A stretch of DNA of 62,636 nt, filler included. It is 10 parts of 10 records of this genome, joined end to end, with 100 filler letters (N's around TTAATTAATTAA, not from the genome) between each part and the next. Parts side by side here need not be neighbours in the genome. Positions count along the whole stretch, not along the records: positions 50,313 to 57,349 come from SRR31147125_96050; 9 more parts are not named here. One strand, given 5' to 3'. The first letter of the stretch is position 1. Each line of letters begins with the position of its first letter. Shown piece after piece: positions 1-62,636 of this stretch. The notes below the pieces were generated by a model. That model ran no database searches. It was given only the letters and a program-made list of their open reading frames with translations, and had not been told where the DNA came from. A program made the position numbers and the translations under genes.

Positions 1-400
1 CTCCGCTATCGCGCTCTAAAATGGCGAAAGCAAACATGCCGTTGAAATGCTCAACACACGATTCACCCCAGGCATGGTATGCCTTTAGAATAACCTCAGT
101 ATCTCCGGCTGAAAAGAATTGATACCCCTTGCCTTCCAGCTGCAGCCGCAGTTCGTGGCAATTATAAATTGCGCCGTTGAAGACAATGGTAAGCCCTAAC
201 TGGTTATCGACCATCGGTTGGTGTGCTCGTTCACTCAGGTCGATGATTTTTAAACGCCGGTGTCCCATCACAGTATTACCCTGCGCATGAAAACCATGGG
301 CGTCAGGTCCCCTGTGCCTTAGCTGTTCCGTCATCGATGCAGTTGGAATTATTGACGGGCTTTTCTCGCCAAATGTGACCTGTCCGCATAATCCGCACAT
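1..400 (-). CDS. Asparagine synthase-family glutamine amidotransferase, likely N-acetylglutaminylglutamine (NAGGN) amidotransferase; 3' part beyond the window
   Basis: Not in ORF track. Manual translation from ATG 400: MCGLCGQV...HRGPD...GHRRLKIIDLSE..HQPMVDNQLGLTIVFNGAIYN...DTEVILKAYHAWG...GMFAFAILERDSG. Ntn Cys2; RRLKIIDLS, VFNGxIYN and ERDSG fit the NAGGN subfamily as recalled. Confidence 0.8.
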   Translation of the reverse strand, partial: MCGLCGQVTFGEKSPSIIPTASMTEQLRHRGPDAHGFHAQGNTVMGHRRLKIIDLSERAHQPMVDNQLGLTIVFNGAIYNCHELRLQLEGKGYQFFSAGDTEVILKAYHAWGESCVEHFNGMFAFAILERDSG

Positions 401-592
401 GATTGGATCGCATCCTTTCCTGATCTCTTGGGTGCTACTATGAATGATGTTTTCCTTTGCTTTACCGTTATGACCAACTTTACCGGTCGGACCCGACAGG
501 AGATATAGGGTCTACCCTGTATATTGGCATGAATCGTTATGTAAAAACGATCGCAGTCAATATTCGAACAAGCGTTTGGAGGTCACCAGCAT

Positions 593-609
593 TGCTATAA
601 CAGTGCCAA
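593..609 (-). promoter_or_regulatory. Candidate sigma-54 (-24/-12) promoter facing the amidotransferase
   Basis: Minus strand TTGGCACTGTTATAGCA; GG-N10-GC spacing exact, one mismatch to TGGCAC-N5-TTGCA. Confidence 0.4.
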
Positions 610-717
610 CGTATGAGGCGCGATTCAAAAAACCTGATACATGTCCTAAGGTCATGAGTGTTGACTTAGTGAGGTTTGGTATCTAGCCTAAATAAAACTT
701 CAAGGAGATATATAGAT

Positions 718-1845
718 ATGATGCTGGACTACACTGTTTACAACAATCCCTTATCATCTTGGGCATTGGCCGCTGGGGTAACTATCGGTTTGTATATTCT
801 CGCTCGTCTCGCCAGAACAATTATTATCAGGCAACTTCGCAGATTCGTGTCAAAGGCAGACAACAGTTGGACGAACAATTCCGTGAAAGTAGTCGAACGT
901 ATCCATCCTGCTTTTCTGTTGATAGCATCTGCATTTTTCGGAAGCACCAGCCTTACCCTTTCTGAGACGGTTACTGCAATCCTCAGCAAAGCCCTTGTTA
1001 TCGGTGTATTGCTTCAAGTTGGGCGACTTCTGTCTCAAGTCATCGATTCCTTCATTGAGAACTATCGGACTGCTAAACTCGAAAAGAATCCCGCCGCCGT
1101 GACCATGCTGAGTTCTGTTTCTCTGCTATTGCGAATATTTTTATGGACGGTGCTGTTGTTTTTAGCGTTGGATAATTTCGGGGTGAACATCACCTCATTG
1201 GTAGCCGGACTGGGTGTGGGTGGTATTGCTATCGCGTTAGCCGTTCAAAACATCTTGGGAGATGTCTTTGCCTCTTTCTCCATCGTTCTCGACAAACCCT
1301 TTGTCATTGGTGATTTCATTATCGTCGGTGACCATTTGGGGACAGTCGAACATGTCGGCCTGAAAACCACCCGCATCCGCAGTCTATCCGGAGAACAATT
1401 GGTCTTTTCCAATGATGACCTTCTCCGCAGCCGCATCCGTAATTTTAAAAGAATGTATGAGCGGCGCGTGGTCTTTTCCATTGGCGTGGTGTATCAAACC
1501 CCTGTGGAAAAACTTGAAGCTATCCCCGGCGTGATCAAAGCGATTATAGAAAATCAGAACCAAGTGCGTTTTGACCGAGCTCATTTCAAAGAGTATGGCC
1601 CCTATTCACTCAATTTTGAAGTTGTGTATTGGGTTCTCAATCCTGATTACAATACCTACATGGATATTCAGCAAGCGATTAATCTTCAAATTTATAAACA
1701 CTTCAACCAGGAAAGCATCGAGTTTGCCTATCCGACGCAACTACTCTATTTAAAAGGGCCATCGGAAAATCACAATATTCCACTAAAGCGTCAAAACCAA
1801 CATAGAGAAAATGAAACGCTTGCCGAAGTCGGAGCGCCATCCTAA
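718..1845 (+). CDS. mscS: Small-conductance mechanosensitive channel (MscS family)
   Basis: GLGVGGIAIALAVQNILGDVFAS..LDKPFVIGDFI..GTVEHVGLKTTRIRSLSGEQ..AYP motifs; AAGGAG upstream of ATG 718. Confidence 0.92.
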   Translation: MMLDYTVYNNPLSSWALAAGVTIGLYILARLARTIIIRQLRRFVSKADNSWTNNSVKVVERIHPAFLLIASAFFGSTSLTLSETVTAILSKALVIGVLLQVGRLLSQVIDSFIENYRTAKLEKNPAAVTMLSSVSLLLRIFLWTVLLFLALDNFGVNITSLVAGLGVGGIAIALAVQNILGDVFASFSIVLDKPFVIGDFIIVGDHLGTVEHVGLKTTRIRSLSGEQLVFSNDDLLRSRIRNFKRMYERRVVFSIGVVYQTPVEKLEAIPGVIKAIIENQNQVRFDRAHFKEYGPYSLNFEVVYWVLNPDYNTYMDIQQAINLQIYKHFNQESIEFAYPTQLLYLKGPSENHNIPLKRQNQHRENETLAEVGAPS

Positions 1846-1875
1846 CATTTTTTTTCATTTAGTGGGTGACACATC

Positions 1876-2328
1876 ATGATCCAGAAACATACCATTGGCA
1901 TCATCGGCACCGGAAATGTCGGGATAGCTGCAGCATATGCCCTTTTTCTGAACAGAACTGCCGGAGAAATCATTCTGATCGATAAGGATAGCCGAAGGGC
2001 TGAAGGAGAGGCCATGGATTTGATGCATGGCCAGCCCTATGTGGGTCATATCTCTATACGTGCAGGTGATTACAGCGATTTAACCAGGGCTCAAGTCGTT
2101 GTGGTTTGCGCTGGGGTAAGCCAACGGATTGGAGAAAACCGCCTGGATCTGCTTAACCGTAACGCTGATGTGATGAGACAGATATCAGCACAACTGGATC
2201 GCTATGCACCGGAAGCTATCCTGCTTGTGGCCGGCAACCCGGTGGATATTCTCACTTATACGCTACAGCATCTGAGCAAGAGGCCGAATAATCGTGTGAT
2301 CGGAACGACAGTGACTGCAGGTGCTTAA
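1876..2328 (+). pseudogene. ldh: L-lactate dehydrogenase, N-terminal NAD-binding half only (truncated)
   Basis: IGIIGTGNVG, AEGEAMDLMHG, GENRLDLLNRN, NPVDILTY; similarity stops after RVIGT and no frame continues with LDTAR. Confidence 0.75.
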
Positions 2329-2767
2329 TGAATAAAGTTTAATATCCGACGCTGTCATATCTTCAACTCCTTTTGTCCGATTTTCATCCCTTCGATCGAG
2401 AAACACATAGCGATCGTTATTGCTACATTAATCACCTTGGGCTCAGTTTATCTATACATGAAACACCCCGTTTTGGCGCGATTGTGACTGCACGGGCAAA
2501 CAGGTGGTTTACGTTGAGATAGATGAAGGGACACCAAAGACAGGGGTGTTGATTTTCCCTTGGTTCAGTGCCACGCTCGGATTCTTTTTGAAAGATGAGT
2601 GAATTTTCGGCCAACATGCGCGCTGTCAGGATCACGTCATCATCGAGGAAGGCCATTTACCTTCTGTATTACGCGCAGATAAAGGATTTCCCTATTTTCA
2701 CGCCGGCCCAGCACAGGTAGGGTAGAGGAACATTTTATATGATTCATTTCAATTAAGGGGAGGTTCA

Positions 2768-3163
2768 ATGATTTTTATCGGCCATTTTTCTCTCGACGAA
2801 CAAGGTAAGGATGGCGAACCACGTCACGGTTATCTGACATGTCTGGTTGAGTCTGAAACTGCTGATATTGCCGTCGACAAATTCAAACTGCTATTAATGG
2901 ACATTCAGTCGAATGAAGAATCCGCGATCGGTTGGAAAGCGGCCTATATAGAGGATATTATTGAGATGCCCTCTATTCCTGCACACGCCATTATTACACG
3001 ATATCAATCTTCAGCCGGCGATTTTCCAAAATCCATCAGCCACACCCTTCCGCTTGCAGACGGCCCGGACCGTGTGGCCTATGGATTTAAAAAGGATATA
3101 GAGCGCTTGGCGCAAGACGATGAGAACCAATACTCTGAAATGACACCATTCATTGTTTTCTAA
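2768..3163 (+). CDS. Hypothetical protein (131 aa)
   Basis: Strong SD GGGAGG just upstream; clean acidic ORF. Confidence 0.75.
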   Translation: MIFIGHFSLDEQGKDGEPRHGYLTCLVESETADIAVDKFKLLLMDIQSNEESAIGWKAAYIEDIIEMPSIPAHAIITRYQSSAGDFPKSISHTLPLADGPDRVAYGFKKDIERLAQDDENQYSEMTPFIVF

Positions 3164-3238
3164 AGTCTGCCAACCTGCTTTTCCCATCATCCGGGTCAAC
3201 TTTGGTGCTGCAACAAATTTTTTACCCCAAGCATCGCC

Positions 3239-3892
3239 TCAAACGACTACGCCGCAGATGGCCTCCGCCGCTTTTTCAACGGAGAGTGTCCCGGTATTGA
3301 GAACCATATCGTAATTGGCCGTATCGCTGATATCACTATAGAAATACTTCCTGATAAAGGCCTGACGATTCGATTCTGTGTGCAGGACCCGCTTCTTGGC
3401 CTCACCCTTTGAGATACCGTGGGTTTCCGCCACGCAAATAATCCGCTTCTCCCTTGGGGCAATGATACGAACCCGAAAGCGGTTTTCCGGTGGGAGTACG
3501 AAGTTGGCGCCCCGGCCCACAATGATGGCTTTTCCGTGCCGGCCGATGGTGCCGATTACCCTCATCAGCATGCGGGAGAACTCGTCCGGCCACAGATGAC
3601 GATCGCTGATGGCGGCGGATACCCAATCTTCCAGCATGGAGAGACCTTTTTCATCCAGGGTGCGTATCACGCGGCCGCTGGTGTCCGCATTTTCAGCCAT
3701 CGCGTTGATCAACCCCTCATGAAACAGCTCCAGGCCCAGCTTTTCCGCCACCGCTTTGGCCACAAACCTACCACCGCTGCCGGGTTCTCTTGAGAGGGTG
3801 ATCACCGGGAGGGGCTTGATTTCTCGATCCTCTCTCCTTAATATTTCCCAGCGCCGCACTTGCTCTTCTACAATCTGATGTACTTTTTTCAT
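3239..3892 (-). CDS. Cytidylate kinase-like family protein
   Basis: VITLSREPGSGG P-loop-like motif, IIVGRGANFVL, YDMVLNT; AAGGAGG SD. Confidence 0.88.
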   Translation of the reverse strand: MKKVHQIVEEQVRRWEILRREDREIKPLPVITLSREPGSGGRFVAKAVAEKLGLELFHEGLINAMAENADTSGRVIRTLDEKGLSMLEDWVSAAISDRHLWPDEFSRMLMRVIGTIGRHGKAIIVGRGANFVLPPENRFRVRIIAPREKRIICVAETHGISKGEAKKRVLHTESNRQAFIRKYFYSDISDTANYDMVLNTGTLSVEKAAEAICGVVV

Positions 3893-4263
3893 GGCGCACC
3901 TCCTTAGATTATTGGGTTGTAACGCCGATCCATATTCTTGACGCAGAAAATCTACGGAGGATGAAAGTAGAGATAGACGTCGAGCCGGGAGGGGTGCGAA
4001 TTATCGTTCGTATTGGCTACGAACACGGCATGTGGAAGGAGGCCGAGTTCAGGCAGAGGTATGAACGTCGGTTGCCGCAGGATCTCCGAGCGAATCAAAT
4101 CTCATTTATAAAGTCTATTCAACAACCAGTATTCTGTCAAGCGACATGCCGCTCACGCCAGGGCAGGTTCATCATGGTAGGGGCAGGATGCATCGTGCCC
4201 CTGCGGGTTTTATTAATCCGACCAATAGAAAGGCCGACCTTCTTTATCCCGGATGGGATGAGC

Positions 4264-5043
4264 TCACGGTTTGCGCGCTGAGACCACCATACGATGGTTC
4301 ATGCACCCCACATCTGCATTGGAATTCATGGCGGAGGCATTGTTGTCGAGTTGTACATCCTCGAAACCCGCACGGTGAGTTAATGCAACGAGTTCGTCGG
4401 CGTCATATAGACGGATGGAGTAGCCTTTATCACGGATAATCCCCTTGTTTTTGCTCAACACCATCTCCCTGGCGCAAATAATGCCGTTTCTGACCTCCCG
4501 TTGCCGGCAAACGACAACATCTTCACCAATTTCGTGCCAGGCCTGGGGTGTGATCTTCGATTGAATACTTTCACCATCGGTGACGTCCACCAGCAACCGC
4601 CCCCGGGGTTTGAGGAGTCGCCTGCTTTCATTCAAAATTTGTAGATCGGCGTCGGGTTCTTGAATGTAGCCCAGTGAATTGCCCAGGATAAGGACGTGGT
4701 CGAAGGTGCCGGCCGTTATCGCTGTATGCCGGGCATCGCCCTGCACAAAGCGAATGGTATACCCTTTTTCGGCTGCTTCCCGTGCACCGATATCGAGCAG
4801 CGGCTGGGAGTAGTCCAACACCGTACAGTGTCGGAATCCGCGACGGCACATCTCCATGGCGTGGCGTCCATGCCCCCCGCATAGATCCAGGATATGCTCA
4901 TCGGCCTGCATGGGGAGCAGTGCTGTAAAGATGTCGATTTCCTGTCGGGTGATCCGCTCGTCATTCACGCTGCGGGCATCGGTCACCAGGTAGACTTCAT
5001 CGAAAAGGGTTTTCCACCAGTCGGGATCCACATCGATGGTCAT
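4264..5043 (-). CDS. Class I SAM-dependent methyltransferase
   Basis: Start MTIDVDPDWW at ATG 5043 (GGAGGAG SD, ATGA overlap with upstream gene); ILDLCGGHGRH, LDYS, VQGDAR, GNSLGY, LLKPRGRLLVD. Confidence 0.88.
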   Translation of the reverse strand: MTIDVDPDWWKTLFDEVYLVTDARSVNDERITRQEIDIFTALLPMQADEHILDLCGGHGRHAMEMCRRGFRHCTVLDYSQPLLDIGAREAAEKGYTIRFVQGDARHTAITAGTFDHVLILGNSLGYIQEPDADLQILNESRRLLKPRGRLLVDVTDGESIQSKITPQAWHEIGEDVVVCRQREVRNGIICAREMVLSKNKGIIRDKGYSIRLYDADELVALTHRAGFEDVQLDNNASAMNSNADVGCMNHRMVVSARKP

Positions 5044-5519
5044 CTCTCCTCCGTATCCGCGCCGAAGCCGAACAGGCCGTCGGCTGCAAAAATGGCCGGA
5101 CCGCCTCGCCAGGGTTGCAGGCGGGCGATTTCGAGTTCTTCTTCTTCGATATCGATGTAGTCGTCCAACTCTCCTGCATACCACATCTGCTCGAGCAATA
5201 TACTGTCCTTCCACATGGCCTGGCAGTAAATTTTCAAATCGGCCAGTTGCAGCGCCGTAATGATACGCGGCCGCATGGCGATCTTGATGGGCCCCAGAAG
5301 GTAGGTAAATTTCTCTTCCAAGGCCAGTCTGTCCCGCTCTTCTTCTATGGCCAGCAGATCGCCGTAATCGATCCGGGCAATGGTGTCGTTGATCCGCTCT
5401 ACGGCCTCACGCACGGTCATGGCGGATTGGAGGATGGCCAGCGGTTGAACGCCGCCGCCGCTGCCCACATTGGTGGGGACGTCCCCGAATCGGCATAAGA
5501 AACCGAAGAGCTGATCAGG
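5040..5519 (-). CDS. C-terminal part of a putative ATP-grasp (glutathione synthetase-like) ligase, 5' truncated by contig end
   Basis: Open to contig edge: PDQLFGFLCRFGDVPTNVGSGGGVQPL...MRPRIIT...QPWRGGPAIFAADGLF; N-x-x-x-GGG loop recalls ATP-grasp ligases. Confidence 0.5.
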   Translation of the reverse strand, partial: PDQLFGFLCRFGDVPTNVGSGGGVQPLAILQSAMTVREAVERINDTIARIDYGDLLAIEEERDRLALEEKFTYLLGPIKIAMRPRIITALQLADLKIYCQAMWKDSILLEQMWYAGELDDYIDIEEEELEIARLQPWRGGPAIFAADGLFGFGADTEER

Positions 5520-5619
5520 NNNNNNNNNNNNNNNNNNNNNNNNNNNNNNNNNNNNNNNNNNNNTTAATTAATTAANNNNNNNNNNNNNNNNNNNNNNNNN
5601 NNNNNNNNNNNNNNNNNNN
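5520..5619. other. Artificial contig spacer
   Basis: N44-TTAATTAATTAA-N44. Confidence 0.99.
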
Positions 5620-5669
5620 CTCCTCTTTTGTCATCTTTACCTGCTTTTCACTCATTTTCTATGCACCGA

Positions 5670-6074
5670 TTACAGCATTGGAATTGCTTTTTGAAGTTCA
5701 ACTCCTTTGGTTTTAGCAAGCTGTCTCCAACTTTGATTCAAGCTATCGAGGTGAGTAATAACTTCATCGATCGTTTCCAGATTAAGATCAGTGTTGGCTT
5801 CCATAATACGCTTAAGCATATACAAATACATAGACTCAAGACTCTTGGCAACCTCTCCGCCACGCTCTTTGTCTAATGATGAAAGAAGCTCAAAGATAAT
5901 GTCATATGCCTTCATAAGTTGCTTGCATTTCTGCTCAAACTCTTTTTGCTTGATATGTTCTTTGCCTTTTTTCAGAGCAACAATGGCACCATCATAAAGC
6001 ATTACAATTAGCTTGAGAGGGTCATTAGTACTTACTTCAACCTGTTTATACTGAGCTAATCGATTAGAAATCAT
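5670..6074 (-). CDS. fliS: Flagellar export chaperone FliS
   Basis: YKQVEVST.DPLKLIVMLYDGAI...LLSSLD.ERGGEVAKSLESMYLYM; downstream of fliD. Confidence 0.95.
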   Translation of the reverse strand: MISNRLAQYKQVEVSTNDPLKLIVMLYDGAIVALKKGKEHIKQKEFEQKCKQLMKAYDIIFELLSSLDKERGGEVAKSLESMYLYMLKRIMEANTDLNLETIDEVITHLDSLNQSWRQLAKTKGVELQKAIPML

Positions 6075-6101
6075 TTTATTGCTCCGATTTTAGAATAATC
6101 T

Positions 6102-9100
6102 TTATAATTGCTGTAGTTGAGCTCCCAACCAGTTTCCCTGATTCTGAAGCGAACCCATAATTTTTTCCATTGCGATAAATTGTCGCATCATTCTCTCTCG
6201 TTTGAGATCAAGACGAGCTTCAATTCTTTCAATCTGACCATTTAAGGAATCTACAGAATCCTCCAAACCATCGCGCTTGGTATCGATAAATCCTGTATAT
6301 GGATCAGAATAATCAAACAATGCCCGTTCCATAAGTTCCGAAAATCCCAAAGTAAAATCAATAGTACCAACATCACCTGGTGCTGTCGTTCCTGTGTATT
6401 TTACAACAAGGTCTTCAGTGTTCGGATTGTCTTCATCACCAGTCAATACCTGACCGGATCCGGTAGCTGTCTCTCCGTTTATTGTACCTGCAACATCAAG
6501 ACCGTAAAAATCACCATCGGTAATTCCCAAGTTATTGGAAGTTTGATCTATCTGAAAACCTTTGTCAGATCCAAAAACATCATGCGTAAGAACGAGACTG
6601 CCAGAACTTGCACTGGCACTTATTTGTATTGCGTTTCTTCCTGTTGTGGTTGTATCCAAAGTATCAAAACTTAGTGATCCGTCACCGGAGTATGATAAAC
6701 TCAAAGTTATCTCAGATGAACCGTTAGATTTGTCTGTAACAACCAGTTTTCCAGAACTATCCAATGTAACATCAACTTTATCACCAAATGATCCTTCGAT
6801 CTGATCCAGCAAATCACCTACAGTATCGGTTGTTTTATCGTTGATGGTAAAAGAACCTGTAATTGATTGTCCACTTCTCGATGTTGCTGCCCATGTGATA
6901 CTGTCTTCATCTTCGATATCATTGGAATCCGCTCCGGTCGTATCGATATTGGCGAAAGTAGTAGCGGTATTAATCGCTCCTCCACCTGCTCCGCTTAGAT
7001 TATTATGACCGGTTGCTTCTGTCAGTTCGTGGGTATAATCTCTCGATAATTCAGAGTTTATTGCGGAAGCGACATCATCTGCCGTCATTCCAGCCGTAAG
7101 GTTGATTATTGCCACCTGATCCGTAGCTTTATCGGTGATTGTCAAAGTTTCATCAGCATCAAGTCCATCAACATCATCAAGATCCGCTGTACCGGTTATT
7201 CCTGCCTGTGTTGCTGCCTGAGTAATATTAACCGCATAACTGCCAGCTTCCGTTTCTCTGCTTGAAGAAATAAACTGCAAGCTACTGGTCGAAGAAACAC
7301 CCTGAACCGAGAACAGTTTCACAACATCATTGAAATCGTTTTGCAAATTAGAAGTGAAGGTGCTTTTGGTGATGCTCAAGGTTCCATCTTCCTGGAGCTT
7401 GATTCCCGCTGCTGCCAAAGATTGCATGTTGGAGTTTGCATCCGGTACGGCACTGATAACCAGTGACATCAATCGACTGTTAATCGAAGTCAACGTTGTG
7501 TCACCAAATAAAGGGCCACCGGTTCTTTCGGACTCTTCATCGTATGACATCTGTCCCTGAATGAAGCCTACGGCAGCATTGTATTTTGTAACGAAAGAAT
7601 TTACGTCGTTGTATACAGAATCAGTATCACGTGACAGAGAAACTGAAATCGTTGTTCCTACTTCTGCTTTTTTGAGGTTTAAAGTCGTTCCGGCGACAAT
7701 ATCGTCTACCGTATTGGAAGTTCTTGTCTGTCTTGTTCCATCAACTACCAGAATTGAATCTTTACCTTCCTGGATTTGCATGGCACGACCCGAAGTTGAT
7801 TCAGACATAGTACCAAAATCAAGCGTTCCACCACTTTCATTATTGGCAACAAGTTTCACTGTAAGCTGACTGTCACCTGTAGTGTCATCAGTTACAGTGA
7901 TTTTGCCACTAGCATCTACAGATGCTGTTACCGACTTTCCACTCGCTGTGTATAAGCTTTCTATTTCAAGCAACAAATCTCCGACAGAATCTGTAAGCCT
8001 GTCGGTTATCGTGAAACTTCCTGATATTTCCGTTCCATCATTGCTAGTACCGCTGATGGTTATCGTGTCACCGTCTGATACGGTGTTGGCACCACTTCCG
8101 GTGTCAATCAAATCAAAGGTGGTGGCGGCTGTAATAGCCGCCGCCCCCGTTGTTTGCATAGCAGACGATTTGTGTACTTCCGCAATCGAACTGTGGTTCC
8201 CGGACAATACACCCATTGCCTGAAGAACATTGTTGTTATCGGTATAAGAAGTACCTATCAATTTTAACTGATAAGTCGTATTTCCATCATCATCGGTGTC
8301 GCTTTCGATGCTCGCGATATCCGTTCCGGCTTGAGTATTTATGCTATCTTTAATCTGCGTCAAACTTTGCGAGAGATCAATCGTGATTCCAGCATGTGAA
8401 CCGATTGTCACGGTTCCCGTGTGAGACGCCGACATATTTAGCACTGAAAACATTGCCGTATCGGATGAGGAGAACGAGTCGCTAAGCGAACCGTTTGAAG
8501 TAGCAGTTTTAATAGAAGCCGTTGAATCGCTAAAGCCAAGGGTCTCGACTATATTTGTTGTTGAAAGATCATGTATTTCGATACCGTTTGATCCGGTATC
8601 ACTCGATGTTAAAACGAGTCTATATGAATCTTCACCAACTGTCAGAATGGACGCTGACACGCCTGACGGATCTGAACCGGAGTTTGCTAAATTAATGTTA
8701 TCCCGCAAATCCGCCAGACTGTCAGTAGTTTCTAGAGTGATAGTTTGGCCACCAAGTCTAAACTCACCGGTCAACCCTAATGCATCACTTGTAGAAGAAT
8801 ACGTATTTGAACTGAGTTTTTCACTTTCTGCCAATTGCTGGATTTCAAGATTGAATCCACCAATTGAACTATTGGAACCTGTTGTAATGCTGAGCAATTC
8901 ATTCGCTTCCGTAGTGGAAGAAGATGAAATTGATGTATTGTATTGCTTGAATGTCGATTCATCACGCAAAGTTTCAACAACCGACTTTAGATCAGTAAGT
9001 TTGCTGTTTAGGTTTTGCCAAGCATTTTTCTTACTCTCCAAAGAATTTTGCTGAGTTTCGATTTTAGTAATAGATTGCCGATCAATATTGATCAACTGAT

Positions 9101-9164
9101 CTATCATTGACCTCCAATCAATCCCTGAAGAAAGACCGGATATCATTTGTGTTGACATTGACAT
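6102..9164 (-). CDS. fliD: Flagellar filament cap protein FliD, unusually long (~1020 aa)
   Basis: N-term ISGLSSGIDWRSMIDQL; core SNTVDDIVAGTTLNLK, FVTKYN, GPLFGDT; C-term RQFIAMEKIMGSLQNQGNWL. Start at ATG 9164 after GCGGAG. Confidence 0.93.
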   Translation of the reverse strand: MSMSTQMISGLSSGIDWRSMIDQLINIDRQSITKIETQQNSLESKKNAWQNLNSKLTDLKSVVETLRDESTFKQYNTSISSSSTTEANELLSITTGSNSSIGGFNLEIQQLAESEKLSSNTYSSTSDALGLTGEFRLGGQTITLETTDSLADLRDNINLANSGSDPSGVSASILTVGEDSYRLVLTSSDTGSNGIEIHDLSTTNIVETLGFSDSTASIKTATSNGSLSDSFSSSDTAMFSVLNMSASHTGTVTIGSHAGITIDLSQSLTQIKDSINTQAGTDIASIESDTDDDGNTTYQLKLIGTSYTDNNNVLQAMGVLSGNHSSIAEVHKSSAMQTTGAAAITAATTFDLIDTGSGANTVSDGDTITISGTSNDGTEISGSFTITDRLTDSVGDLLLEIESLYTASGKSVTASVDASGKITVTDDTTGDSQLTVKLVANNESGGTLDFGTMSESTSGRAMQIQEGKDSILVVDGTRQTRTSNTVDDIVAGTTLNLKKAEVGTTISVSLSRDTDSVYNDVNSFVTKYNAAVGFIQGQMSYDEESERTGGPLFGDTTLTSINSRLMSLVISAVPDANSNMQSLAAAGIKLQEDGTLSITKSTFTSNLQNDFNDVVKLFSVQGVSSTSSLQFISSSRETEAGSYAVNITQAATQAGITGTADLDDVDGLDADETLTITDKATDQVAIINLTAGMTADDVASAINSELSRDYTHELTEATGHNNLSGAGGGAINTATTFANIDTTGADSNDIEDEDSITWAATSRSGQSITGSFTINDKTTDTVGDLLDQIEGSFGDKVDVTLDSSGKLVVTDKSNGSSEITLSLSYSGDGSLSFDTLDTTTTGRNAIQISASASSGSLVLTHDVFGSDKGFQIDQTSNNLGITDGDFYGLDVAGTINGETATGSGQVLTGDEDNPNTEDLVVKYTGTTAPGDVGTIDFTLGFSELMERALFDYSDPYTGFIDTKRDGLEDSVDSLNGQIERIEARLDLKRERMMRQFIAMEKIMGSLQNQGNWLGAQLQQL

Positions 9165-9187
9165 AACAAGTCTCCGCACCAATAGAT

Positions 9188-9214
9188 ATGTCGCCAGGGG
9201 AACTTCATCCTCTA
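9188..9214 (-). promoter_or_regulatory. Candidate sigma-28 promoter for fliD
   Basis: TAGA-N15-GGCGACAT versus consensus TAAA-N15-GCCGATAA. Confidence 0.35.
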
Positions 9215-9243
9215 GCGGTTAAAAACTGTTAAATCTGGACGGT

Positions 9244-9663
9244 CTAACCTTTGTGATCGACTAGAAATCCAACAAGACCGTTCTTCTTCTGCATACCTTC
9301 GATCACTTCTTTTAACTTGGCGGAAAGTGACAGCAGTTCATCGGGTGGAAACTGACGAACGATTTCTCCTGTGTCATCCTCGATCAAACTGACAACAAGT
9401 TTATCAGCTGCTTCATCGATTTTGAGACTAAGAGAAATGTTAAGACCACTTAACCCCTCGTTTGCCGAATCAAGAGTATCCTGAATTTGCTTGTGAGTGG
9501 TTTCCTGGTTGCTTTCAGTAGTCTTTTCTTTCGCGGCAACCGGAGCTTTGTTCGTCTGTTCTTTACGATTGTCGCCCGATTTCTGAGTCTTCCTCACCGG
9601 GTCAACCGGTTGAGACATTTTACTCAACCGTTCTCCCACTACCAGTTTGGTTAACTCAATCAT
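9244..9663 (-). CDS. flaG: FlaG family protein
   Basis: LSLKIDEAADKLVVSLIEDDTGEIVRQFPPDELL...GFLVD; lies between fliC and fliD. Confidence 0.92.
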   Translation of the reverse strand: MIELTKLVVGERLSKMSQPVDPVRKTQKSGDNRKEQTNKAPVAAKEKTTESNQETTHKQIQDTLDSANEGLSGLNISLSLKIDEAADKLVVSLIEDDTGEIVRQFPPDELLSLSAKLKEVIEGMQKKNGLVGFLVDHKG

Positions 9664-9744
9664 AATGTTAGCCCATTCTTCCTAGGTGACTACTTAAGCT
9701 ATATAGCATTTTATCACCTTTCTATAGTCAGAGTCAATTGATAA

Positions 9745-9771
9745 TCAAGGGGCGGGCAAGCCGCCCCTTGA
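9745..9771 (-). terminator. Stem-loop after fliC
   Basis: TCAAGGGGCGG-GCAAG-CCGCCCCTTGA, perfect 11-bp stem. Confidence 0.65.
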
Positions 9772-9779
9772 AAAAATCA

Positions 9780-10934
9780 TTATCTGAGTAGACCCATGAC
9801 TGCTTGCGAAGAAGTATTGGCTTGAGCCAACATTGAAGTACTTGCTTGTACAAGGATCTGATTCTTGGTGAACTCACTCATCTCAGCAGCCATATCGACG
9901 TCACGAATGACCGATTCGGATGCTGTTTTGTTTTCGATTGCTACCGAAAGGTTAGATGAAGTGTATCCCAACCTGTTGATCAGAGTACCTACAGTACTTC
10001 TCTGACTTGCGAGGTAACCAATTGCGTCATCAATGACAGTCAAAGCTGTTTGTGCAGTTGACTGACTACCGAGATCGATATCGGCGGAGTTTGTTCCGTC
10101 ACGCAGATTGGAAAGTGCAATACTGGAAAGGTTGAAGCCCAAACGGGAGTCACCTTCGTTTTTGCTACCAATCTGGAACTGTGCCTGTCCAAGCGCAGTT
10201 GTGTCGAATTCCGCTGCAGTAGTTACAGTACCACCATTTACCTGTGTCCAGAACTGATCATTGACTTCCAGTTTGACACCAAGTTCACTGAAGTTCAAGG
10301 TGGCATCTTCATTCTCACCGAGAGCTGCAACACCAGCGAGACTTACTTGCTGTGAAATTGCACCATCTGTCATGGTCATTGTCTGACCGGCAACAGAAAT
10401 AGCGGATACCGCATAGTTTGTTGCTCCCTTGGCATTTGAAACATCAATTTTTTCAACACCGTTGGCAGCGACCAACTCAGTAGCACCGGTGGAAGATAAG
10501 CTCACTGAACCGAAGCTTCCATCGATAAGACTTACACCATTATACTCGGTAAATCCGACGATACGATCGATTTCTGATTCCAGATGTGTTGCTTCAGCGT
10601 CGATCTTTGAAAGATCTGAAGCAGCATTACCGGAAGCAGCCTGGGTGGCCAATTCTTTCATACGATTAAGAATAAGGTCAACCTGGCTCATAGCACCTTC
10701 AGCAACCTGCAACATCGATACAGCTTCCGATGTATTACGTGAGGCTACCTTTAAGGAGCTGATTTCTCCTCTGAATCTCATTGACGATGCAAGACCAGCC
10801 GCATCATCTGATGCACTGTTAATACGATAGCCAGATGAGAGTTTCTCAAGTGACTTACCCATAGCAGCGTCATTTTTGTTTAGAGCATTAAGAGAACTGA
10901 GAGCTGAAATATTATTTTGAATTCTGAAACTCAT
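9780..10934 (-). CDS. fliC: Flagellin
   Basis: MSFRIQNNISA..LEKLSSGYRINSASDDAAGL; C-term SVIRDVDMAAEMSEFTKNQILVQASTSMLAQAN. Confidence 0.97.
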   Translation of the reverse strand: MSFRIQNNISALSSLNALNKNDAAMGKSLEKLSSGYRINSASDDAAGLASSMRFRGEISSLKVASRNTSEAVSMLQVAEGAMSQVDLILNRMKELATQAASGNAASDLSKIDAEATHLESEIDRIVGFTEYNGVSLIDGSFGSVSLSSTGATELVAANGVEKIDVSNAKGATNYAVSAISVAGQTMTMTDGAISQQVSLAGVAALGENEDATLNFSELGVKLEVNDQFWTQVNGGTVTTAAEFDTTALGQAQFQIGSKNEGDSRLGFNLSSIALSNLRDGTNSADIDLGSQSTAQTALTVIDDAIGYLASQRSTVGTLINRLGYTSSNLSVAIENKTASESVIRDVDMAAEMSEFTKNQILVQASTSMLAQANTSSQAVMGLLR

Positions 10935-10940
10935 AACTTT

Positions 10941-10980
10941 CCTCCTTGAAAGTATCAATTGGGACAGCGTCCTTGCTGTC
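10941..10980 (-). promoter_or_regulatory. Putative CsrA/RsmA binding sites in the fliC leader
   Basis: Hairpin GACAGC-AAGGAC-GCTGTC with GGA in the loop (10963-10980) plus CAAGGAGG at the SD. Confidence 0.6.
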
Positions 10981-10999
10981 TTTATGTGGGTACGAATTT

Positions 11000-11099
11000 N
11001 NNNNNNNNNNNNNNNNNNNNNNNNNNNNNNNNNNNNNNNNNNNTTAATTAATTAANNNNNNNNNNNNNNNNNNNNNNNNNNNNNNNNNNNNNNNNNNNN
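11000..11099. other. Artificial contig spacer
   Basis: N-TTAATTAATTAA-N. Confidence 0.99.
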
Positions 11100-11122
11100 G
11101 GTTCGACTCCCGCCAGCTCCAC
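11100..11122 (+). ncRNA. ssrA: 3' end (T arm and acceptor strand) of tmRNA, or an att-site copy of it
   Basis: GGTTCGACTCCCGCCAGCTCCAC matches the conserved tmRNA 3' terminus; only 23 nt visible. Confidence 0.65.
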
Positions 11123-11575
11123 TTTTTCATTTTTAGCTCCTGCAAATAAATGCAATAAAACGTATAAGCAAAGAGGGCATTACTTTAAATCCGTTTGACA
11201 AATTTATGTTGAGTTACGAAACCGTGAGCCGTGTATTTTAACAAGTCTCATCGCCCTATTTGTTTATGTGCAAAGAAACTATTTAAGATTCGAAACAGAT
11301 GGAAAATTACAAGGTCGACTAAATTGGTTATCTTGTCCGCAAGATCATTAAGTCTGAGTTTCTTATATTTTTCCAAAAACGAGTTACGATAATTAATTGT
11401 TTTATCTGGATCTTCCTTTTCTTAATTTCAGCTCTTTGTTGATTTGAAAATGCTCTCAAAAGAATGAAATTTTAGTAGTTTAGTTTTATCACTTTAAATT
11501 TGATTGAAAAATTAAGTTTTCAACATCGATAGACAAATTGAATTCTCTAAAAGCAATAATGAATTTTTCAATTTG

Positions 11576-11583
11576 TAACTTTG
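11576..11583 (+). promoter_or_regulatory. Bacteroidota -7 promoter element
   Basis: TAACTTTG fits TAnnTTTG, ~65 nt before the TPR gene. Confidence 0.4.
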
Positions 11584-11648
11584 AGCCGTTCTTATATAAA
11601 CAAGTCTAACAAGGACGATATTAGATTAATAAATAATTTGAGAAATAA

Positions 11649-12338
11649 ATGAGTAAAGAGAAGAAAGAGAAAAAGAACCTGATGGAAGGAGAAACATATA
11701 AAACACTTAAAGCTTTATATTATTCAGGCAAAGTGAAGCCGGCATTAAACAAAATTCTAATCGAGTTAAAAAATGATTCTGAAAACCTAGAGCTCTCTCT
11801 TTTGGCTTGTCAGTGCTTAATAAGAACGAAGAATTTTGATGACTTGTCTGAGAATGCTAATGTTTGCATTAATTTAGATTCGAATAATGCGGAAGGATAT
11901 TATTACAAGGGTGTGGCCGTTCAACACACAAAAGGAAAAGAGCAAAAAGCTCTAAAAAACTTTAATGAAGCATTAACTTTAGACCCAGACAACCCTATTT
12001 ACCTTAAAGGTAAGGCTACCACCCATCTTTTACTTTTCAAAGATTATCATTTGCCTTTAAAATTTGCTGAAAAACACAGGGATAAAGCTAAAGAGAGTCT
12101 ATTAAAAATTATTGAGCTGATTGAGCAAAAAGAAAATCCTGATTATATAGACTTTTTTACTATTGCTGACGCAAATACCCTGGTAGGCCGAAACCAACAT
12201 GCCAAGAAGTATTTCATTAAAGCGGTAAATGCCTTTAATACTACTGAGAAAGCAGAACAAGATATGAACATATATAAAGACATAATTAAGGCTCAAAAAG
12301 CTTGTATAAAATTGACGAATAAAATCATTGAAGATTAA
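11649..12338 (+). CDS. Tetratricopeptide repeat protein
   Basis: NAEGYYYKGVA...ALKNFNEALTLDPDNPIYLKGKA TPR pattern. Confidence 0.8.
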   Translation: MSKEKKEKKNLMEGETYKTLKALYYSGKVKPALNKILIELKNDSENLELSLLACQCLIRTKNFDDLSENANVCINLDSNNAEGYYYKGVAVQHTKGKEQKALKNFNEALTLDPDNPIYLKGKATTHLLLFKDYHLPLKFAEKHRDKAKESLLKIIELIEQKENPDYIDFFTIADANTLVGRNQHAKKYFIKAVNAFNTTEKAEQDMNIYKDIIKAQKACIKLTNKIIED

Positions 12339-12425
12339 TTACAATAAAACTCTTTTAATATTATCAACAAAAAAGGAAGCATGATTTTCAAAAAAACAAA
12401 ATATTTTCTCATTAAACTATAGTTT

Positions 12426-12825
12426 ATGACCTACCAAGATGATTTTATTATTTTCTGGGAACAAGTAAAAGAAAGTGTACAAGAAGGCCGCTTTGCGAAG
12501 TTAACTATGGCAAAGACCATTGGTAAGCCTAACTTGAGGAATATATTTGTCAGGCCAGTCTATTCTGAAGATGGCTTTAAAGTTTTGCTTAAATTGCGCT
12601 ACAGGTCTTTAGAGACCCAGGATAAGGAAGATGAACTTACATTAGAGGAAGCTTTTTGTGGTCGTGAAATCACATCTCATAAAGTCTTTTTCATCTGTTC
12701 TGCTATTTACTACAACTAAAGATGTTACATTCAAAATTAATAAAAAGGGTGTCGGAAGCATTACTGAAGCTGAGCCTACATTTAGTGACGCTACGCCAGT
12801 TAAGCGGAATGCAGATTGGTGGTAG
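12426..12825 (+). CDS. Hypothetical protein, frameshifted in the T-run near 12653-12657
   Basis: Removing one T joins ...LEEAF to VVVKSHLIKSFSSVLLFTTTKDVTFKINKKG...ADWW* (~132 aa). Confidence 0.65.
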
Positions 12826-13258
12826 GAGTTGCAGCATTGCAATGTTACGTGGTTTGTGAAAGTTGATTGTTCCTTTTAAAAATCATTTTCTTTTTTCTTA
12901 AAGTCTGAAGTATTAAACAACAGTATGATTAATGAAAAGCCATTGTACAGCATTATCCAAACTGTATTAAAATGCAATTTAAACTAACCGCTATACTTTT
13001 GAGTTCGACAAGTTTTTCAAGGTGACAATTCGAAGAAAAACAACTTACCTAACTTCGAAAATATTCAGATACATTTTTCAATCGCTTGTACTTCTTTTTA
13101 CTTTTAACTTTACGAATTCTTTCGAACGAGCTCTTTTTGAAAGCTTTAAATTTATCTGGTATAAATTCTTAATAGCATGTCTACCTTTAGACTTATATAG
13201 CTTAGCGAAAATTAAGAATCCCAAATTAAATTCGTAAGAACGGCAGTGCAAATCAAGA

Positions 13259-14463
<1,205 letters not shown>

Positions 14464-14498
14464 TTAAAGACAACAAAATGAATAATAAGAGTATTCCT

Positions 14499-15275
14499 TT
14501 AATTAAGTACTACCCAATCAGTAATTACTTCACCTGTAGTAGTCCATAACTTGCTTAACTCTTCTTGTAATCCTGATAAATCAGCAAATTTTACTTTTGA
14601 TTCTTCGGTAAATATACTATTCAAAGCATCAACCGATTCCAGTTGTATTATCAATGCAATTTTCCCGGCATCAGTACCTTTCATTCCTTTTACAAGTATA
14701 GCACTCATACCTTTTCCACCTTTATTAAATGCCGGAATATATTTGTTATTATAGAATGCTTCTACCTTATCGAGGGTAACACCTGGTTTTAGTTCATTCA
14801 TATCGCTTAACATATGAAAACCGAGAACATTGCCTTCTTTTACCGATATCTCTGAATTAAGTACATTCCAGTCGGTAATTACTTCACCGGTTTGTTCTGC
14901 TAATTCGCTCATTTTTTTTGCTGATTCCATCATTTGTTTCATCCTCTCCTCACTCATATTTGCAAAAGCCTCTTCTGAAAAGTTTTTATCAAAAACCGCT
15001 TTCGACTCAATAACCATAAGTAATGCCAGTTTCCTGGCATCGGCACCTTTTACCCCTTTTAAAAGTTTATAGGAAATACCTTTGTAATTTTTATTGCTAT
15101 TTGGGATATATTCGTTTAAATAATAGTCTTCCAACTGTTCATTTGTAATTCCGGGCTTTAACTGATACATATCGCTGATATGATGAAAGCCTATGATATT
15201 ACCCGGTTTAAGATTTTGTCCAAAAATAATTCCTGTAAGAAGAATAAAGGATAGTAATAAAATTAATTTTTTCAT
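14499..15275 (-). CDS. Secreted hypothetical protein of two tandem ~115-aa repeats
   Basis: Signal peptide; both halves have GNxxGFH..SDM..LKPG.T...YIP...KG.KG.DA.K.AL...TGEVITDW.VLN. Confidence 0.85.
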   Translation of the reverse strand: MKKLILLLSFILLTGIIFGQNLKPGNIIGFHHISDMYQLKPGITNEQLEDYYLNEYIPNSNKNYKGISYKLLKGVKGADARKLALLMVIESKAVFDKNFSEEAFANMSEERMKQMMESAKKMSELAEQTGEVITDWNVLNSEISVKEGNVLGFHMLSDMNELKPGVTLDKVEAFYNNKYIPAFNKGGKGMSAILVKGMKGTDAGKIALIIQLESVDALNSIFTEESKVKFADLSGLQEELSKLWTTTGEVITDWVVLN

Positions 15276-15323
15276 AAAAATAATTTTAAAAAGCAGTTTT
15301 AATAAAATGTAGTTAGCAAAATC

Positions 15324-16520
15324 TTACTTAAATATTTTTGAAGTAAAATCAATCAGGTTTAACCTCCAATAGCTCCAAACATGAGCATAACCTTCGGTCT
15401 GGATATCATCAAAATGAATTCCTTTTTGTTTAAGCCAATTCCTTACCTTTAATTGAGAATCGAGTAATGGGTCTTTCGTACCAATTGTTAAATAAATAAG
15501 TTCAAATTCAGAATTAACCGAAGAATCAAGCTGTGGAAATACGTTGTTTCCAATTGCCTCCACATCTACATCATCAATATCGGGGGCAGGGCGAACCTGT
15601 GGCCAAACCACAAATGCACCACTAAACGATCCAACCCAATCATAATAATCGCTATATGTAAATGCAGTATATGTTGCCTGTCCCCCACCCATCGACAAGC
15701 CTGCAATTGCACGGCTTTCGCTTTTTGAAATGGTTTTATAATTGTTGTCAACAAAAGGAATTATATCTTTTATGATACTTTCTTCAAACTTTCCTGCATT
15801 ATTATAAATATCCACTCTAAGGTTTCCTCCAGGCGAATTCGCATCATCGAAAGAAGAACTTTGATAATAGTTTCCATTGGTCATCACCATTATCATTGGT
15901 TTGGCTTTCCCTTGTGCAATCAAATTGTCAAGAATATTGACCGCCGCACCCACCGACATCCAGTCCTCTTCGTCGCCTCCAACTCCATGAAGCAGATACA
16001 GCACGGGGTACTTTTTATTATTTGATTCATATCCCGGAGGGGTATAAATCTTCATCCTGCGTTTCATTCCAAGCACAGGTGAATCGTACCAAACATTAGA
16101 AACGGTGCCATGCGGAACATCATTCATTTTATACAAATCAGATGTTTCACCCGAAACGATGAAATAATTTAGAACATTTTTATTCCCCAATTTTTGAAAA
16201 TTAAGCGGGTCAAGTACTTTAACTCCGTTAACCTGGAATGAATAAGAGTACAAATCTTCTTTTAATGGCTGTTTCGTTGTATATGTCCAAATCCCGTCAT
16301 TTCCCTTAATCATTTTTTCACCTGAATTGAAGTTGGCCATCCATTCACCTTTTAATTTTACATCGCTGGCTTCGGGCGCGAATAAATTGAAAGTTACATA
16401 ATTGTCGTTCAAAATTACAGGTGAACTTAATGTTTGAGCATTAATTTGTGCCAAACCGGCATAAGCAAAAAAAGCAGAAACTACAACTAGTACGAATCTT
16501 TTTCTGTTTAGACTTTTCAT
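15324..16520 (-). CDS. CBM48-like + CE1-type esterase
   Basis: [44 protein letters not shown]. Confidence 0.9.
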   Translation of the reverse strand: MKSLNRKRFVLVVVSAFFAYAGLAQINAQTLSSPVILNDNYVTFNLFAPEASDVKLKGEWMANFNSGEKMIKGNDGIWTYTTKQPLKEDLYSYSFQVNGVKVLDPLNFQKLGNKNVLNYFIVSGETSDLYKMNDVPHGTVSNVWYDSPVLGMKRRMKIYTPPGYESNNKKYPVLYLLHGVGGDEEDWMSVGAAVNILDNLIAQGKAKPMIMVMTNGNYYQSSSFDDANSPGGNLRVDIYNNAGKFEESIIKDIIPFVDNNYKTISKSESRAIAGLSMGGGQATYTAFTYSDYYDWVGSFSGAFVVWPQVRPAPDIDDVDVEAIGNNVFPQLDSSVNSEFELIYLTIGTKDPLLDSQLKVRNWLKQKGIHFDDIQTEGYAHVWSYWRLNLIDFTSKIFK

Positions 16521-16574
16521 ATTTTTTTGATTAAGGGTAGATAATTATTTTGTTTTTAAATCCTTGAATTCAAA

Positions 16575-17483
<909 letters not shown>

Positions 17484-17488
17484 TTATT

Positions 17489-17544
17489 GGCTAAAGCCGG
17501 AATACAAAATACCATTTATTACCCCCGGCTGAAGCCGGGGGCTA
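17489..17544. repeat. REP-like intergenic palindromic element
   Basis: GGCTAAAGCC followed by CCCCCGGCTGAAGCCGGGGG. Confidence 0.55.
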
Positions 17545-17604
17545 TCAAAGATTAAAATGCAAATCTTTAGCTATCTGTTAAATTCTTCACCAATTCGTTA
17601 TAAT

Positions 17605-18801
17605 TTATTTAAATAAAAGTTGAGCAAAATCTCCGAGGTAAATTCTCCAGCATTTCCAAATGTGGCCGCCACCTGTTTCAACATAGGTATATTTCATTTC
17701 AGTTTCATCGAGCATTGCTCTAAATTCCTTGTTTTGTTCATACAAGAAATCATCTTTTCCAATTCCCAGCCAGTAAAGTTTTAAGCCATTTTCCTTTTGT
17801 TTGCGGAAAGAAGAATCAAAATTGGCAAAAACACCTCTGCCATCATTTTGAATTACATTATGCGCAGAAGAAAATACGCCTACATAATCAAAGGTATTTT
17901 CATAAATACTTGAAATATGAATGGCATGAAATCCCCCCATCGACAAACCAGCAATAGCGCGATGTGCCATATCGGGAATTGCACGGTAATTACTTTCAAT
18001 AAAGTCAATAATTTCCTTAAAATTTGACTCAAATGTTCCGTCGCTGATTGGATAGTCGGTAGAATGTTTTGGTTTGGTAAATCCTAAACTGCTCTCTCCG
18101 GGTGCGGCTTCCATGTCGATATGACCATTTGGCATAACTACAATCATAGGTTCAGCTTTTCCCAGAGCAATAAGATTATCCATTATTTGAGCAGTTCTGC
18201 CAAAAATAGCCCATTCATCTTCATCGCCTCCATAACCATGCAACAGGTATAATACAGGGTAGTTTTTACCGCTGTTTTCATAGCCCGGAGGGGTATAAAT
18301 ATTGATTCGACGATCCATTGCGAGGCTTGTTGATTCGTACCACCGATGGGTTAAAGAACCATGTGGAACATCTTTTACCTCATATAAATCACCCTGTCCG
18401 TTGCCTACAATATAAACGTTGGTAATGGTCGCAAAATCACGAAAAACATACGGATTATTCGGATCGGTAGTGGCAACTCCATCAACCAAAAATAAATAGC
18501 TGTATAACTCTGATGCAAGAGACTTTGTTGTTAAAGTCCATACGCCATCTTTATCTTTCTTCATTGGCAAAGAGCCCGAAGCAACCATCCCTCCTATTGG
18601 CTCCTTTTCCGTTTCTGCCACAAAATCTCCGGCTACCATTACATTTTCAGCATCGGGAGCTAAAAACCTAAAAGTTACCGAATTATCATTATTTACTACT
18701 GCCGATTCAATTTCCTGCCCACCAAAAAGGTTCTGTTGAGCCTTTGTTTGAAAAGCATACACAGCTATAAACAAACATATTAATAAAGCGATTCTCTTCA
18801 T
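17605..18801 (-). CDS. CBM48-like + CE1-type esterase
   Basis: [46 protein letters not shown]. Confidence 0.9.
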   Translation of the reverse strand: MKRIALLICLFIAVYAFQTKAQQNLFGGQEIESAVVNNDNSVTFRFLAPDAENVMVAGDFVAETEKEPIGGMVASGSLPMKKDKDGVWTLTTKSLASELYSYLFLVDGVATTDPNNPYVFRDFATITNVYIVGNGQGDLYEVKDVPHGSLTHRWYESTSLAMDRRINIYTPPGYENSGKNYPVLYLLHGYGGDEDEWAIFGRTAQIMDNLIALGKAEPMIVVMPNGHIDMEAAPGESSLGFTKPKHSTDYPISDGTFESNFKEIIDFIESNYRAIPDMAHRAIAGLSMGGFHAIHISSIYENTFDYVGVFSSAHNVIQNDGRGVFANFDSSFRKQKENGLKLYWLGIGKDDFLYEQNKEFRAMLDETEMKYTYVETGGGHIWKCWRIYLGDFAQLLFK

Positions 18802-18931
18802 CACAAAATATTCCAGATTATCTTATTATTCAGTTTAAGTGCAATCTCTCCATTTTTAACGCCGGTTCTTTCATATTTAACCATTAGGAAAAAAATAAAA
18901 ATTGCTATAAACTGAGCTTTTCAAATTAAAA

Positions 18932-19304
18932 TTATTTACACTGTTCAGAATAATGACGAGTAAACCATGCCAGTGCATATGCAAGACTATCGTACCAGTA
19001 ATAAGTAGCATGTCCTCCGTTACGAGAACGAAATTCGCAAGTCAGGCCAGCCTTTTTCATTGCCTGGTAGCATGCTACATTGGCATCATAAAGAAAATCG
19101 TCATCACCACAATCCAAAACAAAATTTACAGTTTTAATTGCTTCAATTTGTTCTTCCGATAAATCATCGATATTAAATTGTCGGCTGAATGTACTGTTTT
19201 CCTCTTCTTTGGCATTCAGCGTAGAAGGAACGGCTCCACTAATAGCATAAACACTGCTGAACATTTCGGGATGAGTAATTCCATACATAAAAGAACCACC
19301 GCCA
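18932..19304 (-). CDS. CE1-type esterase, C-terminal fragment (contig end)
   Basis: HPEMFSSVYAISG, LDCGDDDFL, NGGHATYYW. Confidence 0.82.
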
Positions 19305-19404
19305 NNNNNNNNNNNNNNNNNNNNNNNNNNNNNNNNNNNNNNNNNNNNTTAATTAATTAANNNNNNNNNNNNNNNNNNNNNNNNNNNNNNNNNNNNNNNN
19401 NNNN
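19305..19404. other. Artificial contig spacer
   Basis: N-TTAATTAATTAA-N. Confidence 0.99.
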
Positions 19405-19405
19405 G

Positions 19406-20173
19406 CCTGATAAAGAACACCCTTTTGGCCATGGTAAATTTGAAACCGTTGCAACGTTCCTGCAGTCTTTATTTATCGCCGGATCAGGCACCTGGATTCT
19501 GTTTGAATCCTACCGTCGCCTTCGCAGCGGCGTGCATCTTAGCGGTTTGGGTGGGGGAATGGCAGTTCTTATCTTCGGGGCTATTGTTTCGCTATGGATC
19601 AGCCGGATGCTGAAAAAGGTCGCCCGTGAAACCGATTCCGCAGCCCTGAAAGCGGATGCCATCCATTTCTCCATGGATGTCTATACAAATGGGGCCCTGT
19701 TCGCCGGGCTGCTGGCTATTTCACTGTTCGGGATCGTCTGGCTTGACCCGGTTCTTTCCATTCTGGTGGCGATCTATATTCTGATCGAATCCTTCCGTCT
19801 GTTGCGGCATGTGATGCGAGATATCCTTGACGTTGAACTGCCGGAACCGCTACGTAATGAAATCATTCATTTGATTGAAAGCTTTGAGGGAGGGTTTGTC
19901 GGCTATCACAACCTTCGTACCCGACGCGCCGGATCCCAGAAAATAATGGATTTCCACCTTGTCGTTTGCCGCAAAATCACCATGGAGGAAGCCCATAATA
20001 TAGCCGATTCATTAGAAAAAAGGATTGAGGAAACGCTTCAGGGAGCGGATGTTACGATTCACCTGGAGCCCTGCGAGGAGAGTCCCTGCCGGGGACCTTC
20101 CGTCTGCCCCGTGGCCCGGAAAAATGGTGTCAGCCCGGCTGAACAATGCTGGCGAAAACCCCATAAAGAATAA
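19406..20173 (+). CDS. Cation diffusion facilitator (FieF-like), 5' partial
   Basis: PDKEHPFGHGKFE in frame from contig start; ALKADAIH..MD, HNLRTRRAG, TIHLEP. Confidence 0.9.
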   Translation, partial: PDKEHPFGHGKFETVATFLQSLFIAGSGTWILFESYRRLRSGVHLSGLGGGMAVLIFGAIVSLWISRMLKKVARETDSAALKADAIHFSMDVYTNGALFAGLLAISLFGIVWLDPVLSILVAIYILIESFRLLRHVMRDILDVELPEPLRNEIIHLIESFEGGFVGYHNLRTRRAGSQKIMDFHLVVCRKITMEEAHNIADSLEKRIEETLQGADVTIHLEPCEESPCRGPSVCPVARKNGVSPAEQCWRKPHKE

Positions 20174-20198
20174 TAGATGCGCTGACTGGCGGGTTATC

Positions 20199-20715
20199 CT
20201 AACTGTTGGCGACATATTCCTTTAGAGCTTGTTGGTAAACTTCTTGATCCTGCTCGGAAAAGCAGACAAAATAAACTTTTTCGATAATTTGAGAATCTTC
20301 CTGAAATGCCTTCACTTCCCGAATTGCAATACGGCTGGCACGCTTGATGGGAAAGCCGTAAACCCCGGTGCTGATGGACGGAAAGGCGATCGTTTTAACG
20401 TCATGTTGCGCGGCCAGTTTGAGGCTGTTGCGGTAACATGAAGCGAGCCTTTGCATCCTCCCCGTGGGTTCCTCCCTTCCAGACCGGGCCGACGGTATGG
20501 ATGACAAAACGGCTGGGAAGCTGATATCCTCCCGTTATCCTGGCCTCTCCCGTTGGACAGCCACCGAGGTTGCGGCATTCTTCCAGAAGTTCCGATCCCG
20601 CCGCCCGGTGAATGGCACCATCGACCCCTCCCCCGCCAAGAAGCGACCTGTTGGCAGCATTGACAATTGCGTCGACCTGTACTTTGGTAATATCCCCCCG
20701 CACGACTTCAATCAT
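20199..20715 (-). CDS. Macro-domain O-acetyl-ADP-ribose deacetylase (YmdB-like), frameshift near 20450
   Basis: [39 protein letters not shown], then [23 protein letters not shown] in a second frame. Confidence 0.9.
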
Positions 20716-20943
20716 TTTTTCCTCCCGTCGAAAAAACCGATTTGGCCTTAACCCGAATTAGTCATGAAGTTTTCTGTTGCAAACGTCAGATCCTTATGAA
20801 CAATACGGATAAAGTTATATTTTATATCAATCCAGCAATTTGGGGGAATGACCAAATGGAAAAAATGAAAATCGTTACAAATTAATGAAGGAGAGAGGGG
20901 TTAATGTTGGTTGTAACAATAGGGGAGCGAATGGGAGCTCAAT

Positions 20944-22976
20944 TTAAACATCAAGCGGGGAAATCAATTTTTCTCCAAAATCCATGAAATTAATCTCCTG
21001 CGTATCGACAAGAAGCATCATATTCGCCGGGGCTTCACTGGTGGCAACCAGAATCTGGTTCTCGGACGGTTCGAGGTTTTGGAGGCGGGAATAAAATGCC
21101 TTTTTGTCATCACGGCTGATGTTCTGCTGAGCAGGTTCGTCAATAAAGCTGATTTGCGGATGATTAAAAGAATAAAACGCTTGTGTCTGCTGAAGCGCAA
21201 TGACATAGCTCCACATCAGGCGAATACGGTCACTTGCAGATAAATCATAATGAATATCCATCCCTTCGAGACCAGGAAGGTAGGTTTCCAAGGACAATTT
21301 CAGCTTACCGGCATCCGCACTGGAAAAACCAAAGCTTCTGAGGTTTTCGATCAGGAGAACAAGAAATTTTTTGAGCTTCTGCTTGTCTGTTTTGGTATGG
21401 AACTCTTTTCGCAGAGTTGCCTGTTCTGCCAGCAATTCCTTCCAGCGCTTGGAAAGCTTGCTTATTTCTCCTGTTTTTCTGTCAATTTTCCCAACCATGG
21501 ATTCAAATTCGCGAATTTTTTCCTTTCGTTGTAATAGTTCCCTCACCTCAAAGCCATGACCATCCTCATCAGATGGGGTGTTTTGCTTAATATGTTGGAT
21601 TTTTTTCCTCAACTCGGAGACCTTTTGGCTCTTCTGCTCAAAAATGCGTCCGGTTTCTTCAAGGTTACTTTCAGCAGCTTCCAGAAGAATGCTCGCAGCC
21701 AACTTTTGTTTTTCAGTTTTTTCTCTTTTATCTTTAAGTGAAAACATGTTTACGGATGTATCGTCCAAACAACCGAAGTTTCCACCCTTTTTCTCTCCAA
21801 GAAAACCATACTTGTCAGGAAATAGCGAGTCGAGTTCAAATTCCGTTTCCTCTTCCTCAACTTTTTGATCGATAGCTTTTAGCGCTCGTTCCAGGCCGGA
21901 AACTTTTTGCTGAAGAAATTTGACGTTTTCCCTTTCATCAAAAAAATTATCTCTTATTTCAGTTAAAGCTATCTGCTCGGCAGCATATTGTTTTTCCAGA
22001 AGATGGATTTCGGACTGAAGTGAATGGTCATGTTGTGGCTCGAAAACAGGAATGCTCCTACCTTCCATCGAAGAAAATTCTTCCCTAAGGGAAGACACCA
22101 GTTTTTCGAGAGAAACCCAGTTCTGTTTTTGCGAAACCATCACCTGAGGTGGCGTGTGTGGATCGTAAGTAATAATCGGTTTTCTCGGAAAGTTGTGAAG
22201 CCTACCCCCGGCTTCAACAGCCATGGCTTGGAAAAAACCCTCCATTTCAGCCCACTGATTTTTCAATTCATCAATAGCCTCGATAAGTTTTCTTTTTTCC
22301 TCGAAATGTCACTGACATCCAGATTGAACATAAATTCGAAAGCAGCCTGACGGGGTTTCTGCAAACAAGAATTTGCGGATAGACGGTCCTGGCCAACATT
22401 CCAACTGTGACACTGGTCAATAAAAACCAGCGAAAAGATAGCTTCGAGTGGCAAGCGGGCTTCGCCGCCCTGATTAGTGCTTATCTGGGGGAGATTCCAG
22501 TTAAGAAAATCAGCGAGTTTTTCAGAAAAAAGAATTTTATCGGTATCATCATCCTGATTTTCGACGAGACAGACCTGCTCCTGGTAAATTTGTTCATGAG
22601 GGCTGGAAAGCTTGGCCCCCTCAAAAACGGATATAATATTGGTATCGGTCTCACCAACGATCTGTCTTTTGAGTGTCAAAAACCGGTTTTTGGCATTCCT
22701 GATTTCCAGCTCAACAAATGACTCAAGAACATTGTGCGTTTTTTCTTCATAAAGAAGCTCTTTTTTTAAAACCGGCTTTAAGATGGAAATCCCCTCATGC
22801 CCCAACATCTTTTCAAGCCCAAGTGCATAGAGAATCGCGTTCAGGCAGGTGCTTTTCCCAGAGGATTTATCACCACGTAAAACATTCAAACCATCTTGGA
22901 ATTTCAGAAGTGTTCCGAATTTTTTATCGGGGGTTACTAGGGAGATTTTTAAGGTTTTAATGAATAGTTTCTGCAT
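20944..22976 (-). CDS. SMC/Rad50-like ABC ATPase (Lamassu LmuB / ABC three-component type), frameshift in the A-run near 22295
   Basis: Walker A GDKSSGKST with GLNVLRG and ILYALGLE; long coiled coil; signature SASD.IR; Walker B NHP..FIDEPAQQN. One added A joins the ORFs (..RKKRKLIEAIDELKNQW..). Confidence 0.75.
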
Positions 22977-23734
22977 TTCAATCTCAATTGGGCTTTTCAC
23001 ATAAGAGACGGCCACGGGCCTAAAAACATTGATTTTTTTGTTTTTAATGCAGGATGCAGACCAAAAGAAGAAAACACAACCAAACTGTAAAACTTAACGG
23101 GAACAGCTTTTTGTAGACTAACCTTTTTCAGTGGAAATTTCTATGGATTTCAATCGGTTAGAAATAATTAAATTTTAAGAAAGTTTATTTACATTGAATC
23201 AAGGTCCCTTTTTTTAAAACCCTTTGCACGGTTATTTACTAGTAGATGTTAATAACCAAAACCTTTTCATTCAACAAAATTGGCCCTTATTTTGAACAAT
23301 TATCGTTAAAACCAATGCTATTCTAATCAACAAATGGATTTTATTTGGAAAAAACTAATCAACAAACGACTGAATTCTGCCCTGTAAAATTTCCCTTCAC
23401 AAAAAATAGCTCAAAAAACGCTCCCGAAAAAATTCCCCATGCTTCATTAGAGCCATCTTGATTTTTTTGCTTTGTACGAGCTTCCATTCCATTTTTTGCA
23501 TGACATCTTGAATACAGGGTAAAAGAGACAAAGCTGATTAAATTCAAAATTTAGAGAATTGACATTGGTCTTTTTGCGGGAGGGTCATTCTTCAAAAAAG
23601 ACAAAATGTAGTCTCCTGAAATAGGACCTGAGTAACCTTTTTTTCAAAATATGCCCCGTTATAATTTTAGCTCAAAAGGAAATCCCCCAACTTTGCCGGG
23701 GAAACACAAAAGTTTGACAGCTCCGTATGTAGCT

Positions 23735-24213
23735 GAAAGCCTCCATTCTGTGAACCGTACAAAATTCTCAGAAAAGGAGGCTTTCGATCAATAACCTACA
23801 AAGGTTATGTCATTCTGCGTAGGACTGGAAGTACCACTTAGTTTGGACACCGAAGTGTCGGCGAAAGGCTCTTTATGGTCGAATACGGCGGCAACTTAGC
23901 GAAGTCATAAGGGAATTCGCTCGACAACGCGAGAGCTCGGCTTTGGAAGGTCATCTGTGCACAGACCATGTCCATGTGTAGATAGCGATACCGCCAAAGC
24001 TGGCTGTTGCTCGAGTCATAGGGTATAGCAGGGGAAAGCCTCCATTCATATTGCCTGTACTTGTAGTGGTCGAAGCCGAAACTTTACTGGAGAGAATTTT
24101 TGGCAAGGAGATATTTCGCCTCAACCGTCAGACGTGACGAAGAGGTGATTCGAAATTACATACGGAGACAAGAAGAGGAAGATCGTAGAATCGATCAATT
24201 AAAACTGCTCAGG
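23735..24213 (+). mobile_element. tnpA: Degenerate IS200/IS605 element (tnpA pseudogene with upstream hairpin)
   Basis: Not in ORF track. Translation KYHLVWTPKCRRKALY...DHVHV*IAIPPK..NFTGENFW..RDEEVIRNYIRRQEEEDRRIDQL (HUH and catalytic Tyr) with stops and frameshifts; inverted repeat 23735-23785 covers the SD. Confidence 0.88.
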
Positions 24214-24215
24214 TT

Positions 24216-24593
24216 TTACTCTTGTTGAACTGTTTTTGAGCCGACATGTCGAATGCCAAGAGCCACAGGGAGAAGATTTCCCATCTCACTGCACAAAGCG
24301 CCTACAGCCCGGCTCATTGTCACCACAAGGTCCTTGATTTCCTCCCCTTCCACAGTCTCTTGAAACGTGGAAAGGTTCTGGACCAGGATGGTTCCGTCTG
24401 CGGAGAAAATTTTCCAGTCGATCATCAGAATCACTGTGCCCCCAGGCTTCCCATCAAAGCGCAACACTTCGCCGGCCACACGGTAGTCTACATCTTTCTC
24501 TCCACTCCAAATAAAGGGAACCCAACGCATTTGCGGTAACCGGGTAGACATGTTTTTGATCAAAATCAGTAATTTCCGGTTAGGTTTTTGCTC
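24216..24593 (-). CDS. PqiC-like ABC transport auxiliary lipoprotein, 5' partial
   Basis: YRVAGEVLRFDG.PGGTV.L...W...LV.TMS.A...L..E pattern. Confidence 0.65.
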   Translation of the reverse strand, partial: EQKPNRKLLILIKNMSTRLPQMRWVPFIWSGEKDVDYRVAGEVLRFDGKPGGTVILMIDWKIFSADGTILVQNLSTFQETVEGEEIKDLVVTMSRAVGALCSEMGNLLPVALGIRHVGSKTVQQE

Positions 24594-24693
24594 NNNNNNN
24601 NNNNNNNNNNNNNNNNNNNNNNNNNNNNNNNNNNNNNTTAATTAATTAANNNNNNNNNNNNNNNNNNNNNNNNNNNNNNNNNNNNNNNNNNNN
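24594..24693. other. Artificial contig spacer
   Basis: N-TTAATTAATTAA-N. Confidence 0.99.
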
Positions 24694-24694
24694 C

Positions 24695-25135
24695 TTTGCC
24701 TCCCTGGTCTCGTTGACCGGGATCAAACACCTGCTCCTGCCGGGTATCACCCTGTGCATGTTCCAGCTGGCCCTGATCCTTCGCCTGACCAAGAGCGGGA
24801 TGATGGAGGTGCTGCTCCAGGACTATATCCGGTTGGCCCGGGCCAAGGGGCTGCCCCGGCGGACGGTGATCCTGCTCCATGCCTTGAAAAACACCCTGAT
24901 CCCGGTGGTGACCATTATCGGGATCCAGTTCGGCGAACTCATCGCCTTTACCATTGTCACGGAGACCATTTTTGCCTGGCCCGGAACAGGCAAGCTGATC
25001 ATTGATTCCATCCAGAACCTGGACCGCCCTGTTGTGGTGGCCTATCTCATGGTGGTGGCGGTGATCTTTGTGGTGATCAACCTGGCCGTGGACATGATTT
25101 ATACATTTATTGACCCCCGGGTTCACAGCAGTTAG
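24695..25135 (+). CDS. Peptide ABC transporter permease (DppB/OppB), 5' partial
   Basis: DYIRLARAKGL..HALKN, ETIFAWPG.G, DPR. Confidence 0.92.
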   Translation, partial: FASLVSLTGIKHLLLPGITLCMFQLALILRLTKSGMMEVLLQDYIRLARAKGLPRRTVILLHALKNTLIPVVTIIGIQFGELIAFTIVTETIFAWPGTGKLIIDSIQNLDRPVVVAYLMVVAVIFVVINLAVDMIYTFIDPRVHSS

Positions 25136-25144
25136 GGCCATGCC

Positions 25145-25999
25145 ATGAAATTGATACACAACGACACCCTTGAGGAATTTTTAGAGGACAGAATGGCCGT
25201 GGCCGGGGGCATCGTATTGATCGCCCTGGTATTTTTGGCCCTCTGTCCCCAGTTTATCGCCCCCCAGAACCCCTATGATCTGGCCTCCCTGGAGCTTGAA
25301 AATTCCTATCTGGCCCCCAACGCCGAGTTTTTCATGGGCACGGACGACCAGGGCCGGGATATATTTTCCGCCATTTTATACGGGCTGCGGATCTCGCTCT
25401 TCGTGGGTGTTATCTCCACGGTGATCTCGGCAGCCATCGGCCTTGGAGCAGGCCTTGTGGCCGGATACGCCGGGGGGTGGACCGAGAAGATCATCATGCG
25501 CTTGGCCGATATCCAGCTCAGCCTTCCCGTGTTTCTGGTGGCCCTGGTGATCATGGCCATCTGGGGCCAGGGGGTGGGCAAGATTATTGTGGCCATCAGC
25601 CTGTGCAACTGGGTCTATTACGCCAGAACCGTCCGGGGCATGGTCCTGACAGAGCGGCAGACTGACTACGTCCAGGCTGCCGTGGCAGGGGGCCAGCATC
25701 CCCTGATGATCATGTTCTCTGAAATCGCCCCCAATATCCTGGCCCCCATCATTGTCATTGCCACGGTGAGGATTGCCAACGCCATCCTGCTGGAGGCCAC
25801 CCTGAGCTTTCTTGGGGTGGGGGTGCCCATTACCCAGCCCTCACTGGGGTCGCTTATCTCCAACGGGTTTGAGGTGCTTTTTTCCGGCTATTATTGGATG
25901 TCGGTTTATCCGGGTCTGGTCCTTATGGTCCTGGTGCTGGCCATCAATCTCATGGGCGACCGCCTCCGGGATGTCCTGAATCCGAGGCTGAAACGATGA
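25145..25999 (+). CDS. Peptide ABC transporter permease (DppC/OppC)
   Basis: GTDDQGRDI, EATLSFLGVG, GDRLRDVLNPR. Confidence 0.93.
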   Translation: MKLIHNDTLEEFLEDRMAVAGGIVLIALVFLALCPQFIAPQNPYDLASLELENSYLAPNAEFFMGTDDQGRDIFSAILYGLRISLFVGVISTVISAAIGLGAGLVAGYAGGWTEKIIMRLADIQLSLPVFLVALVIMAIWGQGVGKIIVAISLCNWVYYARTVRGMVLTERQTDYVQAAVAGGQHPLMIMFSEIAPNILAPIIVIATVRIANAILLEATLSFLGVGVPITQPSLGSLISNGFEVLFSGYYWMSVYPGLVLMVLVLAINLMGDRLRDVLNPRLKR

Positions 26000-26954
26000 A
26001 GAACGTACTTGAGGTTGAAGACCTGAGAACCTGGTTCCATACCAAAAAAGGGGTGGTCAGGGCGGTGGACGGGGTCTCTTTTTCCATTGAAAAGGGTAAG
26101 ATTTTGGGGATAGTGGGTGAATCCGGGGCCGGAAAATCCATCACAGGCTTCAGCCTGATCCGCCTGATTGATCCCCCGGGGAAAATAGAGTCCGGCAGCA
26201 TCCGCATTGCAGGACAGGACATCATGGGGCTGTCTCAAAAGGAGTTGAGACGGTTCCGGGGCAGACGGCGGGCACCATTTTTCAGGACCCCCAGACCTCC
26301 TTGAACCCCGTACTCTCCATCCGCCGCCAGCTATTTGAAACCCTGGGCTGCCACAACCCTGGATTGTCCCGACACGATCTGTTTGAAAAAAGCGTCAATG
26401 CCCTGAAAGCGGTGGGCCTGCCCGCGCCCGAGGCCCGGCTGGCCGCTTATCCCCACCAATTGTCCGGGGGGATGAAGCAGCGCATCGTTATTGCCATGGC
26501 CCTTTTGAACAACCCCAGCCTGCTCATCGCAGATGAACCCACCACAGCCCTGGACGTAACCATCCAGGCCCAGATTCTTCTGCTTATGAAAAAATTATGT
26601 ACCGAGCATGACTCGGCCCTGGTCTTCATCACCCATGATATCGGGGTGGTGGCCCAGCTCTGTGATCATGTGGCTGTGATGTATGCGGGAAAGATTGTGG
26701 AGTACGGCACCAAAGAGGAGGTGCTGTTTGATCCTTTGCATCCTTATACCCAGGGGCTTATCCAATGTCTGCCCAAGCTGGACCAGGACCAGGGGCGCCT
26801 GGTACAGATTCAGGGGGTCATGCCCAATTTGCTCAACCTCCCCGAAGGTTGTCCGTTCCGGCCCCGGTGCCCCAAGGCGGGCCCGGACTGCCGGGAATAT
26901 CCCCAGGAACGTTTTATCGGTCAAAGAAGGGTCTCATGTCACAGGATTTATTGA
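25996..26954 (+). CDS. Peptide ABC transporter ATPase (DppD/OppD), frameshift near 26270
   Basis: GESGAGKS in first frame; IFQDPQTSLNP, LSGGMKQR, ADEPTTALD, GCPFRPRC in second. Confidence 0.92.
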
Positions 26955-27907
26955 AAATAAACGGCCTTGTCAAATATTTCGACGTGGAGGTGGGCGGCTT
27001 TAAAAAGGCCCGGGTCCATGCATTGAACCGGGTGGATCTGACAATGTCCCCGGGTAAAACCATGTCCATTGTGGGAGAGTCCGGCTGTGGTAAAACAACA
27101 TTGGGAAAGGCGGTCTTAGGCCTTCACCGTCCGGATGAGGGGCAGATTCTGTTTAAGGGGCGGGATATCTCGGCCCTGGCACCCAGACAGAGACGGTCCG
27201 TGCAAAAGGATCTGCAGATGATCTTCCAGGATCCTTACTCTTCCCTGAACCCCAGAAAAAAGATTCGGGACATTCTGGCAAGGCCCTTAAAAACCTTTAC
27301 CGCGATGACTGGGGATGAGCGTGAGAAAACCCTGGCCGCCACCTGTCAGGCCGTAGGCATTGACGCCTCCTATCTATCCCGGTACCCCCACCAGTTTTCA
27401 GGGGGACAGCGCCAGCGCATTGCCATTGCCCGGGCCATTATTCTCAACCCTGCCCTGGTGGTGGCGGATGAGCCCATCTCAGCCCTGGACGTTTCCATCC
27501 AGTCCCAGATCCTCAACCTCATGATTGATCTGCAAAAAAAGCTGGGCCTGACATATCTGTTCATCACCCACGACATCAGTGTGGTCAAGTACATCAGCGA
27601 CGAGGTGGCTGTGATGTACCTGGGCGAGGTGGTGGAGCGGGCCGCCAAAAAAACTTTGTTTGACTCTCCCAAGCACCCTTACACCCAGTTGCTGCTCAAG
27701 GCCGTGCCCGATATCTCCCGGCCCTTTTTATCTGACGAGGTTTTGATTTCCGGAGAGATTCCCAATCCCACAGACCTGCCGTTGGGATGTTTTTTCGCCC
27801 CCCGGTGCCCCAAGGTCGGGCCTGAATGCACAACGGCCCATCCCTGGCTTATGGAAAAGGGGACACGTTCCAACAGCCACCTTGTCCGCTGTATCCGGGT
27901 GGTGTGA
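26936..27907 (+). CDS. Peptide ABC transporter ATPase (DppF/OppF)
   Basis: Start MSQDLL; GESGCGKT, IFQDPYSSLNP, FSGGQRQR, GCFFAPRC. Confidence 0.93.
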   Translation: MSQDLLKINGLVKYFDVEVGGFKKARVHALNRVDLTMSPGKTMSIVGESGCGKTTLGKAVLGLHRPDEGQILFKGRDISALAPRQRRSVQKDLQMIFQDPYSSLNPRKKIRDILARPLKTFTAMTGDEREKTLAATCQAVGIDASYLSRYPHQFSGGQRQRIAIARAIILNPALVVADEPISALDVSIQSQILNLMIDLQKKLGLTYLFITHDISVVKYISDEVAVMYLGEVVERAAKKTLFDSPKHPYTQLLLKAVPDISRPFLSDEVLISGEIPNPTDLPLGCFFAPRCPKVGPECTTAHPWLMEKGTRSNSHLVRCIRVV

Positions 27908-27944
27908 GCCTGATCAAGAGCCAAATCAAAAAGATTTTTCTTTT

Positions 27945-27978
27945 CCACCCTATGGTTCGAGGTCGAACTATAGGGTGG
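27945..27978. promoter_or_regulatory. Long palindrome between convergent dppF and marR; terminator and/or second MarR operator
   Basis: CCACCCTATGGTTCGA-GG-TCGAACTATAGGGTGG; core matches the palindrome at 28419-28440. Confidence 0.55.
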
Positions 27979-27982
27979 GTCT

Positions 27983-28410
27983 TTACCAATGGGTGTTGAT
28001 CCGGGTCAGGCTGCGGACCAGATGTTTTCGGTCGGCCATGGGCATGGTTTTATACACCCGGGAAAGCAGTGTTTGCTTTATTTTGATCAGAGAAGGGGCA
28101 AGGGCTTTTCCCTGTGGGGTCAAAGAGACCCGGACGATTCTGGAATCCTTTTTGTCAGGCGTTTTTAGGGCGTAGCCCAGTGATACCAGCTTGTCTACCA
28201 GGGTGGTGGCTGTGGATTTTTCCGGTCAACGGTTTCAGCCAATTCCTTCATGGTGGGCCGGTCACAGTAGAGCAGGGCAAGGATAAGATCCATGTGAATG
28301 GGTTTGAGGGTCCCCAGCCCCAGACCGGTCAGTTCCTCTGTGATCACCTGGTTGGCCTTTTCCCTGAATCGGGACAAAAGACAGATGATATGATCGGTTT
28401 CATCCTCCAT
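27983..28410 (-). CDS. MarR family regulator, frameshift near 28220
   Basis: PTMKELAETVDRK, then KSTATTLVDKLVSLGY..DSRIVRVSLTPQG in the shifted frame. Confidence 0.85.
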
Positions 28411-28416
28411 GGCCTG

Positions 28417-28445
28417 ATAATAGTTCGATGTCGAATTATTGTCAA
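28417..28445 (-). promoter_or_regulatory. Sigma-70 promoter of marR with operator palindrome in the spacer
   Basis: TTGACA-17 bp-TATTAT; AATAGTTCGA-TG-TCGAATTATT overlaps it; ATG 6 nt after the -10 box. Confidence 0.75.
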
Positions 28446-28665
28446 CGAAAAGCAATGGGATCCAGTTGCAGGGGGAATTGACGGGAGCTACAACTAAAGT
28501 TGTAGAAAACCTTTGACCTGCCTTTTTATTTATGGTTCAATTTGGATTGTGAATACGGTCTTCTGGACTACCGCTGGAAAAACGTTTCTCCCCTCCTTGA
28601 TTTTCCTTTCGCTGATCAAACGGTTTTGAGACGATTTTTAAACCCTTAACTCAAAAGGGGGTGTC

Positions 28666-29268
28666 ATGGAATTTATTTCAGGCGTTTTTTTTACAGGGGT
28701 TTATCTGTTTTCCATTGGGTCGCTGTGCTGGTGGGTTTATCTGGCATATGCCCATGACGGGGCCTGGGCATATGCTTATTTATCCGGTCAAAAATCATTT
28801 TATGTCCTGAATTCCAGCCTGGTTTCAATGGCTGGGACACATGTTAAACTGGTCTCCATTCTTGTCTGCTTTATTCTTTTTCTTGTGGCCCTCTGCCATG
28901 GGTTCTCCTCTTATTTTTTCTGGATTCCGGACCGCTTTGCCCTCATCCTTGGGGATGGCTCTGTTCTGGTTCTTTCAAATATTTTAGGCTGCCTTGTGGG
29001 AACCTGTTCCTCTCTTATCTTCGGCAGATGGGTGTTCACGGGGATTTGTGCCTATTGGGAGAAGCAGGCCCTGGGGGCACAATCCGACCTGTACTTTGAC
29101 ATCATCCGGGAGGCGGACAATATTGAGGCTCTGGAGGCGATTAAACATCAGGCCCTGGGAAAAATAGGGACCACAGCCATTGGCCCGGGGCCTTTGCCCG
29201 GCCACCTGGACCTCTGTGTCAAGGTGATTGACTGCCGTATTCAGGATATCAGAAACCGCAGGCATTAA
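28666..29268 (+). CDS. Hypothetical membrane protein
   Basis: Three hydrophobic segments; G-rich SD. Confidence 0.7.
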   Translation: MEFISGVFFTGVYLFSIGSLCWWVYLAYAHDGAWAYAYLSGQKSFYVLNSSLVSMAGTHVKLVSILVCFILFLVALCHGFSSYFFWIPDRFALILGDGSVLVLSNILGCLVGTCSSLIFGRWVFTGICAYWEKQALGAQSDLYFDIIREADNIEALEAIKHQALGKIGTTAIGPGPLPGHLDLCVKVIDCRIQDIRNRRH

Positions 29269-29292
29269 GGAAAACAAGTTTATGGCTCAATC

Positions 29293-29335
29293 AAGACAGC
29301 GGTAGACCGTTTGGGTCTGCCGCTGTCTTTGTTTT
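29293..29335 (+). terminator. Rho-independent terminator
   Basis: AAGACAGCGGTAGACC-GTTTG-GGTCTGCCGCTGTCTT followed by T-rich tail. Confidence 0.7.
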
Positions 29336-29374
29336 GGTTCCATTGGCCGGAATACCCGTTAAAATAATTCGGGA

Positions 29375-29866
29375 TCACACGGGCCGGGCCACAAATACGG
29401 GCACGGCAGCGGTTTCAATGACCCCAGAGGCAGTGCTGCCCACGAAAAAATCCTCAAAATCTTTGTGGCCGTGGGTCCCCATGATGATCAGGTCAAAGTC
29501 CCCTTCTTTTGCCGTGTTAACGATATTGTCCACAGGATTTCCTGTCTTGATGATCACCCGGTCTTCGGACAGGGGACACCAGGGGACCTGCTCCAGCACT
29601 TTTTGGGAGGTTTTGCGGATACGCTCTTTGAGCCGGGCTTCGGCCCTGTGGACTTCAGCGTCGTTAAAGGCGGCCTTTTTCTCCTGTTCCAGGCGGGAGG
29701 CCATGTTCACCCCGGCCTGGGCAGAGTAGCCGTCCAGAACATCAGGGACCACATGGACGGCCCAGACTTCAGCCTTGTACTGGGATCCGATGCTGCAGGC
29801 ATATTGGGCGGCGTGGCGGGCGGTGTCTGACATGTCCGTGGCAAAGAGGATCTTGTTGAACCGGGC
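29375..29866 (-). CDS. Universal stress protein (UspA family), 5' partial
   Basis: FNKILFATDMS, DLIIMGTHG, GSTASGVI..PV. Confidence 0.92.
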   Translation of the reverse strand, partial: ARFNKILFATDMSDTARHAAQYACSIGSQYKAEVWAVHVVPDVLDGYSAQAGVNMASRLEQEKKAAFNDAEVHRAEARLKERIRKTSQKVLEQVPWCPLSEDRVIIKTGNPVDNIVNTAKEGDFDLIIMGTHGHKDFEDFFVGSTASGVIETAAVPVFVARPV

Positions 29867-29867
29867 C

Positions 29868-29967
29868 NNNNNNNNNNNNNNNNNNNNNNNNNNNNNNNNN
29901 NNNNNNNNNNNTTAATTAATTAANNNNNNNNNNNNNNNNNNNNNNNNNNNNNNNNNNNNNNNNNNNN
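29868..29967. other. Artificial contig spacer
   Basis: N-TTAATTAATTAA-N. Confidence 0.99.
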
Positions 29968-29969
29968 AA

Positions 29970-30386
29970 AAGGTTGACCAGCCGGCACATGAATATATCG
30001 ACAGCCAGGAAAATGGTAACAAAACCGATATTCGATGGGCTGCCTGGCTCAACAACAGAAATATCGGTCTAATGGCAGTCGCTGGAGATAAACTGGAAGT
30101 TTCAGCCTGGCCTTATACCATGGATGAGCTGGAAAAAGCAACTCATCCTTATCAGCTGCCTGCTGAATGTTCGCTGGTTACAGTAAACATTGACCTGGGG
30201 CAGATGGGTGTCGGCGGCGATAATAGTTGGGGTGCCAGAACCCATCCGGAATTCTGCTACCCGGCAGGAAAGGATTACCAGTGGAACTTCACTATCAAAC
30301 CAGTCAAAGCTAGTTCTCTGTTAGGGTTTGGATTCTACAGCCCAGGGAACAGTAAGATTAAATCACTGGTAGAAATCGCTAAATAA
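29970..30386 (+). CDS. Beta-galactosidase (GH2) C-terminal domain, 5' partial
   Basis: QENGNKTDIRW, SAWPYT, NIDLGQMGVGGDNSWGA. Confidence 0.88.
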   Translation, partial: KVDQPAHEYIDSQENGNKTDIRWAAWLNNRNIGLMAVAGDKLEVSAWPYTMDELEKATHPYQLPAECSLVTVNIDLGQMGVGGDNSWGARTHPEFCYPAGKDYQWNFTIKPVKASSLLGFGFYSPGNSKIKSLVEIAK

Positions 30387-30410
30387 CCTTCTGCTGCTTA
30401 TTAAAAACAT

Positions 30411-30442
30411 AAAGCCCGGTAGAGTACTCTGCCGGGCTTTTT
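30411..30442. terminator. Probable bidirectional terminator
   Basis: AAAGCCCGGTAGAG-TA-CTCTGCCGGGCTTTTT between convergent genes. Confidence 0.75.
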
Positions 30443-30466
30443 ATATAGAAACGACCAGATTCCTAT

Positions 30467-31551
30467 TTAAAACGGGTTGCTGTCATCCAGCCATTCGCTG
30501 ACAAATATCGCCAGATCCTGCATATTAACATAGCAATCGCCGGTGACATCGGCTTGTAATGTACATATGAAAATTGTAAAAATATCGTCACTAATAGAAT
30601 TAATAAATGGGACATCAACATCACTTATTCTCACAAGGCAATCCTGTGAGTTAATTTGCGGTGCGGTCCAAAAAAAGACATATTTGACGCCTGGACTGTA
30701 TCTATATCATTCCAGGACTGACCTGAATCTGACGAATACTCTAATTTAACATTTTCGATTGCAGATGGACAAGACCATTTTATCTCTACCTGATCGCCAG
30801 CGATATATACCTCTCTATCGCCAGGGGCAACACCGCTAATTAGCGGCTCTATCAGGACAACGATATCACCATACGGTAAAGGGCCCCAAAAACTGTTAAT
30901 CATAATTTCATAATCAATATCTAATTTTGTACCATCAGCCAATCTGCCTGATACCGTACCGGTTTGCCACTCACCGTCCCCATCAGTTTCTATCGTGCCA
31001 TAATTTCTCAAAGACTCATAATTGCTCAACACAAACCCATCAACACTAAACTGACCATGCAAATCAATATACCCATCACCCCAGGTTCGCAGCAAACCGT
31101 CAATCGCACCGCCATGAATACTAGCATAGCCATTATTCCAGGCCTCTACTCCAGTGCCACTTATTCCTTTGACAGCCCCGCCGTTGATCGTCAATTCTGC
31201 AAAATCATCAACATGAGCTCCCATACCAACTATACCATCGTTAACTACCGCTATACAATTTCCTTTGGCTGAGACTCCACTTAAATCGCCACTGGTAATG
31301 GTTATCTTGCTATTGTTATATCCGACCACAAAACCCCCAATTATTCCTGGAGATTCCAGCTCGACATGGGTACCGGGATAGTTTGGAATATATTCATCCA
31401 GAAAGACATCGCCACTGCTATAGCGGTCATCATCGACCAGATGATATTGACCATCATTAAGAAAAAACTGATCCACATCCGCTATCACCTGCCCAAAAAT
31501 CGTCAATATCCCGGTAATAACCAACATACAAACCTTCATAAGAAACCTCAT
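30467..31551 (-). CDS. Secreted protein with glycine-rich beta repeats, Ig-like domain and C-terminal dockerin-like motif; frameshift near 30675
   Basis: Signal peptide; VKLEYSSDSGQSW; shifted frame continues WTAPQINSQDCLVRISD...ADVTGDCYVNMQDLAIFVSEWL..NPF*. Confidence 0.75.
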
Positions 31552-31782
31552 ATTCCGCAAAAAGGATAAATAAACTTTAATCTCTGCATTATTAAGTTTA
31601 TGTAAAGTTGTCTATTATTGTCAAATGACAAAACACTATTAACCATTAACCATTGCTATTCATATAGTTATAGCTAAAATATTTACTTGGCATTTATTTT
31701 CTCATTTTTTAACGATCATATTTACGGTATTACTTGTCTATTAGGTAGAAAGACAAAGATAAAAAAACCATGGAGTAACGTA

Positions 31783-32328
31783 ATCGAGCTCGAACAGATA
31801 AAACAGGTTGAGTCGGCGATAAATGGCGATTTGGCAAGCTTCGGCATGCTATGTGAACGCTATTACCCGGCAATGGTAGCTATCAGCTTCTCCATATTGC
31901 GGGATAGGCATCTCGCAGAAGATGCTGTACAGGAAAGCTACGCCCGGGCACTGGAAAAGCTGCCCGATCTGAGAAAGCCGGCAAAGTTTGCCGGATGGCT
32001 GAAGGTTATATGCCGCAATACCGCGATAAATATGTTACGACAGTCGAATCGAACCGTAGCGATAGAAAACGCCGAGCAGATACCGGCGGCGGAAAACGGT
32101 GATACCGCCTTACACGATGAGGTACATAAGGCAATTGCAAAACTGCCAGATAAAACGCGTGAGCTGGTGATGATGCGATACTTTACGAATCTATCACATG
32201 AGCAGATAGCAGAAGTTGTCGGGCTTACCCCGGCGGCAGTGAATTCAAGGCTATGTAGAGCGAGAAAAACACTCGAAAAAACACTCAATAAAGAATTACA
32301 TGAAACAATATATAAGGAGGGTGCATAA
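31783..32328 (+). CDS. ECF RNA polymerase sigma factor (start uncertain)
   Basis: AEDAVQE, FAGWLKVICRN, LP...RE..MRY...S.EQIAE.VG....V.SRL.RAR. Confidence 0.92.
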   Translation: MELEQIKQVESAINGDLASFGMLCERYYPAMVAISFSILRDRHLAEDAVQESYARALEKLPDLRKPAKFAGWLKVICRNTAINMLRQSNRTVAIENAEQIPAAENGDTALHDEVHKAIAKLPDKTRELVMMRYFTNLSHEQIAEVVGLTPAAVNSRLCRARKTLEKTLNKELHETIYKEGA

Positions 32329-34109
32329 TGAATCCTTCCGACAAACATGACAATTTTGACGAACTGATCTCCAGTACACTCGGCCGTAACGAGCTGAAGT
32401 TCGATTTTGACAAATGGCAGCAGGACCACTCGGATTCTGTCCGCCAGTATCAATCGAAAACCCAAAACCGCAACACCACTGCGGCCAAATGGAGACTAAT
32501 CATGAAACACAAACTAACCAAATTCGCCGCGGCGGCGGCAATCATTATCGCACTGATATTTGCCATGAACCAAAACGGCGTAACGCCCGATGGTGCGACT
32601 ATCGCCTGGGCGGATGTAATGAAAAGTATTGATAATATGGAAAACGCTGTATGGATTCATACACGTATAACTTCTTCCACTGAAGAAGAAAATAAAGAAT
32701 CATGGCTTTCTTTATCTCAGAAAATACTGGCTGAAATCGATAATAGCGGGAACCTCACTTATACTAATGACGAAACAAAGATCAAGTATAAATACAACCC
32801 AAAAGACAATACAATAACTATCAGTAATGCCTTATCTTCAAGTAACGCTATGCTGGACATGCCCGAAGACCCGATAGAATTTACCAGATATTTTGTTAAC
32901 TTATTAAAGTCCATCCTCAACCCAAACAAATACAATATTAAGTCAGACAAAAAATTAAACGTCAACGGTATCATCGAATACCTGTACGAAATAACTCCAC
33001 TAGATGAGTCTAAAACTCTAACCAGATATGGAAGTATGAAGATTTCTATTGATGAGTCTGCCGGACTACTCAGAGAAATAAAGATATACGCTGACAATAC
33101 TGACTCTATTATAGATCTGACTATGACTTTTGATTATCCAGACACCGGCCCTTTAAATATTTATGAACTCGGTGCCCCTGTCGATGCCAGAGTTATAGAT
33201 AACACCAACGAACAATTAGTCGAAATCCTTGACAAATACCGTAATTCCAGGAAATCATTCCTTGATAAAAGAGTAACTAAAATAAAAAGTAAAGCATACA
33301 AATATAGTATCATTTTTCGTAATGGAGAAAAAGTTCGCATAGATAATATTTTCACTCCAAAGCCTATCCCAGAAAACATAGACGATATCCTATTAAAAGA
33401 AAGCTCAAAGTACAATCTGAATTATTTAGATAATCGTAAAAATGAGATCAGCCAATATGGCTATAACAATGATAAGATTGAAATATTTGATGGAAAATAC
33501 AATTTTGAATGGGAGTTTTCATCAGATAACAAATGGAAACTAACCGATAAAAAAGACTGTTCTAAACTACCTGGTTATAAATATGAACCGTGGGATGATG
33601 TTGTCATGCAATACTGGCCAGACCAAATATTAGAAGATAGCAGCTATAGAAGGAAAATATCTGTCATAGAGGATAATTACAGTCTGAAACATAACTTAAT
33701 ATGTATTGAAAGTCTGGAAAACGGATATAGCTATAATAGTAGGATAGCCAGGTTACCTTTACGAAGTAAGCACTACCTCAACCCGGCAAGAGATTATATA
33801 TGCCATAGGAAAGTCCTGGAATACTCACGGGATGGGCAATGGCAGCAGGATAAAGACTGGCTTAAAGATGTTATAAACAGTAATGGCTACAGTGACCAAT
33901 ACTTCATCATTACCGAAATGATTGACTACCAGCAAACCAAAACAGGCCAATGGTATCCAACCAAGATCGCAACAAAACAATATAATGATGCGTTATATGA
34001 TTGCGATACAGAATATGACCTTAAGCCAGATAAGCAAATTACCATCGTCGAAAACCCCATTATAGATGATAGCATATTCGACCCGGATCATATAATAAAT
34101 AGCAACTAA
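32328..34109 (+). CDS. Putative membrane-anchored anti-sigma factor with large extracytoplasmic region
   Basis: TAATG coupling to sigma; short cytoplasmic N-term, WRLIMK..TKFAAAAAIII TM segment, AWADV. Confidence 0.75.
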   Translation: MNPSDKHDNFDELISSTLGRNELKFDFDKWQQDHSDSVRQYQSKTQNRNTTAAKWRLIMKHKLTKFAAAAAIIIALIFAMNQNGVTPDGATIAWADVMKSIDNMENAVWIHTRITSSTEEENKESWLSLSQKILAEIDNSGNLTYTNDETKIKYKYNPKDNTITISNALSSSNAMLDMPEDPIEFTRYFVNLLKSILNPNKYNIKSDKKLNVNGIIEYLYEITPLDESKTLTRYGSMKISIDESAGLLREIKIYADNTDSIIDLTMTFDYPDTGPLNIYELGAPVDARVIDNTNEQLVEILDKYRNSRKSFLDKRVTKIKSKAYKYSIIFRNGEKVRIDNIFTPKPIPENIDDILLKESSKYNLNYLDNRKNEISQYGYNNDKIEIFDGKYNFEWEFSSDNKWKLTDKKDCSKLPGYKYEPWDDVVMQYWPDQILEDSSYRRKISVIEDNYSLKHNLICIESLENGYSYNSRIARLPLRSKHYLNPARDYICHRKVLEYSRDGQWQQDKDWLKDVINSNGYSDQYFIITEMIDYQQTKTGQWYPTKIATKQYNDALYDCDTEYDLKPDKQITIVENPIIDDSIFDPDHIINSN

Positions 34110-34131
34110 TAGCACGCACATAAAACGATAT

Positions 34132-34163
34132 AAAGCCTGCAAACTCCTCTTGCGGCTTTTTTT
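34132..34163 (+). terminator. Possible Rho-independent terminator
   Basis: AAAGCCTGCAA...TTGCGGCTTT plus T-run. Confidence 0.5.
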
Positions 34164-34343
34164 ATAATCGCTAAGGAAATAGTAACTATTCTCAAATAAT
34201 GATGAGAATTTCAGAAAAACAGGGCTTACACACAAAACCCAAGCGAAATATAAACAACTTATAAAAAGACACTTACAGTTAAAATAATCTTGAGCTGGAT
34301 TATTTCCTTTGCAAAACGCAAATCGTTTTGTAATATGCAAACA

Positions 34344-35383
34344 ATGATAAAGCGAAGCATAAAAAGTCTAATCGAGTCAAGATTAAAGCAATATCCGGCT
34401 GTCGCTATTCTGGGGCCTCGTCAATGCGGTAAAACCACCCATGCAAAATCATTGGAAGGAGTTTACTTTGACCTTGAAACAGAAGCAGGCAGAATAAAAC
34501 TGGATGCGCAATGGCCGGAAATAGTAAAATCTGACAAGCTGGTTATTCTTGACGAAGCTCAGGCGATGGCAGAGATATTCCCAAGGTTACGATCTGTCAT
34601 CGACGATGACCGCAAGAATATGGGGCGATTTATCATACTTGGTTCTGTCTCTCCTGTCTTGATGCGCCAAGTATCTGAATCTCTGGCCGGTCGCCTTGGC
34701 CTGATTGAATTGAGTCCATTTCTATTGCATGAACTACCAGAAAAGTCGGTTGATGATTTATGGCTTTATGGCGGATATCCTGACGGAGGTATCTTAAACT
34801 CCGATCAATTCCTGCGGTGGCAAAATGATTATATAACATTGCTTACCCAACGTGACCTGCCTCATTGGGGGCTTCCTGCCAAGCCAATGACAACTCAAAG
34901 ATTGTTCAGGATGATTGCCGCTATTCATGGTCAAAGCCTAAATGCCACCCAGTTGGGAAACAGCATAGGGCTAAACTACCAGACAATTAACAGCTATTTA
35001 GAATACATCCAAGGTTGTTTTGTGATCAGGATGCTTGAACCTTACTCTGCAAACATATCTAAAAGGCTTAGAAAATCGCCTAAGATATATTGGCGAGACA
35101 GTGGAATTCTTCATGCCTTGATGCAAACTCAAACTCTTGACGACCTGTTTGCACAACCGTGGGTTGGAGCCAGTTGGGAAGGATTTGTAATAGAGCAAAT
35201 CATTAACCACCTCAGGGCAAACGATAAAGTTTTCTATCCTTACCACTTAAGAACTTCTGATCAATACGAAATCGATTTGGTATTAGAAATTGGCAGCAAA
35301 ATATGTTCAGTTGAAATAAAATTGACAAGTTCGCCTGACACGCAAGACGTTAAACGTTTTAGAAAAGCTGCTCAACTGGTAAA
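34344..35383 (+). CDS. AAA+ ATPase with DUF4143 domain, 3' partial
   Basis: GPRQCGKTT, ILDEAQ, ESLAGR, GGYP, KSPKIYWRDSG, EIDLV..EIK. Confidence 0.9.
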
Positions 35384-35483
35384 NNNNNNNNNNNNNNNNN
35401 NNNNNNNNNNNNNNNNNNNNNNNNNNNTTAATTAATTAANNNNNNNNNNNNNNNNNNNNNNNNNNNNNNNNNNNNNNNNNNNN
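35384..35483. other. Artificial contig spacer
   Basis: N-TTAATTAATTAA-N. Confidence 0.99.
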
Positions 35484-36602
35484 AAAAAGCCAGGTTATCT
35501 TCCCGGGTTCCCAGGGACATCCTGAAGTATTCCGGTACCCCGAATGCCGTCCCCGGGCGGACAATAAACCCTTTGGGCAACAGGGCCTTAAAAATGTCGC
35601 TTCCGCTTTTTTGTATGTTGCCGGGCAGCTTGACAAAGAGGAAACTGGCCTGGGAGGGCGGCACCTCCATGCCCCGGTTTGTCAGTTCTTTGCGCATAAA
35701 TTCCCGCTCTTTGACCACCAGGTCCACATGGGCCTTTGCAAATTCTTTTTCTTCCAGCATATATTCGGCTGCTGCCAGGGCCTGGAAATTGACATTGAAC
35801 GGCAGTTTTACATTGTTCACCAGGTCGATGACCCCGGGCTGGGCCATAATGTACCCCACCCTGAATCCGGCCAGGCCGTATGCCTTTGAAAAGGTTCGCA
35901 GGCCGATGACCCTGGGGTCTGACTCCAGAAAGTCCCGGGTGCGGGCGGCCTCAGGATCGGTAACAAACTCTGCATAGGCCTCGTCCAGGACCACCATGAT
36001 ATGGGAGGGCAGACGGTCCAGAAAGGCGGTAAGCTCCGATTTTTTTAAAAGATCCCCTGTGGGGTTGGAGGGGGAGCAGAGCCAGACCAGCTTTACCCCG
36101 GCGTCCTCTGTACAGGTGTTGAGGACCGCCTCAAGGTCGATGCGGAGCCCCTTCAGGGGCAGGCAGATCTCCCTGGCCCCCATGAGCCTGGTGGCTGTGG
36201 AATATGCATCAAATATGGGGGTGGGAATCACGGCCTTGTCCCCGTGGTTCAGAAAGATCTGGGCAATAAGCCTGATGCATTCCTCTGCCCCGTTTCCGAA
36301 GATGAGGTTGGCCTCATTCACCCCCAGGTGTTTGGTAGCCTGGCCCTCAGACGCCTGCCGATGGCGTCGGGATACCGGTTGCCCGAGGCGACTGAATCGG
36401 CCAGGGCCCGGCCCAGACCTTCAGGCAGGTCAAAGGGGCATTCATTGGATGATAATTTGACCACCTTGCCCAAACCGAACTCCTCCTGGACTTCGAGAAT
36501 GGGTTTACCCGGGATATAGGGGGCCATCCGGGCCACATGGTCCCGGGCCAGGGATGTGAAATCAAATGATTTCGGATTTATGGGTATATTCTGTTTGCAC
36601 AT
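35484..36602 (-). CDS. hisC: Histidinol-phosphate aminotransferase, frameshift near 36335, 3' end cut
   Basis: YIPGKPI, KLSSNE, RYPD; GNGAEE, PSNPTG, DEAYAEF, RTFSKAYGLAGFRVGY. Confidence 0.9.
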
Positions 36603-36834
36603 CTTCCTGCACCTTGACATAATTAAAAAAATAAGACCCTGATATACACCCTGGCGCCCCCCTGTGTCTACCCTAAGGTTGCATAAAAATTCCTGAAACT
36701 GCATAAAAATTCTCTAAAAAGACCCAAAGCCCCCGGGGAGTGCCGGGGAAATATACCTGGGTTAAAAATTTTTGACTGCCCGGGTTTCCATGTTTAGAAT
36801 TAGGCAGTCAGATACTTATTTTGAGAGGAATGGC

Positions 36835-37926
36835 ATGACCGCCGCAGAAAAATTGAGGCAGATGACAAAAACCTTTGTGGATGTGGTCCATTCGGAAACG
36901 GGATTCGACGTCCTGATTTACGACAGGGACGGGCGTATTGTCCAGGCGACGGATGAGGCGCGGGTTAATGATCTCCATCCCCTGGCCAGAAAGATGATTC
37001 GGAGCGGGGCCGTTGATATGACGGTGACGGCCAGGGAGGCACGGGAAAATCCCCGGGTAAGGGAGGGGTACAACCGGGTGATTCGAAAAGGCCGGGACGT
37101 CATCGCAGGGTTCGGGGTCACAGGTCCCCTTGAGATCACAAGGCCCCTGGGCAGGATGGCTGCCAAAATCATAGATTCATGGCTGGATGAACTGGAACTC
37201 CACGAGGAGCTTGAGAACCGTGTCAAAGAGCGGACCTTTATCCTGAAACAGGAAATAGAGGCCCGGAAGCGTGCGGAAAAAGTCCTGGAGGAGAACCAGG
37301 CCAGGTTTCTGGCCTTTATCAAGGCCATTCCGGATATCCTCTTTGTTTTTGACCGGGACGGGCAGTATGTGGAGGTCTTTACCTCTTCCAAGGATCTGCT
37401 CACAGACGACCTGCCCAGGATGAAGGGGCAGTTTCTGAGGGATCTGCTGCCCAAGGATGTGGCAGCCCGTTATCTGAAATCCATACTGGAAACGGCGGAA
37501 ACCGGCAAAAGCTGCCATTTTGAATATGAGTTGCGTGTCCCCAAAGGCCTGTGCTGGTTTGAGAGTCATACCGCGCCCATTACGGGGCATAATAATCTGG
37601 TGGCCGTGTCGGTCCGGGATATCACCCGGAGAAAGCTGGCGGAAAAAGAGATTAATGAAAAGGATACACTTTCGGCGGTCATTGAGACGGCCGGCGCCGT
37701 AAGCCATGAATTCAACCAGCCCCTTCAGATCATTACAGGGGCCTGCGAACTCCTGGAAACCTATTCCGGGCTGGATCCCGAAATGACCCGGATCATCGGG
37801 GTCATCTCAGCCCAGGCCAAGCGCATGGGGGAGATAAATAAAAATTTGACGAATATCACCTCATACAAGACCAAAGCCTACCTCAAGACTAAAATCATCG
37901 ATATCCATCAATCCGCCGGGGATTAA
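36835..37926 (+). CDS. Sensor protein: sugar-diacid-recognition-like domain + PAS + HisKA-like helix pair, no ATPase domain
   Basis: DGRIVQATD..R...H, GFGVTGP; AIPDILFVFDRDG..RDITRRK; AGAVSHEFNQPLQ; ends before any N/G boxes. Confidence 0.75.
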   Translation: MTAAEKLRQMTKTFVDVVHSETGFDVLIYDRDGRIVQATDEARVNDLHPLARKMIRSGAVDMTVTAREARENPRVREGYNRVIRKGRDVIAGFGVTGPLEITRPLGRMAAKIIDSWLDELELHEELENRVKERTFILKQEIEARKRAEKVLEENQARFLAFIKAIPDILFVFDRDGQYVEVFTSSKDLLTDDLPRMKGQFLRDLLPKDVAARYLKSILETAETGKSCHFEYELRVPKGLCWFESHTAPITGHNNLVAVSVRDITRRKLAEKEINEKDTLSAVIETAGAVSHEFNQPLQIITGACELLETYSGLDPEMTRIIGVISAQAKRMGEINKNLTNITSYKTKAYLKTKIIDIHQSAGD

Positions 37927-38134
37927 CCCGATGAACCGCAGCAACCAGGAAAGCGTCGCGTCCCCCATTTCCCCCGGCCTGAACCGGCCTGGGATACTTT
38001 ATTCCGTCCCAGGGGCGATTTTTCATTTGCGGATCTTAATATCGGAAAATAGATGTCTTGACTTTTGGCTTTAAAACCCTCTAAGTATCCCGGATGTGAT
38101 TCAATTATTCTTAAGGATTCAGACAGGGCGGATT

Positions 38135-38893
38135 ATGAAAATTCTTATTACCAATGACGACGGATACAGGGCCGATGGTATTCTGGCCCTGTACAGGGCA
38201 TTGAGCCCGGACCATGAGGTGATTATGGCGGCGCCGGACCGGGAGCGCAGCGCCATCGGCCACGGGATCACCCTGAACCAGCCCCTGGGGTATGACCGGG
38301 TGGACCTCAACGGCGGAGGCTCGGGATTCGCCGTCACCGGCACCCCTGCGGACTGTGTCAAACTGGGGCTGTTCGAGCTTTGCGACGGGGTCCCGGATTT
38401 GGTGATTTCCGGGATTAATGCCGGATCCAATACCGGGATCAATATTAATTATTCGGGTACGGCCGGGGCGGCCAGGGAAGCCGCCCTGAACGGGATTGCC
38501 GCCCTGGCGGTTTCCCTCCAGTACGGCAGTGTGATGGATTTTTCCGGCATGGCGGATTATGTGGTCTCAATCATGGATAAGGTCTCGGCCATGGGACTGC
38601 CCCCCGGGGTGTTTCTGAATATCAACGGTCCCTGCATCCCCATGTCAGAGGTACAGGGGGTGCGCATCACCCGGCAGGCGGACAACAATCTGGCAACCGA
38701 GTTTGACCGCAGAAAGAATCCCAGGGGCAGGTTTTATTTCTGGTACCAGAATATGATGCCGGTCCGGCCTGAAGGTGACACGGATAATGATGCCCTGCTG
38801 GAAAATTATATTTCCATTACCCCCATTCAATGTGATATGACCGCCCACGGCCTGATGGCGCGGCTTGAGCAGGAAGGCTTCTCCCATTCATGA
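38135..38893 (+). CDS. surE: 5'/3'-nucleotidase SurE
   Basis: MKILITNDDG, GTPADCV, SGINAGSN, YSGTAGAAREA, ISITP. Confidence 0.96.
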   Translation: MKILITNDDGYRADGILALYRALSPDHEVIMAAPDRERSAIGHGITLNQPLGYDRVDLNGGGSGFAVTGTPADCVKLGLFELCDGVPDLVISGINAGSNTGININYSGTAGAAREAALNGIAALAVSLQYGSVMDFSGMADYVVSIMDKVSAMGLPPGVFLNINGPCIPMSEVQGVRITRQADNNLATEFDRRKNPRGRFYFWYQNMMPVRPEGDTDNDALLENYISITPIQCDMTAHGLMARLEQEGFSHS

Positions 38894-40040
38894 ATAAATC
38901 CTTTGACACCCCCGGGTTTCCCTGGTTTCCTTTGCCCATTTTGTCCATGACCTTTACACCAGTTTTTTATCCCCCCTTTTGCCCCTGATCATTGAAAAGC
39001 TTTCCCTGAGCCTGAGCCAGGCCGGGCTTTTATCCACGGTGATGCAGTTTCCTGCCCTGGCCAATCCCTTTATCGGGCTTTTTGCCGATAACCGGGGCCT
39101 GGCACGGTGGCTGGTGATCCTTTCCCCCACCCTGACCGCCCTGCCCATGAGTGTGATGGGGATAGCCCCCTCCTATGGGATGCTGCTTATCCTGGTTTTT
39201 CTGGCCGGGATTTCAGTGGCCCTTTTCCATGTGCCGGCACCGGTGCTGGTGGCCCGGTATTCCGGGAATTTTAAGGGCAGGGGCATGAGCTTTTTCATGA
39301 CCGGCGGGGAATTGGCCAGGACCCTGGGGCCCATGGTCGCCGTGGCCGGAGTCTCTCTTCTGGGGCTGGATAATTTCCATTTTATCATGGTCTTTGCCCT
39401 GGCCACATCAGTGATGCTTTACCTGACCCTGGAAAAGCCTGGGGAACAGACCTCCATACGTAAGACAGGCTCTTTACGGGCGGCGTATAAGGAAATCCGC
39501 CATGTGCTGGAGCCCCTGACCGGAATCCTGGCGGCCCGGGCCTTTATGCACGGGTCCATGGGCATGTTTCTCACCGTCTATGTGGAGCAGAAGACCAACA
39601 GCCTATGGTACGGGGGGGCGGCACTGGCTCTTTATGAGGCCCTGGGGGTCGCCGGTGTATTGTCCGCCGGCACCCTTTCCGACCGCCTGGGGCGTCAGCG
39701 GGTCTTATTCTGGGCCCTGGTGACGGCACCGGTGGCCATTCTGCTTTTTGTCATTACCTCCGGGGTATTCCAGGTGCTCATGCTGCTGGTCACCGGATTC
39801 TCGGTCTTGTCCACCACCCCTGTGATGCTGGCCCTGATCCAGGAAAACGCCCTGGACAACCCTTCTGCAGCCAACGGCCTGTTTATGATGGTCTCCTTTG
39901 CCCTGCGGTCCCTGGCCGTTGTGGTGGTGGGGGCCCTGGGAGACGCTTTCGGGCTGGATAATATGTTTATTATTTCTGCGGTGGCCGGATTTACAGCACT
40001 GCCCTTTTTAATTAGACTCAAGACAATTGTCAAAAATTAG
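38890..40040 (+). CDS. MFS transporter (Fsr-like), frameshift near 38910
   Basis: ATGA overlap with surE; AHFVHDLY upstream in frame; ALFHVPA, GTLSDRLGR. Confidence 0.88.
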
Positions 40041-40089
40041 AGGGGCCTAGGGCCGTGAATAAGGCGTATGCCCCTGAAAGGAAAATCAT

Positions 40090-40808
40090 ATGTTAGTGAC
40101 CAATAAAGATAAAATCGTGGAAATGGCTCTGGCCTGCAAGCCGGGCATGCCCCGGGTGGGCGCGGGCTGGAAGGTGGACCACCGGGGGACCCCTTTTCTG
40201 CTGCCCGGCATCGGGGGCATCACCCTCAATGTCCAGGTGGGAGATCCGGCATTCGGGCTGGCCGGGGATCATATCGAGCCCGGGGTCTCATGCACGGCCA
40301 ATGGGGAAAAGCCCAATGAATTCCCCAACAACTCCCTCCAGCTTCTTTCCTGTGTGGGCAATACGGCCAAAATCGTTTCAGGGGAGGCCAAAGGGGATAC
40401 CGGGACGGTCATCGGCCACCACGGCGGGTCCGAGCATATCATTGTGGATTTCCCAAGGGAGGTGAAGGAGAAGATGACCTATGAGGATAAGATTCTGATC
40501 ACGGCCAGGGGCCAGGGCCTGGCCCTGACCGATTATCCCCAGATCAAGCTTTTTAACCTGGATCCGGATCTTCTCCTAAAGATGAAGATTGTTGAAACCA
40601 CCTCAGGCAAACTCCGGGTGCCGGTGACCACCATGGTGCCGGCCCCCTGTATGGGATCCGGTGTGGGCCGGGCCCATGTGGGTGCCGGGGATTATGATGT
40701 CATGACCTCTGATCCGGATACGGTGCGCCAGTACCGGCTGGACCGGATGCGGTTCGGGGATTTTGTGGCCCTCATGGACCATGACAATTCCTATGGCGGG
40801 GCCTATGT
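40090..40808 (+). CDS. DUF4438-like protein, 3' partial
   Basis: [47 protein letters not shown]. Confidence 0.8.
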
Positions 40809-40908
40809 NNNNNNNNNNNNNNNNNNNNNNNNNNNNNNNNNNNNNNNNNNNNTTAATTAATTAANNNNNNNNNNNNNNNNNNNNNNNNNNNNNNNNNNNN
40901 NNNNNNNN
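40809..40908. other. Artificial contig spacer
   Basis: N-TTAATTAATTAA-N. Confidence 0.99.
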
Positions 40909-40996
40909 TTTTAGAATCTTCCGAGTGCCGGCGATCGTCCCGTTTACCTGCCTGGTTATGGACCGGTGAAATGGTACCAACGGTAATGTCAACCAT
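40909..40996 (-). CDS. Start of a hypothetical protein (MVDITVGTISP...), cut by contig end
   Basis: GGAGGTG SD upstream; open to contig edge. Confidence 0.45.
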
Positions 40997-41242
40997 GATG
41001 ACTCACCTCCTGATCCGGCATCGTGGATGTTGCCGTTCTTGATGCAACTGCCCTTTCTGTGGAAATGCTGCCGATATCGCACCCGGCAGCAATCCCAAAG
41101 TTGGCCACATGCCTTCTGGGAAAGCTCCCAATAATACCATCGGGTGAATCTCGATTTACTTTAGCGCTACCGGCAGGATTGAAGCACCGGCATCTTTATG
41201 ATAAGCCGGATCGGGCAAAATGACCCGGAGACGGATATCGAT

Positions 41243-41915
41243 ATGAAAAAAGAGAAACGGGGACTCGGAATTTTTGGCCGAAGGGTCGCTGCGCAATGGA
41301 TCTCTGGCGACCGCCTATTATCGTTTTTTGAAACGCCACCTGTTGGGGCGGGTTGAGAAGGCGGGACTGACGCCCAATCAAGTCAGCCTCATCGGTGTGA
41401 TCTTTGCTGCGGCAGTTCCTCCGGGATTCGCCGTCCATCCCTTATTAGGACTGCTGCTCCTAATCGGCTCGGCAGTGGCCGATTCGCTGGACGGCCTGAT
41501 TGCGCGTAAAAATAGCCAAGCCACCGTTTTCGGCGCATTTCTGGATGACAGTCTCGATCGCTTCGCCGACTTTCTCTATCTCGTGGGCTTCTGGGTGCTG
41601 TTCTGGGGCAGCCGGCTATGGCTCCCGGCGACCCTGTTGACCCTTTTCGCCATTGGCATGACCCTGACGGCCAGCTATATCGGCATACGGGCCGCCCTTG
41701 CGGGTATCCGTTGCCCGACCGGCATATTAGATAGAGCAACCCGCACGCTCTACCTGATCGCCTGGGCCGGCCTGATGGTATTGATCCCCGGAGCACGGCC
41801 GGCCATCCTCTGGATGGGGTTGATCTTCTTCGACCTCCTGGCACTGGCGACAGTGACCCACAGAATCTATTGGGTTCGTCGACTGTCCAATCCTGCGAGG
41901 ATGAAAAACATCTGA
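41243..41915 (+). CDS. CDP-alcohol phosphatidyltransferase (probable frameshift near 41272)
   Basis: TPNQVS; DSLDGLIAR..FGAFLDDSLDRFAD signature. Confidence 0.88.
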
Positions 41916-42067
41916 TTAGCAAACAACTGTTCTATTGCAATTCACCCTAACCTGTTCAATATTGTTTACACTCTTGGGAAACAACATCGAGAGACAGCCG
42001 TTTTTGCTGATCCGACGCTTCCCGAATAAAGAGATGCTGATTCAAGTCGTAGGTTGAAGGAGAAGAT

Positions 42068-43212
42068 ATGCGAAAAATCAAAATTGCCATTGTGGGTGTT
42101 GGCAATTGCAGCAGCGCCCTGGTCCAAGGGCTGGCATATTACAAAGAGAAATCACCAGAAGAGGCCATCGGCCTCATGCACTGGGAGATGTGCGGATACA
42201 CTCCCCGCGACATTGAAATCGTGGCGGCATTCGACATCGATCGGCGTAAAGTCGGCAAGGATGTGGCCGAAGCGATCTTTGCCGACCCCAATTGCACCAG
42301 CGTCTTCTGTAAGGATGTGCCGGCCACCGGCACCATCGTACAGATGGGGCCTGTTCTGGACGGCATCTCCGAACATATGGGAGAGTATGATGTACAGCGG
42401 TCCTTTCTGGTAGCCGATCTCCCTCAGCCGGATCAAGCCGAAATCGTCGCAACACTGATCGACTGCGGTGCCGACATCCTGCTCAACTACCTGCCGGTCG
42501 GCTCGGAGAAGGCCAGCCGCTTCTATGCTGAGTGCGCCCTCGAGGCGGGTGTCGCCTTCATCAACAACATCCCGGTCTTCATTGCCAGTGATCCCCAGTG
42601 GTCTGCCCGCTTCAAAGAGAGAGGGTTGCCCATCATCGGTGACGATATCAAATCGCAACTGGGCGCCACAATCACCCACCGGGTTTTGACCGATCTGTTT
42701 AAAAAGCGTGGTGTAAAACTCGAAAGAACCTACCAGCTCAACACCGGTGGCAACACCGATTTTTTGAACATGCTCAACCACACCCGCCTCTCTTCCAAGA
42801 AGCGCTCAAAGACAGAGGCGGTCCAATCGGTAACGGCCAGTCGCCTGCCGGATGAGAATATCCACATCGGACCCAGCGACTATGTCGCCTGGCAAAAGGA
42901 CAACAAAGTATGCTTCATTCGCATGGAGGGCCGCCTCTTCGGCGACGTCCCCATGAACCTGGAGCTGAGGCTCTCAGTGGAGGATTCACCCAATTCGGCC
43001 GGTGTCACCATCGACGCCATCCGATGCGCCAAGATCGGTCTCGATCGGGGTGAAAAAGGAGTTCTCGAAGGGCCGTCGGCCTATTTTGCAAACATCCGCC
43101 CCGCCAGGTGACCGATGACGAAGCCTACCGGCTGATCGAAGCATTCATACGCCAACATCCATCCAATATCCGGGAAATAAAAGACATTAAGGCCGCCCAA
43201 AGCGGCAGCTGA
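42068..43212 (+). CDS. ino1: myo-inositol-1(3)-phosphate synthase, frameshift near 43087
   Basis: [55 protein letters not shown]-term restored as YFCKHPP.. Confidence 0.95.
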
Positions 43213-43230
43213 CAGCTGAACCGATGGGCA

Positions 43231-44670
43231 TCAACCGCCCCTGCGGGCAATAGCGAAGCGGACTGTCACCTGGCTGTTCGACAGACCATCGCCGCCAATA
43301 CGCAAGCCAGGCTGGGGCATCAATCCAACAGCGAGCTGCCCTGAAGCGTCGATACGATCCAGCTTCACCTTCTCGGTATAGAGGGTGCTGATGCGGTCCA
43401 AGGCCGCTTTGGCCCCTACCATGATGACGCGACTTGGGGTAACGGTCACGCTCTCGAGGATCAAACCGTCGGGCAATGCCCCAACCCAATCCACCTGAAC
43501 CGGCAACTCCTTTTTGGTGGGTACGTCGAGCGCCACCTGCACTTCGGGCGGCTCAATCCGGTTGAGGCGCAGGCCGGGGGGCAGGACGATGTTGTCTTTG
43601 GAGAGGGGAAACTGATTCTGCCCGTTGACCGCTCTGCTCAAATCGAGCTTGGCTTTAACCTGATCGGGACGTAGAGACCCTATCAACGCGCCCGATCCGC
43701 TCAGATGCAATCTTACCGTATTGACCGATGTGGAGATAATCTGCATCCCCGGATCGCGGTTCAAATACTCCAGCGGGACCTCCACGCTGGTCAGCGTCTC
43801 CATCCCTTTGGCGATGCTGAACCACACACCGGCCATACAGAAAAAACAGATCATAGCGGCGACCACCATCTCCCTGCGTTCACGCTGGATCCCCAGGCGA
43901 TCTTCACCACCGATGCCCAGATGCGCTTCAAGGGTTTTCTTGAGCGACAGGTTGTCATAAATCTGGGTAAACGACTGCCCTTTGGCCACGACCACCTGAC
44001 CTCTCTCTTCTGAGACCACGATGACCAGGGCATCGGACTGTTCGGACAACCCTGCGGCTGCGCGATGGCGGGTACCGTAAATTTGGGGCAGATCATCCCG
44101 AAGGCTCAGCGGCAAAATGGCACCCACCCTTTTCACGCGGTTGTTCAGGAGGATAGCGGCACCGTCATGCACGGGATTGCCGTTGTAAAAGATCGACAGG
44201 AGCATCTCTTTGGAGATGAGACCGTCCCATGTCACCCCTCCCTGGATCACCTCATCCAGGTCGTCTTTGCCGGGAATCACAATCAGGGCACCGGTGCGGG
44301 TGCGCGCCAGTTCGTATACCCCCTCTACGATGCTGTCTATTGGAGTGCGGACCGCCTTTTGGGGAAAGTCCCATAATAGCGCTCTTAGATTTTTGGCCTG
44401 CAAAACATTGCGGATCTCATTGCGGAACACAATGACGATGATCAGGGCAGCGCCGGCGATTATGCCCTGCATAGCCCAACTGCTGACGATCAAACCCAGG
44501 CCCACCGCCATCCGCTGAAAAATCCACAGCAAAGCAATGCCGACCAGCACGCGGATAACGTTGGTGCCCCGAAACAGGACGTAGAGCCGAAAGAGGATAT
44601 AGCCGTTTAGAAAAATATCGACCAGATCCTGCCATCGAATGGATTGTATAAATAAGTAAAAAGCGTTCAT
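43231..44670 (-). CDS. Diadenylate cyclase (CdaA-type) fused to YbbR/CdaR-like domains
   Basis: 3 TM, GALIV, HDGA, GTRHRAAAGLSE.SDA..VVSEERG; extra TM then two YbbR-like repeats. Confidence 0.88.
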   Translation of the reverse strand: MNAFYLFIQSIRWQDLVDIFLNGYILFRLYVLFRGTNVIRVLVGIALLWIFQRMAVGLGLIVSSWAMQGIIAGAALIIVIVFRNEIRNVLQAKNLRALLWDFPQKAVRTPIDSIVEGVYELARTRTGALIVIPGKDDLDEVIQGGVTWDGLISKEMLLSIFYNGNPVHDGAAILLNNRVKRVGAILPLSLRDDLPQIYGTRHRAAAGLSEQSDALVIVVSEERGQVVVAKGQSFTQIYDNLSLKKTLEAHLGIGGEDRLGIQRERREMVVAAMICFFCMAGVWFSIAKGMETLTSVEVPLEYLNRDPGMQIISTSVNTVRLHLSGSGALIGSLRPDQVKAKLDLSRAVNGQNQFPLSKDNIVLPPGLRLNRIEPPEVQVALDVPTKKELPVQVDWVGALPDGLILESVTVTPSRVIMVGAKAALDRISTLYTEKVKLDRIDASGQLAVGLMPQPGLRIGGDGLSNSQVTVRFAIARRGG

Positions 44671-44783
44671 CGCTTTGCAGCCGACTGTCGCCATCGCACG
44701 GACCGGCGCGTGCCTGAAAGGGGAGCGGTTTCACTCCTGCCCGGGATATGGCGCATCTATAGGTGGATCATCAATAATTCAGT

Positions 44784-45209
44784 CTACTCAACAACACTGA
44801 ACCGCAGGGTTTTGACCAGTTTCTCCTGGGCGTCCCATATTTCAACCCGCCAGGGGCCCAAATCATCTTTACGCAATTGGATACTGCTGTATGTCGCCCA
44901 CCTTGGTGGTTTGAGGGTCAGGCGCTTGGCCGTTACCAGCTCATCACGCCGATACCACCGGTGCTGAACGGAAGTTTTCTCCGCAACGCCTTCGAAAGCA
45001 CTGTAGCAGGAAATTCTACCAATACTGATGGAAAACGCAGCGGCGATGTATTTGGGCTCATAGCCTTCGATCGATTCACACATGGCCGCACGCACCAGCT
45101 GAAAAGGCTTTTCGTTGGCGGCCAAAGTGCTATCAGCCGCATCGGCATGGGCGATGCCGGTGCAACAGAGAATCAAAACCATCCAGCTGCAATAATATCT
45201 GCGTCTCAT
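44784..45209 (-). CDS. DUF2914-like secreted protein
   Basis: Signal peptide; HRWY, PRWATYSS, GPWRVEI. Confidence 0.75.
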   Translation of the reverse strand: MRRRYYCSWMVLILCCTGIAHADAADSTLAANEKPFQLVRAAMCESIEGYEPKYIAAAFSISIGRISCYSAFEGVAEKTSVQHRWYRRDELVTAKRLTLKPPRWATYSSIQLRKDDLGPWRVEIWDAQEKLVKTLRFSVVE

Positions 45210-45546
45210 CAGCCAACTCTTAAATGGGTTATCGCCTCTTCGGCAAAGTTTCGGATGCTTTGTCGATTGGGGTCGAGATCTCCGCCGAAGTGCTGCGGAG
45301 CAGGCGTGGCGGCAGGAGGCGGCCAGAGGTTGAAGCGTTGATAGAGCACGGATTGCGCGCCTCGCCCCGCCGCGATGATGGTACCCGAGCGGAGGTTATG
45401 ATACCACTTCTAACGAAACGGGCGAATTTTGCAAGGAAAAAGATACCACGGCGATGGCCGGCGACACACTTCGACAGACCACACGATTCATTGGTAATAT
45501 ATTGCGGGAGAGTAAAGCGGCATGTGCGGGGGGATGGTGTTATTGA

Positions 45547-45693
45547 CTACGGCCGACGCAACAGATCGGCCAAGGTTTTCTCTACAATAACTTCTTTATC
45601 GGCACTGTTGTCGTGGATCATTTGAATAGTGGCTTTATCAACGACCCAACCGAAACCAAGCTCATCGAAGAATATGATCTCTCTCTTTTTCAT
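45547..45693 (-). CDS. Small protein (48 aa), below ORF track cutoff
   Basis: GGGAGG SD; MKKREIIFFDELGFGWVVDKATIQMIHDNSADKEVIVEKTLADLLRRP*. Confidence 0.55.
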   Translation of the reverse strand: MKKREIIFFDELGFGWVVDKATIQMIHDNSADKEVIVEKTLADLLRRP

Positions 45694-45879
45694 GATAAAA
45701 AGACCTCCCATGATTGATACTGCCTCATTTCCGGTTCGGTATCAAAGCCGCCCCGGAGTGACGCTGCTAACTTAATATCGTCCCTTTCGAGCGCCACCTT
45801 TAGCCGTTTTTGGGATTGTCGGCCAATGGCCATACAAGATCTTGTTGTTTAGGGAAAATACGAAAATGAATTAGGCGGT

Positions 45880-48800
45880 TCAGGCAAAGCTGCTATTGTT
45901 ACCATCAAGGACAGGGAACAGAATCACACATTCGGATCTTCGCCCATCACATTTGAGCAGCATCGGCCGATCCGAACGCACATGCCGCAGATAGTTTCCC
46001 TCCCACACCGTCATGAGCCGGTCCAATTGCTCCTGATCGAGACGATCCGGCCCCTCTTCGGTGATGGTCAGGTAGGGAATGTTCAAAGCGGTGATCTGAT
46101 GGAAAAAGTGGGACCCTTGTGAGGGATCCGCCTTGAGCCGGCCGGTGCGCAGTTCCACCATGGCGCCGACGCCGTCGATATGTTCCCACTTGACCGGTAT
46201 GCCCAGCCAGGGATCAAAGGAGCCCCATCTGCCGGGGCCGATCAGCAGGTAGGGGCGCCGATCGGCCTTGAGGGTGGCGTTTAGCTTGCTGATTTCACCA
46301 ACCATATCAACCGTACGGGCAGGATCGAAGGCCCCGGGCCGGACATAAACGATATCGGCCATTTGATCGAAACGGCCATGGCCCAGGGATTGAGAGGCAT
46401 AACAGAGCGCCTGCCCCTTGTCCGTCTCCGTCACCACCAATTCGTAAGGATCAGCAGCCACAGGCATGGGCCTCAGCTGCAGCAGGTTGAACTCAGCCGT
46501 TTGTTTACCCCCCTCGTTGAGAAGGACGGCAAACTCCAGCTCCATGGGGCATCCCATCTCCCGGCGGCCCACCTCCAGCAGCCCGGCCAACAGCTCGGCC
46601 AGGGGAAAAAGACGATGTTTCAACACCGCAGCAAAGGTGAGCACCCGATGGCCGGCGGCAACGGCCGAATCGCGCAATCGATGCTCCTCCGGGATATAGG
46701 TGCTGCACAATCTTTTCAACGGGGCCTCTTCCAGGGCGTCGACCACGCTACGACGCTCGGGCGCACCTGCCATATTGCCAAAGTCTTCGTTCCCTCCTAC
46801 AACCATCGGCAAGGCATAGAAATGGGTCTGGGCGTTCTTCAAAATGTCCTCGACCTTGGAAAAGGCGGGCAGCAGCTCCGGATAGAGAGGGCAGAAGCGA
46901 AGCCCTGCCTTGCCAGCCCGCCCAAACCCCAGTGTCATTTCAGCCATGCCGTCCTCCGGACGAATCTCGCCGAAGGGATAGTAGTTGTGTGAACGGGCGA
47001 TACCCGAAAGGGCTGGATAGAAAAAATCTCCATAACGTCTCCCGACGACCTGTTGAATCATCACCGCCATCTGCTCACGCCGATGGGCATATGCGGTGCC
47101 GTGTGCAAATTTCCGTGGTATATCAAACCAACTCGAAGCCAGTACCCGTTTGACAGCAGCAATCAGTTGCGCCAGGCGCACGCCTTTATCCGGATGGTTG
47201 TTGGGCAACAGGTAGGTACGGTAGAGCCCGGTGGCCGGGTTGTGACGGGCGTCCTCCAGCAGGCTTGAGGAGCGTATTGCAAGAGGGAAGCGGGCAGCCT
47301 CCAGATAGGCATTCAGATCGGATTTGATACTGTCCGGCATGCGACTGTTGACAAAAGAAGTTTCGATTTGGCCGTTGTTCATCCGGCTGAGTGAAAGCGC
47401 CTCGAGCCGGTTGTTTTTGACGAATTGATCGAATCCTTCTGTGGTGATGACCAATGTGGTAGGAACCTGGATGGAGATATCCGGAAACCGATTGAGCAGT
47501 CCGGGTGACTGGCGCAGCAGATGGGAGGCAAACGCCAACCCACGCGCCTTGCCCCCCAGAGACCCGTTGCCGATTTTAGCAAAATCGGCCATTTGGGGCT
47601 CGAAACTTGGTGCTTTGAATTGGATCACCACCCCTTTTTGACGCCATTGGCGCAGGCTGTGGATGCTGGCAATGAGAAAGTCGCGCAGTGAATCAGTGTC
47701 CGGAAAATCGGAAATCTTGACGAGACGCAGACGGGAAGCGAGCTCGATCTCGGATCTCGCCATGATCCAGTTGGAGAAGCGGTTGCGGGATGCGTGATAG
47801 CACAACGGCTCATCCGGTATGGATGGCAGAATGGCCTCCAGTTGACGCAGATTGGATGCCCTGGCCACCTCCCGGCCATCGGGATGGCGAAAGATAAAAT
47901 CACCGAACCCGAGTTGATCCAGAAAGAAGGTATGCAGTTGGTCGAACAGAGCCTGGTCGTTCTTATCTAAGAAGAGGGCCGCCAGCATGTCGGCCTTTGT
48001 CCGGTTCTCCGGCTCGGAACTCAGCAACAGAATCGGCAAGTCGGGGATCTGCTCTTTGACTCCCCTCAGCAGCCGGTAACCGGCGTCCTCGCACAATTGC
48101 CCGTCGCATGGGAACCGCGTGTCCGAAATCACCCCGAACAGATAGGGTTTGTAGCGTTCAAAAAGGGCCAGAGCCTCCTCCATATTCTCGGCTACGAGAA
48201 TTTTCGGACGGGCCCGCATCTTGAGTAGTCGATGCTCCTCGTTGAGGCTCTCCTCCAGGACAGCCTGGGTTTGATGCACCACTTCCTTATAAATCATCGG
48301 AAGAAAAAAGGAGCGGTACAGTGGTGAATCTTCCACCAGAATAAGAATTCGCACCTGAGCCCGATCGGTGTCGTGGGCAACATTGATGCGATCCTCCACA
48401 TTCTTTACAATGGCCAGCAACAGGTCGGCATCCCCGGTCCAGACAAAGATCTGGTCGACTCCGGAAGTGTCCTTTCCAGCTGGAACGGGATAGAGTCCAT
48501 CCAAGGTGTGAGAGAGGATGATCACCGGCAGATCGGGTTCATGGCGCTTGATTTTACTCCCCAGATCAAAAGGGTCCATGTCATCCCACATTGGCATCGC
48601 AATCACCAGATCGAATCTGCCCGCCTCGATGGCCACAAACGCTTTGCGGGCGCTCTCCACCCGGGTAATACGGGGCGGCCTGCTCAGATTTAGACCTCTG
48701 TATTCATTAATAATTCTAGATGCGAGGGAGCCGTCCTCTTCGAGAATATAGGCGTCGTAAGCACTGGCCACGAGCAGGATTTCCAGCACTTTTTCCGCCA

Positions 48801-48882
48801 TAAGCTCATGGAAAACCTTAAAGTGGGTGTCAAACTCACAGGCCGCAGAGTGCGGGGTTTCTTGGCAGGAGTCAGTGTGCAT
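45880..48882 (-). CDS. Receiver-like domains fused to a PEP synthase/PPDK N-terminal (ATP-grasp) domain
   Basis: ILLVASAYD, ILILVEDS, GSLGGKARGLAF, AIRSSSLLED, MAVMIQ, LQLRPM, GPGRWGS, SQGSHFF. Confidence 0.85.
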   Translation of the reverse strand: MHTDSCQETPHSAACEFDTHFKVFHELMAEKVLEILLVASAYDAYILEEDGSLASRIINEYRGLNLSRPPRITRVESARKAFVAIEAGRFDLVIAMPMWDDMDPFDLGSKIKRHEPDLPVIILSHTLDGLYPVPAGKDTSGVDQIFVWTGDADLLLAIVKNVEDRINVAHDTDRAQVRILILVEDSPLYRSFFLPMIYKEVVHQTQAVLEESLNEEHRLLKMRARPKILVAENMEEALALFERYKPYLFGVISDTRFPCDGQLCEDAGYRLLRGVKEQIPDLPILLLSSEPENRTKADMLAALFLDKNDQALFDQLHTFFLDQLGFGDFIFRHPDGREVARASNLRQLEAILPSIPDEPLCYHASRNRFSNWIMARSEIELASRLRLVKISDFPDTDSLRDFLIASIHSLRQWRQKGVVIQFKAPSFEPQMADFAKIGNGSLGGKARGLAFASHLLRQSPGLLNRFPDISIQVPTTLVITTEGFDQFVKNNRLEALSLSRMNNGQIETSFVNSRMPDSIKSDLNAYLEAARFPLAIRSSSLLEDARHNPATGLYRTYLLPNNHPDKGVRLAQLIAAVKRVLASSWFDIPRKFAHGTAYAHRREQMAVMIQQVVGRRYGDFFYPALSGIARSHNYYPFGEIRPEDGMAEMTLGFGRAGKAGLRFCPLYPELLPAFSKVEDILKNAQTHFYALPMVVGGNEDFGNMAGAPERRSVVDALEEAPLKRLCSTYIPEEHRLRDSAVAAGHRVLTFAAVLKHRLFPLAELLAGLLEVGRREMGCPMELEFAVLLNEGGKQTAEFNLLQLRPMPVAADPYELVVTETDKGQALCYASQSLGHGRFDQMADIVYVRPGAFDPARTVDMVGEISKLNATLKADRRPYLLIGPGRWGSFDPWLGIPVKWEHIDGVGAMVELRTGRLKADPSQGSHFFHQITALNIPYLTITEEGPDRLDQEQLDRLMTVWEGNYLRHVRSDRPMLLKCDGRRSECVILFPVLDGNNSSFA

Positions 48883-49066
48883 GTTTGGGACGCCCTTCTT
48901 CAATAGGCGAATAGGCCGGCGGTTCGGGTAGATCGAGACATATGCCGGAATACATGCTAATATCGCTTCCGATTCGCCTTTCGCATTCGCTCGGAAAACT
49001 GAATTGACAACCTTGAACGCTCTTTCAGGATAGTGATCCGGGGTTGCTTTTTCAAGGAGAAACAAA

Positions 49067-50212
49067 GTGGATGATCAGCGTAGCGGGCAGAAGCCGACGC
49101 CATATGACAGACGAACCGTGTGGGGCTGGGCCCTGTATGACTGGGCCAACTCCGCATTTGCCACAACGGTGATGGGGGTCTTCTTCCCTGGCTTTTTCAA
49201 ACAGGTGTGGAGCCACGGCGTAGATGTCAACGTCAGCACTGCGCGTCTCGGATTGGGCAGTGCAGCGGCCAGCCTGATCGTCGCCTTGATGGCGCCCGTT
49301 CTGGGTGCCATTGCCGATCAGAGCGGGCGGCGTAAACGTTTCCTCATCGGGTTCACCTATCTGGGCGTCCTGCTGACCGCCGGTCTGGCCTTCATCGGTA
49401 GGGGTGAGTGGACGACGGCCCTTTTCTGCTATGCCGTCGCTTACATTGGATTCGCCGGCGCCATCGTCTTCTACGATGCCCTTCTGCCCCAGATTGCACC
49501 GACAGAGCGCCTCGACCAGATCTCCAGCCTCGGCTATTCGCTCGGCTACCTGGGAGGCGGTATACTTCTGGTGCTCAACGTCATCATGGCCCAGAAACCG
49601 CACCTGTTCGGCATCACCGATTCATCCCTGGCCGTACGCCTCTCCTTTGCCAGCGTGGCCGTATGGTGGGGGCTCTTTGCCCTGATCACCTTTGCCCTGA
49701 TCCCCAAAGATCCGGTCGGTCCGCGCCCGGTATTGGCCGACCAGATCTCCGCAGGCTGGCGGCAGCTGATCGCCACTTTTCGAAAGATACGAAGACTGAA
49801 AACCGCCTTCCTCTTTTTGCTCGCCTACTGGTGCTATATCGACGGCGTGGATACGATCATCAAGATGGCGGTCGATTTCGGCCTCTCCCTCGGATTCGAA
49901 TTCAAAGACCTCATCGGCGCTTTTCTCGTGACCCAATTCGTCGCCTTTCCATCGGCCCTGCTATTCGGTCAACTGGGACGCTATTGGGGCGTCCGACGCT
50001 CGATCTACCTGGCACTGGGGATCTATGTTTTGGTGACCATCTGGGGGGCCAATATGACCCAGGTTTCCGAATTCTATGTCCTGGCCGGCGCCATCGGTCT
50101 CGTCCAGGGTGGCATCCAGGCACTGAGCCGATCCTATTACGCGCGTTTCATCCCCCACAGCCAAAGCGCCGAATTTTTCGGCTTCTACAACATGCTGGGC
50201 AAATTTGCCGCC
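49067..50212 (+). CDS. MFS transporter (UMF1/ATG22-like), 3' partial
   Basis: WALYDWANSAF, GYSLGYLGG, QALSRSYY..AEFFGFY; AAGGAG SD before GTG. Confidence 0.9.
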
Positions 50213-50312
50213 NNNNNNNNNNNNNNNNNNNNNNNNNNNNNNNNNNNNNNNNNNNNTTAATTAATTAANNNNNNNNNNNNNNNNNNNNNNNNNNNNNNNN
50301 NNNNNNNNNNNN
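50213..50312. other. Artificial contig spacer
   Basis: N-TTAATTAATTAA-N. Confidence 0.99.
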
Positions 50313-50336
50313 CACACACACACACACACACACACA
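50313..50336. repeat. (CA)12 microsatellite at contig end
   Basis: Direct reading. Confidence 0.95.
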
Positions 50337-51407
50337 GTTACTGCCGTGCGGAGGACACAGCTCCTGATAAGATCACGATTACCCTTACAATAGTTCCCAA
50401 AGGAGTGGACAAACAACTCGCACATCCTTTTCAGACGTTTCTGACGGCATGGGAGGTGGGTAGGGTGGTGGTGTACTGTCCATTGGGGTGACTGGACTTG
50501 TAGGCCACACGAGTGCCTCTCTGTGGTGTTGATCAATGGGACACTCTAGTTCATACATTTCCAGACATTTGCCGCGATTGTAGTGCCGAGAGGTTCGTCG
50601 CCTGCCTAAGGGAAGGTGTTTTTCACATGTTTCTTTGTACCGGAAGAGCAAAGGAAGAGGAAAAGCGTGATTCTCATATCATGATCGAGATTGTAAAGGA
50701 GGCGCGGACCTCTCGACCATCCCGCTCCACACGCAAGAGCAATGGTACACAGAGATCCCTATGATTCACGCTCTTATCTGTGGATACAACCCATTAGAAC
50801 GCCATAAGATTCACTGTAAGATGGACGACAGACTCCATGACGTGAAACTCATAATCTGCCAAGAGTGTGAAACGATGCCCTTGTTGCAGCGTCTCTCGTG
50901 CGCTTCTTTTTCTTCCTTGCTTGCTCTAAACCAAACCATTCACGACACAGATTTGAAGGTCGCCTTTTGGACAAGGACGCCCATACACTACACTCGTACG
51001 GAATTACCTCGGGTACAATGATTCAGATGCGCATTAGGAAGGAGTCCGATGTCAGTGATGATGACTGTACGTGACACGAAATCTTAGTTTGTCTTTGACG
51101 CGTGTATCTCTTCTTGGCAGTGGTGATGCTGAATGGCCTCAGCCATGAGGAAGGGTTCCGAGGTGGGGTGGGGCGGGGTGCTTGGTTGGAGGCTGACAAC
51201 CAACACTTTCGTGCAGGCACGGCTCTCGTAGCAAAAGCAAACGAGGATCTGGATGGAGAGGGAATGTCGGATCATCATGAATCCCGGAAGGTGCGTGGAC
51301 CAACAGGCTAGACACACAAGTCTAACCAGAGCAACAGCACGGTGTGGAACCTGGGGAGCCGACAGCCAAACGGCACTGCCATCACGGCTAATGAAGGCTC
51401 CTTTTAT

Positions 51408-54400
51408 TCATTTCATGACACTCTCCGAATTTCCATCCCCCGTAGGGGTGTCAGAACCGCTGGGACTGTCAATCTCCCCGGGAAGAGATGCGTGGTATTG
51501 TGCCACGGCCCGTGGGCTTTCGGTTCCACGTATTTGGAGAGCGGATTTCCTCAACCGTCCTCCCGTCAAGACAGAACGGATGGCTGATGACCAACGCCGG
51601 CGTGCCTGGTGGAGGGATGGCCGTTTGTTCGAGTCGTATCCAGGGGCCAATCAATCCCTCAACGTACCATCTTCCTTGCTTTCCACCCACGGAAGGCGGC
51701 GATAATACGATCCGCCGCTTCGGCTTTCAGTAACCTTCGAAGGCGTCTTTCACGCTCCAGCCGTTCCGAGAAGGTCAATGAGTCCAAACCCATCCGAAAG
51801 ACTCCCAGTGTGAGCAGTACAACACGGAAGGGTACCATTCCATTCTTATTGGCTTGGGACCGGCATTCGCGACACACTAGCCCAACAAAGTTAACCCTCT
51901 GAAGAGGAGATCACGGTGCCAACGAACCGGCGCGGAACCACAGCTTCCTCATGGGTTTTTCTGCCAACGGCTCTCCTAGATTCTAGAAGAATCCTCAGAC
52001 ACGGTGGCTGGCGTGCCACCACCACCAACTCACCTCCACAAGTTCCCGCAAGTGAAACAAGGAAATGTGACCCGTTGACTGTGGATCGAATCGTAACCAC
52101 AGTAGCTTGAACCTACACAACATGCACAACAATCAGAACGTCTCATGCTCCATTTCCACATATTCGCACTTTCTCAAATCCCGATCGGAAATCAAAGCTT
52201 CTTCACGCGAAATCACGTATAGGAAGTTCTTGAGGACGGTGGCAATGAAGATGTTCACAAACATGTACGAGCCGATTGTAATGAAGGTGAAAAAGAATAT
52301 CCACGCCCAACTAGAAGAATTGAATCAGAACACGTTCCAGCAAGTACGGGGACCTACCTGGATCCACAATCACCGGCACTACAACGAGGAGATTCAACCT
52401 GTTCGTGAAATGTCAGGTGGAGAAGGGAGGTGGCCGGTTCCTCCATACCGAACAATCGAAATACACACGATACCAATCTTCGCCTTGGGACATGCGGAGC
52501 AGTGTCAGCATTGCTGTCCCAAAGGAACGGAAATTCACACGACGTTCCAATCCACCACCAAATCTACACGGAACGTCTCTGTGAAAAAGAAAAAGAAGAG
52601 GGAGCACGGAGAAGGAGACGCACCTCACATTCCCATAGAATTCAATCCCCAACACGGCGTACATGAAGAAGAAGATAACAAACACGGCTGTAATGTTGAT
52701 GATAGCGGGTAGACTGATGAGGAGTGTGTTGAACAACTACAAGGATGAAATCGTTACAGGCAACAGACGCAGGTGTGTTGATCTGATCCGCACCATTCGC
52801 AAGCCTCGTGCTTTCCGTACCAATCGAAGAACGCGCCCAATGCGAAAGACACGTGCAACTTGTGTTCCGACGCCCGCCTATACACCAACAGAGGTAAGTG
52901 GGTTGGTGAATGGGTGAATGGGTGCACCACATGCAAACCTGCGTAAAAAGGACGATGATGGATCCAAAGACGATGATGGCATCAAACACATTCCATCCCT
53001 GACGGAAGTAGTTGCGGATCCCCATGGCAGTCCACTGGACACAGAGTGAGAAAAGCAGAACAAACAGAACAAACCTTAATCAACATCTCCAGAGTGAAAA
53101 TCGCCACGAAAATAAGGTTCACGACATCTGGTGGTATGTTGAGAACGGAAAAAGATATGAACTCTCTCACAAACGTAAGGTGTCTTGCCACGACTCAGGC
53201 TGGTCGTAATGCTCCGTGGCTATGAAAATTCCATTGACAATGATAAGAAAGACGATGACCCTTTCGAAGTTAGCATGGATGGAATGATATTTGGGGTTCC
53301 GACAGTATTCCGGGGACCTGCGATCTGTGTGTGCGCTTCACATCCGACAAACGTTCAACACATACTTGCAATTGACAACAAGATCGTAACAGCACTGCCG
53401 CCATACAGCTGTGGGCCGGGGAATGAGCCGAAATAGTCGCAAATTGACCATCATCTTACGCATTTCTGGAGCCAGTACGTGAAGGAGACAAACAAACAAA
53501 CAAACAAAGGACAAGTAGCGGATACCGACCCAATGTTCTTGCTTCTCTGTTAACAGGGCCGTTCCTGTGATGATATTGTACTTCTCAATAATGACCCCGA
53601 TAAACTGTTCTGGTGTGAACAGAACGCAAACAAAAAACAAGATGGAATCCGCTCGCCCCTCACAAGATTGAGGATGAAGAAGTTCATGATGATCACATAA
53701 ACGACAAAAAACCATCCATTACTGCTTGAGGCGTCGCGCTCTGGTTGCTCGTGTCGGCCTGTAATATCCATTGTCGAGTACATGATATTCGCCCATCCTG
53801 AAGACGTGTGAATGGGATGAGGAGCAACACCAGGGGTACCTTCAAGCGAAGATACGACAAACAGGGTCTTGAGCGCATGACCAATACTATCAAAGTTCTG
53901 CTGTGCGTCAGAGGACATACATAGCAGACCGAAAAATCGTGGCGTACCCATGGAGGATTGCGCCACGCACGAGGCACAAGTAGTCCGTGAGCATTAACAA
54001 ACGTTCCAACGCACTCAGCTTGAGACGCGACGTCAGTGTCATTGCACGAATAGAGTTTCCCCGAGAACAGGGCAACCCCAATGACTGAGAAGATCCACAT
54101 AAGAAGAAAGTTCAGAAGAACAACATTGCATATCGAAGGCATGCTCTTGAAAAGAGCCTTGAAGAAAGGATGAATGAATGAGACACACCACACGGTACAC
54201 AACATACCCGTGCAATACGTCGCATCCCTGTTCCCAATGAAATAAGGCGAAAAGCACGAAGGGATCGTGTGGCACGGGCAATGCGCCCATAGGTTGTCGT
54301 TCCGCTTGTTCCCTCGAAGATAATGCCTAGAACGAACGGAGTCAGAAGTGCGAACATCCTAAAGGTGGGGGGGACCTCACCAATTCCCATCAGAATAATG

Positions 54401-57318
54401 ACAACGAAATCCAAAAGGTTCCACGAATCACGGAAATAGGAATTGGGAAGAAGAATCCAACCCTTGGCAACAACCTTGGCAATGCAACAAGCATGAGCAT
54501 CAAACAGCATTGCCCTGTTCCAACCTTAATGATCAATTCCAAAAAGAAGACAAGATAGAAGATAACATCCATTATGCGTGTAAAGTCGGAAAAGGTGTCA
54601 TCCTCGCGCGTCTTGGGATTCTCCATGGCAAGAAGAACACAACTGAACAGAATCACCACCATAATGATGGGCTGGAACCAGCGCGAATCCTGCTCCCATG
54701 AATCTCAATACACAAAACAGTACAAACTAGGAACAGAAGAAGAAAACCGCACCACAATCCGAATGCATGTATGTCGTAGCGTGTTCTGAGGTCCCAGAAG
54801 GCAGGCAACGTCTTTGTGTCCCTTGCTTATAAGGGAGAGCCAGTCCGTGGGTGGCTCATCCTTTTGTTGTTTGCCCTTGTCATCACACGGTTCGTCGTCA
54901 TCATCGTCATCATCGTCATCCGCCAGAGGGGGCGGAGGTGGGGACGGAGGCGGTGCTTTATCAGCTGCACCCTCCTGTGCTTCCGTGTTTGATTCCATCT
55001 CGACCATCTCAAGAACGGGAGCAAGGGGAGCAGTGCTACTCGACGCATGCGTTGGTCGTTGACCACCAGCTTGGCCAGGCGCGACTAGGATTTTCGCACT
55101 GTGTGATAACAGAACACATCACTGAATCCTACGCCCCCATCAACACAGGTACGCACGAGGAGCTCCAGACACGCAGAATGTTCAGCATTATTTTCTTTGC
55201 CCGATTCTCTTCGTTGTCAGGAACCGATAGTAGAACATTGAGCGGGAGTTCACGCTTGGCTTCTTGCAACTGTTTCTTGTGAAACTCGATCTCCTGTTGA
55301 CTCGCCTTAGATTCCTGTGCGCGTCTCGGTGTTAGGGGTCTTCGTTCCGTGCAACCAGGGGTGGGATACCTCTGCAAGCTCAAAGTTCTCTAAGATCACA
55401 GCGACGAACAAGTTCAGGAGGATATCTACGGGCCGGGATCCTATCAAACAGAGAATGGCACAAACCCCCACGGAACCTACATCGTGAGATGACAAAGAAT
55501 GTAATGATGATAATGGGGGCACTCCAGCCATCAGGAGAATCCATCGTGCGATACAAAATGCTGTCCCAGTTATCGCCTGTCAAGATCTGGGTGCTTGATT
55601 AGCCCTCTGGGGCGGCGAACGAAATCCAATACAAACCTGGAAAAAGGTCATCATGGAAAGGCGGAAATTCTGAAAGTTCGTGCGTGGCAATGGTTCTCCG
55701 TAGTTGTCTCCGTAGACTTGGACCCCCATAAGCGTATAACACACCAAGAAGAGAAGCATGAAAACAGTAACATTGAAGATGGCCATGGTGCTGGCAAATG
55801 TGGTGTCCTGTGTGTGCAGAAGGCGTTAGAAGCAACTGGGTGCCAACAACATCCACGAACAAGTAATTTTCGCAACCCCGCGGGACTTGTGGAAAGACGG
55901 AGAAGGCGGGTAATCCGAAGGGCACGAAGGGCTTTCAAAAGGGCCTTGCTTACACCGCTGAGCTCAACAATCACCGATATCACAGAAAAACAAACGATGA
56001 TAAAGTCAAACCGATTGTAGCCTGATCAATCACCGCTTGATTAAGGAGTGCACACACACACACACGGACACCCCCAAAGGGATACGTGACGTATTGAAAT
56101 ATCCGGTCAGACCACCATTTCCAACTATACGCACAATGCTCTCCACAAGAAAACCCGCAACGAAGATCATGTCGAGGATGTCTTGGATTCTGTGTGAGGA
56201 GAAAAAGGAACATATGAGGGCTTGACGTACCAATAAGGGTTGCCGCCCGATTTGACAATCCCTCGCGGCGCAATCCAAGAAGAATGGCGTAGGTAACCAA
56301 AAGCACACACACCACATGGTCAAAGGAGGGACTCTGAACAATTTGTTCACAGCGGTGCTTCCATGCTTGTAGGACCTTCCCTGCTGGGGAGGAAGGCTCA
56401 AGGGTCTGGTTGACAGGTGCCGGTTCTTCTGCGGGAGGTCCTGTTGAATGGCGTGCTCTTTCGGATTCTACGATGCGATCGAAATCCGTTGACCGGTCGT
56501 CGTCTGTGAAGCCACTTCGTCCCGTCGAACTCTCCCTCCGTACCTGTTACGAAACATTGATATCTCGAATCACCCACGACCCCACTACGAACCCACCTTG
56601 GAGAAGGTTCCGACCACCACAGCTACGAACAAGTTGATAACCATGAGAGAGACCACAAACACCAGACTGACAAAATAGATGGCGGAGACTGAGTATTCTG
56701 AGTCCATAAGCGAGTACATGAAACGTGACCAGCCCTCGCCAGATGTGCTGACTTGAATGAGCAGAGCAGAGTGTCCAATGTCATCAAATGAACTAAAACC
56801 GTAGTTCGGGTTTGATCCAAAGCGGCACTCTTGATTGCTTGGACACTGCAGTCCCTTGTAGGTCTTGTCGCTACAGAATACTTCAGGAAAGGAAATGAGA
56901 TCGGTTCCCTCCACATAACATCGACGTTGGAGCGATCCAGCGAAATTTGTGTTCCCCACAAGGGCGTACACCACAATGAAAAAGAGAAGAAAGGCCAGGA
57001 CATCAGCAATAAGCTGCATACTCCGATGAAGAGCTTCGAGGATGGCACGCATCCCCGTAAAGAAGCGCATCAGACGGACGGCTCGGATGGCCCGGAAGGC
57101 TCGCAGGGGACTAAGGGTAAAGGAGACAGTAGGGATGATGTTGATCCAAGCGGACAACACAACAATGAAATCAAGACGATTCCATGGATCTCGCAAATAG
57201 GTCTCGGGCCCTGCCACAAATCCCAAAGCAACCACACGAAGTACCATTTCGACAAGGTAGATAGCCGCGAAGATGAGATCCACGATATGATAACCGGAGG
57301 AAGAGCTCCTGGGAGGCC
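51408..57318 (-). CDS. Eukaryotic multi-exon four-domain (4x6TM) cation channel alpha subunit, NALCN/Cch1-like; 5' partial
   Basis: Four S4 and four pore loops in order (SGEGW, TGDNW, SLEGW, QGEDW); WN.LDF motifs; ~20+ short GT-AG introns (e.g. 56544-56596, 56182-56230, 53798-53839); inferred stop 51408-51410 overlapped by AATAAA. Confidence 0.88.
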
Positions 57319-57319
57319 C

Positions 57320-57349
57320 TGTGTATGTGTGTATGTGTATGTGTGTGTG
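57320..57349. repeat. Imperfect (TG)n microsatellite, intronic, at contig end
   Basis: Direct reading; ends in a CAG acceptor on the minus strand. Confidence 0.9.
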
Positions 57350-57449
57350 NNNNNNNNNNNNNNNNNNNNNNNNNNNNNNNNNNNNNNNNNNNNTTAATTA
57401 ATTAANNNNNNNNNNNNNNNNNNNNNNNNNNNNNNNNNNNNNNNNNNNN
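57350..57449. other. Artificial contig spacer
   Basis: N-TTAATTAATTAA-N. Confidence 0.99.
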
Positions 57450-57475
57450 CCCGACACCTTAAACTTGAAGCAACA

Positions 57476-57739
57476 CTAGAATCCCCGATCCAAAAGCCTC
57501 ACACAGGTAAATATGACACTTACCAACGCAACTGACGTAAAAAAGCCTGCCAACAATTTAGCATTGAAAACAACCATGATTATAGCCACCATAGACAGTA
57601 TAAGGCACAGACCGACAAACTTCCAGATATTGACTCTATGGACCAGCAACCAAGTGAAACCAACGCCACCAACAAACAGTCCACCTGTTAAAAATGCCGC
57701 GGCTATTGTCTTACCGATATCTACACCTGTTCCAATCAT
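57476..57739 (-). CDS. Small membrane protein (3 TM)
   Basis: AAGGAGAG SD; three hydrophobic segments. Confidence 0.7.
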   Translation of the reverse strand: MIGTGVDIGKTIAAAFLTGGLFVGGVGFTWLLVHRVNIWKFVGLCLILSMVAIIMVVFNAKLLAGFFTSVALVSVIFTCVRLLDRGF

Positions 57740-57866
57740 TATTCACTCTCCTTGATTTTGTATCTGTGATTATCAAATTATTGAATATCAATGATCCTCA
57801 TTTGACCTTTGCGTCTTCGAATTTCGATTTGTGCATTTTCTCAAAAAATTTTTAAGTTAAAAAAAA

Positions 57867-58475
57867 TCAAATCGTTTGCTCAATTAACTCTTTAAGTAAG
57901 CCAAGCATCTTGTCTGAATTATTTGATTTTTCTCTGATAAACAAATCCATTAAAACAAAAAAATAGTCCGCCAAAAAGCATAGTGCAATCAGCCGGCAAT
58001 CCTTTTCTTCTCCGATTTCTCTTCTTGCCTGTGCATTTTTTACGAGATTCGTAATTTCTTGAACATACATCTGATCAAAATGCTTGATCTTTTCTGCCCA
58101 CTCCCCTTCAATAAAAGGAATCTGGCACAAATATTCTCGGGCCAGTCCGGGTCTGGACGTATAAAAACGATAATTGAAACCAGCGACGAAAATAAGCTGG
58201 TCTTTGATTGGAGCGTCAAGTGAAACGGATTGCATTGCCTCATCAAACAATCGTACCAAGTCACCATGACAAGCTGCCGCAAGCAGAGAGGTTTTATTGT
58301 CAAAATGTTTATAAATGGTTCCCAAACCGACTTCTGCGCGGTTGGCAACTGATCTGATAGTCGTTTTTTTAAACCCGTGTTCTTCAAACAAATCCCGAGC
58401 AGTGTCAAGAATCAGTTCATACGTTTCAGCCTTCTGTTTTTGCCGTCTTTTTCCAATTGGATTTGCGAGGTTCAA
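57867..58475 (-). CDS. TetR/AcrR family regulator
   Basis: ILDTARDLFEEHGF.KTTIRSVANRAEVGLGTIYKHF.NK. Confidence 0.93.
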   Translation of the reverse strand: MNLANPIGKRRQKQKAETYELILDTARDLFEEHGFKKTTIRSVANRAEVGLGTIYKHFDNKTSLLAAACHGDLVRLFDEAMQSVSLDAPIKDQLIFVAGFNYRFYTSRPGLAREYLCQIPFIEGEWAEKIKHFDQMYVQEITNLVKNAQARREIGEEKDCRLIALCFLADYFFVLMDLFIREKSNNSDKMLGLLKELIEQTI

Positions 58476-58511
58476 TGGTTCTCCCTTTCTTTATCAAAAC
58501 ACGTTTTCTTT

Positions 58512-58553
58512 GTGAACGTGTTCACTAATAAAACATGATCATGTCTCTGTCAA
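58512..58553 (-). promoter_or_regulatory. tetR promoter region with palindromic operator candidates
   Basis: GTGAAC-GT-GTTCAC (58512-58525), ACATGATCATGT (58533-58544), TTGACA on minus strand (58548-58553). Confidence 0.5.
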
Positions 58554-58918
58554 TATTTTTGTCAACAACGTTCATTGCCATATGGATTTGATTGCCATTG
58601 GCAGCAGTCTTTCAAAGGCAATTAACCTTCGTTGCGAGTAAGGTGCCCATGCGCGTTTATTTAAAAATTAAAGCAATTTGATTGAGATCTACGTTTCGTG
58701 AATCAGGATATATTCATCTTCCATTCACGGCACCCTTTTCGTCCACCGACAAAATTTATACGTAAACAGACAGCGAACTTCTCTCCCGAATGCTATATAG
58801 CCTTCTTGTTGTTAGAAAGTACTATTTTATTTATCAACATATAATTAAATTTTTATCTCCAAATAAAACAGTGGAGAATTTGATGTTAACCAACTAAAAC
58901 CGTAAAGTGAGAAGACAA

Positions 58919-60788
58919 ATGCCAACCCGCAGCAGAAAAAAGAAGCGTAAAACCGGTGTTTCCCGACTCATCGAGATTTCCGGGAGTAAAAAGTGGTGGT
59001 TGATCGGCTCAATGATTCTGGCTGTTTGCGCCTCAATTGCCCAGTTTGTTCCTTATGTCGCCATATATATCATCATTCGAGAACTGGCTGCCCACGCTGC
59101 AGACATCGAGATGCTGGACAAAGGGCTGATCTGGCAATGGGCGTGGGTGAGTCTGGGATCCATCGTTGTATACGGCATCTTTTTGTATGCCTCGCTCATG
59201 CTCTCCCACATCGCCGCCTTTAACATCCTCTATGAGATGCGCGTGACCATTGCCCGCAAACTGGCGAATCTGCCACTGGGATATTTCAGCAAACGGGCGT
59301 CAGGGGAGCTGAAGAAAATCATGTCCGAAGATGTCGAGCGTATCGAACTGTTCGTTGCCCACCACATCCCGGATGTCACCTCCGCCATCGTGTTTCCGCT
59401 GCTGATGCTGGGGTATCTCTTCTACGTGGATTGGCGACTGGCCCTGGTTATCCTTGGTGTATTTCTGGTTGCCATGGCCATTCAGGTCACCATGATGTTT
59501 TTGCCTTCCCAGAAGAAGCAGTATGCCGATTATCATGCCGCCCTGGGCCGCATGAATGCCGGTATCGTGGAATACGTACGCGGTATTCAGGTCGTCAAGG
59601 TGTTCAGCCGCAGCATGGACAGCTTTGAGCGATTACAACATGATATCGAGAGTTTCAGGGATTATTGCGTGGTGATGACCCAAAAGTTCGCTTTCATCTA
59701 CACCGCTTTTCTAACCGTCGTGTCGTCGACCATTGTCTTTTTGTTGCCTGTGGCGATTCTGCTGCTGCTCAAGGCCCCCTCCTTACGCCGACTACCTGCC
59801 GACGCTATTTTTGTTTCTCATCCTGGGCGGAGGGATGTTTTTTCCACTGCTCAAGCTTCTCTATATGAGCGGTTTTCTCAACCAAAATACCCTTGGTGTG
59901 GCGCTCATCGACGATATTCTGGATAAACCCGAAATCGCCGAGCCGAGAAATCCGACCATTCCGGAGGACACGGATGTGGCATTCAAGAACGTCACCTTTT
60001 CCTACGACAAGGATCCCGTTTTAAAAGAGATATCCTTTGTCGCCCCTGCCGGCTGCGTGACCGCCCTGGTGGGTCCGTCCGGTGCAGGCAAAAGCACCAT
60101 CGGCATGCTGACGGCGCGATTCTGGGATGTCGACAGCGGTCGGATTTGCATCGGCAACGTCCCCATCACCGATATCCCAACGGCCGATCTGATGGATCGC
60201 GTCGCCTTTGTTTTCCAGGAGAACCCCCTCTTTTTCGATACCATCGAGGAGAACATCCGCATGGGAAACAAAGCCGCCTCCTTCGATGAGGTCAGAGCCG
60301 CCGCCGAAGCGGCCCAGTGCAGCGGATTCATAGAATCGCTGGAAAAAGGATATCAGACCCTGGTTGGCGAAGGGGGCACCTATCTCTCCGGCGGAGAGCA
60401 GCAACGCATTGGTCTGGCCCGGGCCATATTGAAAAACGCTCCCATCATTGTCCTGGACGAAGCCACCGCCTTTTCAGACCCTGAAAACGAGGGGAAAATC
60501 CTGGCTGCCTTTTCCAGACTGATCAAAGGCAAGACGGTTTTGGTCATTGCCCACCGCCTCAGCACCATCACCAATGCAGATCAAATTTTGGTCATCGACA
60601 AGGGAATGATCGCTGAAAAGGGCCGTCATGACGAACTTCTAGCCCAACACGGACTATACACCCGGATGTGGCAAACGTATACCCAATCAAGGAATTGGGT
60701 TCTTGCCACCCATAAGGGGCATCCGGAAAATTCACAAGAAACTTCGGATCAATCAATCACTGAGCATCGCGTGGAGGAGTATAACTGA
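58919..60788 (+). CDS. ABC transporter fused permease/ATPase (YbtP/IrtA-like), frameshift near 59783
   Basis: SHIAAFNIL..R, DVERIE.FVAH, VEYVRGIQVVK; GPSGAGKS, LSGGEQQR, LDEATA. Confidence 0.9.
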
Positions 60789-62531
60789 TGAACTACCTGA
60801 CTCTGATGAAATCCGCCACCATGGGACGACCGGAGCGATTACGGCCCATGGTTGTTTGGACCATTCTTGAATATTTCCTTCGCGGCGCTCCGTACGGGAT
60901 ATTGCTTTTCGTTGTATGGGAGCTTTTCAAGCCGTTGCAATCCCCAGGCACGCCCTTGAATCTCAATGGGTTATGGCTTGCATACACCGCCCTTTGCATC
61001 TTTTTGGTGCTGCTCTTTGTTGTCAGCCGAAAAGCCTATTTTTCAGCTTATAAAGAGAGCTATGAAATCTGCGCCGACGGTCGTCTGGCAATTGCCGCGC
61101 ATTTGAGAAAGCTCTCCATGGGGTTCTACAACGCCCGAAACCCCGGCGATATCGGCGCGTACCTTGTCACCGATTATGCCAATATCGAACATCTGATTTC
61201 CCACCTGTTTCCCCAAATATGCGGGGCCCTGGCCGCTCCGCTCACCCTGATTACCTGCCTGGCCTTCATGAACTGGAAACTCTCCCTGGCGGCGGCCCTG
61301 GTCATTCCTCTGGCATGGCCTGCCGCCCTCATCTCCTTCAAAATTATCAGCTACTTCGGCAGCCGCCACCAAAAACACAAGGTGAATGCGGCCTCACGCA
61401 TGATCGAATACATTCAGACCATTCGCTTGATCAAGGCCTTTAACCTGAAAGGCGAGAAGTTCGATCGTCTGGATAACGCCTTTTGCACTTTGAAAAACTA
61501 CAGCATCAGGTTGGAGGCGGCCGTCGGCCCCACCATTCTCTTTTCCTCCTTTATTTTGAACGGCGGCACCGTCCTGATCATCCTTTTGGGCTTTACCCTG
61601 CTGATGGCCCATGAGGTATCCCTTCCCGTCTACATCATGTTTCTCATTCTGGGAACACGGGTTTACGAACCCCTTCTGCACGCCCTGGTATTCATGGCAG
61701 AGCTCCAGTACAACAAGCTGGGTGTGGCGCGCGTGGAAACCCTGCGCAAGACGTCGCCGCTGCCTGAAAGCGACACAGACGAAAAAATCTGCGGATACAC
61801 CATTGAATTTAAAACCGTTTCCTTCAGTTACAACGACACCAAGGTGTTGGATGGAGTGAATCTCACCATTCCGGAACATGCCCTGACCGCTCTGGTCGGA
61901 CCTTCCGGCTCGGGAAAAACCACCCTCACGCGACTCATCGCCCGGTTTTGGGATGTGGATAGCGGCGAAATCCACATTGACGGACGCAATATCAAAGCGT
62001 ATGCAACAGATCATTTGATGAGCAATATCTCCATGGTGTTCCAGGACGTCTATCTGTTCAACGACACGATTTTCAACAACATTCGCATCGGCAGATCGGA
62101 CGCCACCCGTGACGCGGTCATCGATGCGGCTAAAACCGCCTGCTGTCATGATTTCATATCCGCCCTTCCCAACGGCTACGACACCATGGTGGGCGAAAGC
62201 GGCAGTACCCTTTCAGGGGGAGAAACAACGAATTTCCATTGCCCGTGCGCTTTTAAAAGATGCACCGATCATTTTGCTCGACGAGGCCACCGCAGCCCTT
62301 GATCCGGAAAACGAATTGCACATCCAGGCCGCCATTGATCAATTGGTCAGAGAGAAAACCGTGATTGTCATCGCCCATCGCCTGAACACCGTTTCCCGTG
62401 CGGACAACATTGTGGTCCTCGACCAGGGATCCATCGCGGAACAAGGCACCCATGAAGCCCTCATGGCCAATAACGGCATGTACAGCGCCCTATGGCAAGA
62501 ACAGCAACGTATCAAAGGATGGAAATTTTGA
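60788..62531 (+). CDS. ABC transporter fused permease/ATPase (YbtQ/IrtB-like), frameshift near 62225
   Basis: HLRKLSMGFY, GPSGSGKTT, LSGGE then KQRISIARALLKDAP..LDEATA in shifted frame. Confidence 0.9.
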
Positions 62532-62636
62532 TGAAAGGAAGTTCCATCGTTCATTCAAATGCCCTAAACACCACTCGATCAAGAGCATTCAAATAATTTT
62601 TTTACGATTAAGGAATAGGTCCGAAATAACTTACCC

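Follow-up and report, generated by a model that had tools for sequence, protein, structure and literature searches.

A spliced four-domain channel gene of a microbial eukaryote, probably from the stem group of NALCN and Cch1

One short contig in our data carries a spliced, apparently transcribed gene of a microbial eukaryote, and the product is probably a voltage-gated, Ca2+-permeable four-domain cation channel belonging to the stem group of NALCN and Cch1. The window (the whole stretch of 62,636 nucleotides that was analysed) consists of 10 contigs with N-runs between them, and the gene lies on a 7037-nt piece, 50313-57349, a eukaryotic contig placed among bacterial ones. The gene model was built by hand on the minus strand and runs from 57319 down to a TGA at 51408-51410, in agreement with the initial annotation, which had described a spliced minus-strand gene at 51408-57318 and proposed that its protein be assembled. 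The assembled protein comes from 29 exons separated by 28 introns, all of them GT-AG, and the reading frame is open from end to end; one read-based correction gave a CDS of 4410 nt, or 1469 aa plus stop. Introns measure 40-64 nt with a median of 53, and exons have a median of 115 nt. The end of the contig is a (CA)n run that probably lies within an intron upstream of exon 1; the gene is therefore 5'-truncated, and the N-terminus and domain I (DI) S1 are missing.

Splicing can be followed in the Logan contigs of two runs from the same sample, X1 and X2. The X2 contigs list 14 minus-strand joints (CT..AC on the plus strand), 13 of which are exactly predicted introns 4, 5, 6, 9, 16, 17, 19, 20, 21, 23, 24, 27 and 28. 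The remaining joint, 52563|52624, uses the predicted donor of intron 22 with an acceptor 15 nt further on, and the start of exon 23 was therefore moved from 52578 to 52563. A loose end at 56545 in X2 would fit the removal of intron 1. In X1 the introns are covered contiguously, that is, unspliced; neither run's contigs are reported to differ from the window by any letter. This nuclear gene of a microbial eukaryote is real and spliced and, by all appearances, transcribed. The contig is short with microsatellite ends, the assembly is mixed and the model is hand-built, as might be expected of a pseudogene, a chimeric assembly or a gene-model artefact; given a frame open across 29 exons, four intact domains, 14 introns precisely removed in X2 and no reported letter differences from either run, we consider such an origin very improbable. 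The features are as follows.

51408..57319, minus strand: whole gene as contained in the contig, 29 exons, 1469 codons plus TGA, 5'-truncated four-domain channel (model, joints, Pfam)
57320..57349, no strand: (CA)n-type microsatellite at the contig end
56597..57319, minus: exon 1 (partial), domain I S2-S6 with turret and pore; S4 57047-57115, filter Glu codon 56735-56737 (translation; Ion_trans E 6.6e-49)
56231..56543, minus: exon 2, short I-II linker without AID, DII S1
56086..56181, minus: exon 3, DII S2 (translation)
55861..56021, minus: exon 4, DII S3-S4 (LKALRALRITRLLRL) (intron 4 joined in X2)
55637..55807, minus: exon 5, DII S5 to pore helix (introns 4 and 5 joined in X2)
55481..55586, minus: exon 6, DII pore LTGDNW, filter Asp codon 55572-55574, start of S6 (introns 5 and 6 joined in X2)
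55370..55425, minus: exon 7, end of DII S6, LLNLFVAVILENFELAE
55157..55305, minus: exon 8, start of II-III linker, KKQLQEAKRELPL..PD, NALCN-like
54753..55098, minus: exon 9, Pro-/Asp-rich II-III linker up to DIII pre-S1 (intron 9 joined in X2)
54525..54689, minus: exon 10, DIII S1-S2 (translation)
54381..54474, minus: exon 11, DIII S2-S3 (translation, Pfam)
54208..54326, minus: exon 12, DIII S3-S4 (GRIARATRSLRAFRL) (translation, Pfam)
53948..54157, minus: exon 13, DIII S5 and turret (translation, Pfam)
53840..53900, minus: exon 14, DIII pore helix, filter Glu codon 53841-53843
53664..53797, minus: exon 15, DIII pore to S6 (translation)
53526..53604, minus: exon 16, end of DIII S6 and III-IV linker, ALLT (hydrophobic triplet plus Thr) 53548-53559 (intron 16 joined in X2)
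53366..53465, minus: exon 17, III-IV linker (..IPRP..) up to DIV pre-S1 (introns 16 and 17 joined in X2)
53175..53317, minus: exon 18, DIV S1 (translation)
53075..53127, minus: exon 19, DIV S2 (intron 19 joined in X2)
52939..53034, minus: exon 20, DIV S3 (introns 19 and 20 joined in X2)
52794..52877, minus: exon 21, DIV S4 (QVARVFRIGRVLRLVRKARGLR) (introns 20 and 21 joined in X2)
52624..52736, minus: exon 22, DIV S5 (Pfam; introns 21 and 22 joined in X2)
52449..52563, minus: exon 23, DIV pore SQGEDW, filter Glu codon 52479-52481 (start per X2 joint 52563|52624)
52358..52398, minus: exon 24, Cys-rich loop ahead of DIV S6 (introns 23 and 24 joined in X2)
52170..52310, minus: exon 25, DIV S6 and proximal C-terminus (translation, Pfam)
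52034..52112, minus: exon 26, EF-hand-like/GPHH-like segment FKLLWLRFDPQSTGHISL.. (GPHH E 0.027, below Pfam cut-off)
51928..51982, minus: exon 27, remaining EF-hand-like segment (NLGEPLAEKP..) (intron 27 joined in X2)
51668..51876, minus: exon 28, pre-IQ-like VPFRVVLLTL..SLTFSERLERE and IQ-like IIAAFRGWKARK (51671-51706) (introns 27 and 28 joined in X2)
51408..51605, minus: exon 29, C-terminal tail and TGA stop 51408-51410 (intron 28 joined in X2)

Pfam Ion_trans matches cover all four domains: E is 6.6e-49 on the domain-I exon, well past what chance would give, three more transmembrane pieces clear the curated cut-off, and the fifth piece scores 21.6 bits where 25 are required. The gene encodes a four-domain (4 x 6TM) cation channel protein, the subunit that forms the pore. 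How the gene is built and spliced, which domains and motifs its product has and to which clade that product belongs are direct observations; several further properties can be predicted. The four S4 segments are Arg-rich, with Arg or Lys at every third position in each, which suggests voltage-gated opening. The pore filter is E/D/E/E, an all-acidic ring without Lys, a composition that points to a Ca2+-permeable or Ca2+-selective pore. The ALLT in the III-IV linker is the motif of the Nav-type inactivation particle, and the channel may inactivate in this way. Since no AID was seen after IS6 (by eye on the translation), no Cav-beta binding is expected. The EF-hand-like segment and the IQ-like motif (Pfam IQ E 0.07, below cut-off) suggest feedback through putative calmodulin binding, and partners, if any, may be of the Mid1/FAM155 or UNC79/80 type. 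Judged from these residues, the channel is probably voltage-gated and Ca2+-permeable, unlike NALCN and Cch1.

The initial annotation had rested its NALCN/Cch1 affinity on four motifs, and every string that it quoted was found again in the translation: the DI turret PEVFCSDKTYKGLQCPSNQEC followed by FDDIGHS, the DII S6 LFVAVILENFEL followed by KKQLQEAKRELPL, the III-IV linker GTALLTEKQEHW ... IPRP, and the C-terminal tail VPFRVVLLTLGVFRMGLDSLTFSERLER. Two of these discriminate. The post-IIS6 stretch (LFVAVILENFEL..K.QL..LPL..PD) is NALCN-like, and the SL...E.L.RE part of the tail is like that of NALCN and Thecamonas. The other two do not serve as marks of the clade: the turret scores 34.6 bits on Cav1.1 versus 22.8 on NALCN, and many protist channels, and Monosiga Nav too, carry the ALLT..Q..W linker. 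A linker of this type is inferred to be ancestral in Pozdnyakov 2018.

Similarity scores give no positive support for a NALCN/Cch1 affinity. In full-length phmmer comparisons, Cav2 (514-542 bits), Cav1 (523) and Cav3 (471) score higher than Cch1 (406) and NALCN (308-334), and with the domain-I exon the top-scoring solved structures in the PDB are Cav channels (Cav2.2 243 bits vs NALCN 102); exon 8, at the start of the II-III linker, has no PDB match at E<=10. We read this ranking as an effect of the long NALCN branch, because P0003, a clearly non-NALCN protist channel, shows the same pattern. The best full-length match is the protist channel P0146 (794 bits, 38.9% identity), and identity to the Thecamonas channel is 39.5%. 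No close relative of domain I appeared among the 120 listed of 152 significant matches (best identity 36-37%), nor among the best 150 of the 10010 matches that HMMER gave when run exhaustively over 1.84 billion representatives (identity <=35%), and none of 31 metagenome loci is close to the channel.

Placement was examined in trees that include real NALCN and Cch1 sequences but no CRuM, malawimonad or further apusomonad sequences; all ML searches were run with -fast, and the paired branch supports from IQ-TREE are SH-aLRT/aBayes. With FastTree and 249 taxa, the channel falls in a 24-taxon clade with 15 NALCN, 2 Cch1 and Thecamonas (0.874) as sister to the other 23 taxa, and this clade is nested in one of 38 taxa at 1.0. 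The 88-taxon FastTree (domain-wise L-INS-i alignment, 1033 columns) recovers channel plus Thecamonas at 0.851, a 31-taxon clade (9 NALCN, 12 Cch1) at 0.91 and a 42-taxon clade at 1.0. With IQ-TREE LG+F+G4 and 66 taxa, channel plus Thecamonas receives 70.9/0.988, and a 32-taxon clade of 6 NALCN and 9 fungal sequences plus protists, with no Cav or Nav, receives 100/1; here NALCN+Cch1 is sister to a 13-taxon protist group containing the channel. Under PMSF LG+C20+F+G4, {channel, Thecamonas, NALCN, Cch1} forms a 17-taxon clade (80.5/0.962), with a 28-taxon clade at 95/1 and a 32-taxon clade at 100/1, and the pair with Thecamonas drops to 49.7/0.694. The phylogeny proposed in the initial annotation, with NALCN, Cch1, Cav, Nav and protist channels, therefore puts the channel inside the NALCN/Cch1 clade (100/1) and leaves Cav1/2, Cav3 and Nav outside. 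The channel is a member of a clade with NALCN, Cch1, the Thecamonas channel and some protist channels.

An AU placement scan was then made over 33 branches of a fixed backbone tree, from which the Cav3 stem was left out because the Cav3 clade is the drawing root. All 11 scanned branches outside the clade are rejected (dlnL >= 109.5, p-AU <= 8e-4), which bears out the earlier view that the channel is nearer NALCN/Cch1 than Cav/Nav; the stem of the whole clade has p-AU 0.0125. An ordinary protist Cav-type (Cav1/2 or Cav3) or Nav-type channel would fit the acidic filter, the turret that is best on Cav1.1 and the Cav structures that lead for the domain-I exon. We give this reading hardly any credence: dlnL is 131-143 for Cav1/2 stems, 181-189 for Nav-like stems and 152 for the Stygiella group (all p-AU <= 1.1e-5, the Cav3 stem being outside the scan), and 204 for the P0010/P0011/P0096 group (p-AU 3e-4); the AID is absent and the filter is not of a Cav or Nav type. 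An ordinary Cav1/2- or Nav-type channel is contradicted by the scan, and a Cav1/2-type channel also by a tree constrained to channel plus Cav1/2 (dlnL 124, p-AU 6e-4).

Short, dense introns are known in some fungi and small animals, and the introns of this gene would fit such a source. Together with the shared clade, this could point to a small animal with a routine NALCN or to a fungus, such as a short-intron basidiomycete, with a routine Cch1, but that is most implausible. The NALCN stem alone and the Cch1 stem alone are rejected (dlnL 19.65, p-AU 0.0036), in line with the initial annotation's suggestion of a microbial eukaryote. Identity over 1033 trimmed columns is low (27.5-28.8% to NALCN, 26-32% to Cch1), and a Cch1 search returned 526 significant proteins, among whose 120 best (fungal Cch1 and some unnamed records) none is close to the channel; the degenerate S4 of both families and the NALCN filter Lys are lacking. 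The channel is an orthologue of neither NALCN nor Cch1.

Within the clade, the best position in the scan is sister to Thecamonas (ELW 0.417), followed by sister to NALCN+Cch1 (dlnL 1.06, ELW 0.229) and sister to all three (dlnL 2.0, ELW 0.069); these adjacent placements together hold ELW 0.715. Positions beside P0146+Platysulcus, beside P0009+P0244 and on deeper branches of the 27-taxon clade also pass the AU test (dlnL 6.6-10.2, p-AU 0.07-0.48). The channel's own branch is long (about 0.8-1.0), and its true site could be near P0146/Platysulcus or P0009. It would then be one of the generic voltage-gated Ca2+ channels that protists have in the wider clade, and noise or long-branch attraction would have produced its pairing with Thecamonas/NALCN/Cch1. 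Consistent with this are the ELW of about 0.28 summed over such positions, the protist group of the LG+F+G4 tree, the top rank of P0146 at nearly the identity of Thecamonas, and voltage sensors and an acidic filter as in ordinary protist channels. We nevertheless regard it as rather unlikely. The clade of channel, Thecamonas, NALCN and Cch1 rises to 80.5/0.962 under the site-heterogeneous model, which is expected to weaken long-branch artefacts; the three adjacent placements hold most of the ELW; three of the four trees (88-taxon FastTree, LG+F+G4, PMSF) pair the channel with Thecamonas, and the 249-taxon FastTree makes it sister to the other 23 of its clade; the DII filter Asp recurs in Thecamonas, and the post-IIS6 and tail motifs recur in Thecamonas as well as in NALCN. 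A stem-group position beside Thecamonas, sister to NALCN+Cch1, is most likely.

The initial annotation took the clade to be known mainly from animals and fungi, a view that is now outdated, since both sisters from apusomonads and CRuMs and a clade A that spans the eukaryotes are described by Senatore et al. 2025. The channel adds one more microbial eukaryote to a clade already described in 2025.

Among known channels, the Thecamonas channel XP_013757622.1 has the same E/D/E/E filter, including the DII Asp; Thecamonas and NALCN have the post-IIS6 and tail motifs in common with our channel. Cav and Nav filters (EEDD, DEKA/DEEA) differ from E/D/E/E, and NALCN has a filter Lys that the channel lacks. 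K/R counts in S4 of domains I-IV are 6, 5, 7, 8 in the channel and 6, 4, 8, 6 in Thecamonas, compared with 6-7, 3-4, 4-5, 3 in NALCN and 3, 2-3, 5-8, 2-4 in Cch1. NALCN and Cch1 have degenerate S4 segments, with a common degenerate DII S4 (..FQV.R..R) that is absent in the channel and Thecamonas, whereas the voltage sensors of the channel are intact.

The window consists of ten contigs, separated by paired runs of 44 N with a 12-nt linker between the two (N-runs at 5520, 11000, 19305, 24594, 29868, 35384, 40809, 50213 and 57350). The channel gene lies on a contig of 7037 nt that has CA/TG microsatellites at either end. The assembly evidently broke at these repeats, and because the contig stops there, helix S1 of the first channel domain (DI) and the N-terminus are missing from the gene model. 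The features of this contig are as follows.

50313-57349, channel-bearing contig
50313-50345, CA/TG dinucleotide microsatellite
50313-50764, plus strand, second gene, downstream of the channel gene and convergent with it
about 50456-50503, plus strand, 48-nt GT..AG intron of the second gene
50762-50764, plus strand, stop codon of the second gene
51408-51410, minus strand, TGA stop codon of the channel gene
51408-57319, minus strand, channel gene model, 29 exons
about 56045-56065, CA/TG dinucleotide microsatellite within intron 3 of the channel gene
57320-57349, CA/TG dinucleotide microsatellite

The model is read on the minus strand from 57319. All 28 introns have GT-AG ends and the frame is open throughout, giving a final coding sequence of 4410 nt (1469 aa plus stop). 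Introns measure 40-64 nt (median 53) and exons have a median length of 115 nt; GC content is 0.496 in exons vs 0.500 in introns. The initial annotation had located a spliced gene at these coordinates and quoted four motif strings from it; the coordinates hold, and every one of the strings is present in the model translation.

Two public sequencing runs from one study and one sample, called X1 and X2 here, each contain parts of the channel contig; no RNA run is listed among those containing it. Contigs from X1 run unbroken through the introns; those from X2 skip parts of the contig. Where the part skipped in X2 has CT..AC ends, read as GT..AG on the channel gene's strand, it is exactly a predicted intron in 13 of the 14 listed cases (introns 4, 5, 6, 9, 16, 17, 19, 20, 21, 23, 24, 27 and 28). 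The remaining joint keeps the donor of intron 22 and uses an acceptor 15 nt further on, and the exon after that intron was corrected because of it. Intron-less contigs beside intron-bearing ones from the same sample have the appearance of spliced transcripts, with an intron-less DNA copy as the formal alternative; the gene is apparently transcribed. The channel gene is real, and its host is a eukaryote with very short, dense introns.

In the second gene, X2 contigs likewise skip the 48-nt intron, and the joined frame is open from the contig start to the stop. Its 86-aa second exon has no match in Pfam, and the best match in the protein atlas (0.76) is uninformative; the pieces tried from downstream of the channel gene have no significant Pfam match, with Zn_Ribbon_YjdM far below its cut-off. 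The ten contigs of the window look mutually unrelated, with GC content from 0.355 to 0.555, and the nine others look prokaryotic, with long frames free of stops that reach 1064 aa. One open reading frame on these (57867-58490, minus strand) has, by eye, the look of a TetR-type regulator.

The translation contains four homologous six-helix domains (DI-DIV) in one polypeptide, as judged from the Pfam family Ion_trans and from alignment to full-length channels. Ion_trans is matched in each domain, at E 6.6e-49 on the 241-aa domain-I exon, with three further pieces above the curated cut-off and one just below it. The pore motifs TSGEGW, LTGDNW, SSLEGW and SQGEDW give an E/D/E/E filter. The S4 helices carry 6, 5, 7 and 8 Lys or Arg residues in DI to DIV, with Arg/Lys at every third position. 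Judged from these sensors and this filter, the protein is probably a voltage-gated, Ca2+-permeable channel. The linker between DI and DII is short, and no AID-like stretch was seen in it when the translation was inspected by eye; the III-IV linker opens with ALLT, a hydrophobic triplet followed by Thr. The C-terminus includes an EF-hand/GPHH-like stretch (GPHH E 0.027) and the IQ-like stretch IIAAFRGWKARK (IQ E 0.07), both below the Pfam threshold; the latter can be aligned with IQ repeats from a radial-spoke protein.

Similarity scores against the PDB, taken at face value, would assign this protein to the Cav channels. The domain-I exon scores 243 bits with Cav2.2 vs 102 with NALCN, and the DI turret alone 34.6 with Cav1.1 vs 22.8 with NALCN. 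Neither the II-III-linker exon nor that of the tail matches NALCN in the PDB at E<=10. Only the III-IV linker picks NALCN, weakly (E 0.6), through GTALLT..Q..W, a motif common to many protist channels and Monosiga Nav. The ranking was rejected as a classifier: P0003, a protist channel that falls outside the clade of NALCN and Cch1 in every tree that includes it, shows the same twofold preference for Cav over NALCN. The ranking therefore reflects the long branch of NALCN and not relationship. The NALCN resemblance of the II-III linker and tail is visible only against invertebrate NALCN sequences, not against the PDB. Of the four motif resemblances to NALCN and Cch1 pointed out in the initial annotation, the stretch after IIS6 and the tail are thus informative, and the DI turret and the III-IV linker turn out to be shared ancestral features.

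No close relative was found by searching. A word-indexed search with the domain-I exon considered 2703 candidates and found 152 of them significant; the best of the 120 listed are protist channels with 36-37% identity. An exhaustive HMMER search, run against 1.84 billion representatives, found 10010 matches at E<=1e-3, including 973 at E<=1e-30; none of the best 150 of these 10010 exceeds 35% identity. A metagenome scan for close relatives found 31 loci, none of them close (best full-exon identity 31-32%). Among about 15 billion proteins searched, no domain-I identity above 35-37% was found.

In the first FastTree of the collected channels, the model grouped with four representatives that carried no names and proved to be a Thecamonas trahens protein (XP_013757622.1, filter E/D/E/E), a fungal protein from Basidiobolus, and channels from Mesostigma and Entosiphon. 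Used as a query, the Thecamonas protein finds dozens of invertebrate NALCN sequences as well as one basidiomycete Cch1; the NALCN scores, 400-428 bits, are on a par with the 421-442 of Cav2. The Basidiobolus protein finds 526 significant proteins, and the 120 listed are fungal Cch1 and some unnamed records. Rows for the trees were chosen by hand, leaving out most near-duplicate fish Cav3 sequences, most NALCN duplicates, sequences shorter than 1150 aa and two gappy rows. A 249-taxon FastTree was built from a profile alignment of 1068 columns. For a set of 88 taxa, each domain was aligned separately with L-INS-i (1033 columns at >=80% occupancy), and a 66-taxon subset was used for IQ-TREE -fast searches with SH-aLRT/aBayes support, with the PMSF run made by hand.

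These four trees place the model in a clade with NALCN and Cch1 that contains no Cav1/2, Cav3 or Nav, supported at 100/1 under both LG+F+G4 and PMSF and at 1.0 in both FastTrees. In the 249-taxon tree, the model belongs to a 24-taxon clade with 15 NALCN, two Cch1 and Thecamonas (0.874), nested in a 38-taxon clade (1.0). The 88-taxon tree pairs the model with Thecamonas (0.851) inside a 31-taxon clade holding all NALCN and Cch1 (0.91) and a 42-taxon clade (1.0). Under LG+F+G4, the same pair has support of 70.9/0.988 within a 13-taxon protist group that is sister to NALCN+Cch1, and the enclosing 32-taxon clade (six NALCN, nine fungal sequences and protists, no Cav or Nav) has 100/1. With the site-heterogeneous LG+C20+F+G4 model under PMSF, the group of the model, Thecamonas, NALCN and Cch1 has 80.5/0.962, the 28-taxon clade 95/1 and the 32-taxon clade 100/1, with only 49.7/0.694 for the model and Thecamonas as a pair.

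Alternative placements can be compared directly by keeping the PMSF backbone fixed, moving the model to each of 33 branches and applying the AU test.

Placement of the model on the PMSF backbone (placement; dlnL; ELW where listed; p-AU)
Sister to Thecamonas; 0; 0.417; 0.785
Sister to NALCN+Cch1; 1.06; 0.229; 0.579
Sister to Thecamonas + NALCN + Cch1; 2.0; 0.069; 0.171
Five other spots within the 27-taxon clade, and its stem; 6.6-10.2; p-AU 0.07-0.48, not rejected
Stem of the whole 31-taxon clade; 18.1; p-AU 0.0125
NALCN stem alone, or Cch1 stem alone; 19.65; p-AU 0.0036
All 11 branches outside the clade; at least 109.5; p-AU 8e-4 or less

The three adjacent placements at the top of the table have a summed ELW of 0.715. 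Outside the clade, dlnL is 131-143 for the Cav1/2 stems, 152 for the Stygiella group and 181-189 for Nav-like stems. The initial annotation had favored the NALCN/Cch1 clade over Cav and Nav, and the clade support together with the rejection of all 11 outside placements bears this out. It had also proposed a phylogeny in which grouping with ordinary Cav-type channels would speak against it; when the model was joined to Cav1/2 by a separate constraint, that tree was rejected (dlnL 124, p-AU 6e-4). The further constraint c1, which unites NALCN, Cch1 and Thecamonas without the model, gave a dlnL of 76.7 and was disregarded as a poor -fast optimum, because a one-step regraft of the maximum-likelihood tree gives only 2.0. 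Constraints c2 and c3 require no more than a sister relationship between the model and the clade, and so they do not test its exclusion from the clade.

The model is a new, very divergent member of the clade related to NALCN and Cch1, and within that clade its likeliest neighbour is the apusomonad channel of Thecamonas. With both stems rejected, it is an orthologue of neither NALCN nor Cch1; the expectation that it would be no routine orthologue of these proteins was right. The other channel families were considered as well. A low-voltage-activated Cav3 would have an EEDD filter; the Cav3 stem was left out of the 33-branch scan, and Cav3 forms a separate clade in all trees. The filter is also neither the DEKA nor the DEEA of Nav and Nav-like channels, whose stems are rejected in the scan. 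For high-voltage-activated (HVA) Cav1/Cav2, both the rejection of its stems and of the constraint tree and the lack, by eye, of an AID-like stretch argue against membership. Taking anatomy and trees together, we hold with reasonable confidence that the gene encodes a voltage-gated, Ca2+-permeable channel of the clade that holds NALCN and Cch1. We give clearly less weight to its being simply a protist channel of the wider clade, a reading compatible with the unrejected positions elsewhere in the 27-taxon clade, to which the three best placements are preferred.

The initial annotation had described this clade as known mainly from animals and fungi. That description is out of date: wide relatives are reported in the accessible text of Senatore et al. 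2025 (PMC12412391), where apusomonad and CRuM channels are sister to NALCN/Cch1, Discoba, malawimonad and cryptist channels are nearby, and a wide ‘clade A’ is separate from the Cav1/2, Cav3 and Nav clades. Our 32-taxon clade takes in Thecamonas, euglenozoans, Mesostigma, Platysulcus and a picozoan-like group, and going by that text it is very probably clade A or its core.

Several other sequences came to light among the collected channels. P0318 and its cluster members P0508-P0514, from metagenomes, are 1903-2538 aa long and belong to the clade of the model. Their Ion_trans domains are accompanied by Pfam domains of adenylate kinase (PF00406, PF05191) and by EF-hands; some carry the name ‘adenylate kinase’, and by their domain content they may be channel-adenylate kinase fusions. 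Second four-domain channels occur inside the Cch1 clade in the early-diverging fungi Basidiobolus (P0396), Mycotypha (P0477, with a GPHH Pfam match) and Dichotomocladium (P0481), and therefore Cch1-type paralogues exist in Zoopagomycota and Mucoromycota. In the same wider clade, P0108, P0102, P0107, P0109, P0116 and P0210 form a tight group with a D/E/E/Q filter and an EF-hand Pfam match, and one of their clusters includes a protein encoded in a picozoan genome. P0286, recorded as a wasp ‘NALCN’ and 3134 aa long, also has ABC-transporter Pfam domains and is probably a gene-model fusion in the wasp annotation.

The resting excitability of neurons in animals is set by NALCN, and in fungi Ca2+ stress signalling is driven by Cch1. 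The origin of these channels, which respond to voltage weakly or not at all, is an open evolutionary question. The model is a second, very divergent relative that breaks the long branch leading to them, and its four charged S4 helices and all-acidic filter support a voltage-gated, Ca2+-permeable ancestor. Once its 5' end is recovered, the gene will be a candidate for expression studies. It also illustrates how eukaryotic contigs, short and with tiny introns, go unnoticed in prokaryote-style assemblies. The advance is incremental, as the clade and its broad distribution had been published before, along with the ancestral feature set; close non-opisthokont relatives of NALCN/Cch1 were described only recently, going by the accessible text of Senatore et al. 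2025 (PMC12412391).

The DII S4 of both NALCN and Cch1 is degenerate (..FQV.R..R) and their DIV S4 is charge-poor; the model and Thecamonas keep the arginines. The pattern ..(T/A).FQV.R..R.. is seen in NALCN P0341, P0311, P0297 and P0359 and in Cch1 P0387, P0389, P0405, P0453 and P0502. From these sequences, the degenerate helix is a candidate shared derived character, which would reflect a single loss of DII voltage sensing before the animal/fungus split. A bolder reading, which we think improbable, is that the host represents a eukaryotic lineage without a sequenced relative and that the gene is, alongside that of Thecamonas, the closest known voltage-sensor-intact relative of NALCN/Cch1. 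If so, the FQV.R..R form of DII S4 would mark a single loss of voltage sensing on the opisthokont stem, and the gene would be a present-day stand-in for the ancestor, voltage-gated and Ca2+-permeable, of animal leak and fungal stress channels.

Among known proteins, the Thecamonas channel (our comparison protein P0132, named ‘voltage-gated Ion Channel superfamily’ and, in UniRef, ‘Calcium-channel protein CCH1’) is the model's best tree neighbour in three of the four trees. It also has the top identity, which at 39.5% over 1012 shared columns makes it no close relative. Both proteins have the E/D/E/E filter, with Asp at the DII position, four charged S4 helices, LFVAVILENFE ending IIS6 and a tail of the form R.(V/G)D..SL..E...RE; the II-III linker of Thecamonas is unlike that of the model and is without LPL..PD.

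Animal NALCN belongs to the same strongly supported clade, at 27.5-28.8% identity to the model. The two share LFVAVIL(E/D)N(F/L)EL..K.(K)QL....K.LPL....PD around the end of IIS6, where KKQLQEAKRELPL..PD in the model resembles K.LKQLK....K.LPLRLR..EKFPD in NALCN. They also share GTALLT..Q..W in the III-IV linker, the absence of AID, and the tail V.F..VL..L...SL...E.L.RE. The SL...E.L.RE part is common to Thecamonas as well, and V.F..VL..L is also a pre-IQ feature of Cav. NALCN differs in having a filter Lys (EEKE or EKEE) in 13 of the 15 tree sequences and degenerate S4 helices in DII and DIV, with 3-4 and 3 Lys/Arg vs 5 and 8 in the model. Fungal Cch1 (26-32% identity) resembles the model in its clade, four-domain architecture, acidic DII-DIV filter and ..ENFE ending IIS6. 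The full IIS6-end motif LFVAVIL(E/D)N(F/L)E is found in the model, Thecamonas and NALCN and is absent from Cav and Nav. Among the Cch1 sequences shown, the one from Basidiobolus nearly keeps it (LFVAVFLENFE) and the others diverge more. The S4 helices of Cch1 are charge-poor in DI, DII and DIV (3, 2-3 and 2-4 Lys/Arg), unlike those of the model, and its DI filter residue is often non-acidic, for example N in the Ceraceosorus, Saitoella and Candida sequences shown.

In several respects the model looks like HVA Cav1/Cav2: each of its four domains has a voltage sensor, its filter is acidic and of the Ca2+ type, its DI turret is rich in Cys and matches Cav1.1 best in the PDB, and its C-terminus has EF-hand-like and IQ-like parts. 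On these features the channel probably works like an HVA channel, though it is no member of that family; its linker retains the hydrophobic triplet plus Thr, a motif that Cav1/2 is without. In the accessible part of Pozdnyakov et al. 2018 (PMC5824947), ‘voltage-insensitive’ is worded as Arg/Lys-poor S4, a description that does not apply to the model. The ancestral four-domain channel proposed there has a Cav-like acidic filter, four Arg/Lys-rich S4 helices, a Nav-like inactivation-gate motif and an IQ region, and no AID. This ancestor is a reconstruction and not a family, and the model carries a matching feature set, with Asp at the DII filter position where the ancestor has Glu.
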